Assembly (NCBI GenBank): GCA_964445515.1
Contig: CAYUKZ010000002.1
Span: 18,655-82,654 of the forward strand
Origin: an uncultured Mycoplasma sp.
GTDB lineage: Bacteria > Bacillota_I > Bacilli_A > Mycoplasmatales > Hepatoplasmataceae
Direction of reading: 5' to 3'
Length of the DNA: 64,000 nucleotides
Translations under genes and position numbers: made by a program
Part shown: positions 1-64,000 of the stretch, one piece after another
How the letters are laid out: each line of letters begins with the position of its first letter
Numbering within the stretch: the first letter of the stretch is position 1
The notes under the pieces: generated by a model
Seen by the model: only the letters and a program-made list of their open reading frames with translations
What the model was told of the DNA's origin: nothing
The model's database searches: none

Positions 1-238
1 TGATTCAGGTAGAACAGCCATTAAACTTACAAAAGTTTTAGAGGCATATTCACCTAAATCAATTACAATAGCAGCATTATATGGTAAACCAAAAAGAGAA
101 AGAACAGATTATGAAGAAATATTTGCTTGAGAAGAAGATCCTAACGGATTCTTACTAGGCTTTGGATTGGATTATGATGAAAAATACAGGAACCTACCTT
201 ATATTGCTATAATGGAAGTTCCGGAGGAAGAAAAATAA
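1..238 (+). CDS. hpt: hypoxanthine/guanine phosphoribosyltransferase, C-terminal part (5' end outside window)
   Basis: Frame starting at nt 2 reads DSGRTAIKL...KPKRE...[31 protein letters not shown], ending TAA 236-238. This is the PRPP-loop DSGRT and the GxGLDYxExYRNLPYI tail typical of 6-oxopurine PRTases. One in-frame TGA. Confidence 0.8.
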
Positions 239-240
239 TT

Positions 241-2409
241 ATGAATACGGAAAAAAGAATTTGAATTGATAATAATGGTCAAAACCAAAACAATTCAAAC
301 GACAATCAAAATAATCCTTCAGGTGCAAACACTCCAACACCTAAGAAGTCTAGTGCTTCTAAATGAATATGAACAATATTAATTTTCATTTTAATCATTA
401 TACTTTTCTCAATGTTATTCTCAACAAAAATATTCGGAATGACATCAGCAACATTTGAGAAATTCTTAAATGACCCAACATGAATTCAAAAAGTTCAAAT
501 AACTGATAAAAGTGGTGCAGTTAACCTAAAGCAAATGCAATTAGGATTCTATGTTACTTCAGCAGGTCCAGTACTAACATTCGTTGGTCACTCTGCTAAT
601 TCAGGAAAAGGTTCTATAACTTATAGAGTATGATTTGATTCATTCTCAGATTATGATACATTTATGTCAGCTAATGAAGCAGGACTACTTTCATTATTCG
701 GACCAAACTTTGTTATTACTGAAATAAGTAATACAGTTAGTCCATTCTGACAATTAGTATTTGGTTTATTACCATGAGTTATCTTACTAGGTGGAACATA
801 TTGAATCATGATGCTTATGATGAAGAAACAAGGTTCAATGGGACAAATGAACTCAGGTTCATTAGTGCCTCAAAGATCAAACATCAAGTTTGATGATGTT
901 GCAGGTTACGATGAAGTTAAGGCTGAACTATGAGAAATTGTAGATTTCCTTAAAAATCCAGAGAAATATAATGCAGTGGGAGCAAGAACTCCTAAAGGAG
1001 TATTACTATCAGGTCCTCCAGGAACTGGTAAAACATTCTTTGCTAAAGCTGTAGCTGGAGAAGCAAACATTCCATTCTATTCAATTTCAGGTTCTGACTT
1101 TGTAGAGATGTTCGTTGGAGTAGGAGCTAAAAGAGTAAGAGAATTATTCGGAGTAGCTAAACAAACAGCACCAGCATTAATATTCATTGATGAGCTTGAC
1201 GCTGTTGGTAGACAACGTGGAGCCGGAATGGGTGGAGGACATGACGAAAGAGAACAAACTCTTAACCAAATGTTAGTTGAAATGGATGGTTTTGCAGCAA
1301 ACACAGGAATTGTTGTTATGGCTGCTACAAATAGACCTGACGTTTTAGACCCAGCTTTAAAAAGACCAGGTAGATTTGATAGATCTATTGAATTTAGAAT
1401 GCCAGATATTCTTGAAAGAAAAGCAATTCTTGAAATCTATGCAAAACAAGGTGGTAAGAAATTTGCTGCTGATGTTGATTGAGATAATGTCGCAGGAAGA
1501 ACTCCAGGGTTCTCTGCTGCTCAATTAGAAAACGTTGTTAATGAAGCGGCAATCTTATCTATAAGATTAAAGAGAAAAGAAATTTCTCTAGATATTATTG
1601 ATGAAGCTATTGATAGAGTAATCGGTGGACCATCTAAATCAAATAACTTAATGTCTCAAGAAGAGAAAGAGTTAATTGCTTACCATGAAGCAGGTCATGC
1701 ACTTATTGGTCTTGCTTTACCTGAAGGTGAGAAAGTACAAAAGATTACAATTATCCCTAGAGGACAAGCTGGTGGTTATGTATTAATGACACCTAAGAAA
1801 GAAAAATTTGTACAAACAAAAGCTGAACTTGAAGCTAAGATATCTTCATACATGGCTGGTAGAGCTGCTGAAGAAATTTACTTCGGTAAAGAAAATGTAA
1901 CAACAGGTGCATATTCAGATATTGAATCAGCAACTCAAATAGCTAGAAGAATGGTTACTGAGTTCGGAATGTCAGATCTTGGACCAATCCAATATGAAAA
2001 ACCTCAAGGAAGTATTTTCTTAGGTAGAGATTATGGAAATTCATCTAAGAACTATTCTGGACAGTTAGCTGTTGAAATTGATGGTGAAGTAAGAAAGTTA
2101 ATTGATGGCGGTTATAAACAAGCAATGACATTAATTAAAGCTAATAGAAACATTATGGATTTATTAGCAGAGTCACTTCTAATCAAAGAAACACTTACAG
2201 CAGAAGAAGCAGAGTTTATTTATGAAAATAAAAAACTTCCTGAACAAGTTCAAACAATGAAGAAACAATCATCTTCTAAACCTAAAACAACTAAGTCTAC
2301 AAAGACAACAAGTAAAACAACAACAAAAACTACAGCTAAGTCAACAACAAAAACTACACCAAAGAAAACTACAAAACCTAAAGTAGAAGACAAAGCTTTA
2401 AATAAATAA
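241..2409 (+). CDS. ftsH: ATP-dependent zinc metalloprotease FtsH
   Basis: Track ORFs 976-1482 and 1651-2409, plus the 241-975 segment, share one frame with only TGA interruptions (checked codon by codon). Two N-terminal hydrophobic segments, Walker A GPPGTGKT, Walker B LIFIDELD, zinc site HEAGHA. RBS GGAGGAAG before ATG 241. K/T-rich C-terminal tail. Confidence 0.95.
2266..2409 (+). repeat. low-complexity K/T-rich tail coding region of ftsH
   Basis: Encodes [38 protein letters not shown]. Imperfect ACAACAAAAACTACA-type nucleotide reiterations. Confidence 0.7.
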
Positions 2410-2414
2410 TAGAC

Positions 2415-2444
2415 ACAAACACTGAATTTCAGTGTTTGTTTTTA
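2415..2444 (+). terminator. rho-independent terminator after ftsH
   Basis: ACAAACACTGA-ATT-TCAGTGTTTGT followed by T5. Confidence 0.8.
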
Positions 2445-2491
2445 TTAGGATTTTAATACTCAATTTAATTAAGGTATAATTAATATAAATT

Positions 2492-3565
2492 ATGAAAGCA
2501 TTATTCCCTGGATCATTTGATCCTATTCACAATGGACATGTAGAAGTTATTAAAGCAGCCGCTGAGAAATTTGAGCGTCTGTATATTTTTGTTGCTTCTA
2601 ATGAGACTAAAAACCACGTTAGAACATTAAAGTTTAGAACTCAACTAGTTCAAAAAGTTATTGACTCATTAGAGTTAGATAATGTTATTGTAATTCAACA
2701 ACAACCTGGGACATTAACTCCAAAGGTTGCTGAAAAACTAGATGTTGAAGTTATAGTAAGAGGAATAAGAGGATATGAAAATAAAGAGGAGAAGAATTAT
2801 GAAGCTTCTCTTGCTGAATCATATTTAGATGTTAATCCAAAACTTTCATTCGAATACTTCATCGTTGAATATCTTAACATTTCTTCATCAGAGGTAAATG
2901 AAGCTATAAAGAAATTTAACTCTATCAAAGAAATGGTTCCTGAGGTAGTAGAAAAAGATATTTTATTAGAATGTTTTGAACCAAGTAAAAAGAAAAAAGG
3001 TAAATTAGTAATTTTCTGTGGCCCTTCAGGTTCAGGTAAAGGAACAGTATCAAAAGAATTCTTATCAATACCTGAATTTGACTTCCATTTTTCAGTTTCT
3101 GCAACAACTAGAGAAATGAGAGAAGGAGAAGTTGATGGAGTTCACTATTTCTTCTTGACAAAAGAAGAATTTGAATTGTGAATTCAAGAAGATAAGTTTT
3201 ATGAATATGCAGAATTTGCTGGAAACTACTATGGGACACCTATAGCACCAGTAATGAAGATGTTAGAAAAAGGACAAAACGTTTTCCTTGAAATAGAATA
3301 CCAAGGAGTAGAACAACTAATTAAAAAAGCACCAGATGCTTTAACTATATTCTTGTCTCCTCCTTCAATAGAAGAGTTAGAAAGAAGATTAATTGAAAGA
3401 GGAACAGAAACTGAGCAGTCTTTAAAAGAAAGAGTAGAAACTGCAAGGCATGAAATCAAACTAGCAGATGACAAATACTTATTTAAGTATAAAGTAGTTA
3501 ATGAAAATGTTAGTGAAGCCGCAAATGAGATAATTGAAATATTAAGGAGAGAACTATATGTATAA
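2492..3565 (+). CDS. gmk: fusion protein: phosphopantetheine adenylyltransferase-like (CoaD) domain + guanylate kinase
   Basis: One 357-codon frame with a single in-frame TGA at 3179-3181. The N-half [12 protein letters not shown]...VRGIRG...ISSSEV matches CoaD landmarks (PGTFDPITNGH, RGLR, ISSS). The C-half [10 protein letters not shown]...SATTR...[12 protein letters not shown]...ERGTE is guanylate kinase. No start codon or RBS at the junction. Confidence 0.8.
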
Positions 3566-4298
3566 ATTAGAGTATCATGGCGCTACTGAAACAGGTAGAA
3601 GACCAGAAAATCAAGATAATTTTATAATTTTCAAAAACAACTATAAGTTTTTAATAGCAGTTGTTGCTGATGGAATGGGTGGACACAAAGGTGGATCAAC
3701 TGCATCTAAGGCAGTAGCAAGAATGGTTAAAAGAGAATTGAATAATGTTGACTTTGGTGGTAAAACTGAAGATGAAATTAAAAAATTCTTATTAACAACT
3801 GTTAGAGTATTCCAAAAAGACTTAAAAAGAATAGGTGAAGAGTTCCCGCAATATGCTGATATGGGTTCAACATTAAATATGAATGTATTTATTGGTGGAA
3901 GAATGTATACAGTTAATATTGGTGATTCAAGAACTCAATCATTTATCAAAAAGAACATTATAAAAATATCAGAAGATCATAATATGGCTACATTAGCAGA
4001 AAAAAATCCTAAGTATGCTCATTTCAAAGGTCAAACTAATATGTTAACTTCATCATTAGGTCCTAACAAGCAAACTACAGCAGATTTATTTGTTACAGAT
4101 TTAGCATTAAATAAAAAAGGTTATATATTAATGTCTTCTGATGGAGTTCATAATTCAATATCAGAACTATCTTGAATTAAAATATTAAAGTCTCCAACAA
4201 AATCACTTGAAGAGAAAGTAGAAAAGACAATTAGAACAGCATACGAGAATGGATCTAATGATAATATGACATTCATTCTAATAAGGTATGAGAGGTAA
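3558..4298 (+). CDS. PP2C-family Ser/Thr protein phosphatase
   Basis: Motifs RPENQDNF, VADGMGGHKGG, MSSDGV, NGSNDNMT. RBS AAGGAGAG. Start overlaps the end of the upstream gene. One in-frame TGA at 4176. Confidence 0.85.
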
Positions 4299-4300
4299 TC

Positions 4301-5323
4301 ATGAAATTAAGATGAGATCAATTAGAAGGTAAGAAAATAAAAGACAAAGGTGATGGTAAAGATAGATACATCATTAAGAACTCTATTGGTAAAGGTGGAG
4401 CTGGTAAAGTTTATCTAGCAAACGATAAGTTTGAGAATAGACTTGTTGCAATTAAGACTGCAGACCCAAATGCTACTATGTCAAGTTTTGATAAAAGATT
4501 CAAAATGGAAGCATCAATTTTATCAAAACTAAATTCTCCTTACATAATTTCATTCTATGACTACTTTGTTCAAGATGGAATTCAAATGATAGTGATGGAA
4601 TATGTCGAGGGTGTGTCTCTTGAACAAAAACTAAAGAAAGAAAAGAGAATTTCTAAAGATGAAGCTTTAAAATTCACAAAACAATTATTAGAAGCTTTAG
4701 AAGAAGTTCATTCACACAAGGTTTACCATAGAGATATTAAACCTGATAACATTCATATTTCAGTTGAAGGTAATATTAAACTATTAGACTTCGGAATAAT
4801 ACAAGAGAAAATAGATCAAGACTTAACAAGACAAGGTTCTGTTATTGGAACAGTTTCTTATCTTGCTCCTGAGATTATTCTAAATCCAATGAAGAAAGCA
4901 AATCCAAGAACTGATATATATTCAGTAGGGATTATGATCTATGAGTTACTTACTGGAGTTAAACCATTCAATGCAGATGCTGGATTAATGGGTGCTGAGA
5001 AAAATAATAACTTAGCAAGAAAGATTGCTTATGAAAAAGCAATTCCACCATCAGAAGTTGATGGAAGCATTCCAGAAGAGTTATCACATTTCGTAATGAG
5101 ATTAATTGATAAAGATCCTGCTGATAGATATCAATCTACAAAAGAAGCTCTTGTTGATATAAACAGAGTTATTGGTGGAGAGAAGATTAATAATCTTCAA
5201 GGATACTACAGTGGTGAAGCAAAAGAATACTCAATGAAAAAACAAATCATTGTTTTATCAACAATTGCAACAGTATTCTTATTATTCTTCATATTTGGAA
5301 TACTTTTATGAATGATTCTTTAA
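4301..5323 (+). CDS. prkC: Hanks-type Ser/Thr protein kinase (PrkC-like, no extracellular domain)
   Basis: Motifs GKGGAGKVY, VAIK, HRDIKPDNI, DFG, SYLAPE. A single hydrophobic helix sits at the extreme C-terminus (LSTIATVFLLFFIFGILLWMIL*). Start is 2 nt after the phosphatase stop. Confidence 0.85.
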
Positions 5324-5325
5324 TA

Positions 5326-5348
5326 AAAAGACCAATAGGTCTTTTTTT
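5326..5348 (+). terminator. rho-independent terminator after the kinase gene
   Basis: AAAAGACC-AATA-GGTCTTTT followed by a T-run. Confidence 0.7.
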
Positions 5349-5399
5349 ATTCTTTCTATATGTATAATTACTTTATAGATATAATTATTTGGAGATAAA

Positions 5400-6692
5400 A
5401 TGATAGATAGATATTCAACAGACAGAATGACAAAAATATGATCAGAACAAAACAAATTTGACACATACTTAAAAGTAGAGATTGCCTCAACTAGAGCATG
5501 AGTTAAAGAAGGTATTGTTTCTGAAGAAGAGTTAAAAGCAATAGAAGAGAAAGCTTATGTTAACTTAGATAGATTGAAAGAGATAGAAGCGGAAACTAAA
5601 CATGATGTTATTGCTTTTACTAGAGCTATCTCTGAAACATTAGGTGAAGAGAAGAAATGAATTCATTATGGACTTACTTCAACTGATGTTGTTGATACTG
5701 CATATTCTGTTCAACTAAAAGAAGCTAATAATTATATAAAAGAAAGTCTTAAAGCTTTTTCTGATACATTAAAAGCTAAAGCTGATAAATATAAAGACAC
5801 ACCAGTAATGGGTAGAACTCATGGAGTTCATGCTGAAGTAACATCATTAGGATTAAAGTTTGCTTTATGATATGATGAAATGCAAAGAAATATTGAAAGA
5901 TTCAATAAAGCTTCATCAATGATAGAGGCTGGTAAAATATCAGGAGCTGTAGGTAATTTTGCAAATACTCCAGCTCATATTCAAGATATCATTTGTGAAG
6001 AACTTGGTATCACATCAACAAATATATCAACACAAACTTTACAAAGAGATAGACACGCAGAATATATTTCTACAATAGCAATAATCGGAACAACATTAGA
6101 AAAGATTGCTACAGAAATAAGAAATTCTCAAAGAACTGAAGTTAGAGAAATGATGGAATACTTTGATAAGAATCAAAAAGGTTCTTCAGCAATGCCACAT
6201 AAGAGAAATCCGATTGCTTCAGAAAATATTTGTGGAATAGCAAGAGTATTAAGAGGATATGTTATCCCAGCAATGGAAAATAATTCATTATGATATGAAA
6301 GAGATATATCTCATTCATCAGTAGAGAGAATTATTATCCCTGATGCAACTTCATTAATTGATTATGCTTTAAATAGATTCAATAAAGTTGTAGAAAAATT
6401 AATAATAGATGAAGAACAAATGATGAATAATATAAATCTTACACAAGGAGTTATATTTTCGCAAAGAGTATTATCTACATTAATAGAAAAAGGAATGTCT
6501 AGAGAAGAATCATATGATTTAGTTCAACCTCTTGCTATAAAAGCTTGAGAAGAGAAGACACCTTTTATAAACTTGTTAACATCTAATGAGAAAATAACAA
6601 GTTTAATAAATGAAGAAGAGTTAAAATCATTATTTGATGTTAACTATTTCTTAAAAGAAGTAAATAAAATATACGAAAGAGTTTTTAAATAA
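5400..6692 (+). CDS. purB: adenylosuccinate lyase
   Basis: Continuous frame with TGA=Trp. Motifs GRTHGVHAE and the fumarate-lyase signature [20 protein letters not shown] before the ATG. Confidence 0.9.
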
Positions 6693-6695
6693 AAT

Positions 6696-7394
6696 ATGCA
6701 CAGGTTTTTTATTCTAAATAAACAATCAGAACCAGAAAATAGAATCATTCCAACAAATGATCTATTTCATCAACTTAAAAAGGTTATTAGGATAAGAGAT
6801 AATGAAAAATTTATCTGTATATATGAAAACCTTGAACTAGAATGTGTATTAGATGGAGAAGAATTTAAAGTTTTAACTTCGAAAACATTTGAAATAAATA
6901 AAAACAGAAAATTAACTCTAATACAAGGTATACCAACAAATAAAAAAGTATCGATGATACTACAAAAAGCAACTGAATTAGATGTAGATGAAATAATATT
7001 ATGACAATCAAAAAGATCTACTTCAAAAATAGAAGACTTCAGTAAAAAAGAAGAAAGATTAAATAAAATAATCATTGAAGCTTGTGAGCAAACAAGGAGA
7101 AATGATATTCCTTCATTAAAGTTTATTGAAAGTATTGAAGAAATATCATTTGATGAAACATCAACAATAACTTTATATGAAAATGAGCAAGACTCATCGA
7201 TAAAAGAATTCATAAACACAAAACAATATAATAATATTCAAATAATAATCGGTCCAGAAGGCGGATTTGAAGAAGCAGAAGTTGAGTATTTAAAAAACAA
7301 AGGCTCATATATAGCGACATTCGGAAAAAATATATTAAGAACAGAAACAGCAGCCATTGCTGCACTATCCATAATAGGATATGAGGTAAAATAA
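6696..7394 (+). CDS. rsmE: 16S rRNA (uracil1498-N3)-methyltransferase RsmE family
   Basis: MHRFF start, central LIQGIPTNKK, C-terminal IIIGPEGGFEEAEV...GKNILRTETAAIAAL typical of RsmE. One in-frame TGA at 7002. Confidence 0.8.
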
Positions 7395-7395
7395 A

Positions 7396-8217
7396 ATGTT
7401 ATCAAATAAAAAATTATCAAAAGAACTACTAAAGAAACATAGACATCAGGAAATTATAGTTACAGGATCAAGATTCTTCACAGCTCTTGAGCTTTTAGGT
7501 TTTTGATTACATATCTTAGCTTTTGTTATTGGTATATTTACAATATTTGGTGTTGCAATTAACTACATGAGTGATTTCACACATTATCTAGAGATAATAA
7601 CAATCTTCATAGTTGGATTAATTATTGTTCAGTTCCTAACTTTCCCATTTATGGAAAGAGTATACTTAAGAGCACTATTAAATGACTTCTGAGGAGAAAA
7701 TCAAATAGCAACTTCACTTATGTATCCAACAGAAGTTGATATTACAAATAACTTCGGAACTGTAACAAAGAACTTTGAATCTTTCCAAATAGAAACAACT
7801 AAGATTCAATGAACAGTTGTTAGATGATTCCCTTTTAAAAAGGTAATGTCAATTCAACAAGTTTCACCAATTACTTCAAAAAGGTGAAAGAGATATCAAG
7901 ATAAAGATAAAACTCTTAATACCGCCATTATTCCATCATATATTATTATTGATAGAAAGCAAAAGATGATTAAGTTCAATGCTAAAGTAGATATTCTTTA
8001 TACTAAATATGAATTCCCTGAAAAAAGAGTTGTGTTTGCATTCAACTATAAAAATAAGAAAGCCGTTTGATCAGGTAAGTTCCCTGAATATCCATTATAT
8101 GGTGAATGAATATGAGATAGAAAACTTGCTGACAAGATTGTTAAAAACAATGAAGGTAAAAAGAACGAACATAAAAAGAACAGTAAGGCTGTTTCAAAGA
8201 TAGTAAAAAGTAAATAA
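7396..8217 (+). CDS. hypothetical membrane protein (two predicted TM helices + ~170-aa basic C-terminal domain)
   Basis: 273-codon frame checked line by line, with only TGA interruptions. Hydrophobic stretches WLHILAFVIGIFTIFGVAI and IITIFIVGLIIVQFLTF. No recognisable motif. Confidence 0.6.
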
Positions 8218-8239
8218 AGAGGAAACTCTTTATTTTTTT
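8214..8239 (+). terminator. rho-independent terminator
   Basis: ATAAAGAG-GAAA-CTCTTTAT followed by T7. Overlaps the stop of the upstream gene. Confidence 0.7.
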
Positions 8240-8243
8240 ATTA

Positions 8244-8363
8244 TATAATATATATGGGCTTCAAAACCCAGTTGGAAAACCATTGTAAACCGATTCTATC
8301 AAGAATTTTAATAGACGCTTTATAATCGTGGACCTGTAACCTACTAAAGGTTACTTTTGTTTT
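8244..8363 (+). promoter_or_regulatory. putative promoter (TATAAT 8244-8249) plus ~100-nt relatively GC-rich leader ending in a weak terminator-like hairpin, upstream of rpmJ
   Basis: The -10 hexamer is followed by GGG at 8256. Small hairpins are GGG-N8-CCC and TGG-AAAA-CCA. GTAACC-TACTAAA-GGTTAC plus TTTTGTTTT at 8336-8363 lies 50 nt before the rpmJ ATG. Confidence 0.4.
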
Positions 8364-8413
8364 AATTATTAAAACAACAAATACATATAAATAATTAAGG
8401 AGATAAAAGAACT

Positions 8414-8527
8414 ATGAAAGTAAGAGCATCTGTAAAGCCAATGTGCAAAGATTGCCAAGTTATAAAAAGGAAAGGGAGAGTTACTGTTATTTGCAAAAAT
8501 CCAAAACACAAGCAAAGACAGGGATAA
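8414..8527 (+). CDS. rpmJ: 50S ribosomal protein L36
   Basis: [37 protein letters not shown] (37 aa, below the ORF-track cutoff). RBS AAGGAGA. Confidence 0.95.
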
Positions 8528-8536
8528 TAGAAGATT

Positions 8537-8902
8537 ATGGCTAGAGTATTAAATATAGAAATTCCAGATTCAAAAGCTATTAAATTCTCACTTACTTATA
8601 TTTATGGTATTGGAAGAACTACAGCTTCAGAAATTTGTGCTGAAGCAGGAGTTGAAGAAACTAAAAAAACTAAAGACCTAACTGACGATGAATTAACAAA
8701 GATCAGAGAGGCAGCTTCAAAATACACTACAGAAGGTGATTTAAGAAGAGAAGTACAATTTAACATTAAGAGATTAATGGAAATTAAAACTTATAGAGGA
8801 ATGAGACACAGAAGAGGGTTACCAGTTAGAGGACAATCTACTAAGCAAAATGCTAGAACTAGAAAAGGTCCTAAGAAGACTGTTGCTAACAAGAAGAAAT
8901 AG
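8537..8902 (+). CDS. rpsM: 30S ribosomal protein S13
   Basis: [10 protein letters not shown]...[10 protein letters not shown]...[24 protein letters not shown]. Confidence 0.95.
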
Positions 8903-8918
8903 GTAAAGGAGAATTATT

Positions 8919-9305
8919 ATGGCTAAACAAATATCAAGAAGAAAAAAAGCTAAAAAGAATATTCCTTCGGCTATTGCTCACATTCACTCAACATTTAACA
9001 ATACAATAGTTACTGTAACTGATATGAACGGAGATACAATTTGTTGATCATCAGCAGGAGCTATTGGATTCAAAGGTGCTAAAAAATCAACACCTTATGC
9101 TGCTCAATTAGTAGCACAATCAGTTGCTAAAGTAGCAAAAGACAATGGAGTTAAAACTTTAACAGTTAGAATCAAAGGATTCGGACCTGGTAAAGATGCA
9201 GCTTTAAGACAATTCCAAGCTTCAGAGTTTGAAATTGCAGAAATTAAAAATGTTACACCAATTCCACATAATGGTGTAAGAAAACCTAAAAAATTCAGAA
9301 GGTAA
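8919..9305 (+). CDS. rpsK: 30S ribosomal protein S11
   Basis: [40 protein letters not shown]...[25 protein letters not shown]. One in-frame TGA. Confidence 0.95.
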
Positions 9306-9320
9306 GGAGATACTTGTAAT

Positions 9321-10301
9321 ATGGAAAGATTTTTAAAACCAGTATTTTCAGAAATTATTTCTGAAGATTTAGCACCAAATCAATCTAAATTCACAATTGA
9401 GAAATTAGAAAGAGGATTTGGTAACACAATAGGGACAGCAATGAGAAGAACTATCTTATCATCAATCCCTTCAGTTGCACCATTCGCAATTGAATTAAAA
9501 GGAGCTTCACATGAGTTCCAGGGAATTGCAAATGTTTCAGAAGATGTGGCTGAAATTATATTAAACTTAAAAGAATTAGTTATCAAAGCTGATAACGTAT
9601 TAATTGAACCAGATGTAGTATACACTGCTAAATTAGTTTCAACTGATGGAGTAGTTAAAGCTGGTGACTTCGAAATGCCAACAGGTTTAGAAGTAATAAA
9701 CAAAGACTTAGTTATTGCTAATACTACAAAAGATAAAGCAATTGACTTAAAACTATACATGAGATTATCTAAAGGATTCAGAACATTTGAAGAAAATAGA
9801 GGAATCATCTCAGATGAATTAGGAGCTAACAAGCAAATCATTCCTATGGATTCAAACTTCTCACCAGTTGTAACAGTTAACTTTACAATTGAAGAAGTAA
9901 ACCCAGGGGAATCATATGTTTACGAAAGAGTAGTTCTTGATGTTATCACTAAAGGTAACATGGAAGCAGCTAAAGTAGTAGCTATGGCTGGAGCAATCTT
10001 AAGAAACCATTACATGGCTTTTGAAGACTTGCAAACAATTGACTTAACAAAAGTTGATGATATGTTCCAAGAAGAGCAAGTTGTTGAAGAAGATGATACA
10101 CAACTAGCAATGACTATTGAAGAACTTAACTTATCAGTAAGATCTCAAAATGGTTTAGAAAAAGCAGGGATTGAAACTGTTGGTGAATTAATCAATAGAC
10201 CATTCTCTGGATTAAAACAAATAGATAACTTAGGAGATAAGTCAGTTTCAGAAATAGTTGAAGCTATCCAAAACCTAGGATTATCATTTAAAACAGAATA
10301 G
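9321..10301 (+). CDS. rpoA: DNA-directed RNA polymerase subunit alpha
   Basis: 326-aa intact ORF. LERGFGNTIGTAMRR N-terminal domain and C-terminal LNLSVRSQNGLEKAGIETVGEL (alpha-CTD HhH). Confidence 0.95.
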   Translation: MERFLKPVFSEIISEDLAPNQSKFTIEKLERGFGNTIGTAMRRTILSSIPSVAPFAIELKGASHEFQGIANVSEDVAEIILNLKELVIKADNVLIEPDVVYTAKLVSTDGVVKAGDFEMPTGLEVINKDLVIANTTKDKAIDLKLYMRLSKGFRTFEENRGIISDELGANKQIIPMDSNFSPVVTVNFTIEEVNPGESYVYERVVLDVITKGNMEAAKVVAMAGAILRNHYMAFEDLQTIDLTKVDDMFQEEQVVEEDDTQLAMTIEELNLSVRSQNGLEKAGIETVGELINRPFSGLKQIDNLGDKSVSEIVEAIQNLGLSFKTE

Positions 10302-10312
10302 GCGAGGTAATT

Positions 10313-10687
10313 ATGGCTAAAAGATCAAGACAACAAAGACAATCTAACGTACATAACTCTGCAAGAAGAGTTAGAACAGAAAGAAACCAACTTACTGACC
10401 TAGTTATTCATGGACAATTAGTAACTACTCATGCAAAAGCTAAAGAGTTACAAAAGAAAATGGATAAACTAATTACTTGAGCTAAAAAAGATACTGTTCA
10501 AGCAAGAAGAGAAGTTGCCAAAGTTCTAAGACACGTTAACATTACTGAAAAACAAGACGCAGTTCAAAAATTATTTGCTGATATTGCACCAAAGTACAAA
10601 GAAAGAAATGGTGGATACACAAGAGTATTAAAATATGGGCACAGAAAAGGTGATGCTTCACCAATTTCAATAATTGCATTTGTTTAA
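10313..10687 (+). CDS. rplQ: 50S ribosomal protein L17
   Basis: ...LVIHGQLVTTHAKAKELQKKMDKLITWAK...ERNGGYTRVLKYGHRKGD. One in-frame TGA. Confidence 0.9.
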
Positions 10688-10693
10688 TAAACA

Positions 10694-10720
10694 AAAACAC
10701 CCTAAAAGGGGTGTTTTTTT
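10694..10720 (+). terminator. rho-independent terminator after rplQ
   Basis: ACACCC-TAAAAG-GGGTGT followed by T7. Confidence 0.8.
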
Positions 10721-10773
10721 AGTTAAATTTAGGAAAAATACTCAATTTATACTATTTTTCCATAAAATCCCCC

Positions 10774-10821
10774 ATATTCATAGCCTTTCCCAAAAAAAAA
10801 AAAAAAAAAAAAAATGAATAT
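10774..10821. promoter_or_regulatory. 8-nt inverted repeat ATATTCAT / ATGAATAT bracketing a C-rich block and the poly(A) tract
   Basis: ATATTCAT at 10774-10781 and its reverse complement ATGAATAT at 10814-10821. Between them lies AGCCTTTCCC plus the A-run. Confidence 0.5.
10792..10814 (+). repeat. homopolymeric poly(A) tract, 23 nt
   Basis: Counted directly as 9+10+4 A. It ends 20 nt upstream of TATAAT (10835-10840), so it occupies the -35/UP-element zone of the putative promoter of the surface-protein operon. No other homopolymer I noticed in the window exceeds about 8 nt. Confidence 0.95.
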
Positions 10822-10834
10822 CGAAAAAAAGTAT

Positions 10835-10840
10835 TATAAT
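10835..10840 (+). promoter_or_regulatory. putative -10 box (TATAAT) of the surface-protein operon
   Basis: Only canonical -10 hexamer between the rplQ terminator and ATG 10928. An RBS-like AAGGA at 10913-10917 precedes the ATG. Confidence 0.45.
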
Positions 10841-10927
10841 TTATATGAGTGAAATTTTAGGCCTAAACGGTCTATTTATTCTACGTATCGTATATAAATA
10901 TATGAATTAAATAAGGATCTTAAAATT

Positions 10928-13900
10928 ATGAAGAATAACAAGAGAAGAATAATCAGAAAAACCTTAAACTTGACCCTACCAATAGTAGCGGTAGTTTTAT
11001 TCTTCCCTTCTGTTATTAATTTAACTAAAACAAAAGGTCAAATTGCTTATAATCAAATCCAAGAATCTAAATTAGAAGATGAAAAAGCAAATGGATCAAC
11101 TAGAATACAAGCAACTAATTATCCAATGTATGGTAAAACTGACGGGGGAAATGCTAACTGAGTTAGGATAAACAGTTTTAGAGAAGGGAATATTAATAAA
11201 GGTAGAGCCGATTATGGTTATTGAAAGAGACCTGCTTATTCTGCTTCTTTAAGTAGAGACCCTGCATGGTATGATTTCTATAGATATGATGATGCGAAAG
11301 GAAAAGAAGTTTCTTTCAAAGATGAACACAATGTTGAACTTAGAGGTCTTTACTTCAACAAAGATAGTAATTACTGAAATCATTCAAACAATATTGATGA
11401 AATAGCCAATCAAGTATTAAGTGAGCATTCTGCAAAAGAAAATGCCTATTCTATTCATCCATCAACAAGTTGAGTAGATACAAGAGGTCAAAATTCTAAT
11501 TACTTTTTCTATGCCAATTTAGGAGTTGGTGTAGCTGAAGAAGAATGAGTAGATCCAAAAGTTCAAGCTTCTTCTGAACATAATAAGAAACATGGAATTA
11601 GTTGATTAACAAACTATTTTAAATTGAAGTATTCAACAGAGTATAAAGTAGCATATGATGATTTAGATGGGTTTAATTCTAAAAACAATTTCACATTTGA
11701 AACTCCTACTCTATTAGATCTTCAATTAGGAACTCCAGTAATTCAACCTGGCGTTAATGATGTTTACATTGAAATTCCTTATACAACTGGAGTTGAAGGT
11801 TTAAAAGGTGACGGTTCAAATTATAATAAACAAGATTCTTATGTAATACCAGTAGAATATTGAGATATTTTATTCGATGCTTCTGGTACATCTTTTAATA
11901 TGTCAAATATGGAAGCCAACCAAGATGTGGATAACCAGAAATTTATTGTGACAGTTAAAAACCTTGAGCAAGCAACTGATTATAATGATTGAAAATTATC
12001 AGGAATGAGTTATTGAAATGGTTCAAAGAAAGTTTCATTACCAGATCTTGAATTCGGTCCATTACATACTAATGGTATGGCTGATGAAGCTACTCTTAAA
12101 TCATGAGATTCATCAACTACAAAACATACAGCTGATATAAATTATGTACTAGATCTTGAGAATGTAGCTAATTCTACTTATCAAGATGATCCTTTCGCAT
12201 GAAAAGTAGAAATTGATGATGGACATGGTAATGTTCTTGCATCTGAAAAATCAGATGGTACAACTTCATTAGAAACAGGAACACTTACAGTAAATGAAGT
12301 TGAATCAACTCCATTACAAGCCGGAAGAACATATAATTGAAAATTAAAAGTATATGGTGATAGGTATAACCCTAGCAACTTTACTTCTACAGATATTGAA
12401 GTAACTACAAAACCATTAGATAACGCAGAAGCACCAGATTTCTCAACTTTAAAAACAGATTGAAGAAACATTGGTAAGCACTCTGCTACTTTAGACTATT
12501 CATTCGACATGAATACTTATGACATTAACCCTGCATTAGCAGATAATGAAAATAGTACTGTTGATTCAGTTTATTTAACTAGCAATAATATCTCCTATAC
12601 AGTTAATTCTTCTGTAAGTACACCAAATATGGTTGATAATGGAGATGGGACTAAAACATATTCAGGAACTATAGATTTAACAGATTTAGATCCAAATATA
12701 ACATATGATTTAGCATTGAGTGTAGATTGAAAATCAAATAGTTGACCTGATTTTAAAACATCTTCAAATGAAGTGCCTTCATTTGATACCGAAAATTGAG
12801 ATGCTCCTGAAGCACCTGAAATTTCATTAAATGAAAAAACAGATTCTGTTAACCCAGAAGGTTTTATTGTTCAAGGAAACTTTGATGGAACAAGTTATGA
12901 TCCAGTAAATCAATTACCAACAAACATCGATTCAATTAACTTAATGTATTCACTAAAAGGTGATGAAAGTAATCCTATTGAAACACTAACAAAAACATTC
13001 TCTTCAGATACTAATTCATGAAATGGAGAATATGAAATCAAAAATCTACAACCTAGCACTGAATATTCTGTTTGAACAGAAGTAACATATTCAGCTAAAG
13101 GTTCATCAGATTTCGATGGATTAAAAGAAAAATCTTCAGTTATTAATATCACTACTGATGCATATGAAAAAGTACAAATTAGTGATTTCCAATGAACAGC
13201 TAATACATCAAAACCTTCACAAGGTCAATTTGATATTAAAGTAACATCTGGACATGTTGGAGATAACTGATATAACCCAGTTGTTGATGAAAACTCAATT
13301 ATTGTTAAAGATAGCGAAGGTAAGAGATTGAATGCTACTTATGTAAGTAATTCAAAAACAGAAGGTACATATACATATAAATTAAAAGAGTTGCAAGGTG
13401 GAAAAACATATAATGATGTAACTGTAAGTCTTAACTCAAATGAGATTAAAACATCATTTACTACAGCAGATTTATTAGCACCTAAAGCGCCTATAATTAC
13501 TGAACCAACTGTTTCAGGAATAACACAAACATCAGCAGATGTTAAATATTCATTCACTGCACAAAGTGGTAGTTCATTAGATTACTTGCCAACTAAAGTT
13601 GAAAAAGTAGAACTAATAGATTCTAAAACTTCAAATGTATTATCAACAGCGTCTGATACTTCAGAAAGTGGAACTTTCAAATTATCAGGATTAGAAATTG
13701 AAAAAGAATACACTGTTAAAGTAAGAGTTACATATTCAGGTGGATTAACTGAAGAAAGTACTGAATTAACATTCAATACTAGCGACTTCAAACCAGCTCA
13801 AGCTCCTACTATAAATATATTAGAAGAAAATGAAGCTGGTACTACTCAAACAGAGATTCAAGCTCACTATAAAATTACTGTACCTAACAAATCTGGATAC

Positions 13901-15193
13901 AACCCAACAAAAATTACTTCAATCACTGCTAAAATTGATGGAGCAAATGAACAAATTCTAGATCCTACAACTCTTGAAGGAGATGTTACATTCACAGGTC
14001 TAGAAGGTGGAACTACACATGATATTTCATTAATAGTAGTATGAGATGATTCAGTAGATCCAATCTCAGGAGTTACTCCAGTAGAAAGAACTGAAAGTAT
14101 TTCAACTAAAGCTAAAGATGATGCAAAAGAACCATCAATACAAATACTTAAAGTATCTAACATTCAGCAAAATACAGCAGATATCGATTACGTAGTTAGC
14201 ATACCTCAAGGAAGTCCCACAGTTGATCCAACTGTTGTTACAAGAATTGACGTGTTAATTAATGATGTTGTTCAATCTACAGTAAATAATCCTTCACCAG
14301 TAAAAGGTGAGTATAAAGGTAAATTTGAAGCAACAGGTTTAGCTGCAGAAACTGATCAAACAGTGAAAATTAATGTTTACTACTTAGACGAATCTGGAAT
14401 AGAAGTACCTACACCTATTTCTAAAACTAAAGATTTCACAACTTTAAATAAAGATGAATCTAAAGAACCTGCTGTATCAATTAAGAATACTTCAGTAAGT
14501 TCTTCATGAGCTGAATTCTCAGCAGAAGTTACATTACCAGCACATGATGATAATGTTTATGATATTAATATTGTAAGTTATTCAATCATTAAATCAGGAA
14601 TTGAATATTCTTCAGGAGATTTAACATCAATTAACTTTGAAATGGGTAAAAAGACATCATTCACATTCCAAATTGATGGGTTAGCAGAAGTTAAGACATA
14701 TAGCGACTTCTCATTAAAACTTAATTATGAAGATGAGAAAGGTAATGTTCAAACACCAATTACAAGTGATGTTCCAAAATTCACTACAAAATCAATTGAT
14801 GATGTAGTTGTAACAAAATCAGTATTAGAAGAGGATGAGTTATCTATTGGTTTAGATAAACAAACTACTTCAATAGATGAAGTAAGAATCTTAGGAACAA
14901 ATTCTAATGGAGAACAAACTTCACTAGATTATGAAATTACTTCAGTAATTGAACATTCTAGATGAACAGAATATACTGTTGATCTAAACTTAGATAATGA
15001 GTATCAATCATTATCATTAGAAGTTAATGGAGAAGTCCAAAAACTAAATCTAATTGACGAAAGCGGAAACGTTATAAATTCAATTGGTTCAAATAACAAT
15101 TCGATTGCAAAAACAACAGCTATTGTAACACTAGTTATAGTACTTGCAGTTACAGCAACAGGAACGATTGTATATTTAACAAAAAAGAAATAA
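10928..15193 (+). CDS. giant membrane-anchored surface protein A (1421 aa): signal/anchor + aromatic-rich N-domain + ~10 FN3/Ig-like beta-sandwich modules + C-terminal TM anchor
   Basis: Six track ORFs plus the gaps form a single frame with no TAA/TAG (checked codon by codon) and many TGA. N-terminus is KRRIIRKTLNLTLPIVAVVLFFPSV with no Cys lipobox. Recurrent ~95-100-aa modules end in FN3-like strands (NLQPSTEYSVWTEVTYS, LSGLEIEKEYTVKVRVTYS, FTGLEGGTTHDISLIVVW, DLDPNITYDLALSVDW, LQAGRTYNWKLKVYG). C-terminus is TTAIVTLVIVLAVTATGTIVYLTKKK*. Confidence 0.85.
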
Positions 15194-15205
15194 GGAATTA
15201 ATTAA

Positions 15206-18200
15206 ATGAAACTAAAAAGAGCATATAAAAAACCTATAATGATAACAGCAATTTCAATAATTGCTATTTTAGGTTTGAATAGTGTGCAACAAGTCAACAA
15301 CGGAATACAAAACACTGTTCTTGACAGAAACTTAGTTAATTCACAAGCGGCTTCATCAACTCCTAAAGACTTACATGGTCAAGAAATCAAAGATATAGCT
15401 ATGAATGACAAAGAAACATTTGTTATATTTACAGATATCGATGGAACTCAAGCGGTAATGCATTGAGGAGTAAATGAAGGATATGAAAGATCTCAAAAAT
15501 TAGCTATCCCTGTAGAAGAAGGGGATACAATAACTAATGTATATGCTGACTTTGGCGTTGCATTTGCTGTTGTGTTAAAAGCTGATGGAACAAATTCAGT
15601 TTATGGATATGGAGATAACTCTCATAAACAAATTACACAAGGAACTGAAACTAATATCACAACTCCTACTCTAGTTAAAGAAGGAATTCAATTAAGTGAT
15701 ATTACAATTGACAGATACACTTCTTCAATATATTATGAAGAAGGTTCTGACCTTAAAGTATTATCACAAGGTGATAATAGATATTCAGGACTTGGAATTG
15801 CTGATAAAAAAGCAACAATAAATGAAACAACAGTAGCAGGAACAACATTAGTTAGCGCTGATGCTGGTTCTGCTCATACAGCAGTAGTACTTGATGGTGC
15901 TGCTGATGGAGTTTATACATGAGGATTAAACTCTAACGGACAAATTGGTAATGGTGTATTAACTCATCCAGAAGATGGTGGTATTTTACCAGTTAAAGTA
16001 GATGGATTAGATGACGCAGTAGAAGTTTATGCTGGTGGAAATAATACATTTGCAATTACACCAAATGGAAATACAGAAAAAATTTGAGGTTGAGGTTCAG
16101 GTACAAACTATGAACTAGGTACTCAAACTGTTAAGTCTGAAACAACACCTCTTGAATTAACTAAATTAGAAACAGTTATTGAAAATGGTAAAGCAGGTTC
16201 AAGTTGAGATGTTGTTAATATGTACTCTGGACAAGACTGAAGTGTAATGTTCATCGAAAGAGATGGAATTGTTGAGAGATATGTATGAGGAAACCAAAAA
16301 GATGGTAAGCTAGGTAATGGTGTTACAGATGATGTAAGTACAGATTTCACTATGAGTGAAGAGTTAACACCTAATGGAGACTTAATCAATAAAGATCAAT
16401 TCATTGCCTTTGATGGTAATAGTGATACTATCTTAAAATCATTAAGAGTAGATGACTTCTCAATCCTTGAAGGATTCGGAGCAAATACAAATGGAGCATT
16501 AAGCCCTAGAGGTGGAGCAACACCTGTTCCAAAAGCAACAAAGATTTATTCACAAGATCAATTATTAGTTACAGAAGTTAATAATGTTAAAGCATTAGAT
16601 GATAATTCATTTACATTTGATGTAGTTATGGATACAAATGTTGTTGATGCTGCATCTATGAACTTTGTTCTTAAAACTTCAAAAGATTCTAAACTAATGA
16701 CTGATACTAAAGTAACAGGAATTGATAGACAAGGAGATAAAACAGTTTTATCATTCTATCAAAAAACAAACTTCGTTAACAATGGTGGAAACACTGTTGG
16801 ATTCAAAGTATCTGTTGATGGAGGAAAGACATTCTTAAAAGAATTCAATGTTAAATATCAACTTTCTCCTTCTGAAGCAGCTACAGTAGTTGCTAGTGAT
16901 GCAACAAATGTTAGTTATAACTCAGCTGATATTAATTTTGAAATTTCTACAAGTAATTCATCACACAATGCAAACTCTACAGTAACAAAATGAGAAATAT
17001 TAGATGAAAAAGATAATGTAGTTTCATTTAAAGATATGAATTCAACTGAAGGAAAAATCTCTGTTACTCAATCAGTTGATAACTTAACTGCAGGAACAGA
17101 ATTCGCAGGTTGAAAAGTAAAAGTTTACTCTACATATGGAGATTCAGCTAGTCCACAACAAGCAATTGAGACGGCAAACATACCAACATTCAAAACATTA
17201 GACAAGAAGAATGTTCCGGCATTAACTGCAAATGACTTTGCAGCAGAATCATGAACTACTAACAAAACAGAAGCTTCATTAAAATATACAATTAAAGATT
17301 CAGCAGCAACAAAAGATACATTTGGATTAGATATTACAAATGTTAAACTTCTTGGTAATTGAACAAACAATGGATTGTCAGGTGGAGCAGTAAACATTGA
17401 TTCACAAGCGCCAGTTTTAAACTCAGCCAACGGATTATGAGAAGGTCAAATTAATTTAACTAACCTTTCTCCTGAAACAACATACAATAATCTTAAAGTA
17501 GAAGTATCTTACCAAAATAAAGATGCAGATTCGTCATTATTAAATCCTAGAAAGATAGAATATTCATTATCAGATTTAATTACTGAAGATTATAATGCTC
17601 CTTCAGAGCCTAAACTTACAATTACTGAAAAAGATTCTAACATTACATCATATTCATTTGATATTGATGTAACTGTTCCTACAGCAGATCCTGCTGTTTC
17701 AAGACAAACTAAGATTAAATCAGTTGATTACAGAACTAAGAGTGAAGGAGATTCATTTACAGCCTGAGAAAGTGCCGGAGATGTAACAGATCCTACAAAA
17801 GGATTTGCTTCAACAATCGAAATCAACAATGCTGTTGCAGAAACAGTTAATACTGTTGAAGTTAAAGTAACATATACTGATGTTGATAACATAGCAAAAC
17901 CAACGCCAGTAACAGAATCTATCGAGATTACAACAAAACCTAAAAACGATAATGTTGTTGGTCCTAATGTAACAGTTATGGAATCAGAAGAGACAGATAC
18001 AATTAATGTATTTAATCTAAAATTAGTTATTTCTGGATTAGAAGCTGACGAAGAGACAAAAGGAATTAATGTTGATAAAGCATATATCGATGTCTTTGAA
18101 GGTTCAGGTATAGATCATACTGGTACACCAGTTCAATCAGTTGAACTTACAGAAAATAAGGAAAATGAAGATTGAGAAAGTAATGTAACACTATCTCCAT

Positions 18201-19597
18201 CAACAACATATACTCTATGAGGTAGAGTAGAATGATCTTCAGGAAGTAATGTTGGTCAAACTTCTTGATCAGATTCTTCAAAAGAACTATCTAACGAAAG
18301 TAAAGATCCTTCAATAGAGCCAACAATTAATGTTGATCCATCTAAGGAACTATATTTAGGTTCAGATGGTCAATGACACTATAATGGATTCAATGTTGAT
18401 ATTCAAAATGATCCTCAACATCACTTAACAACAGTAACAAGTATAGAAGTTACACTAGATAGCAAGGCAATTTACACTGAAAAATTTGATAAACAACAAA
18501 CATCATTCGATGTTAATGCAATGTTCAGTAAAGATGCAACGGACTTTAATACAGAGTTACATAATCTTGCAATTGAAGTTAATTGAGTTTATAGAGAAGA
18601 AGGAAGTAGTAATACAAACAAGACTACTATCGGAAAAGCTGAAGATGTTAAACTAATCAAGTTAGAAGAATCTTCACAAGATCCAGAATTCAGAGTTGAA
18701 TACTCATCTGTTCAATCAGTTTCTTCAACTCAAGCATTAGTTTCATACAAAATTTCTAAGAAATACAAAAATGCTAATGACCTAGTAATTGATAACTCAA
18801 ACACTCAAATACTTATAGCAGGTAAAGAAGATAATACTCCATTTGCACCAGTAACAGTAGTTGATGGTTCAACAGGAATAGATCCATTCGAAGGTTCATT
18901 TATTATTGATAACCTAAAACCAGGAACAAATTATGAATTTGCCTTTATAGTTAAATATAAAGAGAAATATCCAAATTGAGCTCCTAACAATAATTATTTA
19001 TCAGATGATAAATATGAATTAGGTGTTAAAGAGCAAGGTAACAACTTACCAAACATTGTTTTAGTTGAAACACTAAAAGAAGATGAAATTGGACTAACAC
19101 AACCTAAAGTAGTATTTGATAGTTATGAAGATAACACTCTTAACACTAAGATATCATTATTCAATGCTCCTAATGTAGAAGCTTTATCTAAAGCTAAATT
19201 AAGAGTTAAAGAAGAAACTGGAGTTAAGGGATACGAAGGTAAGATAGTTGAAAAAGATATTTCATTCACAAAAGTTGGTTCTAACAACTCAAGAAACTCT
19301 TCTGCTTCAGATATGAAGCAAGATGAATACATAATGTCTATCAAAGATATTAAAAAAGATACACTTTACTCACAATGAGAGTTAGCATTAGATGGTGAGA
19401 ACTATTATACAATTAACTTAACTGATGAAGCAGGTAACATAGTTTACACTCCATCGGCTTTAAGTAATGTTAGAGAAATTAGTGGTATTTGAAGAATACT
19501 AGCATTGATTGGATTAGCACTTTCAATTGTATTCGGACTTACAACTGCATTATTCTCATGATTATTTGTGAGAGCTAAAAGAGGAGGAGATGAATAA
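15206..19597 (+). CDS. giant membrane-anchored surface protein B (1463 aa): signal + RCC1-like 7-blade propeller + ~10 FN3/Ig-like modules + C-terminal TM anchor
   Basis: Single frame checked codon by codon. Starts 12 nt after gene A, preceded by AAGGA. Signal-like N-terminus PIMITAISIIAILGL. RCC1-type blade motifs VYGYGDNSHKQITQG, VYTWGLNSNGQIGNG, KIWGWGSGTNYELGTQ, RYVWGNQKDGKLGNG. Downstream FN3-like strands NLSPETTYNNLKVEVSY, LKPGTNYEFAFIVKY, SPSTTYTLWGRVEW. C-terminus is WRILALIGLALSIVFGLTTALFSWLFVRAKRGGDE*. Confidence 0.85.
15386..16556 (+). other. RCC1-like beta-propeller region of protein B (approximate bounds)
   Basis: About seven repeats of 50-60 aa, each with a hydrophobic strand followed by (W/Y)G.(N/G/D)..G(Q/K/E)(L/I)G. 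Confidence 0.6.
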
Positions 19598-21342
19598 TGA
19601 AATTAAATAAAACAACAATTATCTCTTCTGTGTTCTTAGCACTAGCATTATCAATGCCAGCTGCTTCAATACAATCAACAGTTCAAACATTTAGTGATGA
19701 AAACATCATCCCAACTAGACACTCTGTTGATAAGATTAAATCTATTGAATTAGGTTCAGATTCATCTACAATAGTATTTGATTCACAAGATACTCTTCAT
19801 GAAGATGAAGTATTAACAGCAGGTTACGATCAAGCTGTATGAACAAGTTATGATGGGTTACAAACTCAAGATACATCAGGAATGTTAGGTAGAGGTGAAC
19901 CAGTTAAAAACAATTCATATGCTCAAAATATCGACTTCTATAATGACCAAAGAGGAGAAGGTAGTGATAGAACAGTTAACAGAATGGTTGTAGAACAAAT
20001 AGATGCTGGAGAAATATTCTCTGGAGCTATTGTTAGAGAATGAGATGAAGAATACCCAGATGGAATCCTTAGAGGATACATGTGAGGTGGAGATATCAAT
20101 AACGCAACTATTCCTGAATTAGAACCAAAATCTAGTTCAGCCAAAGGTGTTGATGATAATCAAGTCACTAAATCATATACAACTCCTGTCACAATCGATT
20201 TAGATGGTGACGGAAATGATGGTATGGAAGTTGAAGGTGAAATATCAGTTGGTTATGACCACGCCGTAGCTAAAGCCTATGATCCAAACGGAAACCTAAA
20301 TGGTGGAACACCATTACCAGGACAATTATTCACTTGAGGAAATAATGACTTCAGACAAACTGGAGCTGATTATGTAACAGGTGATTTAGCTGCTCCTTCA
20401 CTTATTCCAGATTCATACTTTGGTGATTTAACACCAGAGAGTGGTTCTGATGAAATAATGTTCAAAGATGTAGAGTATGGACTAAGAGATTCATTCGCTA
20501 TTGTTCACAATAGTAATGATGATAAAGACCATTTATTTGCATGAGGTAATAACGACAAAGGACAACTAGGATTATCAAGTGATAATATAGTTGCTAAACC
20601 AAAAGAAGTTGTATTACCAGGATTTGAAGGTGAAATGATCAAAGTTGTTGCAGCAAAACAAACAACATACTTACTAACAAAAGATAAAGATGGTGTGTAT
20701 GATGTTTGAGGTTGAGGAACAAATGATAAACAATCTTTAGGAACTAAAAAGAATGGTTCTGTAGTAAGTGCAAATGAAAGAATTACACCTACTAAACTAG
20801 ATGTAGTTGGAAACAACTCAAAAGATATTGGAGAAGACTACAAAATTACAGGTCTTTACTCTAACATGCTATCTTCAACAGTATTTGTTACTATGGAAGA
20901 TAGTAATGGAATGAATCATGCTATGTCATGAGGAGATAACTCTAATGGACAAATGGGGCAATGAGGATTCGGAGTCCAAACTTCAGCAACACCTAAAGAA
21001 CTAGACGTTAATAACGATGGTGTATTAGGTACTGAGAGTAAAATTAAAGAAATTTCAGTAGGTTCTGATGCCGTTGCAGCAATTTACGAAAGTAAAGATG
21101 GAACACAACAACAAGTTTACATGTGAGGAAACAACACAACTGGAATATTCGGTTGAGGTGATAAAAACTTAAATGATAAGTTAACTCCTTCATTAGTATG
21201 AACATACCAAGAAAGCAAGAATAACTCTAGCGGATTAGCATTTATACAAATACTTTCAATAGTATTCATGGTACTGGCACTAATATTAATATTAGCAACA
21301 GTCCTAATGTATAAATTATGAATGAAAGCTAGATATGAATAA
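19597..21342 (+). CDS. membrane-anchored RCC1-like propeller protein C (581 aa)
   Basis: The ATG overlaps the stop of gene B (TAATG). Frame checked line by line. Signal peptide ISSVFLALALSMPAAS with no lipobox Cys. Blade motifs YMWGGDINN, LFTWGNNDFRQTG, LFAWGNNDKGQLGLS, DVWGWGTNDKQSLGT, AMSWGDNSNGQMGQW, VYMWGNNTTGIFGWG. C-terminus is FIQILSIVFMVLALILILATVLMYKLWMKARYE*. Confidence 0.85.
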
Positions 21343-21369
21343 AGAATAGATTAATCTATTCTTTTTTTT
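21342..21369 (+). terminator. rho-independent terminator ending the surface-protein operon
   Basis: AGAATAGATTAATCTATTCT palindrome followed by T8, immediately after the stop of gene C. It is the first terminator-like structure after 10720. Confidence 0.8.
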
Positions 21370-21406
21370 ATACTCCTTCAAGATTGAAGTTTAGTATAAT
21401 TAGTAT

Positions 21407-22315
21407 ATGGAGTTTAAGTTTGAACAACAAACAGAAAAGAGATTAGATCAATATTTATCATTAATGATAGAAGATGTATCAAGAGAAAGATTGAAATCTC
21501 AAATCAAAGAAGGTTTTGTAACAGTTAATGGAAATGTAGTTACAAAACCAAACACTAAACTAAACTTTGGTGATACTGTTGTTGTAAACTTCAAACCTGA
21601 ACAAACAAACGATAAATTAATACCTTGAAAAGAAGGTATCATGCCTGAGGTGGTTTTTGAAAATGAAAGTTTCTTGATTATCAATAAGCCTTCAGGCTTG
21701 GTAGTGCATCCTGGTACAGGAAATTGAGATAATACATTAGTTAATATCTTGATAGCACAAGGATATGATTTATCAATGAAAGACACAATGAGACCTGGAA
21801 TAGTTCATAGAATAGATAAGAACACATCAGGTCTGTTAATCATTGCTAAAACAGACAAATTCCATAATTATATTTCTGAACAATTTGCAGCAGGACAAGT
21901 AACAAAGATTTATGAGTTAATTACTGATGGGAAATACAAAAATTCAAAAGGATTGATAGATGTTCCAATCGGTAGAGATCAAAATAACAGAAAATTGATG
22001 AAAGCTACTTTAGAAAACTCTAAACCAGCTAAATCAATGTTCAAAGTATTAGAATCTTTCAAAGATAATGAATACGTAGAGTATAAAATCTTGACAGGAA
22101 GAACTCATCAAATTAGAGTGCATTCAAAATTTATTGGTGCTCCTGTGTTAAATGACCCAGAATATGGAAGAAGAATTTTTGATCCTGAATTCGGGCAGTT
22201 TTTACATGCTAAAAAATTGTCTTTCAAGGATATGGAAGGTAATGAGCATATATTTGAAGCTGAATTACCTATAGAAATACAAGAAAAGCTAAATGAACTT
22301 AGAGCTTTAAAATAG
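21407..22315 (+). CDS. rluD: RluA/RluD-family 23S rRNA pseudouridine synthase
   Basis: N-terminal S4-like domain (RLDQYL...VTVNG), catalytic HRIDKNTSGLLIIAKT, C-terminal GRTHQIRVH. Two in-frame TGA. Confidence 0.85.
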
Positions 22316-22338
22316 TATAATTATTATATATAAACATT

Positions 22339-23982
22339 ATGGCAAAAATTAATATAATGGCCCTAGGTGGCCTTGATGAGAAGCAGAGAAGATTATACAT
22401 ATTAGAAATAGATTCTAAAATGTATGTAATTGATTCTGGGGTTTATGAACCACTAAATAACGATTTCGGGATTCAACATTTAATCCCAAATATGGAATAT
22501 TTAGCTTCTAATAGAGATAAATTGAAAGCAATATTTTTATCATCAGCAAATAGAATGAACATTGGATCATTAGAACAAATCATTAACATTAAAAATGATA
22601 TTGAAATCTATGGTTCAAATTCAACTATCGATTCTTTAGGAGTTTTCTTCAAAGAAAAAGCTAATGATTGAAATACTGTTAAAATAAACAAAGGAGAAAC
22701 TAAAAATATATCAGGTGTTGATGTTAAGGCATTAGGTCTTCCTTCATTAATACCAGGAACATTAGGTTTTCAGTTTAAAACTGAAGACGGTAATGTATTA
22801 TACTTAACTGATTACATATTTGACTATGTAAATGAGTTAAACATTTCACCAATTGAAGAATTAGGTGAACTATCAAAAGAGAAGAACTTATTATTACTAT
22901 CAGATTCTTCTCTATCAACAGAGAAATCAGCTCTTTCATCTAAATATAGAATTTCAGATCTAGTATCTAAATACTTAAACAAACCAAATAGATTTGTAAT
23001 ATCAATTTATGAAGATGAAATATTAAATGTTATTGAATTAATCAAATTAGCTAAGAAGTTAAAGAGAAAGATTTTTGTAAAATCAAAAACTTTATTTAAT
23101 CTATTAGAAATATTTAAGGCTAATGGAGAAATAGAAGATTTCCCAATAAGAAAATATTCAGATTATAAAGAAGCAGATAAAGAAAAAGCAATTGTTATCT
23201 TATCTGGAACAAGAACAAAACTTTACAAAACAATTGAGTTAATAATTGAAGCTCATAACAAGGAAGACTTTGCATTTGAAGAAGATGATATCGTTTACTT
23301 CTCTGCACTTCCTCAAGCTGGTAACGAACATGTGTTTGCAGATGTTACAAATAAGATATCAAGAGTGGAATTAAACTTCCATAAGCCAGATAAAGAGGTT
23401 AAGAAACTATTTGGTACAACTGAGTTTGATATCAGAAACATTACAAACATTATTAAACCAGAATACTTCATGCCAATCTCAGCTTACTTTACACAAATGA
23501 GTGCAGCAAAAGATATTGCTGTTAATTGTGGAGTAAATGAGAAGAATATATTCGTTGGAGACAATGGTGATATATTCACAATTGACAAAGGAAGTAATCA
23601 AGGATTAACTTTCAAGATTAAAGAAGTTGAATCAAAAGTTGTTGAACAATCAGGAGATGGCTCAGTAGATAACGACTTAATCACAGAAAGAAAAGAAATC
23701 GGTAAAGATGGAGTAGCAACAATTTCATTCATCTTTAACAAAGAAAAACTTGCTATAGCATCTGATATTGATATTCAAATGAAAGGTGTTGTTATTTCTA
23801 AAGGATTAGAAGATACTATGAATGAAATAAAAGATCTAATCATAGAAATATCAGATGTTCAATCAGAACAAAAACAATCAGTGGTTAGAGCAATTCCACA
23901 ATTAAGAAAAGAAATAAGTAAATTATTTAGAAAATCAATTAATAAAGTTCCAACACTATTATTTAATATAGTCGAGGTATAA
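22339..23982 (+). CDS. RNase J-like protein with degenerate metallo-beta-lactamase motifs (probable non-catalytic paralogue)
   Basis: 547-aa frame checked. Overall layout is co-linear with RNase J: ALGGL..start, LLLLSDSS, PEYFMPIS.Y, C-terminal domain ending LLFNIVEV (compare B. subtilis ...ILPIIMEV). The HxHxDH position reads LSSANRMN (nt 22537-22560), and other His ligands are replaced. Confidence 0.7.
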
Positions 23983-23992
23983 GGAATAGTAA

Positions 23993-26900
23993 ATGTTAGA
24001 AAAGAGAACCTTTAAACAGAAAATTATGAATAAAAACAATAAAGCACTAGGACTTTCATTAGTTTTAGTGTCAATGTTAATATTATTCTTTATGGTTCTC
24101 TTACCATTCCTTGGGAGTCCAATACTCTTAATCCTACAAATAACCCTAATACCCATTATTGGATATTTAGGAACAGTTGTATTATGGATATTTGTATTAG
24201 GATTTGCATTATGGTATTACCTAGGAGTTAATAGTAACTGGTTCTCGAAGAAGAGAACAATAATGTTATTGTTAATAATATATTTAATACCTGAGATGAT
24301 TGCATTAGCAATCATAAGTATAAACTTAGGATATTCATTTAATGAAATAATGCCATTCAATGAATTCTATAAGGCAGTAGCACTTCAGCCATACATAGAC
24401 ATATTTGCAAATGGTATAGAATGAGGTAAAAGAATCCAAATAGACACATTATTAGTTAATATGGGGTTAATACTACCAATATTCATGTGACTACTTGGAG
24501 GGTGATGATACTTAGCATTGCTATTAGTAATATCATTCATTCTATTATTATATGCAATGTATGTCACAATAGTTAATGACTACTCAATATTATTATCAAG
24601 ATTAGCATTTTGATCAAATGATAAACAATCATTGGCCACAGGAGCCAAAGCGGTAGGTTTAGATTTAAATTTACCAACAGAAGAATTTGAATTAAACTTC
24701 AACGAAACTCAAATAACAAAAGAACAAATTGAACTTATTGAAAAAGTGAGGAAAAATATGGACACAAAAGATTATAAAGAACTATCAAACAAAATAGCAG
24801 ATGAAAAACAAAAGTTAATAGAACTAAGAAAGAAAATTATTTCTAAGATTAGAGACAATAAAGAGAAAAACTATGAGTCAACTACTTCAGAAAGTCACAA
24901 ACAAGAAATTATGGCTTCTCTAGGTTACTCTACTTACTCTTCATTGAAAGCTTCTATTGATAGAAACCAAGAAACTGCACAATCAAAAGAACCTTTCAGA
25001 TATACAAAACCTGAAACTTATGTTGAAGAAGAAAAACAAGAAGAAAATGTTGAGTTAATTAACGAAGGATTCAAAACAACAGAAGAATCTTATAAAGTTG
25101 AAGAGCAATCTCTAGCAGATGCCTTCATTGAAGAGATGTTAGAAGGTTTTGATCCAACCCAAGAACTTCCTTTACTTCAAGATTATGAAGAAATATTTGA
25201 TAACGAAAGAGAATTGGTTGAAGAAATTACTAAAACACTAGAAACTATTCTTGAACTAGAAGAAGAAAAACAATCACTTGAAACAGGTGAGATCGTAATT
25301 GAAAATCTTGATCAAGAAGTTACAGTTGAAGAGTATTTATCTATTCCAGATGCTATCTCTAAAACACAAGAAGGTCAATTAGAAATTGAAGAACCTTCAG
25401 TAATCAAAGAACAACAAGAAGATGAAACAATCAATACTGAATTTTCATCAGCAGAAGTTGAATCAGATGATGAAGAAGCATTACAAATCTTAAATGAGAC
25501 TCCTGAAGTTTCAAATGAAACAGATGTAGTTACATATGAAGCTCTTGAAGAAGAATCAGAAGAGTTAGAAATAGAAGAAGAACAAGAAGGTCGTTCAGAA
25601 AACTGATGTAAACCATATGTTCTTCCATCAACAAGTATATTAACAAATACTTCTGCTTCATTTGATAACTCAATTCTAGTTGAAGAAGCAACAAACAAAG
25701 CTAAACAGTTAAATATTACTTTCGATTCATTCGGAGTAAAAGCAAATGTAAATTCATTTGAGATTGGTCCTACAGTAACTACATTCAAAGTTTCATTAGA
25801 ACCAGGAATTAAGACTACTAAAGTTACAAACTTAGAAGACAACTTAAAACTTACATTAGGTGCAGAGTACATAAGAATTATTGCTCCAATCCCAGGAACA
25901 TCATTTATCGGAATTGAAGTTCCTAACTCAACAAAGAGACCTGTTTTATTTAAAACAGTTTATGATGAAACACCTTCTACTAATGAAGGAATAATTATTT
26001 CAATAGGACAAGATGTTGCAGGTAAATCATTATCATTTGATTTAACTAAAGCACCTCACTTATTAGTTGCTGGTTCAACTGGTTCAGGTAAATCTGTTGC
26101 TATCAACACAATCCTTTCATCAATCTTATTAAGATACAAACCAACAGATGTTCAACTTGTATTAGTTGATCCTAAGATGGTTGAGTTCGCTCCATTCCAT
26201 GGTGTTCCACATTTATTAGCTGAAGTAATAACTGATGCTGCTAATGCTAACAATGCTTTAAAAGCAATGGTAGAAGAAATGGAAGAAAGATATAGAAAGA
26301 TGGCTTCAATGGGAGCTAAGAAAATTGAAGAGCTTAATGCTAAGTTAATTGAGAATGGTGAAAACAAATTACCTTACATAGTTGTGGTTATTGATGAGCT
26401 AGCTGACCTAATGATGGTTGCTGCTAAAGAAGTTGAAGAGTCAATTATGAGAATTACTCAAAAAGCTAGAGCAGCTGGTATCCATATGATACTTGCAACT
26501 CAAAGACCATCTACTGAAATTATTACAGGTACAATTAAATCAAACATTCCTTCAAGAATGGCCTTCACTGTAGCTTCATCAATTGATTCAAGAACAATAC
26601 TTGGACAAGTTGGAGCAGAAAAATTAATCGGAATGGGAGACATGTTAGTTTCATTATATGGACAACTTCCATTCAGAGGACAAGGGGCATATATTTCAAA
26701 TGAAGAAGTTGAAGATATTGCCTCATTCACAAAATCACAATGTGACGCAAGTTATGTAATTGATGTTAATTCATTAATTGACATGAATTCAGGATTAGCA
26801 GGTTCATTAGTTTCAACAAATGATCCTCTATACATTGCTGCTAGAGATACAGTAGTGCATTATCAAAAAGCATCTACTTCAATGTTGCAAAGACACTTGA

Positions 26901-27007
26901 ATATTGGTTACAATAAAGCAGCTAATATTATTGAAACATTAGAAGATGAAGGTGTAATAGGTCCTGCTAAAGGTTCTAAACCTAGAGAGGTATTGAAAGC
27001 ATCATAA
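23993..27007 (+). CDS. ftsK: DNA translocase FtsK/SpoIIIE
   Basis: Three track ORFs in one frame, joins checked. Polytopic N-terminal membrane domain, ~300-aa acidic linker, motor domain with Walker A GSTGSGKS and Walker B VVVIDELADL, C-terminal gamma winged-helix (MLQRHLNIGYNKAANIIETLEDEGVIG). Confidence 0.95.
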
Positions 27008-27009
27008 TT

Positions 27010-27324
27010 ATGAGTAAAAGAGTAGATTTAAAACAATTGAACTCTCTTGTTGCTGATAAAAACAAACTATTAGTTATGTTTTCAGCAGAATGATGTGGGC
27101 AATGCAAAATGAATGATATAGTCATTCAAGAAATAAAAGATAATTATCCAGATATTGATTTTATTGAAGTTGATGTTGATGACAATATGCTCTGAGATAA
27201 CGATGTATTAAACATAAAATCAGTTCCTACATTTATAGGGTTCAGTAATAGACAAACTTTATTCACTGAACAAGGATATCAATCAAAAGAAGACTTAATA
27301 AAACTTATTAAGCAAATAGAATAA
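27010..27324 (+). CDS. trxA: thioredoxin-family protein with WCGQC active site
   Basis: 104 aa. LVMFSAEWCGQCKM...VPTF. Below or fragmented in the ORF track because of two TGA codons, one of which encodes the active-site Trp. Confidence 0.75.
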
Positions 27325-27362
27325 TTAGATCTATTAAGATCTATTATTGAAATGAGATTTTT

Positions 27363-27983
27363 ATGAACAATAAAATATGAGAATTAAACATTCCTGAAGA
27401 AGAAAAGATATTACTTTCTAAAATAGATAAGAAAGTAAACTTTCTTTCTGGTAAATCAGAAGATTTCTTCAAAGCTATAATCCAATTAGACGGAACAAAG
27501 CTAGAATCTGCATATTCTGTGAATGAAGATCTTATTTCAATTCTTAAAACTAACAGTTCTTTAACAGAGCAATTAAAGAAAGACTCTTTTACTATTAGAG
27601 AAACACACCAAACAGACTTTACAAGAGAAGTTCAACTTGATTTATCAGAAGAAGTAATGAAATCTTCAATAATTAAATCAACTATTGAACATAAAGATGA
27701 ATTGATCTCTAGTGACGAAAAATTATTTGCTCTTTCAAAGAGAAAAAACTATATCAAAAACAAAAATACAAAAAGAAAAGCTGAAATGGACAGTGCCATT
27801 GAAATGTTGGAACAAAGAATTGAAAATGAACAGCTTTTAAATATCGAGCCAATGAGAGAAGATATTGAATTAATTAAAAAGTACATTAACCCTAAAGAGA
27901 TTAATAGGACAAGGTACTTATATCTATTCATATTTGTGCCAATGATTTTGGTAGCGATATCATTTGGAGGTGCATTATTATGA
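27363..27983 (+). CDS. hypothetical tail-anchored protein (charged/coiled-coil-like, C-terminal TM helix)
   Basis: 206-codon frame, extended upstream of track ORF 27519 through one TGA to ATG 27363. C-terminus is [22 protein letters not shown]. Stop overlaps the cmk start (ATGA). Confidence 0.55.
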
Positions 27984-28639
27984 ATGATCTAAGAATAGCA
28001 ATTGATGGTGGAGCAGCAACAGGTAAATCTACTATAGCTAAGTTATTGGCTAAGAGAGCTGGTCTAAAATATATCAATACAGGACAACTATATAGATTAG
28101 TTGCTTTATATGCTTTCAGAAATAACATTTCTGAAACAGAAGTGGAAAGATTATTAAGTGAAATGTCAGGATTGACAATTTACTATAATGAAGAAAGTAA
28201 TATTGAAGCAAAAGAATTTGAATTTGATGTTAAAGAATTGGAATTACAAGAAGTTGGAAACCTAGCTTCAGTTTTAGGAAGCAAGAAAGAGGTAAGAGAG
28301 TTCATTACAATCAAGTTAAAAGAGATAGCTAAGTTACCAGGAGTTGTAATGGAGGGTAGAGACATCGGAACTGTTGTTATGCCTGATGCTGATTTTAAAT
28401 TCTTTATAGTTATTGACCCAGAGATTGGGGCTGACAGAAGATACAAGCAACATATTTCAAATAATGAAACAGTTGAGTATGAAACTATATTAAAAGAATT
28501 GATTGAAAGAAACAAACGTGATGCAGAAAGAGAAATTGCACCACTTATCCCAACAGAAGAATCAATAATAATTGACTCTTCACACATGAACCCTGATCAA
28601 TTAGTTGATAAAATAATTGAGGAGGTGCAAAATGGATAA
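27980..28639 (+). CDS. cmk: cytidylate kinase
   Basis: [14 protein letters not shown]-loop, [30 protein letters not shown]. Confidence 0.9.
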
Positions 28640-29945
28640 AAGATTACCTACAGTTGCTATTGTTGGTAAACCTAATGTTGGTAAATCAACACTATTCAAT
28701 AGACTGATACAAAAAAGAGTATCTATTATGCATGATTCTTCAGGAGTAACTAGAGATAGAGTGTTTCACACTTGTGAATGACTTTCAAGGAAGTTTAATT
28801 TAATAGACTCAGGAGGATTCTCAAGAGATTTAAACTTATCTTTCCAAACAGAAATCAATACACAAGTTGAAATCGCAATGCAAGAAGCAGATATCATTAT
28901 ATTTTTAGTTTCTGCCATTGATGGAATGACTAAAGAAGATGCAGTAGTAGCATCAAGACTTAAGAAACTAGGTAAAGGAGTTATTCTTGCTGTTAACAAA
29001 TCAGATAATTTAGAAATGACTATATCAGCAGTGAATTTTTATTCTGCTGGTTTTGGTGAGCCTATAGCAATATCTTCAATTCATGGGATTGGGATCTCTG
29101 ATTTACTAGATAGAATCATTTCGGAGATACCTAGAAAAGAATATACTCCAATTGAGAGTACTAGAATAGGAATTATTGGGAAACCTAACGTTGGAAAGTC
29201 AACATTAGTAAACTCATTACTAAGAGATGAAAGAATAATAGTATCTGATGTAGCAGGAACAACAAGAGATGCTATTGATACTACATTAAAGTTTGAGGAT
29301 AAAGAAATAGTCCTTACTGATACAGCGGGACTTAAAAAGAATAAGCAAGCTTTAGATGATATTGAGTGATATGCAGAGTTAAGAACACAGTTAACAATAC
29401 TAAACTCTGATATAACAATCTTATTACTTGATAAATCACAATCAATTACTCAAATTGATGAGAAGATTATGGGAATTCTTAAAGAAGAATACAAACCTGT
29501 AATAGTTGGTGTTAATAAAACAGATGAATTAACACTTGATGAAAGAAAAGAAGTTGAAGCTGAGATAAGGAATAAATTCAAATTTGCACCTTGAGTGCCA
29601 ATTATGTTTATCTCTGCAAAAGACGGTAAAAATACACATAAAATAATTCGTAGAGCTCTAGAAATAGACGAATTAAGAAAGTTTGATATAAACAAATCAG
29701 CTCTAAATGATTTCTTGATGGATATTCAAATGATAAAAAAACCACCAAGACACAATGGAATTAATATAAAATTAACTTATATGACATTTTCGAACACTAA
29801 GTTCCCACATTTCATTATTTTCTCAAATCATCCAGAATGAGTACACTTCTCATATGTAAGATTTATAGAAAATCAAATTAGGAACGTATTTGATCTTGAA
29901 GGAATTCCTATCAAGATCAGTATAAAAGGAAAAAGAGGTAATTAA
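28632..29945 (+). CDS. der: ribosome-biogenesis GTPase Der (EngA)
   Basis: Two G-domains ([13 protein letters not shown] / [13 protein letters not shown]; DSGG / DTAG; NKSD / NKTD) plus a KH-like C-terminus. Three track pieces in one frame. Start overlaps the end of cmk. Confidence 0.9.
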
Positions 29946-29948
29946 ATT

Positions 29949-31016
29949 ATGGCGGCAGCTAAGAAAACAACAACCGAAGAGATTAAAATGATTAAAGATC
30001 ATGCTAATGAAACAAATTATGATCATAAGATAGTTGTAGTTGGAACTGGAGCTTTTGGTACTGCTATTGCAGAATCATTAGTTAGAGACGAAACTAAAAG
30101 AAACAAAATTATCTTATACGGTAACTCTTCAAGAGAGGTAAATGAGATTAATAAAAAGAATAGAAATAGTAAATACTATTCTATGCCTTTATCTCCAAGA
30201 CTATATGCAACAACTAAACCAGAAGAAGCATTCAAAGATGTAGATATCATTCTACTTGCTGTTCCTTCAGTAGTTATTGCATCAGTATTAAAAGAAGCAA
30301 TTATCCCAAACTTAACTAAGAAAGCATACTTCGTTAACTTGGCAAAAGGTTTTGATTATATTGCTCAAGAAACATTAAATAAAACTATATCAAAACATGT
30401 TCCTGAAGAATTATCAGCAGGGATACTAAAATTAGCAGGAGCATCTTTTGCTTCAGAAGTAATTCAAAAGATGCCTACAGCATTCGTGCTTGCTAGTGAT
30501 GCAATCAGAACATCTGAAAAGATTGCAGAAATACTAAGTAATAAAACTATGAAAGTTGTACCTTCTAAATCATTAGATGCAGTAGAATGACTTTCAATCA
30601 TCAAAAACCCACTAGCTCTATTACAAGGGATAGTTTCAGGGTTAGGATACGGTTATAATACTAAAGCTCTATTCTTTACTCAATCAATCAATGAAATGAG
30701 AAAGTTATTAAAATTATCAGGGCTATCAGAAGAGATAATCTTCTCACCAGCTGGTGTAGGAGACTTCTTCCTAACAGGATCATCTCTTAAATCAAGAAAC
30801 TATTCTGTTGGATATGAACTAGGTAAACATGACAAAGTTACTAAAAAAGCTATGTCTAAGTACTCTACAGTTGAAGGAATTAGATCAATTGAGGTATTAT
30901 TAAGAATATCCAGAAAGAATAAATTAAACTTAAAATCAATAGAATTATTGTATAATATATTATATAAGAATGAAAAGCCCTCAGAGGCTGTAACAAAATA
31001 TTTAGACAAACTATAA
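29949..31016 (+). CDS. gpsA: NAD(P)H-dependent glycerol-3-phosphate dehydrogenase
   Basis: VVVGTGAFGTAIA Rossmann motif, NLAKGF, AGASFASEV, LIKNPLAL.. Two track ORFs joined by one TGA. ~25-aa N-terminal extension if ATG 29949 is used (alternative ATG at 29988). Confidence 0.85.
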
Positions 31017-31025
31017 GGAGATATT

Positions 31026-31307
31026 ATGAACAAACAAGAAATCATCAACAACATTGCTGAAGAATACGGATTAACAAAAGTACAAGCAAAAGCTATCTTT
31101 GAACAAATCTTTGAAGATATTACTGCAGCATTCAGATCAAAGAAAACTGATAACAAGATTCAAATCCCAGGATTCGGTACATTCAAAATGGAAAAAAGAC
31201 CAGCTAGAACTGGTAGAAACCCAAGAACTGGTGAATCAATGAAGATTCCAGCTAAGCAAGTAGTTAAATTCAAAGCTTCAAAAACATTAGCAGACAAAAT
31301 TAACTAG
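31026..31307 (+). CDS. hup: DNA-binding protein HU
   Basis: MNKQEII..I......TK.QA......IFE.I...IPGFGTFK..KRPARTGRNPRTGE.MKIPA..VVKFKASK.L. Confidence 0.95.
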   Translation: MNKQEIINNIAEEYGLTKVQAKAIFEQIFEDITAAFRSKKTDNKIQIPGFGTFKMEKRPARTGRNPRTGESMKIPAKQVVKFKASKTLADKIN

Positions 31308-31321
31308 TTTCTTATATCAAG

Positions 31322-31347
31322 AAAATACCCATACGGGTATTTTTTTA
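31322..31347 (+). terminator. rho-independent terminator after hup
   Basis: AAATACCC-ATAC-GGGTATTT followed by a T-run. Confidence 0.8.
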
Positions 31348-31400
31348 TACAACTTTGTGAAAAACATATTTTTTAAGATAAATAGATATATAATTTAATT

Positions 31401-32222
31401 ATGATAAATACATTAAACACATTAAATACATATACAAGAACGGCAGGATCTGCATTAAGTTCTAATCAAGAATCATTCTTAGGACTAACTGAGTCACAAT
31501 GATCATGAATACTATTTGGAATCTTTATCTTAATTATAGTTATGGCTTTTGTTACAGTATCTGTACAAAAGACATTCCAAGAAAAGAATCAAAAGTATGC
31601 TTTAAAACAATCATCAACACAGAAAACAGGAGCTCAAGTTGCATTAGAGATATTAGCAGCTAACGGAATTACTGATGTTCAAGTTGTTGTTGGTAAAGAA
31701 GGACAAGATCACTTTAATCCACAGACTAAAGTAGTATCATTATCTCCTTCAACATACAATTCATCTTCAGTATCAGCAATGGCTATTGCTGCTCACGAGG
31801 TTGGACATGCAATTCAATGACATAAGAAGTCATTTATGATTAGAGTTAGAAGTATTTTGACTACACCAGTGCAAATTGCAACAGGTGTTGGACAAATGTT
31901 CTTCTCACTAGGACTATTCTATATCCTATTATTCGGATTCGGTGCTTGAATATTTGCAATTACAATTGGTGGTATTATTTTATATGGTGCTATGGCAATA
32001 TTCCAATTAATTACATTACCAATAGAGTTTGATGCTTCTAAGAGAGCTATGAAACAAATGAAAGAACTTGGTATTATTAATGGCGCTGATGAAGAAAAGG
32101 GTGCTAAAGGAGTTCTTAATGCTGCTGCAATGACTTATGTTGTTGCCTTCATTACAACTTTATTAACATTCGCATTCTTCTTAATTAGATTCTTACTAAT
32201 CATTATGAATAATAGAGACTAA
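31401..32222 (+). CDS. YugP-type putative neutral zinc metallopeptidase (membrane)
   Basis: HEVGHAIQ zinc motif, hydrophobic N- and C-terminal segments, LPIEFDASKRA motif. Three pieces joined by TGA. Confidence 0.7.
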
Positions 32223-32803
32223 TGAATAATCTAAACGATTTATTATCAGATAATATTATTAACAAATCTGAATTAGTTATTAAAAGACATGAATATCTTG
32301 GCCTAGATGCAACACAAGCTGCATTCTTAGCTAAGATATTTATTAATAATAAGGAGTGCTACAGAGAAGTAGATATTGAAACTGTTTCAAATCTAATGAA
32401 TGTCGATGTAGCAACAGCGCAAACAATTTTAGAGCCTTTACTAACAAAAGGTTTACTTGGATTCAATAACAAGGAAGGAAAAAGTTACTTTGACTTCCAA
32501 AAGTTAATAGAAAAATTGCTTGCTTCATATTCAGCTCCTTCTTTCTCAGATTCAAAAGAACAAAAAGTTAAATGAATAGGTAAGAAATTAGATTTCATCT
32601 TAACAGATGACAATGTAATTCACTTAAATGAAATTGTTGAAAAAACTGAATGAGATATTTTAGTTAAAGTGATAGAAAAAATGGCGAATCAAAAGAATCA
32701 AACATTCCCATTATTCGTTTCATTAGTAGAAACAATCTCAAATAACATTGATGCTAAAAGAGAGCAAATTAAATCAGTGTTAGATGTGAATTGATTAGAG
32801 TAA
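32222..32803 (+). CDS. dnaD: DnaD-like replication initiation/primosome protein
   Basis: Co-linear by eye with B. subtilis DnaD: HEYLGLDATQAAFLAKI (cf. HYKQLGLNETELILLLKI), LLTKGLLGF....GKSYFDFQKL, C-terminal ...VNWLE* (cf. YNWLEQ). ATG overlaps the upstream stop (TAATG). Confidence 0.55.
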
Positions 32804-32840
32804 AAAGAAAACTATACGCTAAATAGCGTATAGTTTTTTT
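32804..32840. terminator. bidirectional terminator shared by dnaD-like (+) and recU (-)
   Basis: AAAACTATACGCT-AAAT-AGCGTATAGTTTT, flanked by an A-run on the left and a T-run on the right. Confidence 0.8.
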
Positions 32841-33327
32841 ATATAGACATATGATCTATGTATTCTTCTACTTCATCTATAGAAATTACCTTACCAATAT
32901 CTTTGAGAATCTCAACATTTATACTTTTCCTTTCAGTTTGAGATTTAAACACTAGATAATCATCAATCTCTAATGCAACAACTATATTCTCAGCAGTAAT
33001 ACCAAACATAATTATTGAAACTCCTCCATGTCTTTTGATAGAAGCTAACTGTTTCTCTTGGTGTTCTTTCAATCTTGAGAATTCAAACCTTTTTGTAGAA
33101 ATATTCTTGGCTTCAATCAAAATAAACTTCGAATTATATATTCCAATAAAGTCACAAAGAGCTTTGTTTGCATATATAGGTATAATCTTGCCTTTTGATT
33201 GAACCATCTTCATAGGTGTAGGTGATTTAATAAAGAATCCTCTACCTATTTTATTTATCTTCAGTAATTTCTTTGATATTTCGTTTTCTAAATTTCTTCC
33301 TGTCTTAGCCATACAATAATAATTCAC
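32839..33327 (-). CDS. recU: Holliday-junction resolvase RecU
   Basis: RGFFIKSPTP......GKI......CDFIGIY..KFILIEAK......F.FSRL.EHQ..QL......GG.S family pattern. The true start may be the internal ATG at 33312 (MAKTGRNLENEI). Confidence 0.75.
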   Translation of the reverse strand: MNYYCMAKTGRNLENEISKKLLKINKIGRGFFIKSPTPMKMVQSKGKIIPIYANKALCDFIGIYNSKFILIEAKNISTKRFEFSRLKEHQEKQLASIKRHGGVSIIMFGITAENIVVALEIDDYLVFKSQTERKSINVEILKDIGKVISIDEVEEYIDHMSI

Positions 33328-33420
33328 TATTATTAAATATTTATTCTCATTAATTTAAAAATAAATAGGAATATTGTTTATTTTATTGTGAACTATTAAT
33401 TGAATGGAGAAAAAAATAAA

Positions 33421-34161
33421 ATGAGAGATATAATATTTTACTTTGCAATCAAATATTTTGGAGAATGAGAAAGAATATATGATGCAATAGACGAGCAAGA
33501 AGAAGTGGATTTTGATCAGCTTGCTATTTGACAAGAGGAGTATGAAGATAGGTATATTACCTGCCTAGATGAAGAGTATCCTATTTCATTAAAGCACATT
33601 TCACGTCCACCTTTCGTAATATTTTACAAAGGAGATAAAAAAATTTTCACAAAAGGTCATAATTTGTGATACTATGGTAGTTATTACACTAATGATTACA
33701 CAGACCTAGTGCAAAAGCATTATAAAGAAACTAAGAAAGAGGATATTACACTAATTTCTGGTTACACAAATGAGTTTGAAAGAAGGTTTGTTAATAATGT
33801 TAATCCAAAAGGAATGATTATTGTAAGGGATTCAGGTATTGACTCATATATTAATATGACAAGAATAGAAGAAGAGCACTTTATACAAGATAATCTGATC
33901 ATCTCAGAATATCCTGACAAAGTTATCCCTTCATTAAACACTTGATTGAATTCAGCAAGGATAAAATCAGGATTAGCAGATGGAGTAGTATTATTAAATA
34001 CTCTAAAAGAGCGTATAACATTTAAATTTATATCAGAAGCACTTGATGAAAAACGTAAAGTTTTTTGTATAGAAAATAAAATAGATACAAAAAGTCAAAA
34101 TTTTATGCTAATTTCTAAGGGCGCTTATGCTATAAATAAATTAAAGGAAACGAAGTGATAA
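33421..34161 (+). CDS. dprA: DprA/Smf-like DNA-processing protein (short, divergent)
   Basis: Three track pieces in one frame. Co-linear with the DprA Rossmann core (ISGYT.., IIVRDSGID, LIISEYP....P....W..ARIKSGLADGVVLL, KVFCIEN, MLISKGAYAI), but the canonical GID..AH and RNR motifs are altered. Confidence 0.55.
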
Positions 34162-34164
34162 AAT

Positions 34165-36273
34165 ATGGCAAAAAATTTATTAATAGTAGAATCACCAAAT
34201 AAAGTTAACAAACTACAAAAATTCCTAGGGGATGATTGAGTAGTTACAGCTTCTGTTGGACACATTAGAGATCTAGCAACTTGAGGAACTCCTCTAAGAC
34301 TTGGTCTTGATTTAGATACTATGGAACCAGAATATATAGATATGAAAGATAAGCTTGATGTAATCAATAATCTTAAAGAGCTTTCAATGCAAGTTAAAAA
34401 CATTTACCTTGCAACCGATCCCGATAGAGAAGGAGAGGCTATTGCTTATCATATTCAAAATGTAATTGAAGGAACAAAAGCTAAGATATTTAGAGTTACA
34501 TTCAATGAGATTACAAAGGATTCTGTATTAGAAGCTGTTGCTAACCCAAGAGATTTAGATGAAGATCTAATTAACTCACAAGAAACTAGAAGAATACTTG
34601 ATAGAATAATAGGTTTCAGATTATCATACTTAACAAATAAAAAGATTTCAGCAAGATCAGCTGGTAGAGTTAAGTCTGCAGTACTTAAATTAATAATAGA
34701 TAGAGAAAATGAAATTGAAAAATTCGTTCCAGAGTACTGATGAACAATTGAAGGTTCATTAGGTAAAGAAGAATCTATAATAAATGTTTCAGAAGAGAAA
34801 TATTCAGAAATAAAATATGCAAAAGAAGAGGATGCTAAGAAACTTCTTAAACAAATTAAAGGTGAATTCAAATTTGTTGAAAGAAAAGAAGCAAAGAGAA
34901 CTGTTAAACCACCTCAACCATTAGAAATGGCAACATATCTTATGGCAATGTATGGTGCGCACAGTACACCTAATGCTTCGGCAACTATCGCTGCACAATC
35001 ACTTTATGAAAAAGGATACATTACATATCCTAGAACAGATTCAAAGAGAATATCTTCAAAAGAATTCATTAAAGCATCTGAAGATTATGTAAAAAATAAT
35101 TACGGTAATGAATATTGAAAAGGTGTTCAAGAGATTAAAGGTAAAAAAGGCGATCAAGATGCCCACGAGGCTATTAGACCAGTAGATATTAATGTTACTC
35201 CTTCATCATTAAAAGGATTAAAGGTTAATGAGAAGAGAGCTTATACATTAATATGAACAACAACTGTTAAATCATTCATGATTGAAGCTAAAAACAAAGT
35301 TGTTAAAGATATCTATAAAGATGGAAAGGCATTATTTGCACTTAAGAGATCATATCCATTAGAAGATGGGTTCAGAGTGGCTGATGGAATTAAACCAGCC
35401 AAAGAAACTAAAGCTGAAGAAACATTAAAGATTAATCTTAAAGATGTTAATGTTATTGAACACTCAACAAAACCACCTGGTAGATATAATCCTTCATCAT
35501 TAATTAAATTAATGAAAGATGTCGGAATAGGTAGGCCTTCAACATATTCAGGAGTTACTTCTGGTCTTGTTGGTTATGGTTATTTAACTAATAATGGTGG
35601 AGCACTTAAACCAACAACTATGGCTCAAGAAGTAAATGATCTATTGCAAGGTCATTTCGGAGATATAGTTAATGAAGAGTATACTGCAGGAATGGAAAAA
35701 ACTCTTGATAAGATTGCTCAAGGAGGACAAGACTCAAGAAAGTATCTTAAAAAGTTCTGAAAAGAATTTGGTCCAAGAGTTGACAAAGCTAACGAAGAGA
35801 TTCCAAAGAAACCACCTATCTATACTGGTAAGAATTGTCATGAAGAAGGATGTCCAGGAGAAGGTAAAGGGAAACTTGTTGTTAAGAGAGGTCCATTCGG
35901 AGAATTTATCGCTTGTGATCAATTCCCTAAATGTAAACACACTGAAGCACTTGATCCAAAACCTGCTCCAAGAGAAACTGGAGAAAAATGTCCTGAATGT
36001 GGAAAGACATTAGTTGTTAGAGAAGCAAACAGAACAAAAACAAAATTCATTGCTTGTTCAGGATTCCCAAGATGTACATTCATCTATCCTGAAGAGAAGA
36101 CAATTGAGGTTCTACTTGATCTAGGTGAGATAACTAAAGAGCAAAAGCTTGAAAGAGTTACAAAGTTAGAGAAAAGAATCGAAAAAGAGAAGACTAAAGA
36201 ACTTAAACTTAAGCTTGAAGCAAAAGAACAAGCTAAGAAAGAAAAGAAAACTAAGGCAAGCTCTAAAAAATAA
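34165..36273 (+). CDS. topA: DNA topoisomerase I
   Basis: All joins checked. Toprim LLIVESPNK and DPDREGEAIA, active-site region GYITYPRTDS, three C-terminal CxxC...CxxC zinc ribbons, K/E-rich tail. Confidence 0.95.
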
Positions 36274-36281
36274 TACTAATT

Positions 36282-36311
36282 AGACTTAACTCATAGAGTT
36301 AGGTCTTTTTT
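36282..36311 (+). terminator. rho-independent terminator after topA
   Basis: AGACTTAACTC-ATA-GAGTTAGGTCT followed by T5. Confidence 0.8.
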
Positions 36312-36339
36312 ATGATAAAATTATAAGGAAAGAAAAAGA

Positions 36340-36412
36340 AAAAACAGATTTGTGGATTCAATAGTCGTGCCCTCAGGGTTCTATTGTTAGAAGCATCTCA
36401 AAGTTAAAACGA
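36340..36412 (+). promoter_or_regulatory. structured 5' leader of rpsB (locally GC-rich nested hairpin)
   Basis: CAATAG-TCGTG-CCC-TCA-GGG-TT-CTATTG nested hairpin inside a ~120-nt untranslated region. No T-run follows. Confidence 0.3.
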
Positions 36413-36430
36413 AAAAGAGGAGAAAATATT

Positions 36431-37750
36431 ATGAGTAAGCAAATTATCTCAAGAGATAAATTACTAGAGTCTGGATTACATTATGGACACCAGACAAAAT
36501 CTTGAAATCCAGCTATGAAACCATTCATTGCTATGTCAAGAAAAGGTATTCACGTGATTAACCTAGATAGAACAGCACAATCACTAGAGAATGCATATAA
36601 GATTGCTAAAAAGATTAGCGAAAAAAGAGGAACATTCCTATTTGTTGGTACAACTAAACAATCAGGACTAACAGTTAGAGAAAATGCAGAAAGAGTTGGA
36701 GCATTTTACATAGATCACAGATGATTAGGTGGTTTATTAACAAACTTCAGAACTATTCAAAATTCTGTTAACAAACTAAGAAGATTAGAAAGATTAGAAA
36801 AAGGTAACTTTGAAGGTTACACAAAAAAAGAAGCAATTCTAATGAAAAAAGAATTGGATAAATTACAAAAAGCATTAGGTGGAATCAAACACATGAGAAG
36901 AACACCTTCAGCAATATTTGTAACTTCAATTAGAAATGAAGATATAGCTATTAAAGAAGCTAAACACATGGGAATTCCAGTATTCGGAATAGCAGATACT
37001 AACGTTGATCCATTCAATGTTAACTTCCCAATCTTCGGAAATGATGATGCTAACAAATCAGTATCACTAGTAACAACAGTTATTGCCGATGCTATTGCAT
37101 CAGCTAAAGGTGAAAAAGAATTAGCAGCATATGTTGAAGATGAAAAGGTAGAAATTTTAGGAATTGTTCCTGAACAAGATAGACCTGTAAGAAGATTCAA
37201 CAACAATAGAAATGAAAGACCTTCAAGAAATGAAGGAACAAGAAAACCATTCAACAAAGAAGAAGCTAAAGAAGAAGCTCCTGTAAAAGAAGAAGCTAAA
37301 AAAGAAGAAGCTCCAGTAGTTGAAGAAGTTAAAGAAACACCAGTAGTTGAAGAAACTCCTGTTGTTGAAGAAGTTAAAGAAGTAACTCCAGTAGTTGAGG
37401 AAACACCAGTAGTTGAAGAAGCAACTGTAGTAGAAGCAACTGAAGAAGTTAACGAAAAAGAAGAAAAAGAAAAAACAAGAGAAGAAATCTTATTAAAAAT
37501 TTCAAACAATAATGAAGTAGATTCAATTAAATTAACTGAATTATTTGGAGTTGGTCCAAAAACAGCTACTTGATTAGAAGAAAAAGGTTTCACAACAATT
37601 ACTAAATTATCAGAAGCTGATGTTAACTCAATATCAGACGAAGAAATTGAAACATTAAACTTAGTTGGGTTTAAAACAGTAGAGCAAAAGAGAGAAAGAA
37701 TTAATGTGTTTATTACAGAAGCACAATATATAGTTTCAAAAGCAAAATAG
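36431..37750 (+). CDS. rpsB: 30S ribosomal protein S2 with ~200-aa C-terminal extension (acidic repeats + HhH motifs)
   Basis: Core [17 protein letters not shown]...FLFVGTKKQ-like...[30 protein letters not shown]. Frame continues (joins checked) through EEAP/ETPVVEE repeats and [17 protein letters not shown] to TAG 37748-37750. Confidence 0.9.
37258..37452 (+). repeat. imperfect in-frame tandem repeats (about 21-nt unit, ETPVVEE/EEAPV) within the rpsB extension
   Basis: CCAGTAGTTGAAGAA and close variants recur at least 4 times. Encodes [60 protein letters not shown]. Confidence 0.8.
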
Positions 37751-37758
37751 AGGTAAAT

Positions 37759-38640
37759 ATGTCAATAGAAAATATTAAAAAATTAAGAGAAATGACTGGT
37801 GCTGGAATGATGGACGTTAAAAAAGCGTTAGACGCTTCAAACGGAGACATCGATTCAGCAATAGAATGATTAAGAGCTAACGGTATAGCTAAAGCAGCTA
37901 AAAAAGCTGATAGAATCGCCGCAGAAGGATCAGTATTCTTAGTAAAAAACGAAACAAAAGCAGTTCTAGTTGAGGTTAACTCAGAAACTGACTTCGTTGC
38001 TACAAATGATATGTTCATTTCTGGTTCTGAAAAGATTGCTAATGCAATTCTAAATTCAGATATCGCTTCAGAAGACTTAGAAGCAGCACTTGCATTAACT
38101 GTGGATGGTGAAACAATCGAATCACTATTAACAAACTTAACAGCTACTATTGGTGAAAAAATTTCACTAAGAAGATTCGCTATAACAAATGGAACAAATG
38201 GTATTTACAAACACTCAAACGGTAGAGTTGGTGTTATTGTTTCTGGAGAAGGAATCGAAGAAGAAGTATTAAGAGACGTAGCAATGCACGTTGCAGCTAT
38301 GAACCCTGAATACTTATCAACAAACGATATTTCAGAAGAAACAATTAATAAAGAAACAGAATTAGCTAAAGAATTATTAGCTGATGCTATCGAAGGTAAG
38401 CCAGAACAAGTTCAACAAGGAATGATCCAAGGTAAAGTTAACAAAACTTTAGCTGAATCAGTTCTATTAGAACAATCATTTGTTAAAGAACCAGGTAAAA
38501 AAGTTAAAGATTTACAAGGTTCAGGTTCATTCACACAATTCGTTAGATACGAAGTTGGAGAAGGAATCGAGAAGAAAGTTGATAACTTCGCTGAAGAAGT
38601 TGCTCAACAAGCAGAAGCAGCTAAACAAATGCAACAATAA
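37759..38640 (+). CDS. tsf: elongation factor Ts
   Basis: [34 protein letters not shown] (UBA-like N-terminus), [20 protein letters not shown]. Confidence 0.95.
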
Positions 38641-38663
38641 AGAGCACTTGCTCTTTATTTTTT
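38639..38663 (+). terminator. rho-independent terminator after tsf
   Basis: AAAGAGC-ACTT-GCTCTTT followed by ATTTTTT. Confidence 0.7.
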
Positions 38664-38678
38664 GAAAAAGAGGTTAAA

Positions 38679-39401
38679 ATGGAATATAAGAGAATATTAT
38701 TAAAATTATCAGGAGAAGCATTAGGTTCTCAAAGTTCAATATTAGATAAATCAATATTAACGAACTTATTAAAACAACTTAAAACATTAAGAGATGAATA
38801 TAAAGTTCAAGTTGCTATTGTAGTTGGTGGAGGAAACATATTTAGAGGTCAGATATCTGAAACTCTAGGGATGGGAGAAGATACTGCTCCAGCTGATTAC
38901 ATGGGAATGATGGCCACAACAATTAATGCTTTAGGAATAGAAACATTCTTAAATAACAATGGAGTAGAAGCAGTAATGCAAAACTCATTAGCATTTGAGA
39001 AAATATCTTTAGGTATTAATTCTGAAGAGGCTATTAAGTCATTAGAAGAAGGTAAAGTAGTTATCTTCGGTGGAGGAACAGGTAAACCATACCTATCTAC
39101 AGATACAGCTGCCGCATTAAGAGCAATCGATATTAATGCAGATGGAATACTTATGGCTAAAAATGGAGTTGATGGTGTTTATACTGATGACCCAAATGTA
39201 AATCCAGATGCAATACTTATTCCTAATATGACATTCCAAGATGTTATTGATCAAAATTTAAAAGTTGTTGATCATGAAGCAATGGAATTATTAAAAGGAA
39301 AGAATATTGACTTAATTTTATTTAATGTTAATACACCAAACAATATAATTAATTTATATAAAGATCAAAACACAAACAAAACAATTATTAAGGAGAAATA
39401 A
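38679..39401 (+). CDS. pyrH: UMP kinase
   Basis: ILLKLSGEAL, VVGGGNIFRG, GGGTGKPYLSTDTAAALRA, GVDGVYTDDP. Confidence 0.95.
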   Translation: MEYKRILLKLSGEALGSQSSILDKSILTNLLKQLKTLRDEYKVQVAIVVGGGNIFRGQISETLGMGEDTAPADYMGMMATTINALGIETFLNNNGVEAVMQNSLAFEKISLGINSEEAIKSLEEGKVVIFGGGTGKPYLSTDTAAALRAIDINADGILMAKNGVDGVYTDDPNVNPDAILIPNMTFQDVIDQNLKVVDHEAMELLKGKNIDLILFNVNTPNNIINLYKDQNTNKTIIKEK

Positions 39402-39402
39402 T

Positions 39403-39945
39403 ATGGAACAAATTATTGAAAATACAAAACAAAAGATTGATTCAGCAGTAAATGTATTAAGAGAAAGACTTTCCGCAATCATTGCCACTGGAGCAAACCC
39501 TTCAATGTTAAAAAACGTTGAAGTTGAATACTATGAAACAATGACACCACTTAACCAAGTGGCAAACATTAAGGCACCTGATGCTACAATGTTAATTGTT
39601 TCACCATTTGATAGAACTTTAATCAAAGATATAGTTGAAGCAATCCATAAAGCCGATTTAGGACTTAACCCAGTTGACGAAGGAGACCAAATTAGAATTA
39701 TGGTTCCACCAATGACAGCTGAAAAAAGAGAAATCTTTGTTAAGGAAGCAAAACAAATAGGGGAAGAAGCTAGAATTTCTGTAAGAAACATTAGAACTGA
39801 CTCTAATAAGAAAATTAAATCATCAGAGTTCTCAGAAAACGAAGAAAGACTTGGAGAAGAACAAGTTCAAAAATTAGTTGATGAGGCAAACAAACAAATC
39901 GAAGAAATTATTAACACAAAAGTTAATGATTTAACTTCACTTTAA
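39403..39945 (+). CDS. frr: ribosome recycling factor
   Basis: RANPSML..V.V.YYG..TPLNQ.A.I..P....L.I.PFD, LGLNP, RNIRRD-like VRNIRTDSNKK. Confidence 0.95.
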   Translation: MEQIIENTKQKIDSAVNVLRERLSAIIATGANPSMLKNVEVEYYETMTPLNQVANIKAPDATMLIVSPFDRTLIKDIVEAIHKADLGLNPVDEGDQIRIMVPPMTAEKREIFVKEAKQIGEEARISVRNIRTDSNKKIKSSEFSENEERLGEEQVQKLVDEANKQIEEIINTKVNDLTSL

Positions 39946-39949
39946 AATT

Positions 39950-40942
39950 ATGGAAAACAAAAACATAGAAGAAACAAAAATAATTAACAATGAATCACAA
40001 ACAACACCAACAAATAAAGAAAGTGCTGGTGGAGATTCATCAAGAACTAAAACAGCATTAACAATATTGCTTGTTGTAGTTCCAGCTACACTTCTAGCTT
40101 CAATATTTAACTCAATTTCACCAACAAAAGAAATATGATCAATACTAATCAATACGTATTTATTAATCTTCCAAATTGGACTAGCTGGATTATTAATCCT
40201 AGGAATAAATGAAGCAGGTAATTTTATATTCCCTGTTGATGAACCAAGAGATGGAGATAAAATAGCTTATTGATCATTAATGTTCATAGGTGTATTTACA
40301 TTTGGTATTTACAGCTGAAGAATTCTTTGAGCACCATTAGGTGGATTAAGTATTAATCTTGGAAATTGAAAGACATGATTTATTATTTTATCAATAACTT
40401 ACTTTGTAATTACAGCACCAACTTCACTTGACTTTAAAGATGTAGTAACTGCATACTTCATGACAGCAGTATTTATCTTCTTTGTAATATCATTATCATG
40501 AACAATTACAAATGGAGGATGACAAGTTGTTGTATTAGCATTAGGTATTGCTATAATGGCAGATACATTTGCTTACTATGGAGGAAAGAAATTTGGAAAG
40601 AGAAAAGCTTTCCCTAAAGTATCTCCTAACAAGACAGTGGAAGGTTTAATCGTAGGATTCTTCCTTTCAGTAGCATTCGCATTAGTAATGTGAGTATTAT
40701 TTATTAAGTTCATACCATTTGGTCTTATTACTAATGATATGGATAACTTATCAACTGTATTAAAATTAATTATAGTTGCATTCATTTCACCATTTGGAGA
40801 TTTAACATTCTCAAAAATCAAAAGATCTTATGATAAAAAAGATTTCTCAAACTTATTGCCAGGACATGGTGGTATATTTGATAGATTAGATTCTCATATA
40901 TTCGTAACTACTACACTAGTGTTATTAGTTACAGTACTATAA
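39950..40942 (+). CDS. cdsA: phosphatidate cytidylyltransferase
   Basis: Polytopic protein with CDS signature [36 protein letters not shown]. Multiple in-frame TGA. Confidence 0.9.
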
Positions 40943-40943
40943 A

Positions 40944-40970
40944 AAAAGAGACATTACGTCTCTTTTTCTT
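40944..40970. terminator. bidirectional terminator shared by cdsA (+) and the small zinc-ribbon ORF (-)
   Basis: AAGAGAC-ATTAC-GTCTCTT flanked by A7 and T-runs. The stop of the minus-strand ORF (40954-40956) lies in the loop. Confidence 0.7.
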
Positions 40971-41121
40971 TTCTTAGTTTTACTAAACATTTACTACAAT
41001 GTTTACCATCACCAAAGTCCTTTTTCAATAATCTCTTTCCATTACAACCTTTTGTTAAACATAAAGAATGTAGTTTAGTCTCCATAGTTGGAGCATCTTC
41101 TGTTAAATGTTTATTGCTCAT
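40954..41121 (-). CDS. small (55 aa) CxxxxC...CxxC zinc-ribbon-like protein, function unknown
   Basis: Not in the ORF track (<60 aa). MSNKHLTEDAPTMETKLHSLCLTKGCNGKRLLKKDFGDGKHCSKCLVKLRKEKET*. Strong RBS (AAGGAGAATGAATATG). Ends in the terminator. Confidence 0.5.
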   Translation of the reverse strand: MSNKHLTEDAPTMETKLHSLCLTKGCNGKRLLKKDFGDGKHCSKCLVKLRKEKET

Positions 41122-41289
41122 ATTCATTCTCCTTACAATATAATTATACTCCCGTACCCTTAAATACCTAATTTACCATGTGTAAAGTATATACTGGTAA
41201 ATTTTAACTTAGCAAAAATAATTAGGAAAAAATTATAATTTTGTTATATAATTATTAAGGTATATTACAGGCAATATCCAAAGAGATTT

Positions 41290-41375
41290 GGAGGGGTAGT
41301 GAAGTCTGGCTAAACACGGGTGATTGTAGCTCATCTCCTTCGGGTTCGGGGGTTCGAATCCCTCCCCCTCCACCA
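41290..41375 (+). tRNA. tRNA-Tyr (anticodon GTA), long variable arm, CCA encoded
   Basis: Acceptor GGAGGGG/CCCCTCC, anticodon loop TTGTAGC, T-arm GGGGGTTCGAATCCCTC, 3' ACCA. Confidence 0.9.
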
Positions 41376-41380
41376 TTTAA

Positions 41381-41455
41381 TGGCCTGTAGCCAAGCGGTA
41401 AGGCACCTGGTTTTGGTCCAGGTATGCGAAGGTTCGAATCCTTCCAGGCCAGCCA
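41381..41455 (+). tRNA. tRNA-Gln (anticodon TTG), CCA encoded
   Basis: Acceptor TGGCCTG/CAGGCCA, anticodon stem-loop CCTGG-TTTTGGT-CCAGG, T-arm GAAGGTTCGAATCCTTC. Confidence 0.9.
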
Positions 41456-41462
41456 TTATTGT

Positions 41463-41538
<76 letters not shown>

Positions 41539-41544
41539 TTTTTT

Positions 41545-41631
41545 GCCCAGGTGGTGGAATTGGTAGACACGAGGGATTTAAGCTCCCTTGCTGGCAACAG
41601 CGTGAGGGTTCAAGTCCCTCTCTGGGCACCA
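41545..41631 (+). tRNA. tRNA-Leu (anticodon TAA), long variable arm, CCA encoded
   Basis: Acceptor GCCCAGG/TCTGGGC, anticodon stem-loop AGGGA-TTTAAGC-TCCCT, variable arm TGCTGGCAACAGCG, T-arm GAGGGTTCAAGTCCCTC. Confidence 0.9.
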
Positions 41632-41647
41632 TGTATATTCACATATG

Positions 41648-41679
41648 AAAAAGTGATTTCGAAAGAAATTACTTTTTTT
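41648..41679 (+). terminator. rho-independent terminator after the tRNA cluster
   Basis: AAAAGTGATTTC-GAAA-GAAATTACTTTT followed by a T-run. Confidence 0.75.
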
Positions 41680-41705
41680 ATTTTATAAAGTATAATTATA
41701 TTAAT

Positions 41706-42344
41706 ATGATGAATTTAAATAATATGAAAAATCAAGGAAATATGAGAGGCGGGTTACCAGCAAGTGCCCTACTAGGTGGTAAGACAAATACTGCAATCAA
41801 ATTTCTAATAGTTATGATTATAGGAATAATTCCATTATTATTATGTTCTTTATTCCTTACAGCCACAGATATGGCATCAGAATTTAAGCAATGAGGACAA
41901 CAAGGATCACAAGCTACAACAGAAATTGATTACGGATATATGTGATTAATAGGAATTGGTTTATACTTAATAACATTCCCAATTATATTCTTAATATCAG
42001 GTTTATCAAAAGAAGTTAATGTAGATATAATACCTGCAACTTCAGCCGCTTCACTAGCTATGTTGAATATGTTTGTAATTCCACATACAAGTGCTTACTT
42101 CTTGATATTATCTTTACCTGCTTTTGCATTTATCGGTTATATAATAGGAACATTTGTAATGATTATTCATACAATTAAAAAACTTCAAAGACAAATGAAT
42201 GCTTTACAGCAAGATCCAGAAGTTAGAAAAATGATGAAAGACTTTGAAAACCAAATGAATGGACAAGCTCCAACAAAAGGTAAGAAAGATTACAAAGATA
42301 ACCCATTCGTCGATATAAAAGATGAAGATGAAGAAGAAAAATAG
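41706..42344 (+). CDS. hypothetical polytopic membrane protein with charged C-terminal tail
   Basis: Two track ORFs joined by TGA. About 4 hydrophobic segments. Tail is QQDPEVRKMMKDFENQMNG...DEDEEEK*. Confidence 0.55.
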
Positions 42345-42368
42345 ATTCCAATTGGAATCTATTTTATT
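42340..42368. terminator. bidirectional terminator (20-nt perfect palindrome) shared by convergent genes
   Basis: TAGATTCCAATTGGAATCTA flanked by A- and T-runs. Both stop codons (42342-42344 on +, 42359-42361 on -) lie inside it. Confidence 0.75.
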
Positions 42369-43096
42369 TTTAAATATTCTTTAAACTTTCAATCAGCAAT
42401 TTCTTGATATATTTCTTTGTTTGTTAAATCAAATTTATATAATGCTCATCTAGTTCAAAAGATTTGCAAGAATTTACAAACAATATTAAGTTTATTAATA
42501 TCAACATCATCAAATTGTTCAATAAACAATGTTCTTTGTTCTTCAGTCATCTCTCTTTCAGTCAGGAATGAAGCTATATCAAATAGTTGATTACCTTTTC
42601 CTGAGTATTCGAAGTCAATTAAAGTAATTTTGTCTTTAGTTTTTAAAAGATTACCTTGAACTACATCATTATGTAAAGCAACTTGCTTACCTTCATGTAA
42701 AATATCCAAAGCTTCTTCAGCTAGTAAATATTCTGTTCCATCAATTGGGAATTCTTCTAGTGTTTTTTCATACTCTGAGAAGAATTCATTATATACTTCT
42801 TCAAAAGCTGACATTTTTAAATCACTAACATCTAATTTATGTAAATCTTTTAATGCAGAAGCAACATTTACTATATCTTCATTAGACATATTATCATCAT
42901 CAAACTCTTCATGTTCAATTTGATCAATAGTTAATATATTTCCTTCTAAAGTATATTCTCTATTTAGTAACTCTAGAAACTTTACTTCTTGATTTCCATA
43001 ATATTTCTTAAATTCATCACTTGAATAGTGTTTTTCAATCTTATTTTTATCGTTAATTCAAACTTCATTTGATAATGCATTTTTAATTTGTCTCAT
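42359..43096 (-). CDS. phosphotransferase of the APH/choline-kinase (LicA-like) family
   Basis: Track ORF 42455-42889 extended in both directions through TGA codons (walked codon by codon) to ATG 43096 and TAG 42359. Brenner/APH motifs LHNDVVQGNLL and LIDFEYSGKGNQLFDIASFL. Confidence 0.65.
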
Positions 43097-43132
43097 ACTA
43101 ATATTTTACCTTTATATTATAATTATATTGTT

Positions 43133-43798
43133 ATGAAATTCGATTTAGAAAAATATATTGTAGATAAAGTTTTCTCTGGGGAATGACAACCAAATGAAAA
43201 AATACCTGTAGAAGGTGAATTAATGAAATTATCAGGCTTATCAAAAATGACTGTTAGAAAAGCTGTTGAAAGACTTAGAGAAAGAGAAATTCTATATGCC
43301 AACCAAGGTAGAGGAGTATTTGTATCTCCTTTCTGTAAGAACGCAAAAATCAATAAGTTAACAGACATTCTTGGAGCCACTAAAGTAACATACTTACCTT
43401 CATCTTCAAAGATTCCTCAAATTCTAATAAAGAGATTCAATGAAGAATTTGAAATGAAGGAAGAAGACATTATCACATTCGTAAAGCTATATTTCGTTGG
43501 AGACGAAATAGTTGCATATACACTTAACTGATTAAACAATGAATCAGGTAAGTACTCAGCAAAACAAATTGTTAATGGAGATGGAAGAATATTCCAAAAT
43601 AGCGAATTCAATAAAGTAATTACAGTTCATAAAATGGAAGAAACTTCTTCTTCAGATAAAAACATTTTATTAACTGACTTTGAATACATACCAACATCAT
43701 ATTCATACTATATTAAGAAAGATAGAAATGTAGTTATGATGAGAGTATGTAAAACAAAACCAAAATACTATTCATCATTCGAAGTAAAGAGCAGATAA
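43133..43798 (+). CDS. GntR/HutC-family transcriptional regulator
   Basis: N-terminal winged HTH P.E.ELMKLSGLSKMTVRKAVERLREREILYANQGRGVFV. ~140-aa C-terminal effector (UTRA-like) part. Two in-frame TGA. Confidence 0.75.
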
Positions 43799-43814
43799 AT
43801 TCTGCTCTTTTTTT
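43786..43814 (+). terminator. rho-independent terminator after the GntR gene
   Basis: AAAGAGCAGA-TAAAT-TCTGCTCTTT followed by a T-run. The stop codon is in the loop. Confidence 0.8.
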
Positions 43815-43893
43815 CTTTTTCAGTCATACATTATAAATTGAAAAGTATTATAATATTAATGTAATACAAAAAATAGAAAAGGAAAAAACTAGT

Positions 43894-44880
<987 letters not shown>

Positions 44881-44890
44881 TCCTAACACC

Positions 44891-44927
44891 AATGAATATT
44901 GACTTTGTCAATATTCATTTTCTTTTT
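44891..44927 (+). terminator. rho-independent terminator after gapA
   Basis: AATGAATATTGAC-TTT-GTCAATATTCATT followed by TTCTTTTT. Confidence 0.8.
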
Positions 44928-44972
44928 ACTAAAGAAAAATAGGGGTATAATTAGATAGAAAAGAGGAAAATT

Positions 44973-46499
44973 ATGAAAAGACCAGTAGCACTAGTTATTT
45001 TGGATGGTGTTGGTGAAGCTCCAGCTTACGAAGGTAATGCAGTGACTTTAGCAAACACTCCAAATCTAGATAAATGAACAAATGAATACCCAAACATTCT
45101 ATTGAATGCTTCAGGAGAACCTGTTGGATTACCAGAAGGACAAATGGGTAACTCAGAAGTTGGCCACATGAACATTGGGGCAGGAAGAACAGTATATCAA
45201 TCATTAGCATTAATGAATAAAGATGTAAGAGAAGGCGGATTATCAACAAATGAATCTGTAGTTAAAGCAATTAAACATGCAAAAGAGAATAACTCTAAAG
45301 TAAATATCTTAGGACTTGTTTCTGATGGTGGAGTTCACTCACACATCAACCACATTCTAGGATTAGCTAAAGTTCTTAAAGAAGAACAAGTAGAATTTGT
45401 ATTACATGCATTTACAGATGGTAGAGACGTTAATCAAAAATCTGCTTTAGAATATCTAAAACAAATTGAAGAAGCTGAAATTACAATTTCTTCAATCTCA
45501 GGAAGATACTATTCAATGGATAGAGATCAAAAATGAGAAAGAGCTCAAAAAGCATACGATGTTATAGCTGATAGAAAAGGTGGAACATTCAATAATATTG
45601 AAGAATATATAAATGAAGAATATTCAAAAGAAATATTTGATGAATTCTTTACACCTGCATATAATCCAGAAACAAAATCAATTGAAAATGGAGATTCAGT
45701 AATCTTTATAAACTTCAGACCAGATAGAGCAAGAATGATTTCTCATTTACTAGTTGGTTCTAATGAAGAAGTAACAGGATATAATTATTCTCCAGAAAAT
45801 GGAAAATTAGAAAACTTATACTTTACTTCTGCAAGAGAATATGCAGGTATCGAACAAGATATTATGTATCCACCAGAAAGAATGAGTAATCTTATTGGTG
45901 AAGTATTAGAGAGTAATGGATTAAAACAAGTTAGAGCTGCAGAAACTGAGAAGTATCCACACGTTACATTCTTTATGGATGGTGGACAAGAGATCAAAAA
46001 GGAAAATGAAACAAGAATACTTGTTGATTCTCCTAAAGTAGCAACATATGATTTAGATCCAGAGATGTCATGTAGACCTCTAACAGAAAAGATAATTGAA
46101 AATGCAGATGGTCAAGATGTATTCTTAATTAACTTTGCCCAACCTGATATGGTAGGACATACAGGTATAGTTGACGCTGTAGTTAAATCAATAGAGGTTG
46201 CTGATGAAATGTTAGGAAAACTATATCAAAAGATAGTTGTTGAAATGGGAGGAGTAATGTTAATTACTGCTGACCATGGAAATGCAGATAGAATGATTAA
46301 TGAAGATGGATCAGTATGTACAACACATACAACAGCACCAGTTAAATTAATCATCACTGATAAAGAAGCAGAATTCAAAGAACAATTTATTGATAGACAA
46401 AACATTCAAGGTAAATTAGGTGATTTAGCACCAACTATACTTAAATATGCTGGAATTGAAAAACCTTCAGAAATGACTGGTGAGATTTTAGTTAAGTAA
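44973..46499 (+). CDS. gpmI: 2,3-bisphosphoglycerate-independent phosphoglycerate mutase
   Basis: LVILDGVG, MGNSEVGHMNIGAGR, SDGGVHSH, NFAQPDMVGHTG, TADHGNA. Confidence 0.95.
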
Positions 46500-46501
46500 A
46501 T

Positions 46502-46534
46502 AAAAATCTAGAACAAACGTTCTAGATTTTTTTT
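46502..46534. terminator. bidirectional terminator shared by gpmI (+) and the RNase H gene (-)
   Basis: AAAATCTAGAAC-AAAC-GTTCTAGATTTT followed by T-run. The minus-strand stop (46522-46524) is inside the stem. Confidence 0.8.
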
Positions 46535-47352
46535 CATTCCTTTATAAATATTGTTTTATCAACATCATATTTGTCTGCTAATAGGTCTTGATAAATTGCT
46601 CATGAGTTCAATTTATTACCAACTTCTAAATTAACACCTTGTTTTTTGAATTCATTAATAACTCAATCGTTAAATATATCTTTAGAAATGATTGCGGCAA
46701 CAGAAACCTCTAAAAATTTCTCTTCTGCCTTAGTTAGTAGAAGTAATTCACCTTTGAATTCTTCATTACCACTATTAACTAAGTACTCTTTATATTTATT
46801 TTGATTAACAAATTGATCCGTTACATGTTTATAGTTCATATTTTCAAATTTCTTATGAAGTTCATTTTGAATAATTGCATTTATTGCTTTTACATTAGGA
46901 TTCTTTTTATAAATCTCATTAAATTTGATTGGTTCTATAGTTATTGAGTAATGTTCAACGCAATCTTTTAAGAAATCTGCTTTTTCTTTTATCTCTTTAG
47001 CATTTAATTTTTTAGAATCTTTAATACCATTAAGAATTGCTTTCCTTTTATGTTCATAAGATTTGAATCTTACTGCTGAAGCAACAATAGGTCCTATTGA
47101 TTCACCAACACCAACTTCATCAGAACCAACATATAACTCTTTATCGATAATAATATCTATCTTTAAAGAAAGATCTTCATTTATTGGTCCATTGAATAAG
47201 ATGGTTAGGTTACTATAGAAAGTAATTTTAGTTCCATTGAAATATATCTCATCAAATATTATATTTATGTCATTGTATTCTTTGTTTCCACCTATTGAAT
47301 TATAGAATTCAATAAACTTATCTTTAGAATATGCTTTTATACTTGTATACAT
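46522..47352 (-). CDS. rnhC: ribonuclease HIII-like (RNase HII/HIII family with ~75-aa N-terminal domain)
   Basis: Catalytic GSDEVGVGESIGPIVASAV and ..D.F.. motifs. Track ORF extended 3' through three TGA codons to TAG. Confidence 0.65.
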
Positions 47353-47402
47353 ATTATTAATATTATATTATAGGAACAAGATTATAAAGATATAATTTAT
47401 AT

Positions 47403-47735
47403 ATGATAAAAGGAATAGGAACAGATATAGTATCAAAAGAAAGAATTAAAAATTCTAATGTTGAGTCTAGATTCTTGAATGAAGATGAAAAGAATCTATT
47501 ACAAAACTATAAAGATGAAGACAGATGAGATTTTATTTCAGGTAGATGAGCTGGTAAAGAAGCTATTATTAAAGCATCTAACAAAGAAATAAGTTATTCT
47601 CAAATATCAATATTGAAATCTGAATCCGGAGCACCAATGGTATATGTAGATGGTGTTAGAAGAGAAGATATCAATATTTCTATTTCACATGAAAAAGATT
47701 ATACAATAGCATTTTCTGTCATTGTAAAGGTATAA
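47403..47735 (+). CDS. acpS: holo-[acyl-carrier-protein] synthase
   Basis: MIKGIGTDIV...W.AGKEAIIKA...ISISHEKDYTIAFSV. 110 aa, split by TGA in the track. Confidence 0.85.
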
Positions 47736-47777
47736 TATTATTATAAGAATTAAAAAGGAAAAATAGTTGAGAAAATT

Positions 47778-48641
47778 ATGGACACAATAAAAAATATAAT
47801 TAGATTAAGTGTTGTTTGATGAACAGCACCATTAGCTGGAAGAAGAGGATCTAGAGTTCTTAATAAATGAGTTAAGAAAAATAGAAAAATGCAAGATCCT
47901 AATCTTTATCCATATGATGAAAGAATGCAACTTCTAAGAAAGAAACTTAGAGGTATGGGTAAAAGAGCTGGAGTAAGAGTAGAAGTTGAAGGAATTGATA
48001 ACCTACCTAAAGGTGCAGCATGAGTTGTTGCTAACCATTCATCAAACTTTGATGGAGTTTGATTAGCAAATGCAATTTCACATAAATTAAACTTATTACC
48101 AATAGCTAGAGATGATTTAAAGAAATCAAAAATGGTATCAGGATATATTAATGGATCAGAAGGTTTATATTTAGACCGTAAATCACCAAGACAAGCTCTT
48201 CAATTATTAGAAGGAGCAGCTCAACTTGCTAAAAACAAAAACAGAGCAGTTGTTATCTTCCCTGAAGGAACAAGATCACTTACAGGAGAAGTATTAGATT
48301 TCAAAAACGGTTCATTTAGGTTCCCTCAAAAATATGGTTTACCAATTGTTCCTATTACAATAATGGGTACTCTTGAAGCTAGAGAATGATGAAAACCTAA
48401 AACAAGAGTTGTTACTGTTAAAGTTAACAAAACAATTAAAGCAATTGAACATATGAAAGTTCCTACAGATATATTAGGAACAAGAATTAGAAATCAAATG
48501 ATTCAAGACCTTGAAGATTGAAAGTCAAAATTAACAAAAGACGAATTAGATTACCATAATACTTTGATTAAGAAAAGTCTTAAAGCAATGGAAAAGAAAG
48601 ACCAAGCTTTAATTAAGCAAGGAATTAAACAAGAAAATTAA
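47778..48641 (+). CDS. plsC: 1-acyl-sn-glycerol-3-phosphate acyltransferase
   Basis: HX4D motif VANHSSNFD, FPEGTRS, IVPITI. Several in-frame TGA. Confidence 0.85.
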
Positions 48642-48646
48642 ATAAC

Positions 48647-49936
48647 ATGATAATGAATATTGTTCAGATAATCAATAAAAAATCAAAAGGTTTATCTCTT
48701 TCAAAAGAAGAGATAAACTATTTTGTTAATGGGGTTATGGACGGAACAATACAAGATTATCAAACATCTTCATTACTTATGGCAATAAAGCTTAAAGGAT
48801 TAACTGATGAAGAAACAATTGATTATGCAAGAGCATTAGTAGAGTCAGGAGATGTCTTGCCTCTAAATGAAGAGTTAGTTGATAAACACTCTTCAGGTGG
48901 GATTGGTGATAAAACAACAATCTCACTTCTACCAATATTAGGAGCACTTGGGTTAAAAGTGTTCAAAATGTCTGGTAGAGGATTAGGATTTACTGGAGGA
49001 ACAATTGATAAACTAGAATCAATCAAAGGTTTCAGAACAGAATTATCAATTGACGAAGTAAATCAAATGGTTGATGAAATTGGAATATCAATTACTGGTC
49101 AAACACCTAAACTAACACCTGCTGATGGGAAGTTATATGCATTAAGAGATGTAACGGCAACTGTTGATTCATTCCCATTAATAGCAGCATCAATAATTTC
49201 AAAGAAAATAGCATCAGGTGCTAAGAATATATTAATAGATCTTAAAGTAGGTACTGGAGCATTTGTGGAAAGTATTGAAGAAGCAAATGAATTAGGTAGA
49301 TTAATGAAAGTTATTGCAAATTCATTTGGAAGAAACATATTTGTGTTATTCTCTTCAATGGATCAACCATTAGGATGAACAGCAGGAAACAAAATTGAAG
49401 TTATTGAAGCAAGAGATTTCCTTAAAGGGAATAATGTATCTAATGACTTCTCTGAATTAATAAAGAAAATAGCAACTGAACTATACTCACAAGTTAAATC
49501 AGTATCAATTGAAGAAGCAATTACTAAATATGAAGAAGTGTTATCAACAGGTAAAGCATTAGAAAAACAAAACGAATGATTTACTAAGCATGGAGTACAA
49601 GATATTGATGAAGCATTATCTTATGAACCAAGTTCATCATTAGAAATAAAAGCTGAAGAGGATGGTTTTGTATCATTTGTAGATACAAAACAATTCGGTA
49701 ATGCATTAATAGAATTAAAAGCTGGAAGAAAAGAGAAAACAGATGTTATTGATTTTATTTCAGGGCTTGAATTCAAAGTTAAAACAGGTGATGAAGTTAA
49801 AACGGGTGATACATTATTAGTTATCCATTCAAATGTTGAGATATCAGACAAAACAATAAACATAATTAAAGAAAACATTACAATAAATGATTCTAAAAAA
49901 GAATTAGAAATAATAAAGGGGGAAATATCATGATAA
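48647..49936 (+). CDS. pdp: pyrimidine-nucleoside (thymidine) phosphorylase
   Basis: DKHSSGGIGDKTT, SGRGLGFTGGTIDKLESI, TPADGKLYALRDVTATV, IASGA. Joins checked to TAA 49934-49936. Confidence 0.9.
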
Positions 49937-50670
49937 AGAATAGAGAAAATCAAAGTTTGACACTTGATAACTTCGAGGGTCCATTAGATTTACTTCTACA
50001 TTTAATTAGAAAGAAACAATTAGATATATTAGAAGTGTCATTAATAGCAGTAGCAGATCAATATGTTGATTTTGTTAACTCACAAGAAGTAATCGATCTA
50101 GATGAGACATCTGATTTCTTACTACTAGCATCTCAATTGATTGATATTAAAACTAAATCATTATTAAAGACAGATGTGTTCATTGAAAGAGACTCATTTG
50201 AAGAAGAGAAAGAGAACCTTCTTGAAAGACTTATCCAATATGAGAAATATAAGATATTATCAGAAGGCTTAAACGATGTTTATGAGAATGCTTCAAGATT
50301 TGAAAAGCTTGATGATGACTTTATCTCATATATTGAAACAGAATCAGAAAGAATTACTAAACTAGTTTCTAAAGGTTCTAAAGATTTAGAGAAAGCAATG
50401 AAAAACATTATGCTTTCATTAGAAAATAAAGATTCAAAACAAACAACTCTTAGAGTTAAGAGAAAATCTGCTGAACAAGTTAAAGCAGAAATTGTTGAAG
50501 TAATAAATGAAGGAGATACAACATTCTTATCAGTACTTCAAGAATACAGTTACTACTATATTGCATTGGCATTATTAGTTATTTTAGAAATGTCTAAGAA
50601 TGAAGAAATATTCATTGTTCAAAAAGACGACTATAGCGACATAGAAATAAGGAGATTACATGGAAAATAA
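49930..50670 (+). CDS. scpA: segregation and condensation protein A
   Basis: LDNFEGPLDLLLHLIRKKQLDILEVSLIAVADQY. RBS AAGGGGG. 7-nt overlap with pdp. Confidence 0.9.
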   Translation: MIKNRENQSLTLDNFEGPLDLLLHLIRKKQLDILEVSLIAVADQYVDFVNSQEVIDLDETSDFLLLASQLIDIKTKSLLKTDVFIERDSFEEEKENLLERLIQYEKYKILSEGLNDVYENASRFEKLDDDFISYIETESERITKLVSKGSKDLEKAMKNIMLSLENKDSKQTTLRVKRKSAEQVKAEIVEVINEGDTTFLSVLQEYSYYYIALALLVILEMSKNEEIFIVQKDDYSDIEIRRLHGK

Positions 50671-51253
50671 ATTGATATACTCTATCTTGTTCTTAAAAGG
50701 TAGAAATGGAACAACTTTAAAAGACTTAGCTTCATTATTAGAAGTTAAAGAATCAGAAGTTAAGAAACAAATAGATGATTTAAAGAATGAGTTAACTAAA
50801 TTAGATTGACCATTAGAGATCAAAGAAACTGAATCTAAAATTAGACTATCAGTATCAAAGAGCACTTCATTAGAGTTAGCTCAAAAGATGAAAAAGACAA
50901 TTAATGTTTCATTAACTAAATCAGTTCTTGAAGTATTAACAATTATTGCTTACAAGCAACCAACTACAAAACCAGATATAGAAAACATTAGAGGAGTATC
51001 TGCTGATTATTCAATAGCTAAACTATTAGAATATGAACTTATCGAATCTAAAGGTAGAGCAGACTTACCAGGTAACCCAAGACTATATGTTACAACACAA
51101 GCATTCCTTGAGTTATTTGATTTAAACTCATTAGAAGAATTACCATCTGCAGCAAATGAGTTTGAAGAGAAAACACAAGAGATGACATTATTCACTTATG
51201 ATGATGATATGGAAAATGAATCATCAGATAAAGAAGAGAATAAAGAACAATAA
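50660..51253 (+). CDS. scpB: segregation and condensation protein B
   Basis: LSKSVLEVLTIIAYKQPTTKPDIENIRGV....I.KLLEYELIE..GR.D.PGNPRLYVTT..FLE.F.L. Acidic tail. Overlaps the end of scpA. Confidence 0.9.
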
Positions 51254-51975
51254 TGAAACACGAAGAAAGAGTTCAAAAGTTAATTTCTAACTATGGTAAC
51301 TTATCAAGAAGACAAGCTGATAGGCTAGTTATTGAAGGTAAGGTAAAAGTAAATGGCAAAGTAATAACACCTGGAGAAAGAGCATCTGTTAATGATAAGA
51401 TTGAAGTTGACGGAAAACAAATTAAATTCAATCTTAAGCATGACTACTACTTGCTTTATAAACCAAAAGGTTATATTTGCCAAAGAAAAGATGAAAGAGG
51501 TAAAGAAGCCATTTCATTAATTAATAACTACAGTAATAGAAATTTATTTACAGTTGGGAGACTGGATGTACAAACAACAGGATTGATAATTGTTACATCT
51601 GATGGAGAGTTATCAAATAGAGTGAACTCTCCACAATTCAATATCCCAAAAACATATTTAGTTTGAGTAGATAAACACTTAACTAAAGAAATGATTTTGG
51701 GTCTTCAATTAGGAACTAAACTAGATGATGGTTATGTGACTAAGAAAGTTAAGAAGTTTAAAGTAATTTCTAACGAAGAAGGTAAAGTGATGGTTAAGAT
51801 GACTATCATCGAAGGTAAAAAGAATCAAATTAGAAGAATGTTTGAAGCTCACAATAGAAAAGTAACAAATCTAAAGAGAGTTCAAATAGGATATCATAAA
51901 CTAGAAGGTATTCATCAAGGTGAGTACAAGAAATTATCTCAAAGAGAGATGTATGAAGGATTAGGTATAAATTAA
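51253..51975 (+). CDS. rluB: RsuA/RluB-family pseudouridine synthase
   Basis: S4 domain (RVQKLISNYGNLSRRQADRLVIEGKVKVNG), catalytic GRLDVQTTGLIIVTSDG, KKNQIRRMFE. TAATG overlap with scpB. Confidence 0.85.
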
Positions 51976-51976
51976 T

Positions 51977-53272
51977 ATGGAAAAGAAATATAATTCAGTA
52001 TCAGTTGTAGGTACACAATGAGGTGATGAAGGTAAAGGTAAGATCACTAACTACCTTTCATTAGAAGCAGACATGGTTGTTAGACACCAAGGTGGAAACA
52101 ATGCAGGTCATTCAATAGTAATTGAAGGTAAAAGATATGCATTACATTTAATTCCTTCAGGAATATTTGATCCTGAAGTTAAAAACGTAATGGCAAATGG
52201 AATGGTTATTAATCCTATTGCTCTTATTGAAGAGTTAACTCTATTAGAAGAGCAAGGAGTTAAAGATTACCAACTATTTATCTCAGATAGAGCACACGTT
52301 GTTATGCCATATCATATTATTCTTGATGGAATTTATGAAGAGTTAAAAGGTGCAAGAAAAATAGGTACAACTAAAAAAGGAATTGGACCTGCTTATACTG
52401 ATAAAGCCGCAAGAGAAGGAATTAGATTTGCAGATTTATTAGATGATGAATTATTCAGAGCTTTATTACAAGACAACATTAATATTAAGAATAAATTATT
52501 AGTTGCACTTGGTCATGAAGAACTTTCATTCGATGAAATATATGAACAATATGCAAATATAAGAGAAAAGATTAAACACATGGTAGTCGATACTTCTTCT
52601 CTAGTATATGATGCACTTGAAAATGGAGAAAAAGTTCTATTCGAAGGAGCACAAGGTGTATTACTTTGTTTAGATCATGGAACATATCCATTTGTTACTT
52701 CTTCTTCACCTACTTCTTCTTCAATTCCAGTGAATGTTGGGCTTCCATTAAATGCAGTATCTAAATCTTTAGGAATTGTTAAGGCATATTCAACAAGAGT
52801 AGGTACAGGAGGATTCCCAACAGAGTTTGAAGATGATACTTCAAGACAAATAAGAGAAGTTGGGAACGAATACGGAGTTACAACAGGTAGACCAAGAAGA
52901 ATAGGTTGATTTGATGCTAACCTAGTTAGACACGCAGCAAGAGTTTCAGGTCTAACAGACATTTCAATAACATTATTAGATGTTCTAAGTGGAATTGAAA
53001 CACTTAAGATTGCAACATCATATAAAGTTAATGGAGTTGAAACTAAAAATGTACCAGCAGGAGAAAGAGATTTCAATAATGCTGAACCAATCTATATTGA
53101 ATTACCAGGTTGAACAGAAGATATTACAGGAGTAAGATCATTCGAAGAACTTCCTGTTAATGCACAAAACTATTTAAAGGCAATTGAAGAACATACTGGT
53201 GTTAAAGTATCACAATTCTCAATTGGACCAGATAGAGAACAAACAGTAGACATCAATAAGATGTTTGAATAA
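51977..53272 (+). CDS. purA: adenylosuccinate synthetase
   Basis: [45 protein letters not shown]. Confidence 0.95.
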
Positions 53273-53284
53273 TCCAAAAATCAG

Positions 53285-53316
53285 AAAAGATAGTATTGAT
53301 TACTATCTTTTCTTTT
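53285..53316 (+). terminator. rho-independent terminator after purA
   Basis: AAAAGATAGTA-TTGAT-TACTATCTTTT followed by CTTTT. Confidence 0.8.
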
Positions 53317-53367
53317 CTGAATTTGAAATAAACCAATGTTTTTAACTTTTGAAGTTATAATTTACAT

Positions 53368-54135
53368 ATGAAAACAATAATAGATACACATGCTCACGTA
53401 CTTAAGGCTTCTTATAAAGAAGAATTAACTAATGTGATAGAAGAAATGAAACAAAAGAACATTATTGCCTATAATATTTCATATGATATAAACTCTTCAA
53501 TTGAAACTGTAGAGTTAAGTAAGCAATATGACTTCTTAATACCAGTAGTTGGAGTTCATCCGAATGATTCTAAGGGTTGAGGAGAAGAAATGTTGAACTC
53601 ATTGAAAGAAATTATAAGCAATAATCAAGTTGCTGCTATTGGTGAGATAGGACTTGATTATCATTATGAAGGCTATGATAAAGAAACTCAGAAAAAGGCT
53701 TTCATTGATCAAATTAAACTTGCAATGGAACTTAAACTACCAATTGTAGTTCATACTAGAGACTCATTAGAAGATTGTTATGAGATAATTAAGAACTATC
53801 CTGACCAAAAGTTCTTATTCCACTCTTGATCTGGTGATAAAGAGATGACTAGAAAGTATCTAAGTGTTTCGAATAATGTATATTTCTCATATAATGGAAT
53901 AATTACATTCAAAAATGCTGAATTACAGAAAGAGATAGTTAAACTTATACCTATTGATAGATTAATGTTTGAAACTGACTGCCCTTGATTAAGCCCAGTT
54001 CCTTTTAGAGGTAAAGAAAACTATCCTTGAAGAACAAAAGAAGTTATTGAATATACATCTGGACTATTAAATCTATCATTTGATGAGTTAAATGACATAA
54101 ATAACAAGAATGCAAAAGAATTCTATAAATACTAA
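53368..54135 (+). CDS. tatD: TatD-family metal-dependent hydrolase/DNase
   Basis: IDTHAH, GEIGLDYHY, PIVVHTRD, FETDCPWL. Confidence 0.85.
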
Positions 54136-54163
54136 AAAATAAATGTTTGACATTTATTTTTTT
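54136..54163 (+). terminator. rho-independent terminator after tatD
   Basis: ATAAATGT-TTG-ACATTTAT followed by T6. Confidence 0.75.
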
Positions 54164-54165
54164 GT

Positions 54166-54305
54166 TATAATTGAGAGGTAATAACTTAAGACAGTAGCTG
54201 TCAATGACATAAGTGCTACCGAGGTTTAGAAATTATATGTATTTATACATATGCTTTTAGACACACTTGGTAGTAAGTCAAATATATCCAGTGTGTCTTT
54301 TTATT
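54166..54305 (+). promoter_or_regulatory. extended -10 promoter (TGTTATAAT) plus ~125-nt three-hairpin leader ending in a strong terminator-like hairpin, 35 nt before rplK
   Basis: H1 is a long imperfect hairpin GGTA..ACTTAAGACAG-TAG-CTGTC..CATAAGT..TACC (about 54177-54220). H2 is ATATGTAT-TT-ATACATAT (54235-54252). H3 is AGACACAC(T)TGG-N17-CCAGTGTGTCT followed by TTTTATT (54259-54305). Confidence 0.55.
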
Positions 54306-54338
54306 ACAAAAAAGAAAAAAACAGAAGGAGAAAGAAAC

Positions 54339-54797
54339 ATGGCTAAGAAAGTAACTAGAATCGCCAAGCTTCAATTCGAAGCAGGTCAAGCTAAGCCGGG
54401 TCCAGAACTAGCTGGTCTTGGAATTGACATGGGTGGATTTACAAAAGAGTTCAATGATGCTACTAGAGATAGATCTGGTGACGTTGTACCTGTAGTAATT
54501 ACAGCTTATGACGATAGATCATATGAATTCGTTCTTAAAACTACACCAGCAGCTAACATGATTATGAAAGCTGCCAAAATCGCCAAAGGTTCATCAAATG
54601 CACCAGGTGAAGTTGTAGGTACAGTAACTGTGGCTCAGTTAAAAGAAATTGCTGAATACAAAATGGAAGATTTAAATGCTTCTACAATTGATGCAGCTAT
54701 TTCAATGCTAAAAGGTACTGCAGTTAACATGGGTGTATCTGTCGAAGACGGATCTGCACCAACTCAATCTGAAACAACAGAGGAAGGTGAAGAATAA
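54339..54797 (+). CDS. rplK: 50S ribosomal protein L11 (with short acidic C-terminal tail)
   Basis: MAKKVTRIAKLQFEAGQAKPGPELAGLGIDM. RBS GAAGGAGAAAG. The track start at 54267 is an upstream in-frame artefact that runs through the leader hairpin. Confidence 0.9.
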   Translation: MAKKVTRIAKLQFEAGQAKPGPELAGLGIDMGGFTKEFNDATRDRSGDVVPVVITAYDDRSYEFVLKTTPAANMIMKAAKIAKGSSNAPGEVVGTVTVAQLKEIAEYKMEDLNASTIDAAISMLKGTAVNMGVSVEDGSAPTQSETTEEGEE

Positions 54798-54798
54798 T

Positions 54799-55476
54799 AT
54801 GGCTAAAAATTACGAAGCAGCATTTGCTAAAGTAGATCAAGAGAAACTATATTCTATTGAAGAAGCAATTAAGCTAGCAAAAGAAATTTCATTTGAAAAA
54901 TTTGATCCATCATTAAACCTTTCTATGAACTTAAACCTAAATACAGCACATGCTGATCAACAATTAAGAGGTTCATTAGTGTTACCACACGGAACAGGTA
55001 AAACTGCTAAAGTTTTAGTTGTTGCTGATTCATCAGAACATGAAACAGCAAAATCTGCAGGAGCAGATCACATTGGTGGAATTGAATTAATGGAAAAAAT
55101 TAAAATTGAAAACTGATTTGATTTCGATTTTATTGTAACAACACCAGAATTCATGCCACAACTTGCTAAGTATGGTAAATTACTAGGACCAAAAGGATTA
55201 ATGCCTAACCCTAAATTAGGAACTGTAACTAAAAATATTGAAAAAGCAGTTTCTGATATTAAAAAAGGACAAGTAGAATATAAAACTGATAAAGAAGGTA
55301 TTGTTTCAATCGCATTTGGTAAGAAATCATTTGATGATGCTAAACTTATCGAAAACTTTAAATCATTATTTGATTTAGTTAAAGGTAAGAGACCAGCTGC
55401 AGTTAAAGGAACATACATCTATACAACAGTTATCTCTACTACAATGGGACCTGGTATTAAGGTTAAGATAGACTAA
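54799..55476 (+). CDS. rplA: 50S ribosomal protein L1
   Basis: FDPSLNLSMNLNL......QQLRGSLVLPHGTGK, LGPKGLMPNPKLGTVT. ATG 54799 is 1 nt after the rplK stop. Confidence 0.9.
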
Positions 55477-55486
55477 GGAGAAGATT

Positions 55487-56128
55487 ATGGCAATTACAAG
55501 AAAACAAAAAGAAAATCATGTAGCTGAAATCAAAGACCTACTATCAAAGAATAACATTGTTATCGTATGAGATTATTTAGGATTAACAGCTGAGGAAGTT
55601 TCAGGTATTAGAACTACAATTAGAAATGAAGAAGCAGTAAACAAAGTTTACAAAAACAGAATTGCTAAAATAGCATTCAAAGAATCAGGTAAAGAAGAAA
55701 TTCTTGATTACCTAGAAGGACCATCATCATTCCTTTTCATTGAAAATGATGAATCAAACGCTCTTAAAGAGTTAAATAAATTTATAAAAGAGAATGATAA
55801 CTTATCATTCAAAGCTGGATATATAGACGGAGAATTCTATGATGCAGAAGCAGTAGCGGAGATTGCGGGATTACCTTCAAAAGATGATCTATTATCAATG
55901 CTATTATCTGCATTACAAGGAACAATGAGAAACCTTGCATATGCATTATCTCAAATAGCTGAATCAGCACCTGCTGATGAAGCAGCAACAACTGAAGAAC
56001 CAGTTGTTGAAGAAACAGCTACTGAAGAAGTTAAAGAAGAGGAATCTGCGCCAGCAGAAGATACTTCTGAAGCAGAACAAAAAGAAGAGGAAGCAGCACC
56101 TGAAGAAGAAACAGCTGCAGAAGAATAA
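55487..56128 (+). CDS. rplJ: 50S ribosomal protein L10 with ~55-aa acidic C-terminal extension
   Basis: L10 core (VVWDYLGLTAEEV, NRIAKIAF), then AESAPADEAATTEEPVVEETATEEVKEEESAPAEDTSEAEQKEEEAAPEEETAAEE*. RBS AAGGAG. Confidence 0.9.
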
Positions 56129-56152
56129 ACAAAATAACAAAGGAGAATTATT

Positions 56153-56512
56153 ATGGCTATTAAAGTTGAAGATTTTATTAAAGAATTAAAAGAAATGAAA
56201 GTTTCTGAGCTTAACGAATTAGTTAAAGCAATCGAAGAAGAGTTTGGAGTTACAGCAGCAGCACCTGTTGCAGTAGCAGCGGACGCAGGAGCAGCTGGAG
56301 GTTCAGCAGAAGTTAATGTTGAATTAGTATCAGCTGGTGGAAACAAAATCGCAGTTATTAAAGTTATTAGAGAAGCAATGGGATTAGCATTAATGGATGC
56401 TAAGAACTTCGCTGATAACGGTGGTGTGATTAAAGAAGGAGTTTCTCCAGAAGAAGCCGAAGAAATCATGGCTGCCTTCAAAGAAGCTGGCGCAGAAGTT
56501 GTTGCAAAGTAA
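56153..56512 (+). CDS. rplL: 50S ribosomal protein L7/L12
   Basis: [15 protein letters not shown], Ala-rich hinge, [22 protein letters not shown]...[16 protein letters not shown]. Confidence 0.95.
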
Positions 56513-56532
56513 TTAATTACTAATTAACACAA

Positions 56533-56563
56533 AAGAGGATAACAAAAGTTTATCTCTCTTTTT
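56533..56563 (+). terminator. rho-independent terminator (bulged stem) after rplL
   Basis: GAGGATAA-CAAAAGT-TTATC(T)CTC followed by T5. Confidence 0.55.
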
Positions 56564-56597
56564 GCTATTTATTAGCACTATTCTAAAAGGAGAATAA

Positions 56598-59500
56598 ATG
56601 GACTATAAAAAGAAAAAATTCGGGATAGGTACTGAACGTATTAACTTCCAGAAGACAGAGGCAGATTTAGAAGTTCCAGATTTACTGGAAATTCAAACGC
56701 ATGCTTTCGAAGAATTCATTACAAATGGAATCGACGAAGTATTCAATGAAATCTACCCAATCGCTTCTAAGAAGTTAAAAGTTGAATTCCTTGAAAAGAA
56801 ATTACATATGCCTAAATCTGAAGAAGAAGCTGTAGAAGAAGCTAGAAACAAAGGAGCTAACTTCTCAGCTAAACTTGAGGCTAAATTTAGAATTACAAAT
56901 TTAGAAACAGGGGCAAAAGTTTCAGAAGACAAAGCAGTTATTGCTTATTTACCTTTAATGACTAAAGGTGGGTCTTTCATAATCAATGGATCAGAAAGAG
57001 TTATTATCTCTCAGATCGTTAGAGCACCAGGTGTTTACTTTGAGAACATGAAAGCTTCTAGAACTCAATCTGCATCAGATGCAGCAGTTTTCAAATTAGC
57101 ATCAATCATACCTTCTAGAGGAGCATGATTAGAATTTGATTACAAAGATTACAAGCTTTTAGGACAAGATCCTTCAGATATCAAGTTAAGACTTGATAAG
57201 TCTAAGAAAATTAAAGCAGCACAGCTATTCTTAGCACTAGGATTAAACAAAGAACAATTAGTTGAATTATATGGTTCACACGAATTGCTTCTTGAAACAA
57301 TTTCTAAGTTAGATAAAATTAAAGCTGAAACAAAAGAAATTGAAAAAGTTTTAGTTAACTTAGATAAGAAAGCAGAACTTGAAAATATTCCTTCAAACAT
57401 CATTAAAAATGAAGAAGGAACAATCGATTTCGATTCTGAAGAAAACATTAAACTTGCAAAAGATTGAATGGCTTCAGATATCGCTAGAAGAGAAATTTTC
57501 AAAATTCTAAATCCAGGTGATAGACCAACACCTGAACAAGTTAATGGATGATTATCAAACATCTTCTTCAACAAGAAGAGATATGATTTATCTAAAACAG
57601 GTAGATATAAAACAAATGACAAACTTTCACCATTCACAAGAATAGTTGGAAGATTTGCAGCCGAAGACATTAAAGTTGGAGGTAAAGTTATAATCCCTGC
57701 TGACACAGAAATTACTTTTGAATTAGCAGAGAAAATCCAAAAGGCACACGTTGACGGAAAACTAGATGCAACTCAATTAACAATCGATCCTGAAATCTTA
57801 GGTTTCATGAAAGAAGACTTAATTAAGGATGAGAAAACTCTTAAAGAGTTCACTCAAGTATCAGTAGTTAAAGTTTACGCTGACCCTAACTACAAACTTG
57901 CTATCAAGCAAGGAATTGAACCATTAGTTTCTAATGTTATTATGAACTTTAGAACAAACTATGAGTTCTTAACAATCTCAGATATACTTGCATCATTCGG
58001 ATACATGTTCAATATTGAAGATGAATTACATACATACGATGATATTGATTCACTATCAAACAGAATGATCAGAACAATCAATGATTTATTAAAAAACCAA
58101 TTAAGAATTGGATTAACAAGAATTGAAAGAACAATATCAGAGAAGATTAAAGCTAAAGATATTTCTGGAATTACAGTTAAATCAATAGCAAATACTAAGT
58201 TGATGGAATCTGCATTAAAAGAATTCTTCAACTCATCACAACTATCTCAATTCATGGATCAAATTAACCCATTAGCTGAGGTAGCTAACAAGAGAAGACT
58301 TACTTCATTAGGACCTGGTGGTCTTTCAAGAGATACAGCTTCACTAGTTGTTCGTGGTATTCACGATACACACTACGGAAGAATCTGTCCAATTGAAACA
58401 CCTGAGGGACCAAACATCGGTCTTATCTTAAACCAAGCAATTTACTCAAGAGTAAATGAGTTTGGAATACTTGAAACACCTTACTACAAGGTTGAAGAAG
58501 GTAAAGTAATTAGAAAACCAATTTACTTAACAGCTTCAGATGAAGTTAAAAAAGTAATTTCACCAGCTAACGTTAAGATAGTTGATGGAGTAATCAAGCA
58601 AAAAGAAATTATTGCTAGATTAAATGGAGCATTCGTTTCAGTTAAACCTGAAGAAGTTAATTACATTGATGTTTCAACAAAACAAACTGTGTCTATTGCT
58701 ACAGCACACATCCCATTCTTAGAGAACGATGATGCCAACCGTGCACTTATGGGTGCCAACATGCAAAGACAAGCTGTTCCACTAATTAAAGCAGAAGCAC
58801 CTATTGTTGCTACTGGAGCGGAAGAGTTTTCAGGTAAAGCTGCACCAACAACTGTTAAAGCAGATGAAGCTGGTGAAGTAATTGAATCATCATCAAAGAA
58901 AATTGTTATCGTTGGAGATAATAGAACTACATATAACTTAAAGAAATTTGTTAGATCTAACCAAGGATTCTCAATTAACCAAATCCCAAGAGTTAAAGTT
59001 GGGGAAAAAGTTAAAGCAGGACAAGTTATTGCTGATGGACCATCAGTTGATAATGGAGAACTTGCTATCGGTAAGAACGTAGTTGTTGCCTTCACTACTT
59101 GAAGAGGATACAACTATGAAGATGCCATTATTATTTCTGAAAGACTTTCAAAAGAAGATGTTTATACATCAATTCATATTGAAGAGCATACAATTGAACA
59201 AAGAACAACTAAATTAGGTGCTGAAACAATTACAGCTGAAATTCCAAATGCTTCAAAAGAGTCATTAAGACACTTAGGTGAAGATGGAATCATCACTATT
59301 GGTTCAAAAGTTAAAGTTGGAGATGTTCTAGTTGGTAAAATAACTCCTAAATCAGATGAAGATTTATCTGCAGCTGAAAAGTTATTAGACTCACTATTAG
59401 GAAATAAAACAAAAAACACTAGAGATAGTTCAATGAGAGTTCCACACTCATCAGAAGGTATTGTTCAAGACATTAAAATACTTTCAAGAGAGAATGGAGA

Positions 59501-60281
59501 CAAATTAAACGATGGTGTTGAAAAAATAATCAAAGTTTATATCGCTCAAAAACGTAAGTTAAGAGAAGGAGATAAAATGTCAGGACGTCATGGAAACAAA
59601 GGTGTTGTTTCTAAGGTTCTTCCAGTTGAAGATATGCCATATCTTGAAGATGGAACACCAGTTGATGTAATGCTTAACCCACTTGGGGTTCCTTCTCGTA
59701 TGAACGTTGGACAAGTGTTAGAGATTCATTTAGGAATGGCTGCCAAGAGATTAGGTCTTAAAGTTGCAACACCAATTTTTGATGGAGCAAACCAAGAAGA
59801 CATTAAGAAAATGTTCAAGGAAGCAGGAATGAAAGAATCAGGTAAGTTTACACTTACAGACGGAATTACTGGTGAGAAGTTCGAAGATGACATTGCAGTT
59901 GGTGTAATGTACATGCTTAAACTTTCACACATGATTGATGATAAAATGCATGGTAGATCAATTGGGCCATACTCATTAATCACACAACAACCATTAAGAG
60001 GTAAAGCTAATAATGGTGGACAAAGATTTGGAGAGATGGAAGCATGAGCTATTGAAGCTTATGGTGCTGCGAACTTACTTCAAGAAATGATTACACTTAA
60101 ATCTGATGATATTAAGGGTAGAAATGAACTTTATAACTCAATAGCTAAAGGTGGACATATGCCAACTCCTTCAATTCCTGAAGGATTCTGAGTTCTATTC
60201 TATGAACTAAGAGGTCTAGGTCTTAAGTTAGGGTTCCTTGATGAAGAAAATGAAGATGTTGAAATTGATAACAACTTATAG
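56598..60281 (+). CDS. rpoB: DNA-directed RNA polymerase subunit beta
   Basis: Five track ORFs in one frame, joins at 57126, 57465, 59100 and 60045 checked. Motifs [52 protein letters not shown]. Confidence 0.95.
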
Positions 60282-60299
60282 GAGATTGAAATAGAAATT

Positions 60300-64000
<3,701 letters not shown>

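Follow-up and report, generated by a model that had tools for sequence, protein, structure and literature searches.

Three large genes lie between rplQ and rluD in the 64-kb stretch of DNA analysed here (the window), and they raise the question of what this bacterium displays on its surface and whether it can vary that display. The block is, in our assessment, probably a fibrillar-adhesin-like operon for host contact of a symbiont, and possibly a phase-variable one. The RpoB of the organism is 59-60% identical to that of Candidatus Hepatoplasma, known from the woodlouse gut, and judged from its sequence the organism is a wall-less, Hepatoplasmataceae-related bacterium. Hepatoplasmataceae and their relatives are widespread symbionts in the gut and digestive glands of crustaceans and other arthropods; we know of no factor by which they make contact with their hosts. 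The operon offers a concrete candidate for such a factor, being a compact unit with two tip domains and a gene triad that is conserved between sister species.

Operon layout and boundaries

All ORF checks were made with translation table 4 (genetic code 4). They confirm the three co-oriented intact frames, here called p1, p2 and p3, at the lengths given in the preliminary description of the locus (Table 1). TAA and TAG are absent from the interior of all three, and the dozens of TGA(Trp) codons reported there amount to 59 in frame (23 in p1, 23 in p2 and 13 in p3), alongside a single TGG. The two junctions are likewise as first described: p1 and p2 are separated by 12 nt, with an AAGGA ribosome-binding site overlapping the p1 stop codon, and at TAATG the end of p2 and the start of p3 share 1 nt. 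Within the operon, the ribosome-binding sites overlap the regions of the upstream stops, and the three ORFs are translationally coupled. The upstream neighbour is rplQ (Pfam Ribosomal_L17) and the downstream one rluD (S4 and PseudoU_synth_2 domains). Terminators were found on both flanks, although the one that closes the operon, originally called strong, is moderate by its folding energy. Terminator-like sites inside the operon number 6, compared with 3.5 ± 2.1 in shuffles, and none is convincing, in keeping with the claimed absence of an internal terminator. Junctions, ribosome-binding sites and flanking terminators agree on a single compact operon.

Table 1. Features of the operon and its flanks (nucleotides counted from the first letter of the window; residues counted within each protein)
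Feature	Nucleotides	Residues	Strand	Remarks
Intrinsic terminator of rplQ	10693-10720		+	upstream boundary of the unit; -13.8 kcal/mol, z -3.86, then T7
Poly(A)23 tract	10792-10814		+	candidate hypermutable promoter-proximal switch; only homopolymer of at least 10 nt in the 64-kb window
Best -10 hexamer, TATAAT (predicted)	10835-10840		+	read from the sequence; 20 nt 3' of the poly(A), 88 nt 5' of the p1 ATG
Small hairpin (predicted 5' leader)	10858-10874		+	then TTTATT; -6.7 kcal/mol, z -3.35
p1	10928-15193		+	1421 aa
p1 signal/anchor		1-35		
p1 orphan aromatic-rich head	11033-11815	36-296	+	
p1 nine FN3 modules	11816-14728	297-1267	+	
p1 membrane-proximal domain		1268-1390	+	
p1 TM helix and KKK tail		1391-1421		
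p2	15206-19597		+	1463 aa
p2 signal/anchor		1-30		
p2 RCC1-like propeller	15341-16555	about 46-450	+	
p2 stalk, confident FN3 modules		566-641, 683-769, 809-890, 1169-1251	+	further stretches divergent or below detection
p2 TM helix and basic tail		1424-1463		
p3	19597-21342		+	581 aa
p3 signal peptide with PAAS motif		1-26		
p3 RCC1-like propeller		about 40-540	+	no stalk
p3 TM helix and basic tail		543-581		
Intrinsic terminator closing the operon	21341-21369		+	10-bp AT-rich stem, -8.6 kcal/mol, z -3.77, then T8

Domain folds and membrane anchors

The p1 head fits its first characterization as aromatic-rich and orphan: tryptophan, tyrosine and phenylalanine together make up 14.2% of its residues, compared with 8.4% of the stalk. 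It has no match in Pfam or PDB. An exhaustive phmmer search with aa 30-320 against 1.84 billion representative proteins returned only the query itself, just as the homologue search with full-length p1 gave only the self-match. The AlphaFold model of the head, computed without an alignment, is uninformative (pLDDT 31.8).

For the stalks, the initial count of about 20 FN3- or Ig-like modules holds in part. Thirteen FN3 modules are detected with confidence, nine in p1 and four in p2, while the other stretches of roughly 110 aa (p1 1268-1390; p2 446-565, 891-1168 and 1252-1425) show no significant similarity to the module profile in hhalign. The proposed check against the Pfam fn3 family (PF00041) stays below the cut-off, with 23.0 bits for the best module compared with a threshold of 25 and sub-threshold matches in 7 of 23 modules; the profile search of PDB and the structural model nonetheless give the seven-stranded FN3 fold. 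Matches of the module profile in PDB are fibronectin and PTPRF/receptor FN3 structures (E 4.6e-6 to 6e-4). The sixth module of p1 (aa 852-958), modelled by AlphaFold from an alignment of eight p1 modules only, reaches a pLDDT of 89.5 and a pTM of 0.80, and the Foldseek matches of this model in PDB are almost all FN3 (Robo3, titin, Ihog; E from 8e-5, TM 0.5-0.74). By profile and by model, the modules of p1 and p2 are divergent FN3 beta-sandwiches at the level of fold.

The RCC1-like propellers ascribed to p2 and p3 are well supported by Pfam, where PF00415 scores 63.8 bits in p2 and 83.1 bits in p3 (cut-off 21.7) and PF13540 scores 34.8 and 41.3 bits, respectively (cut-off 22). Compared with PDB, the p3 profile finds UVR8, HERC2, RPGR and RCC1, the best E being about 1e-23 and all 30 matches listed having E of 1e-5 or below. 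A local blade HMM places five blades in p2 and six in p3, and the unassigned N-terminal sequence could accommodate the rest of seven. Genome contigs scanned with the p3-family alignment gave only generic RCC1 proteins of about 25% identity, and metagenome contigs gave only generic RCC1 matches to an alignment of p3 with q3, its counterpart in a sister species. A scan of the metagenome contigs with RpoA, which lies outside the cassette, found no match. NCBIfam gave no family for the cassette proteins.

All three proteins begin with a hydrophobic segment and end in a TM helix followed by a basic cytoplasmic tail of 3-9 residues; if the N-terminal segment stays uncleaved, they would be anchored at both ends. 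Neither p1-p3 nor their sister-species counterparts q1-q3 contain a single cysteine, and a lipoprotein signal peptide with its lipobox cysteine is absent from all six; the topology of a non-lipoprotein with signal/anchor, TM helix and basic tail, as originally described, is thus seen throughout p1-p3. No recognisable adhesive domain was found in the cassette proteins with Pfam.

Sister-species cassette, allelic variation and the poly(A) tract

A sister symbiont (L002) carries a homologous cassette of three genes in the same order at a different locus: q1 (1716 aa), q2 (1421 aa, RCC1) and q3 (578 aa, RCC1). The proteins pair one to one, p1 with q1 over the C-terminal half, p2 with q2 over the N-terminal half and p3 with q3 over the full length. 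In the host assembly with the L002 cassette, RpoB, RpoC and L7/L12 are 90%, 88% and 97.5% identical to the proteins of the window, whereas identity between the two sets of cassette proteins drops to 26-30% and the heads of p1 and q1 cannot be aligned. Counted in identity, the cassette diverges at about three times the rate of the core proteins.

Within the species, the frames are intact in all nine alleles compared, among which non-synonymous and synonymous changes number 37 and 44 in p1, 9 and 24 in p2, and 1 and 9 in p3. At the level of these allele sequences, the operon genes are under selection. Variation within p1 gathers in one stalk module, and the head, variable at 1 of 261 residues, is almost invariant, so that there is no obvious intraspecific diversifying selection on it. 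The idea that the head varies most among these alleles was rejected on the same count.

The poly(A) tract upstream of p1 is polymorphic. Of nine sequences of the species, the window has A23, six contigs have A17 and two have A18, and the length of the tract differs inside each of three flanking haplotypes that are otherwise near-identical. It lies upstream of the -35 position and not in the classical spacer between -35 and -10. The predicted TATAAT was omitted by a consensus promoter scan because it lacks a -35 element. The hairpin in the predicted leader could serve as an attenuator or have arisen by chance. At the equivalent position in the L002 cassette, an A16 tract precedes a TATAAT box by 5 nt and is the sole long homopolymer in 21.7 kb. 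The distance from the poly(A) to the -10 box differs between the two species, 20 nt in the window and 5 nt in L002. Of the early view of the tract as a unique and switchable element, the uniqueness holds across the window; the polymorphism (17, 18, 23) and the unique A16 of the sister cassette speak for a switch, and switching itself is what they would suggest.

Proposed host contact, rival explanations and known systems

Based on these features, the favoured reading takes the following form. One transcription unit of a wall-less arthropod symbiont would deliver three type-I-like membrane proteins to the cell surface: in p1, at least nine FN3 modules would form a stalk tipped by the aromatic-rich head, which is specific to the lineage; p2 would carry its RCC1-like beta-propeller on a stalk about as long, and p3 would be an RCC1-like propeller seated directly on its TM helix, at the base. 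The three may act jointly as a host-contact apparatus. An FN3 domain is usually quoted as about 3.5-4 nm long and, on this basis, the two different tips would be held a few tens of nm from the membrane. Slipped-strand changes in the length of the poly(A) just upstream of the -10 box could modulate expression, as in Mycoplasma hyorhinis vlp. We also considered a more far-reaching version, in which the triad is an unrecognised, conserved and phase-variable attachment apparatus of Hepatoplasmataceae-like symbionts: two FN3 stalks, each a few tens of nm long and bearing the fast-evolving orphan head in p1 and the conserved RCC1-like propeller in p2, would co-assemble with the membrane-proximal propeller of p3 and set the arthropod host or tissue colonised, under a promoter poly(A) that would work as an ON/OFF switch. 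To this version we assign a low probability.

The long cysteine-free FN3 arrays, the TM anchoring of all three proteins, the want of a recognisable adhesive domain and the life of the organism's relatives in digestive glands would also suit a passive protective coat or spacer, a substitute for cell wall or glycocalyx against digestive enzymes and surfactants that involves no specific binding. Two distinct globular tips in a conserved three-gene stoichiometric arrangement, however, exceed the needs of a spacer, and an operon present once, with a hypermutable tract in front of it, would sooner encode an interaction factor that the cell can do without than a coat that it needs. We consider a coat unlikely. 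Doubtful, though to be taken seriously, is the suggestion that the operon is constitutive and the poly(A) a static A-rich upstream promoter element whose length differences are noise. Homopolymer lengths in assemblies are prone to error, six of the nine sequences agree on A17, and the location upstream of the -35 position is in line with such an element. Against it stand the differences in length within each of the three near-identical flanking haplotypes, the independent long tract just 5' of the first cassette gene in another species, and the absence of any other tract of at least 10 nt from the 64 kb and the 21.7 kb together.

Three further proposals were considered. The different loci of the cassette in two sister species and the FN3 arrays known from phage fibres could point to cargo carried by a phage or mobile element, or to an anti-phage system. 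We consider this extremely improbable: no integrase, tRNA or repeats bracket the cassette, its composition is native (GC 31.8% in the operon compared with 30.9% elsewhere), PHROGs gives only a generic RCC1 match and PADLOC none, and tblastn against 72,556 plasmids, among which those of Spiroplasma should be represented, found nothing for p1 and no more than weak, generic RCC1 matches for p3, none of them from Mollicutes. A motility or attachment-organelle machine like Gli123/Gli349/Gli521 of Mycoplasma mobile could be suggested by the three large surface proteins encoded in one operon, and Hepatoplasma is called stalk-forming in the title of Wang et al. 2004; yet the sequences resemble no characterised family, no motor genes are adjacent, and with cytoplasmic tails of only 3-9 residues it is not obvious how an internal motor would be coupled. 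We judge this reading highly improbable. Very unlikely, finally, is the role of eukaryote-like effectors that mimic host RCC1 (Ran-GEF) inside the cell, as proposed for the RCC1-repeat effectors of Legionella. It would account for the best scores of the RCC1 repeats being to eukaryotic structures of the RCC1 superfamily and for homologues having emerged from a screen for eukaryote-like proteins (Kawato et al. 2024, PMC10928387). But p2 and p3 are anchored by a TM helix at the C-terminus and leave very few residues in the cytoplasm, RCC1 repeats are common in bacterial surface proteins, the composition of the operon is native, and Hepatoplasmataceae are regarded as ectosymbionts that live outside host cells, with the resemblance seen by Kawato et al. 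at the level of fold only (PMC10928387).

Should the tract truly switch, slipped-strand phase variation would extend beyond the lipoproteins of vertebrate-pathogenic mycoplasmas and include giant TM-anchored proteins of invertebrate symbionts; should the attachment-apparatus reading be true as well, a Vlp-like switch would be driving a 10-kb operon of non-lipoprotein genes. If the tract does not switch, the operon would add one more lineage-specific putative adhesin cluster of the type already noted in Hepatoplasmataceae.

Among known systems, fibrillar adhesins are anchored to the cell, rise on a stalk of repeated beta-sandwich domains and bind through a distal domain. The operon has in common with them the long FN3-type array (nine modules in p1, at least four in p2), with a distinct globular domain at its far end and one anchor at the other. 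The anchor, however, is a C-terminal TM helix instead of an LPXTG, outer-membrane or RTX-type anchor, and the putative binding tips, an orphan fold and an RCC1-like propeller, are neither of them established adhesive domains. The ScARP/SARP1 adhesins of Spiroplasma citri, with N-terminal signal, repeat region, C-terminal TM helix and short cytoplasmic tail, share their overall topology with p1-p3, and both belong to arthropod-associated mollicutes; their sarpin repeats are about 40 aa long compared with about 110 aa for the FN3 domains, and sequence similarity is absent, the plasmid search with p1 and p3 having found no Mollicutes match. The eukaryotic RCC1 superfamily (RCC1, UVR8, HERC2 RLD, RPGR) represents the same repeat family (PF00415) as p2 and p3 and supplies their best sequence matches in PDB, although the propellers are here bacterial, predicted to be extracellular and membrane-anchored, and give no sign of GEF function.

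The closest counterparts are the Hepatoplasmataceae proteins of Kawato et al. 2024 (PMC10928387), who report 7-10 RCC1-like proteins per Hepatoplasma genome, from a screen for eukaryote-like proteins that they resemble in fold only, a homologue modelled as a seven-bladed propeller followed by Ig-like folds, and tandem clusters of 3-4 giant ORFs with repetitive beta-sandwiches, proposed as adhesins. By architecture and description, p2 shares this design, with its RCC1-like propeller at the N-terminus and Ig/FN3-type folds after it, and the operon, likewise three large tandem ORFs with beta-sandwich repeats, comes from the same or a neighbouring lineage; p2 architecture, three-gene clustering and RpoB all agree with membership, as far as the published description defines it. 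The locus had at first been recognised as none of the characterised Mollicutes adhesin families, and this stands, but to see in it something unlike all that is described in Mollicutes would go too far, similar proteins having already been reported (PMC10928387). Given that precedent, the operon joins a known kind of protein cluster and, since the proteins of Kawato et al. are functionally uncharacterised, not an already characterised family. In both cases the role in host interaction or adhesion is a proposal. TM anchors and signal peptides go unmentioned in PMC10928387, as do homopolymer tracts and phase variation, and the paper does not describe the orphan p1 head or the fixed triad of head-stalk, propeller-stalk and propeller-only proteins in two species.

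For the poly(A), the analogy is with the vlp genes of Mycoplasma hyorhinis, in which a promoter poly(A) tract turns expression ON and OFF by insertion and deletion (Citti & Wise 1995, as cited in PMC10502178). Vlp products are lipoproteins, unlike the cysteine-free and thus non-lipoprotein p1-p3; the Vlp system is a multigene family with in-frame tandem DNA repeats for size variation, whereas the single operon here has no tandem or long direct DNA repeats in its coding regions; and the Vlp tract sits in the spacer, that of the window upstream of the -35 position. Common to both is a long poly(A) just upstream of a mollicute surface-protein promoter, a predicted one in the window, varying in length among near-identical strains, and by this analogy the operon may switch as well.

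Layout of the operon

The stretch has a G+C content of 31% and was translated with table 4, because TGA is read through in it. Under this code, the three large genes between rplQ and rluD (p1, p2 and p3; see the table) have no internal stops and contain 23, 23 and 13 in-frame TGA codons, respectively, with a single TGG across all three. The genes p1 and p2 are spaced by 12 nt, with an AAGGA ribosome-binding site overlapping the p1 stop codon, and p2 and p3 share the overlap TAATG, 7 nt upstream of which is GGAGA; the three intact reading frames of the preliminary description are thus borne out. The same applies to its view of a terminator-bounded block, as hairpins delimit the block on both sides and no convincing terminator was found within the operon. 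The genes rpoA and rplQ lie upstream, and an S4/pseudouridine-synthase gene (rluD) and RNase J follow downstream. With a GC content of 31.8% versus 30.9% in the rest of the window, the composition of the operon is native.

The stem of the rplQ terminator varies by haplotype, being ACACCCT or ACACTCC (window 10690-10722 compared with the same-species contigs L085-L089 and L091), with pairing kept as judged by eye. Between the -10 box and the start codon of p1, the predicted 5' leader contains a small hairpin (10858-10874; -6.7 kcal/mol, z -3.35) and then TTTATT; the hairpin could be an attenuator or have arisen by chance. Elsewhere in the window are a cluster of four tRNA genes (41290-41628) and, upstream of rplJ, a ribosomal protein L10 leader (Rfam RF00557; 54167-54311).

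Features of the operon (window coordinates) and genes of the related cassette in GCA_040777565.1
Feature	Position	Strand	Size	Properties
rplQ terminator	10693-10720	+		hairpin, -13.8 kcal/mol, T7; upstream bound of block
Poly(A) tract	10792-10814	+		A23
Best -10 hexamer	10835-10840	+		TATAAT; 20 nt downstream of poly(A) tract end
p1	10928-15193	+	1421 aa	
p2	15206-19597	+	1463 aa	
p3	19597-21342	+	581 aa	
Second terminator	21341-21369	+		hairpin, -8.6 kcal/mol, T8; downstream bound of block
q1			1716 aa	different head, five FN3 modules, TM helix
q2			1421 aa	RCC1, FN3 modules, TM helix
q3			578 aa	RCC1 and TM helix

Propellers, stalks and anchors

The RCC1-like propellers proposed earlier are well supported in both p2 and p3, whose RCC1 repeats score 63.8 and 83.1 bits in Pfam (cut-off, 21.7 bits); the p3-family profile matches the structures of UVR8, HERC2, RPGR and RCC1, and the number of blades resolved by a local blade HMM is five for p2 and six for p3. 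As the fn3 match of p1 in Pfam was sub-threshold only, a module HMM was built iteratively, seeded with one p1 repeat. It identifies nine modules in p1 (aa 297-1267, with a period of ∼110-120 aa) and four in p2, as well as five and seven in two large proteins of the related locus. In the PDB, nearly all matches of the profile of 23 modules are FN3 structures (best E 4.6e-6). For p1 aa 852-958, an AlphaFold model using an alignment of eight p1 modules reached a pLDDT of 89.5, and its Foldseek matches in the PDB are nearly all FN3 domains (e.g., Robo3, titin, Ihog). Profile search, model and Foldseek together support the FN3 fold for the stalk modules of p1 and p2. The count of about 20 FN3/Ig-like modules put forward in the preliminary description is an extrapolation from the 13 found, because there is no significant similarity to the module profile in the other p2 stretches of stalk size or in the 120 aa that precede the p1 anchor.

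The aromatic-rich p1 head (aa 36-296) has no match in Pfam or the PDB and retrieves only itself among 1.84 billion representative proteins, in line with its initial reading as an unrecognised domain; by these searches, it is a true orphan. Its single-sequence AlphaFold model (pLDDT 31.8) is unusable. Each of p1-p3 and their three relatives has a hydrophobic segment at the N-terminus and, at the C-terminus, a transmembrane helix with a basic tail of 3-9 residues, the arrangement that had been described for the operon proteins. All six lack cysteine and hence are not lipoproteins.

Related cassettes and variation within the species

The window's RpoB shares 59-60% identity with those of Candidatus Hepatoplasma crinochetorum and Ca. 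H. scabrum, 76% with that of a 'Mycoplasmataceae' MAG, and 82-90% with those of contigs within large NCBI assemblies that resemble host genome assemblies. The sole close relative of p3 found (31% identity, full length) is on a contig of GCA_040777565.1, which repeats the three-gene order, with one-to-one pairings between the cassettes (p1-q1, p2-q2, p3-q3). Alignment is limited to the membrane-proximal half for p1-q1, covers the propeller and first three modules for p2-q2, and extends over the full length for p3-q3. The related cassette is located not at rplQ-rluD but between a Fic gene and genes for a multi-pass membrane protein and an ABC ATPase. Between GCA_040777565.1 and the window, identity is 90% for RpoB, 88% for RpoC and 97.5% for L7/L12, but only 26-30% for the cassette proteins, a gap to be read knowing that no class of proteins evolves more slowly than the ribosomal and RNA-polymerase ones and that the two GCA_040777565.1 contigs are only presumed to come from one symbiont genome. 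Two more distant relatives have single p3-like 'propeller + TM' genes, which in some cases form paralogous arrays. When GTDB genomes, JGI metagenomes and plasmids were scanned for cassette relatives, only generic RCC1 proteins were returned.

Upstream of the related cassette, whose Fic gene is divergently oriented, its contig (L002) has two copies of a perfect 29-nt direct repeat, TACTAGTATGTCCCGCTAGATCGGTATCT (304-332 and 372-400), G+C-rich for its genome, absent from the window and not bracketing the cassette. In one of the more distant relatives, at least four RCC1-like genes lie within 22 kb on a contig of GCA_040777085.1 (L004, 10001-21884), so that arrays of paralogues are possible for the 'propeller + TM' type.

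Eight other contigs (seven from the NCBI JAHMFK-JAHMFS series, one Logan assembly) carry the operon at 99.1-99.8% DNA identity, and the reading frames are intact in all nine alleles. Variable sites per kb amount to 19 in p1, 7.5 in p2, 5.7 in p3, 0 in rplQ and 17.6 in RNase J. Judged by non-synonymous/synonymous counts (37/44 in p1, 9/24 in p2, 1/9 in p3, 7/22 in RNase J), p1 is the least constrained, yet under purifying selection. The p1 head is nearly invariant (1 residue-changing codon out of 261), and FN3 module 8 (aa 1076-1186; window 14153-14485), in which 17 of the variable codons change the residue and 10 are silent, looks like a mosaic segment imported by recombination. In four host assemblies (L087-L090), the operon is on contigs of ∼11.2 kb that all start within the 3' end of rplQ, at window 10551, and end at 21730-21844, 330-440 nt into rluD; the assemblies thus break precisely where the operon is flanked, possibly owing to strain alleles that co-exist.

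The poly(A) tract and a proposed host-contact function

The poly(A) tract upstream of p1 is, as first noted, unique: the 64 kb contain no other homopolymer of at least 10 nt. Its length is 23 nt in the window; of the eight other contigs, six have A17 and two have A18. Since two lengths occur inside each of three flanking haplotype groups, the tract must have changed repeatedly, compared to only 12 variable sites in total in the 240-nt upstream spacer. The C run just before it is C3 or C4 (window compared with L085-L089 and L091). The related cassette has an A16 tract, with no other long homopolymer in 21.7 kb; a TATAAT box lies 5 nt downstream of this tract, and the q1 start is ∼20 nt away from it. 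The recurrence of a long A tract before the first cassette gene, in two unrelated intergenic sequences at different loci, argues for function. Because homopolymers are prone to assembly error and the tract-to-box geometry differs between the cassettes, such a function remains an inference. That the tract tunes or switches expression of the operon is a serious candidate, to which we give slightly less than an even chance; the rival is a static promoter element with constitutive expression.

We consider it probable, if not strongly so, that the operon encodes a fibrillar-adhesin-like apparatus for host contact. The three proteins would be exported and retained by their C-terminal helices, p1 and p2 would project different tips on FN3 stalks similar in length, and p3 would be positioned at the membrane. 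Tight coupling and conserved gene order suggest that they act jointly. A passive protective coat is a rival reading. Between species, p1 keeps its base and has its tip replaced, and p2 keeps its tip while its base drifts; by sequence comparison, this fits a pairing of p1, as the variable determinant of specificity, with a propeller that may recognise something conserved. Eukaryote-like effectors, a motility machine, and mobile or defence cargo are each poorly supported as explanations. The operon is real and well-delimited, a role for it in host interaction is biologically plausible, and it offers a good handle for experiments on an unculturable symbiont group.

A mollicute specialist is unlikely to be surprised by the domain content or the likely regulation. 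In the vlp system of Mycoplasma hyorhinis, insertions and deletions in a promoter poly(A) tract are described as switching transcription (Citti & Wise 1995, as cited in PMC10502178), which, to the extent of that account, is a precedent for the tract found here. Identity with the mycoplasma variable lipoproteins was rejected, as the defining tests failed: those proteins have a lipobox and coding repeats, whereas the operon proteins have neither. Searches of plasmids found no similarity to plasmid-borne Spiroplasma adhesins. According to Kawato et al. 2024 (PMC10928387), Hepatoplasmataceae MAGs encode 7-10 RCC1-like proteins each, and the model of one of them shows a seven-bladed propeller with four Ig-like folds after it. 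The authors also reported giant repetitive ORFs with beta-sandwich repeats in tandem clusters of three to four, and suggested an adhesin role for these proteins; anchors, homopolymers and phase variation are not mentioned. The operon's kind is therefore already noted in the family, yet never characterised, which agrees with the earlier remark that it was not recognised as any characterised Mollicutes adhesin family. New compared to Kawato et al. are the fixed triad, the orphan head, the transmembrane anchors and a poly(A) tract that is both conserved and polymorphic.

What the first reader, a model, noticed from the sequence alone, without database searches (positions are those of the whole stretch)
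10774..10840. 23-nt poly(A) tract flanked by an 8-nt inverted repeat at the -35/UP position of the operon promoter: candidate slipped-strand phase switch
The A-run is 10792-10814, counted directly. It is by far the longest homopolymer I saw; other runs are about 8 nt or less. It ends 20 nt upstream of the only canonical TATAAT (10835-10840) ahead of ATG 10928. It therefore occupies the -35/UP-element zone. It is bracketed by ATATTCAT (10774-10781) and ATGAATAT (10814-10821), with an unusually C-rich block (CCCCC...CCTTTCCC) on the left. In Mycoplasma hyorhinis, length variation of a promoter poly(A) tract switches vlp genes ON and OFF. Homopolymer or short-repeat promoter switches are also known in other mycoplasmas. 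Here the downstream cargo is a different kind of protein.
Basis: partly seen in the sequence, partly recalled or inferred. Interest (0 to 1): 0.7.

Follow-up and report, generated by a model that had tools for sequence, protein, structure and literature searches.

The report
Variable poly(A) tract at surface-operon promoter
An uninterrupted run of 23 A's sits just upstream of the likely promoter of a three-gene operon for giant surface proteins in an uncultured crustacean-gut mollicute; its length differs between strains and a sister species has one too, so it is probably a slippage-driven expression dial of a well-known type.

Summary
A23 lies at 10792-10814, the 8-nt inverted repeat arms are present, and a perfect TATAAT lies 20 nt downstream. 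The tract is the only A/T run of 9 or more in 64 kb, where about 10 are expected.

The organism is not a classical Mycoplasma. It belongs to the Hepatoplasmataceae (UGA=Trp; rpoA 71% identical to Ca. Tyloplasma litorale).

The tract follows the rplQ terminator. It precedes a tightly packed operon, A (1421 aa), B (1463 aa) and C (581 aa). All three are Cys-free, membrane-anchored proteins with Ig/Fn3-like repeats and RCC1 propellers.

Two new lines of evidence support a contingency locus:
- Nine other assemblies of the same species (99.4-99.9% identical) carry A17 or A18 instead of A23. This is the only multi-base indel in 20 kb.
- A congener (rpoA 87% identical) has the homologous operon (28-31% identity) at a different genomic site. 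It also has a pure A16, there between TTGATT and TATAAT.

In the window the tract spans about -55 to -33, not the -35/-10 spacer. A sabA-like rheostat is therefore more likely than a Vlp-like ON/OFF spacer switch.

The inverted repeat is probably chance. No transcription start or expression data exist. This is a new member of a known kind.

The parts
10693..10718 (+). Intrinsic terminator of the rpoA-rplQ unit (hairpin followed by a T7 run). It implies the downstream operon needs its own promoter.
   Evidence: Terminator scan, reported for the minus strand at these coordinates. The plus-strand RNA of 10686-10726 folds at -13.8 kcal/mol, z = -3.3, and is followed by U7. rplQ ends at 10687.
10769..10791 (+). 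C-rich block (CCCCC ... CCTTTCCC) that contains the left inverted-repeat arm ATATTCAT (10774-10781). Its function is unknown. The C-run next to the tract is C3 or C4 depending on the strain.
   Evidence: Direct reading. The C3/C4 polymorphism is shown.
10792..10814 (+). Uninterrupted poly(A) tract, A23. It spans about -55 to -33 relative to the predicted start site. It is the proposed slipped-strand hypermutable element.
   Evidence: Length polymorphism A17/A18/A23 across assemblies.
10814..10821 (+). Right inverted-repeat arm ATGAATAT. Its first six bases, ATGAAT (10814-10819), are the best -35-like hexamer (3 of 6 matches, 15-nt spacer).
   Evidence: The inverted repeat is not statistically convincing.
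10835..10840 (+). Perfect -10 hexamer TATAAT. The predicted transcription start is about 10846-10848.
   Evidence: A perfect TATAAT lies within 100 nt upstream of 9 of the 14 other genes preceded by a gap of 50 nt or more. Background is about 0.09 per 100 nt.
10858..10874 (+). Small hairpin in the predicted 87-nt leader. Its significance is unknown.
   Evidence: Terminator-like scan. The leader fold is -15.2 kcal/mol, z = -1.9, which is not significant.
10912..10917 (+). Shine-Dalgarno-like TAAGGA, 10 nt before the ATG. Gene A therefore has a leader, unlike several neighbouring genes that appear leaderless.
   Evidence: Direct reading.
10928..15193 (+). Gene A, 1421 aa (translation table 4). 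It has an N-terminal hydrophobic segment and a C-terminal membrane anchor. It has no Cys. The N-terminal 506 aa are an orphan region, followed by Fn3/Ig-like repeats.
   Evidence: No homologue of the N-terminal 506 aa among 1.84 billion representative proteins. Only its own cluster was found among 5.8 billion proteins.
15206..19597 (+). Gene B, 1463 aa. It has an N-terminal RCC1-like beta-propeller, then repeats, then a C-terminal membrane anchor. It starts 12 nt after the stop codon of A.
19597..21342 (+). Gene C, 581 aa. It has a signal peptide, an RCC1-like propeller and a C-terminal membrane anchor. Its start overlaps the stop codon of B.
21343..21370 (+). AT-rich hairpin (AGAATAGA...TCTATTCT) followed by T8. 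It is the probable end of the operon.
   Evidence: Direct reading. The consensus scan did not flag it because the stem has fewer than 3 G-C pairs.

Best explanation
The A23 tract is a hypermutable simple-sequence repeat built into the promoter region of the A-B-C surface-protein operon of a Hepatoplasmataceae symbiont.

Proposed mechanism:
1. Replication slippage adds or removes A's. Mollicutes lack mismatch repair (established knowledge), so such changes persist.
2. The tract spans about -55 to -33, directly upstream of a -10-dominated promoter (TATAAT 10835-10840). It abuts a weak -35-like ATGAAT.
3. A length change therefore alters how much A-tract (UP-like) DNA faces the alpha C-terminal domains of RNA polymerase. 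It also changes the distance and rotational phase of the upstream C-rich DNA relative to the core promoter.
4. The result is heritable, reversible, probably graded (rheostat-like) variation in transcription of three co-transcribed, membrane-anchored, adhesin-like proteins.

In the sister species the equivalent A16 lies inside the -35/-10 spacer. There the same slippage would act as a classical spacer-length ON/OFF switch.

Shown here: the tract, its purity, its position relative to TATAAT, length polymorphism between near-identical strains, and its conservation with the operon across species. Inferred: the transcription start, the effect on transcription, and reversibility.
For: 1. The tract is a strong statistical outlier. 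It is the only A/T run of 9 or more in 64 kb, where about 10.6 are expected. No run of 10 or more occurs elsewhere in about 145 kb of related loci.
2. Length is polymorphic within one species. It is A23 here and A17 or A18 in nine other assemblies. The tract is the only multi-base indel in 20 kb of 99.4-99.9% identical sequence. L002 has no substitution between 10600 and 11000 yet differs by 6 A's. Strains with the same flanking haplotype carry 17 or 18.
3. A congener (rpoA 87% identical, same assembly as L006) has the homologous three-gene operon. Identities are A 28%, B 29% and C 31%, with E-values of 6e-43 to 7e-71. The operon sits in a different genomic context. That species also has a pure A16, at L006:547-562, between TTGATT and TATAAT and 19 nt before the ATG. 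It is the only long run in 21.7 kb.
4. TATAAT is this organism's promoter signature, and -35 boxes are weak (1-4 of 6 matches) at the other promoters. rpoA retains an alpha C-terminal domain.
5. A credible terminator separates rplQ from the operon. A, B and C are 12 nt apart or overlapping.
6. The cargo is typical of contingency loci. All three proteins have a signal or anchor segment plus a C-terminal membrane anchor and carry Ig/Fn3 and RCC1 domains. Nonsynonymous change is elevated: 21 nonsynonymous to 32 synonymous codon changes in A+B, against 1 to 42 in the eleven neighbouring genes compared (ten housekeeping, one hypothetical). All strain variants keep intact reading frames.
7. There is experimental precedent for tracts next to -35 acting as rheostats through RNA polymerase alpha and UP alignment (PMC4081817). 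Poly(A) promoter switches are known in mollicutes (PMC10502178, citing Citti and Wise 1995).
Against: - No transcription start site, RNA or protein data exist.
- The promoter assignment rests on a consensus hexamer, and the simple two-hexamer scan did not call it.
- Differences of one base (17 vs 18) could be homopolymer consensus noise. Only one assembly, the window itself, carries the 6-nt difference.
- Within-population heterogeneity could not be measured.
- A17 and A23 both fully cover the proximal UP position, so the transcriptional effect of this length range might be small.
- The DNA upstream of the tract is C-rich, unlike the A-box UP-like elements of the sabA model.
- Only two species carry the operon, so conservation rests on two cases.
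Confidence: 0.6

Rival explanations
1. The tract is a static upstream A-tract. It acts as a constitutive UP-like or DNA-stiffening element that boosts a -35-less promoter. Its length drifts neutrally because long homopolymers slip, and expression is not meaningfully switched.
For: - Other promoters in the window have T7-T8 runs from preceding terminators at about -35 to -55. Homopolymeric A/T DNA is therefore common at that position.
- A17 and A23 both cover the proximal UP position.
- The commonest length is strongly A17, found in 7 of 10 assemblies. That looks more like a preferred state than free variation.
Against: - UP function does not need 16-23 uninterrupted A's.
- Such long pure runs are otherwise absent from about 209 kb of this clade. 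A neutral run should acquire interruptions.
- In the sister species the tract fills the -35/-10 spacer and gives a non-optimal 21-nt spacing. A static activator model does not explain that.
Confidence: 0.2
2. The tract is not part of the operon's promoter. One possibility is that transcription starts closer to the gene, for example at TATAAA 10893-10898. Another is that it starts upstream, at TATACT 10748-10753 or by read-through, which would put the tract in a 5' leader. In either case the tract would be a slippage-prone remnant of the operon's insertion, or an RNA-level element.
For: - The predicted 87-nt leader is long compared with most genes here, which have 6-39 nt.
- Other -10-like hexamers exist on both sides of the tract.
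- A 27-codon ORF starts at the ATG formed by the last A of the tract (10814), and gene callers annotate it at the contig ends of L009 and L010.
- The region downstream of rplQ is a rearrangement hotspot among congeners.
Against: - Neither alternative hexamer is a perfect TATAAT, whereas 9 of the 14 other upstream regions examined carry a perfect one.
- In L006 the tract lies 5 nt upstream of a TATAAT that ends 8 nt before the ATG. There it cannot be a leader element.
- The rplQ terminator is strong.
- No Rfam family matches the tract or the leader.
Confidence: 0.12
3. The inverted-repeat arms ATATTCAT and ATGAATAT are half-sites for a dimeric regulator, or form a cruciform. The tract then acts as a variable spacer that sets half-site spacing. 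On this view the switch works through regulator binding rather than through RNA polymerase contacts.
For: The arms are exact 8-nt complements that bracket the tract. Only 2% of shuffles reproduce a bracketing inverted repeat.
Against: - Both 8-mers are common words in the window.
- The 2% figure comes from a test defined after seeing the repeat.
- The hairpin energy is negligible at -1.4 kcal/mol, z = -1.0.
- A spacing of 26-32 nt between half-sites is unusual.
- I saw no equivalent inverted repeat around the L006 tract when reading; no repeat search was run there.
Confidence: 0.05
4. The tract is a sequencing or assembly artefact, or contamination-related chimeric sequence.
For: The contigs come from eukaryote-host assemblies. 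Homopolymer lengths are error-prone, and some Logan contigs break at or near the tract.
Against: The same junctions and the same tract appear in ten independent assemblies with intact flanking genes. A second species has the same kind of tract.
Confidence: 0.02

Closest known systems
Helicobacter pylori sabA-type promoter-proximal T/A-tract 'rheostat' (Aberg et al. 2014, PMC4081817)
   Same: - A long homopolymer lies directly upstream of, or abutting, the -35 position of an adhesin or outer-protein promoter.
- Length varies between isolates by slipped-strand mispairing.
- The proposed action is through RNA polymerase alpha-subunit and UP alignment, not through the spacer.
- The organism has few classical regulators.
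- In H. pylori such tracts occur at several positions (-35/-10 spacer, upstream of -35, overlapping -35) across genes. The two positions seen here in two species fit that pattern.
   Different: - The phylum is different (Mollicutes).
- The run is poly(A) on the coding strand and is longer, at 17-23 nt.
- The DNA upstream of the tract is C-rich, not A-box UP-like.
- It controls one three-gene operon, not a family of outer-membrane-protein genes.
- No functional data exist here.
Mycoplasma (Mesomycoplasma) hyorhinis vlp promoter poly(A) switch (Citti and Wise 1995, as summarised in PMC10502178)
   Same: - The host is a mollicute.
- The poly(A) is on the coding strand, in the promoter region of surface-protein genes.
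- Insertions and deletions in the tract are the proposed switching event.
- In the sister species (L006) the A16 lies between a -35-like TTGATT and TATAAT. From my own knowledge of the vlp promoters, that is the vlp geometry.
   Different: - In the window 20 fixed bases separate the tract from TATAAT, so the tract cannot be the spacer.
- The cargo proteins have no Cys and so are not lipoproteins. They are giant, C-terminally anchored Ig/RCC1 proteins.
- There is a single operon, not a multigene family with one tract per gene.
- Pfam gave only fn3 and RCC1-family matches; no direct comparison with Vlp sequences was made.
Mycoplasma gallisepticum vlhA (pMGA) GAA-repeat switch upstream of the promoter (from my own knowledge: Glew et al. 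1998; Liu et al. 2000)
   Same: A mollicute simple-sequence repeat located upstream of the -35 position, not in the spacer. Its length decides expression of a surface protein gene.
   Different: The repeat is a trinucleotide with one permissive length (12 units). The cargo is a large lipoprotein haemagglutinin family. No homology was tested here.
RCC1-like beta-propeller plus Ig-like proteins of Hepatoplasmataceae (PMC10928387)
   Same: The bacterial family is the same. The architecture matches B and C, with an N-terminal RCC1-like propeller followed by Ig-like folds. That paper proposes these proteins as host-interaction proteins or adhesins.
   Different: A term search of that paper found no mention of phase variation or homopolymers. 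The A/B/C operon proteins have no close homologues outside two species.

Membership tests
Promoter-located simple-sequence-repeat contingency locus (slipped-strand phase or rheostat variation) | A long, uninterrupted homopolymer or short tandem repeat (about 9 units or more) | tested here: met
   A pure A23 at 10792-10814. Pure A17 or A18 in other strains. Pure A16 in the sister species.
Promoter-located simple-sequence-repeat contingency locus (slipped-strand phase or rheostat variation) | The repeat lies within or directly next to the core promoter of the regulated gene | tested here: inconclusive
   By prediction, yes. A perfect TATAAT lies 20 nt downstream, and TATAAT marks most promoters here. 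In L006 the tract ends 5 nt before TATAAT. No transcription-start data are available.
Promoter-located simple-sequence-repeat contingency locus (slipped-strand phase or rheostat variation) | Repeat length is polymorphic between closely related isolates and faster-evolving than the flanks | tested here: met
   A17 in 7 assemblies, A18 in 2 and A23 in 1, at 99.4-99.9% flank identity. It is the only multi-base indel in 20 kb. Both 17 and 18 occur on identical flanking haplotypes. Caveat: differences of one base may be consensus noise.
Promoter-located simple-sequence-repeat contingency locus (slipped-strand phase or rheostat variation) | Length heterogeneity within a clonal population, and reversibility | not testable with these tools
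The only hint is that Logan contig L009 starts inside the tract and L010 starts 8 nt after it. Sequencing error could explain that equally well.
Promoter-located simple-sequence-repeat contingency locus (slipped-strand phase or rheostat variation) | Expression of the downstream gene depends on repeat length | not testable with these tools
   No expression data exist, and the organism is uncultured.
Promoter-located simple-sequence-repeat contingency locus (slipped-strand phase or rheostat variation) | The regulated product is surface-exposed or interacts with the host | tested here: met
   This is met by prediction. The proteins have an N-terminal signal or anchor and a C-terminal membrane segment, and Fn3 and RCC1 domains. 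Nonsynonymous change is elevated.
M. hyorhinis Vlp-type switch | The poly(A) forms the -35/-10 spacer, so its length sets hexamer spacing | tested here: not met
   In the window, 20 fixed nt plus 17-23 A's would give a spacer of 37-43 nt. The feature is met only in the sister locus L006, where TTGATT-A16-TACAT-TATAAT gives a 21-nt spacer.
M. hyorhinis Vlp-type switch | The cargo is a lipoprotein (lipobox Cys) with a repetitive C-terminal region, in a multigene family where each gene has its own tract | tested here: not met
   A, B and C contain no Cys. There is one operon, and no other long tract in 64 kb.
H. pylori sabA-type rheostat | The homopolymer lies within 20 nt upstream of, or abuts, the -35 position | tested here: met
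   The tract ends at about -33, and its last base is the first base of the -35-like ATGAAT. This depends on the predicted start site.
H. pylori sabA-type rheostat | RNA polymerase alpha C-terminal domain is available, and UP-like elements lie upstream whose alignment shifts with tract length | tested here: inconclusive
   rpoA carries PF03118 RNA_pol_A_CTD. The DNA upstream of the tract is C-rich, not A-box-like. The tract itself may be the UP-like element.
H. pylori sabA-type rheostat | Multiphasic promoter output as a function of tract length | not testable with these tools
   This requires reporter or in vitro transcription assays.

The most novel reading that the evidence does not exclude
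A promoter homopolymer travels with a fast-evolving, lineage-restricted three-gene adhesin-like operon in uncultured crustacean-gut Hepatoplasmataceae. The operon encodes an orphan head domain and two RCC1-propeller proteins. The tract has shifted between sister species, from the -35/-10 spacer (ON/OFF switch) to the UP/-35 zone (rheostat). This would be the first contingency locus in this symbiont family. It would also be a natural example of one operon converting between the two modes of repeat-mediated control. The implication is that a presumed beneficial ectosymbiont bet-hedges its host-attachment apparatus as pathogens do.
Probability: 0.35. Interest if true: 0.6.

Novelty: new member of a known kind. 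Interest (0 to 1): 0.45.

Why it matters
Repeat-driven phase variation is classical in pathogenic mycoplasmas, Helicobacter, Neisseria and Haemophilus. I found no report of it for Hepatoplasmataceae, the uncultured mollicutes of isopod and other crustacean digestive glands. A term search of the family's comparative-genomics paper found no mention of phase variation or homopolymers.

If the tract tunes the A-B-C operon, three things follow:
- It singles out these orphan giant Ig/RCC1 proteins as the host-facing, selected interface of the symbiosis.
- It gives a simple genotypic marker (tract length) that can be read from existing host sequencing data.
- It provides a two-species comparison of spacer-type and upstream-type homopolymer control of the same operon.

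It does not reveal a new mechanism.

Tried and rejected
- **Exact-protein look-up of rplQ.** I used rpoA instead.
- **Genome-contig scan with rpoA.** It found nothing, so the species is not among the GTDB representatives.
- **Genome-contig scan with an RCC1 (C-family) alignment.** It returned only generic RCC1 proteins from unrelated phyla and no further operon.
- **Metagenome-contig scans.** Neither the exact flanks with a variable gap nor an A/A6 alignment found anything.
- **Homologue searches for protein A.** They returned only its own cluster. The N-terminal 506 aa had no hit among 1.84 billion representatives.
- **AlphaFold on the orphan N-terminal domain without an alignment.** Mean pLDDT was 33.5, which is unusable, so I ran no fold search.
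- **Rfam scan over 10600-11000.** It gave only sub-threshold hits on the rplQ terminator and nothing on the tract or leader.
- **Leader RNA fold.** It was not significant.
- **Inverted repeat as hairpin or cruciform.** I rejected this on energy and word frequency.
- **Stand-alone RCC1 genes in more distant relatives (L007, L014).** They have no long tracts.
- **Literature searches for the assembly and run accessions, to identify the hosts.** They found nothing.
- **Vlp-like spacer reading of the window.** I considered TTTCCC-An-TG-AATAT and rejected it. GAATAT matches TATAAT at only 3 of 6 positions, and TTTCCC matches TTGACA at 3 of 6.
Full report
**Observation**

- A23 at 10792-10814.
- ATATTCAT at 10774-10781 and its exact reverse complement ATGAATAT at 10814-10821.
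- A C-rich block: CCCCC at 10769-10773 and CCTTTCCC at 10784-10791.
- TATAAT at 10835-10840.
- ATG at 10928.

The tract is the only A/T run of 9 or more in the window. The next longest runs are two of 8 nt. With the window's composition (40% A, 29% T), about 10.6 runs of 9 or more and 2.6e-5 runs of 23 or more are expected. The tract is therefore a strong outlier in a sequence that otherwise avoids long runs.

**Organism and gene context**

Reading frames close only with UGA=Trp (table 4), and G+C is 31%. The closest named RpoA sequences are Candidatus Tyloplasma litorale (71%) and Ca. Hepatoplasma species (51-54%). These are Hepatoplasmataceae, mollicutes of isopod and crustacean digestive glands. 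The contigs that carry this organism are records in very large, many-contig NCBI assemblies that appear to be host genomes.

Upstream of the tract lie rpsM, rpsK, rpoA and rplQ. rplQ ends at 10687 and is followed by a hairpin plus T7. The hairpin folds at -13.8 kcal/mol, z = -3.3. The downstream genes therefore need their own promoter.

Three genes follow the tract:

| Gene | Coordinates | Length | Relation to previous gene |
|---|---|---|---|
| A | 10928-15193 | 1421 aa | - |
| B | 15206-19597 | 1463 aa | 12 nt after A |
| C | 19597-21342 | 581 aa | overlaps the stop of B |

An AT-rich hairpin plus T8 follows C. This is an operon.

**The cargo proteins**

All three proteins have an N-terminal hydrophobic signal or anchor and a C-terminal membrane segment. 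None contains Cys, so none is a lipoprotein. B and C carry RCC1-like beta-propellers. A gives sub-threshold Fn3 matches in a long repeat region.

Protein A has no homologue outside its own 90% cluster among 5.8 billion proteins. Its N-terminal 506 residues hit nothing among 1.84 billion representatives. A structure prediction without an alignment was unusable, with mean pLDDT 33.5.

The Hepatoplasmataceae genome paper describes RCC1-like propeller plus Ig-like proteins as candidate host-interaction proteins. A term search of it found no mention of phase variation or homopolymers.

**Promoter assignment**

In this window a perfect TATAAT lies within 100 nt upstream of 9 of the 14 other genes preceded by a gap of 50 nt or more. 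In four cases it ends exactly 6 nt before the ATG, which implies leaderless mRNAs. The -35 position matches TTGACA at only 1-4 of 6 bases. Background TATAAT density is 58 per 64 kb per strand.

This is the -10-dominated promoter type known for mollicutes (established knowledge). TATAAT at 10835 is the only perfect hexamer in the 240-nt gap. It is the best candidate promoter, with a predicted start near 10847 and an 87-nt leader. The leader contains a small hairpin (10858-10874) and a TAAGGA Shine-Dalgarno sequence 10 nt before the ATG.

On that assignment the tract spans about -55 to -33. Its last base begins the best -35-like hexamer, ATGAAT (3 of 6 matches, 15-nt spacer). It remains a prediction, and the simple two-hexamer scan did not call this promoter.

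**Tract length within the species**

Exact-protein look-ups recovered the same locus from other assemblies. These are 99.4-99.9% identical to the window over 20 kb.

| Source | C-run + A-run |
|---|---|
| Window | C3 A23 |
| GCA_019825985.1 | C4 A18 |
| Logan SRR15291757 | C4 A18 |
| GCA_019826105.1 | C3 A17 |
| GCA_019826165.1 | C3 A17 |
| GCA_019826185.1 | C4 A17 |
| GCA_019825925.1 | C4 A17 |
| GCA_019826025.1 | C4 A17 |
| GCA_019825885.1 | C4 A17 |
| Logan SRR15291761 | contig starts inside the tract with 18 A's |

The other findings on variation are:
- In the 20-kb alignments the tract is the only multi-base indel.
- L002 has no substitution between 10600 and 11000, and only 21 substitutions in 20 kb, yet it differs by six A's.
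- Identical flanking haplotypes carry either 17 or 18 A's.
- Differences of one base could be consensus noise at a long homopolymer. The six-base difference is unlikely to be noise, but it rests on one assembly.

Heterogeneity within a population could not be examined.

**Comparative evidence**

A search with protein C found one full-length relative (31% identity). Its contig (L006, assembly GCA_040777565.1) carries a homologous three-gene operon:

| Pair | Relative's length | Identity | E-value |
|---|---|---|---|
| A vs A6 | 1716 aa | 28% | 6e-43 |
| B vs B6 | 1421 aa | 29% | 6e-53 |
| C vs C6 | 578 aa | 31% | 7e-71 |

The same assembly contains an rpoA that is 87% identical to the window's. 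Downstream of rplQ it has an unrelated gene. The two organisms are therefore congener-level relatives. The operon sits at a different chromosomal site in each, and its proteins have diverged far faster than the core genes.

In front of A6 the sequence reads TTGATT-A16-TACAT-TATAAT-8 nt-ATG. That A16 is the only run of 10 or more in 21.7 kb. No run of 10 or more occurs in about 145 kb of related loci, apart from this one.

A pure long poly(A) directly upstream of a perfect -10 box has therefore been retained with this operon through relocation and roughly 70% protein divergence. This is hard to explain unless the tract is functional. Other congeners have different genes downstream of rplQ and no detectable operon. 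More distant relatives with stand-alone RCC1 genes have no tracts.

**Mechanism**

In L006 the tract fills the spacer between a 4-of-6 -35 box and TATAAT. A16 gives a 21-nt spacer, and A12-A13 would give the optimal 17-18 nt. This is the classical spacer-length ON/OFF design. The review read (PMC10502178, citing Citti and Wise 1995) places the M. hyorhinis vlp poly(A) in the promoter region; that it forms the -35/-10 spacer is from my own knowledge.

In the window, 20 fixed bases separate the tract from TATAAT, so spacer control is impossible. The tract occupies the -35/UP zone instead.

The best-documented analogue is the H. pylori sabA T-tract. [quoted passage not shown] This changes RNA polymerase alpha-subunit contacts and gives multiphasic, rheostat-like output. 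In H. pylori such tracts occur in the spacer, overlapping -35, or upstream of -35, depending on the gene.

The window's rpoA retains the alpha C-terminal domain. I therefore propose slippage-driven, graded modulation of operon transcription in this species and ON/OFF switching in the sister species. The steps from tract length to transcription are inferred.

**Supporting biology**

Between the window and L001, eleven neighbouring genes (ten housekeeping, one hypothetical) show 1 nonsynonymous and 42 synonymous codon differences. A plus B show 21 nonsynonymous and 32 synonymous. All six A variants keep the full 1421-codon frame. This is the pattern expected of a functional, host-exposed, diversifying surface structure, which is the usual cargo of contingency loci.

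**The inverted repeat**

The arms are real, but both are common 8-mers, with 10 and 11 copies in the window. Of shuffled intergenic regions, 41% contain some 8-nt inverted repeat and 2% contain one that brackets the tract; that second test was defined after the fact. The hairpin is worth only -1.4 kcal/mol. Reading the L006 sequence around its tract, I saw nothing comparable. I treat the repeat as probably coincidental. A role as regulator half-sites is not excluded.

**Rival explanations**

- **Static UP-like A-tract with neutral length drift (0.2).** It is favoured by the strong A17 mode. It is weakened by the purity of the tract, the rarity of such runs, and the suboptimal spacer in L006.
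- **Tract outside the true promoter (0.12).** The start could be at TATAAA 10893 or TATACT 10748. This is weakened by the dominance of perfect TATAAT and by the L006 geometry.
- **Inverted-repeat operator model (0.05).**
- **Artefact (0.02).** Ten assemblies and a second species argue against it.

**Verdict**

- The organism is a Hepatoplasmataceae symbiont, not a Mycoplasma.
- The design in the window resembles sabA more than vlp.
- The cargo is a non-lipoprotein Ig/RCC1 operon.
- The inverted repeat is probably irrelevant.

This is a new member of a known kind of system. It is interesting mainly as the first candidate contingency locus in this symbiont family and for the two-architecture comparison. 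It is not surprising in mechanism.

Noticed in passing
L006:304-332 and L006:372-400: A perfect 29-nt direct repeat, TACTAGTATGTCCCGCTAGATCGGTATCT. It is G+C-rich for this genome and lies about 150-240 nt upstream of the sister species' A16 tract. It is absent from the window and from all other loci fetched.
   Followed up: partly
window 21395-21409, 31389-31403, 47391-47405, 53356-53370: At four genes a perfect TATAAT ends exactly 6 nt before the ATG and there is no Shine-Dalgarno sequence. This suggests leaderless mRNAs are common in this organism. The sister species' operon has the same layout, with 8 nt.
   Followed up: partly
window 10928-19597 compared with L001, L002 and L003: Genes A and B carry many nonsynonymous differences between strains (21 nonsynonymous to 32 synonymous codon changes). 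The eleven neighbouring genes compared (ten housekeeping, one hypothetical) show 1 to 42. Substitutions are most numerous between 12 and 13 kb, inside gene A.
   Followed up: partly
window 10688-10927 compared with L015, L096 and L099 (downstream of rplQ): Every congener examined has a different gene directly downstream of rplQ: an NMN transporter, a small unannotated ORF followed by an RNase III-like gene, or FakA. This position is therefore a rearrangement or insertion hotspot, and the A-B-C operon occupies it only in the window's species.
   Followed up: partly
L011/L103, L013/L105, L102 and L104 (window about 10557 to about 21730-21844): In four NCBI assemblies the operon sits on a separate contig of about 11.2 kb. 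The left end is identical in all four, 371 nt before the ATG of gene A and inside rplQ. The right end falls a few hundred nt into the next gene. Two explanations are possible. Co-resident strains may lack the operon. Or contamination trimming may have removed the recognisably bacterial flanks and left the orphan genes.
   Followed up: no
window 10814-10897: A 27-codon ORF (MNIEKKYYNLYEWNFRPKRSIYSTYRI) starts at the ATG formed by the last A of the tract plus TG. Gene callers annotate it, extended with poly-Lys, at the contig edges of L009 and L010. It is probably spurious if transcription starts near 10847.
   Followed up: no
window 10701-10714: The rplQ terminator differs between strains: ACCCT...T7 against ACTCC...T6. 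The changes keep the stem paired, which is consistent with a functional terminator.
   Followed up: no
window 44892-44918: The two 8-mers of the finding's inverted repeat recur as parts of a 12-bp perfect hairpin, ATGAATATTGAC-TTT-GTCAATATTCAT. This hairpin is followed by T's and lies after the GAPDH-like gene, so it is a probable terminator. The recurrence shows that these words are common palindrome building blocks here.
   Followed up: no
window 54140-54266: Upstream of the rplK/rplA-like genes, TTGACA is followed after only 13 nt by TATAAT, and then by a 95-nt leader. The TTGACA is therefore probably not a functional -35 box. The leader may be a ribosomal-protein autoregulatory leader.
   Followed up: no

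Follow-up and report, generated by a model that had tools for sequence, protein, structure and literature searches.

A predicted membrane-anchored protein with an RCC1-like propeller head and a Fn3/Ig-like stalk in a three-gene unit of an uncultured Hepatoplasmataceae bacterium

The middle gene of a predicted three-gene surface-protein operon in an uncultured Hepatoplasmataceae bacterium (gene 2, Table 1) encodes a 1463-aa protein that begins with a seven-blade RCC1-like β-propeller, continues as a long array of β-sandwich modules and ends in a hydrophobic helix. We read it, with a probability of roughly 55%, as a type-I surface protein in which the propeller is a ligand-binding head on a Fn3/Ig-like spacer, used for attachment or recognition. 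The gene lies in a stretch of 64,000 nt, all of which was analysed and which we call the window.

Comparison of RpoA places the organism in the Tyloplasma-like clade of the Hepatoplasmataceae, with 71% identity to Ca. Tyloplasma litorale, 51–54% to Ca. Hepatoplasma spp. and 38% to Mycoplasma todarodis. It is a wall-less gut symbiont from a family known in crustaceans, and it is dominant in its sample at a word depth of ~5000x; the metagenome runs carrying it are labelled 'gut metagenome' only. Genetic code 4 applies throughout the window, where TGG is almost missing and Trp positions are filled by TGA, including the W that is conserved in the 'WG' motif of RCC1; this usage, together with the RpoA placement, bears out the wall-less host with TGA as Trp that the original prediction had assumed. 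Under code 4, gene 2 is a single uninterrupted frame of 1463 codons with 23 in-frame TGA codons read as Trp. A table-11 reading, which fragments the gene, was dropped and the open reading frames were called anew with code 4.

Table 1. Features of the predicted operon and of the gene 2 protein, in window coordinates
Feature	Position	Strand	Description
Hairpin	10693..10718	.	Palindromic, GC-containing, A/T runs at both sides, directly after rplQ
Poly(A) tract	10792..10814	+	23 nt; ends 20 nt before TATAAT
TATAAT	10835..10840	+	Candidate −10 box of operon, 88 nt before first start codon; read from sequence
Gene 1	10928..15193	+	Predicted 1421-aa type-I surface protein with signal-like N-terminus
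Gene 2	15206..19597	+	1463 aa, record P0049; frame read with code 4
Signal-peptide-like N-terminus, gene 2	15206..15295	+	aa 1–30; 5 basic residues, then 14–15 hydrophobic
Seven-blade RCC1-like β-propeller, gene 2	15383..16555	+	aa 60–450; Pfam, phmmer, AlphaFold2, Foldseek, hallmark sites
Stalk, gene 2	16556..19450	+	aa 451–1415; ~8 β-sandwich modules of ~105–130 aa each
C-terminal transmembrane helix, gene 2	19475..19576	+	aa 1424–1457, hydrophobic
Gene 3	19597..21342	+	581 aa: predicted signal peptide, second RCC1-like propeller and C-terminal transmembrane helix; no stalk
Predicted intrinsic terminator of operon	21342..21369	+	9-bp stem AAGAATAGA/TCTATTCTT, then T-run; read from sequence

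Profile, sequence and structure comparisons agree on the identity of the head. The gene 2 protein matches the Pfam families RCC1 (PF00415; 63.8 bits, threshold 21.7, E = 2e-17) and RCC1_2 (PF13540; 34.8 bits, threshold 22), with the whole-domain model PF25390 reaching 102 bits, under its cut-off of 150, and phmmer searches of the PDB return UVR8 at 1e-18 and human RCC1 at 4e-14. Seven RCC1 hallmark sites, at aa 87, 134, 188, 239, 296, 361 and 424, follow one another at a spacing of 47–65 aa, the hallmark being degenerate in repeats 1, 3 and 7. All four peptides quoted in the original prediction are present (VYGYGDNSHKQITQG at aa 131, VYTWGLNSNGQIGNG at aa 236, KIWGWGSGTNYELGTQ at aa 292 and RYVWGNQKDGKLGNG at aa 358), and the RCC1-like region that it had placed at 15386–16556 corresponds to aa 61–450, with the seven hallmark repeats and the PF00415 match. 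An AlphaFold2 model of aa 32–553 (pLDDT 77, pTM 0.74) has seven four-stranded sheets over aa 60–448. When this model was compared with the PDB using Foldseek, the best 49 matches were all solved RCC1-like domains; UVR8 was covered end to end (E = 1e-21, TM 0.84, rmsd 3.2 Å), and RCC1, HERC2 and RPGR followed at TM 0.6–0.7. The profile and structure checks that had been proposed for the N-terminus of the 1463-aa protein thus returned an RCC1-like propeller and not another fold, and confirm the modelled head as a seven-blade member of the RLD superfamily, with a match far above chance.

UVR8-type UV-B photoreceptors have their chromophore tryptophans in GWRHT motifs; neither GWRHT nor WRH occurs in the gene 2 protein, which argues against that class. 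The head is also predicted to lie outside the cell and to be fixed to the membrane, where a Ran exchange factor would be expected to lack access to its substrate.

The long stalk and the membrane anchor of the original prediction likewise held up. Counted from the propeller, an iterated module hidden Markov model and alignment resolve the stalk into an Ig-like module, six Fn3-like modules and, nearest the membrane, a divergent one. When the PDB was searched with a profile built from 15 modules, Fn3 domains of fibronectin came up at E = 2e-6. AlphaFold2 models aa 558–672 as a seven-strand sandwich with a pLDDT of 87. Foldseek pairs this model with Fn3/Ig-like domains at moderate TM scores of 0.4–0.57, and also with the Ig-like domains of GH2 proteins; in Pfam, fn3 appears in gene 1 only and below threshold, at 20.8 against 25 bits. 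The stalks of genes 1 and 2 are paralogous (alignment E = 1e-21). If extended, the gene 2 stalk might span ~30 nm.

Because the chain carries a predicted signal peptide, a 965-aa stalk and a C-terminal transmembrane anchor, the head is placed outside the bacterial cell. The signal-like segment lies at aa 9–30 and, because Cys is absent, is not a lipoprotein signal; indeed there is no Cys in any of the three cluster proteins or their three orthologs, so that the lipobox of mollicute surface lipoproteins is missing from all six. The short basic tail that follows the C-terminal helix, RAKRGGDE, is predicted to be cytoplasmic. In composition the cluster proteins are acidic and rich in Thr, Ser and Asn.

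Gene 2 is predicted from the layout to be the middle member of an operon: hairpins lie on both sides of the three genes, each junction has a ribosome-binding site, and the genes are 12 nt apart at the first junction and overlap by 1 nt at the second. The 12-nt gap separates gene 2, which has an AAGGA ribosome-binding site, from the stop codon of gene 1, and the gene 3 start, preceded by GGAGG, overlaps the gene 2 stop (TAATG). The gene 1 protein consists of a head of ~230 aa with no Pfam match, ~10 Fn3-like modules and a C-terminal transmembrane helix followed by KKK. The gene 3 product matches Pfam RCC1 at 83.1 bits; neither this second RCC1 protein directly downstream nor the operon setting was mentioned in the original prediction. 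Upstream, the hairpin after rplQ is likely, judging by its sequence, to be a bidirectional terminator that sets the limit of the operon, and Logan contigs from the co-resident major strain stop at 10691. Downstream, the predicted terminator was missed by the terminator scanner because it has too few G–C pairs.

Between the upstream hairpin and the putative −10 box, the poly(A) tract is the sole homopolymer of ≥11 nt within the 64-kb window. Its length is 23 nt here, while three other assemblies of this species have 18, 17 and 17 nt, differences that could be errors in homopolymer assembly. A related three-gene cluster (L011, below) has a run of A16 between TTGATT and TATAAT. We consider the tract a candidate element for slipped-strand phase variation or promoter strength, by which expression of the operon may vary in phase.

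Several observations bear on the conservation of the unit. Gene 2 is intact in four assemblies, with 0–8 amino-acid differences in three further independent metagenome assemblies, and its dN/dS is 0.15 against 0–0.02 for neighbouring housekeeping genes; it is under purifying selection within the species and, being intact and constrained in this way, is functional. The same three genes occur in the same order in a related metagenomic species (cluster L011) within another gene neighbourhood. Between the two species the members of the unit are 29%, 31% and 28% (stalk-only) identical, against 84–87% for RpoA, and these predicted surface proteins thus diverge far faster than housekeeping genes. Within the gene 2 orthologs, identity per blade is 21–41% (31–41% for most blades) against 24% for the stalk, and a head better conserved than its stalk agrees with a head that has a function and a stalk that serves as spacer. 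Gene 1 carries a different head on the conserved stalk in the two species. The position of the cluster is not conserved, because it is missing downstream of rpoA–rplQ in all five relatives inspected at that site.

The one full-length relative (P0257, 1421 aa) was found by exhaustive search alone; an identification of P0257 with the upstream paralog, gene 1, which has the same length, was rejected, as the two share 26% identity over stalk pieces only. The full 1463-aa protein gave no matches in species-representative genomes, a set in which the source genome is absent or masked, in a search whose 8-mer patterns reach close relatives only, and in word-indexed protein searches the matches cover the head only.

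The head itself, by contrast, belongs to a very large bacterial family. An exhaustive protein search with the gene 2 protein matched 22,142 cluster representatives with E ≤ 0.001, of which 4,233 have E ≤ 1e-10; RCC1-like domains in bacteria are thus not limited to a handful of effectors like Legionella LegG1. Among the named matches, the best are ordinary proteins of bacteria, of the 'alpha-tubulin suppressor-like RCC1 family', Calx-beta and RHS types. In species-representative genomes, an alignment of the two orthologs matched at least 368 loci, from Paenibacillus, Myxococcota, Verrucomicrobiota, Actinomycetota and Bacteroidota and also from archaea. No mollicute is among the best 80 loci of that scan, whose W-containing pattern may miss TGA-encoded Trp, and no Hepatoplasma protein is among the matches listed for the gene 2 protein. 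RCC1-like domains are common in bacteria generally, and gene 2 leaves the general knowledge of the domain unchanged.

In the attachment reading that we favour, a Sec-type signal would direct the gene 2 chain across the single membrane, one C-terminal helix would anchor it, and the ~8 Fn3/Ig-like modules would form a spacer that lifts the propeller off the cell to bind its ligand. The gene would be co-transcribed with gene 1, whose head is unrelated and whose stalk is paralogous, and with gene 3, a stalk-less RCC1 propeller, from a promoter behind the length-variable poly(A) tract to the terminator past gene 3. The most likely role would be to attach to or recognise a host or luminal ligand, for example at the brush border or in the glycocalyx, and rapid sequence turnover, possibly with phase-variable expression, would go with such a role. 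We know of no ligand for any mollicute RCC1-like protein. Hepatoplasma has been reported on hepatopancreatic brush-border microvilli, in work that leaves its adhesion mechanism unresolved (PMC13264560).

Two other readings keep the proteins at the surface. One is that the three make up a coat or spacer layer, a dense brush that protects the wall-less cell in the gut gland from host digestive enzymes or phages; the architecture common to all three with heads at different heights, their acidic and Cys-free composition and the word depth of the organism, which would fit an abundant structural product, are all consistent with this. Between species, however, sequence is kept better in the head than in the stalk, and the gene 1 head has been swapped on a conserved stalk, so the heads probably have specific functions; no self-assembly motif was seen in the proteins either, and we regard a coat as unlikely. 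The other concerns the N-terminal segment, which might be an uncleaved signal anchor, tethering both ends so that the propeller sits at the membrane and the Fn3 array forms a loop. No canonical AXA cleavage motif lies behind the hydrophobic stretch of the 1463-aa protein, signal peptidase I is missing in some mollicutes, and no Peptidase_S26 gene was seen in the inspected loci, a small part of the genome. Yet 14–15 hydrophobic residues are the length of a signal peptide and short for a stable transmembrane helix, and cleavage-type ends of a more typical kind are seen in the ortholog and in neighbouring proteins (VAS↓L, PAAS↓I). Cleavage thus seems the better reading of this end, and a doubly tethered chain improbable.

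Two further readings give the propeller a defined enzyme or host protein as its target. Streptomyces BLIP-II is a secreted RCC1-like propeller that blocks β-lactamase, and the gene 2 head, of the same fold class and predicted to lie outside the cell, could similarly inactivate, at the cell surface, a hydrolase of the host or of a competitor. A passage of PMC10928387 that cites Hadjebi 2008 describes RCC1-like domains as generic protein-interaction platforms, enzyme inhibition included. BLIP-II is nonetheless missing from the best 50 fold matches of the head, no target enzyme is known, and a long stalk would be superfluous for inhibition, which together make an inhibitor distinctly unlikely. 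We give next to no weight to the suggestion that gene 2 encodes a eukaryote-like effector mimicking RCC1 and acting on host Ran or another small GTPase, in the manner of Legionella LegG1. The sole points in its favour are that the head matches Pfam RCC1 and resembles human RCC1 in fold. Against them stand the C-terminal membrane anchor and the 965-aa stalk predicted to be extracellular, and the ordinary bacterial RCC1-family proteins that, rather than eukaryotic ones, are the nearest relatives of the head; no translocation system was seen. Hepatoplasmataceae are moreover viewed as ectosymbiotic, and Kawato et al. were equally negative on this point for Hepatoplasma (PMC10928387).

A wider form of the attachment reading, which we hold only tentatively and consider doubtful, is that the whole unit is a conserved, fast-diversifying and phase-variable attachment cassette of Tyloplasma-like Hepatoplasmataceae, in which the propellers bind the crustacean brush border and turnover sets host or niche specificity. 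The turnover meant here includes presence or absence among co-resident strains. If true, this would be the first function for a mollicute RCC1-like domain and would give a molecular handle on the attachment of Hepatoplasmataceae symbionts, uncultured bacteria that are dominant in digestive glands of crustaceans, isopods among them, and are attached to microvilli (PMC13264560). The gene 2 protein and its two operon partners, for which surface exposure is predicted, are concrete candidates for the host interface; the unit is kept in a second species, and the homopolymer tract may switch its expression.

The gene cluster here can be compared with phase-variable surface systems of other mollicutes. 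In the vlp system of M. hyorhinis, phase-variable surface proteins are controlled by a poly(A) switch between −35 and −10. Common to vlp-type systems and the present cluster are mollicute surface genes with a long poly(A) tract by the −10 box whose length varies among isolates or assemblies. The tract in the window, by contrast, lies upstream of the −35 position and not inside the spacer, and is a candidate switch only; vlp-type products are lipoproteins, whereas the proteins here are predicted Cys-free type-I membrane proteins.

For the head, the best sequence matches are generic bacterial COG5184-type RCC1 proteins, at 25–40% identity over the blades. Fusions to Big_2, Fn3, Calx-beta, RHS or SLH modules are frequent in these proteins, many of which are large, secreted or surface-located and made of several domains; none has the stalk of gene 2 in common with it, and most belong to walled bacteria and are anchored by other modules. 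The eukaryotic RLDs (UVR8, RCC1, HERC2 and RPGR) have the seven-blade fold in common with the gene 2 head at only 16–21% identity, and differ from it in that the gene 2 head is predicted to be extracellular and membrane-anchored.

The closest likeness is to proteins of the sister genus Hepatoplasma. Kawato et al. (2024) counted 7 RCC1-like proteins in one Hepatoplasma genome and 10 in another; their model of one of these, BDV02923.1 (HCTKY_2170, Ca. Hepatoplasma crinochetorum, 991 aa), has a seven-blade propeller at the N-terminus and four Ig-like folds; β-sandwich and RCC1-like proteins were put forward there as host-interaction candidates, and no RCC1-like proteins were reported for the Tyloplasma-like clade (PMC10928387). 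The architecture is therefore not new: propeller and Ig-like folds had already been noticed together in Hepatoplasma (PMC10928387), which weakens the view that a propeller on β-sandwich modules is out of the ordinary in a wall-less bacterium. Both sets of proteins belong to the Hepatoplasmataceae, with an N-terminal propeller followed by Ig-like folds, and those of Hepatoplasma occur in several copies per genome. The likeness of gene 2 to BDV02923.1 is one of architecture and fold, at 1463 against 991 aa and ~8 against four modules, and the operon context and poly(A) tract found here are not described for the Hepatoplasma proteins in PMC10928387. Gene 2 is a fast-evolving addition to an architecture already reported in the Hepatoplasmataceae (PMC10928387).

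The original prediction had placed a seven-blade RCC1-like propeller at 15386–16556 (residues 61–450 of the 1,463-aa gene 2 protein), quoting four of its peptides, all of which are found in the protein, and had proposed profile searches and structure prediction as checks. Both point the same way. With Pfam RCC1 (PF00415) the protein reaches 63.8 bits, where the cut-off is 21.7, and with RCC1_2 it reaches 34.8 bits (cut-off 22); the whole-domain model PF25390 gives 102 bits, under its cut-off of 150. The closest PDB sequences in phmmer are UVR8 (1e-18) and human RCC1 (4e-14), followed by HERC2, HERC1 and RPGR, and hallmark sites occur seven times, at residues 87, 134, 188, 239, 296, 361 and 424. 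An AlphaFold2 model of residues 32–553, built from a 42-row alignment (mean pLDDT 77, pTM 0.74, with the propeller mostly at 80–95 per 10-residue block), predicts seven four-stranded sheets across residues 60–448, followed by a beta-sandwich. In Foldseek against the PDB, this model's best 49 matches are without exception RCC1-like domains of solved structure, and UVR8 is covered end to end (TM 0.84, r.m.s.d. 3.2 Å, E = 1e-21). Profile, repeat, model and fold matches together thus confirm the propeller. The UVR8 tryptophan motif is absent from the gene 2 protein.

The predicted length, C-terminal membrane anchor and beta-sandwich stalk are likewise supported, by the ORF, the hydrophobicity and a module profile, respectively. 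The N-terminus carries five basic residues and then a hydrophobic stretch of 14–15 residues; the sole other hydrophobic segment, residues 1424–1457, is followed by RAKRGGDE. The protein contains no Cys and is therefore not a lipoprotein. From the propeller to the anchor, modules repeat about every 120 aa, and a profile from an alignment (A2) of 15 modules of gene 2 and its upstream neighbour, gene 1, matches almost exclusively fibronectin type III (Fn3) domains in the PDB (best E = 2e-6). One module, residues 558–672, is modelled as a seven-strand sandwich (pLDDT 87) whose structural similarity to Fn3 and Ig-like domains is moderate (TM 0.4–0.57). The stalk comprises about eight modules and, going by typical Fn3 dimensions, would measure roughly 30 nm if extended.

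The gene emerges only with the appropriate genetic code. Table 11 splits the region into short ORFs; code 4 yields a single gene with 23 in-frame TGA, several of which encode the conserved Trp in RCC1 ‘WG’ motifs. Throughout the window, which has a G+C content of 27–34%, Trp is encoded almost exclusively by TGA, in frame in the 42 genes checked, and TGG is nearly absent. RpoA, encoded next to the cluster, shares 71% identity with its counterpart in Candidatus Tyloplasma litorale, 51–54% with those of Candidatus Hepatoplasma vulgare and scabrum, and 38% with that of Mycoplasma todarodis, and has many nearer relatives (73–87%) in metagenomes; the organism is thus an uncultured member of the Hepatoplasmataceae from the Tyloplasma-like clade. 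This family comprises symbionts of the crustacean gut and hepatopancreas (PMC10928387, PMC13264560). Contigs matching the window occur in three assemblies that NCBI labels ‘gut metagenome’, among them one of 321 kb in GCA_019825985.1, and in Logan runs SRR15291760 and SRR15291762. The exact gene 2 protein is present in public assemblies (P0049), in a 90% cluster of four members.

Gene 2 is the middle of three closely packed genes. The stalks of genes 1 and 2 are related (E = 1e-21, ~20% identity); gene 1 has ~10 Fn3-like modules, and its head of ~230 aa has no match in Pfam. Gene 3, absent from the original prediction, encodes a second propeller (Pfam RCC1, 83.1 bits) joined straight to its C-terminal helix and only distantly similar to that of gene 2 (27% over 149 aa). 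The tight gaps, the overlap and the flanking hairpins indicate a predicted single transcription unit. A further hairpin, in the presumed 5′ leader, is a possible attenuator but could equally have arisen by chance.

Features of the window and of the corresponding loci (L001–L003, same species in other assemblies; L011, related metagenomic species)
Feature	Sequence	Position	Strand	Remarks
ftsH	window	241–2409	+	~60-aa low-complexity Lys/Thr/Ser-rich C-terminal tail; Asn/Gln-rich N-terminal extension
357-aa ORF	window	2492–3565	+	fused CTP_transf_like (CoaD-type) and guanylate kinase domains; one gene in public assemblies too
Region of the rplQ terminator	window	10662–10720		Logan contig depth falls ~9-fold (~2,000× to ~230×) in runs X2–X4, not in X1
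Hairpin after rplQ	window	10693–10718
Poly(A), 23 nt	window	10792–10814		in 240-nt gap before gene 1; 20 nt upstream of TATAAT
Leader hairpin	window	10858–10874	+	TAGGCC-TAAAC-GGTCTA then TTTATT; between TATAAT and first start codon
Gene 1	window	10928..15193	+	1,421 aa; signal, stalk and anchor plan as in gene 2
Gene 1–gene 2 gap	window			12 nt; AAGGA site inside
Gene 2	window	15206..19597	+	1,463 codons
Gene 2 stop/gene 3 start	window			overlapping, TAATG
Gene 3	window	19597..21342	+	581 aa; signal peptide, RCC1-like propeller, C-terminal TM helix, no stalk
Hairpin and T-run after gene 3	window	21342–21369
Four clustered tRNA genes	window	41290–41628	+	ordinary feature
Ribosomal protein L10 leader	window	54167–54311	+	Rfam RF00557, 52 bits; upstream of rplJ; ordinary feature
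Poly(A), 18 nt	L001	11472–11489
Poly(A), 17 nt	L002	11472–11488
Poly(A), 17 nt	L003	3165–3181
A16	L011	1371–1386		equivalent place, between TTGATT and TATAAT; spacer 21 nt
1,716-aa protein	L011	1406–6556		gene 1 ortholog; match in stalk only, 28%
578-aa RCC1 protein	L011	10825–12561		gene 3 ortholog; 31% identity, E = 1e-71

Word-indexed searches, run both with the full protein and with its head alone, gave matches to the head only, at 22–37% identity, the named matches being bacterial ‘alpha-tubulin suppressor-like RCC1 family’ or eukaryotic HERC-type proteins. When gene 2 was searched exhaustively against 1.84 billion cluster representatives, 22,142 proteins matched at E ≤ 0.001, of which 4,233 reached E ≤ 1e-10. 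These numbers, and at least 368 loci matched in a genome scan, spread over many phyla of bacteria and some of archaea, contradict the original prediction's premise that RCC1-like domains in bacteria are limited to a few effectors. All matches of the exhaustive search cover only residues ~60–400 with a single exception, P0257 (1,421 aa, with Pfam RCC1 matches), which is collinear with residues 55–825 at 29% identity (E = 2e-53). Correspondence of P0257 to the upstream paralog, gene 1, was ruled out by sequence comparison.

The contig encoding P0257 comes from GCA_040777565.1, an assembly that also holds RpoA relatives at 84–87%, and has the gene order of the window: a 1,716-aa protein without Pfam matches, P0257 and a 578-aa RCC1 protein. 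Cys is absent from all six proteins of both clusters. The flanking genes are unlike those of the window, with a Fic gene upstream. Between gene 2 and P0257, propeller blades are 21–41% identical (mostly 31–41%) and stalk modules 24%. Shared order, differing flanks and these identities argue for a unit that is kept together, changes its genomic location and evolves much more quickly than housekeeping genes do, with the head, as judged from the two orthologs, under more constraint than the stalk. Because the gene 1 ortholog is alike only in the stalk, the gene 1 head has apparently been swapped or has diverged past recognition.

Within the species, the window and three other assemblies all carry an uninterrupted gene 2 frame, with 3–23 nucleotide and 0–8 amino-acid differences. 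Compared with the L001 allele, gene 2 has a dN/dS of 0.15 and gene 1 one of 0.23, and eight neighbouring housekeeping genes have values of 0–0.02, which on small counts indicates purifying selection on both genes, relaxed relative to core genes. Of 13 amino-acid changes between strains in gene 1, 6 are grouped at residues 454–509.

The cluster is absent after rplQ in five relatives inspected, including Ca. Tyloplasma litorale. What follows rpoA–rplQ differs in every one of them (L006–L010): a 425-aa unknown protein and a tRNA synthetase gene, a DUF4011 helicase, uvrBA, an NMN transporter with recO, or fakA–plsX. This junction appears to be a breakpoint at which the clade's genomes have been rearranged repeatedly. 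In sequencing run X1, word depth over the head is ~5,000×, equal to that of rpoA–rplQ. In runs X2–X4, the rpoA–rplQ contigs have depths of ~1,800–2,100× and stop at the rplQ terminator, and the cluster-bearing contig has ~230–250×; no second allele at ≥80% identity was found among X2 contigs. Most cells in these samples therefore seem to carry other sequence after rplQ; their dominant co-resident strain apparently differs where the operon sits here.

The poly(A) tract ahead of gene 1 is the sole homopolymer of ≥11 nt in the 64-kb window, its length varies between assemblies of the species, and A16 is the sole long homopolymer of L011. Homopolymer tracts of this kind are classic phase-variation switches in mycoplasmas, for example in the vlp genes of M. 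hyorhinis. We hypothesize that the tract is a candidate switch; homopolymer length is also prone to assembly error, which may account for the differences.

We favour, with a probability of about 0.55, a type-I surface protein in which the Fn3-like spacer would hold the RCC1-like head outward to bind a ligand of the host or lumen, expressed jointly with the two other heads, of genes 1 and 3, and possibly phase-variable. The same three anchored proteins could instead form a protective coat, which we consider improbable; a topology anchored at both ends, given an uncleaved signal, is about as improbable. A head acting as a BLIP-II-like inhibitor of a hydrolase is somewhat less probable still. The RCC1 fold itself would recall a Ran-directed effector, yet the predicted topology of the gene 2 protein counts out a Ran-GEF or LegG1-like role, making this reading very unlikely. 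This conserved cassette of three genes, which diverges fast and is preceded by a candidate homopolymer switch, offers testable leads to symbiont attachment.

The interpretation offered by the original prediction is borne out in part. It had called such a protein unusual in a wall-less bacterium; the architecture is indeed found here but was already noted in the same family (PMC10928387), and our literature search found no other paper tying RCC1 to surface proteins of mycoplasmas. In PMC10928387, Kawato et al. (2024) count 7 RCC1-like proteins for Ca. Hepatoplasma crinochetorum and 10 for Ca. H. scabrum, and do not report any for Ca. Tyloplasma litorale; in their model BDV02923.1, which is 991 aa long, has a seven-blade propeller at its N-terminus and four Ig-like folds. 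Compared by architecture with these published proteins, the gene 2 protein is thus a new case of a plan that this family was known to have, longer and very divergent.
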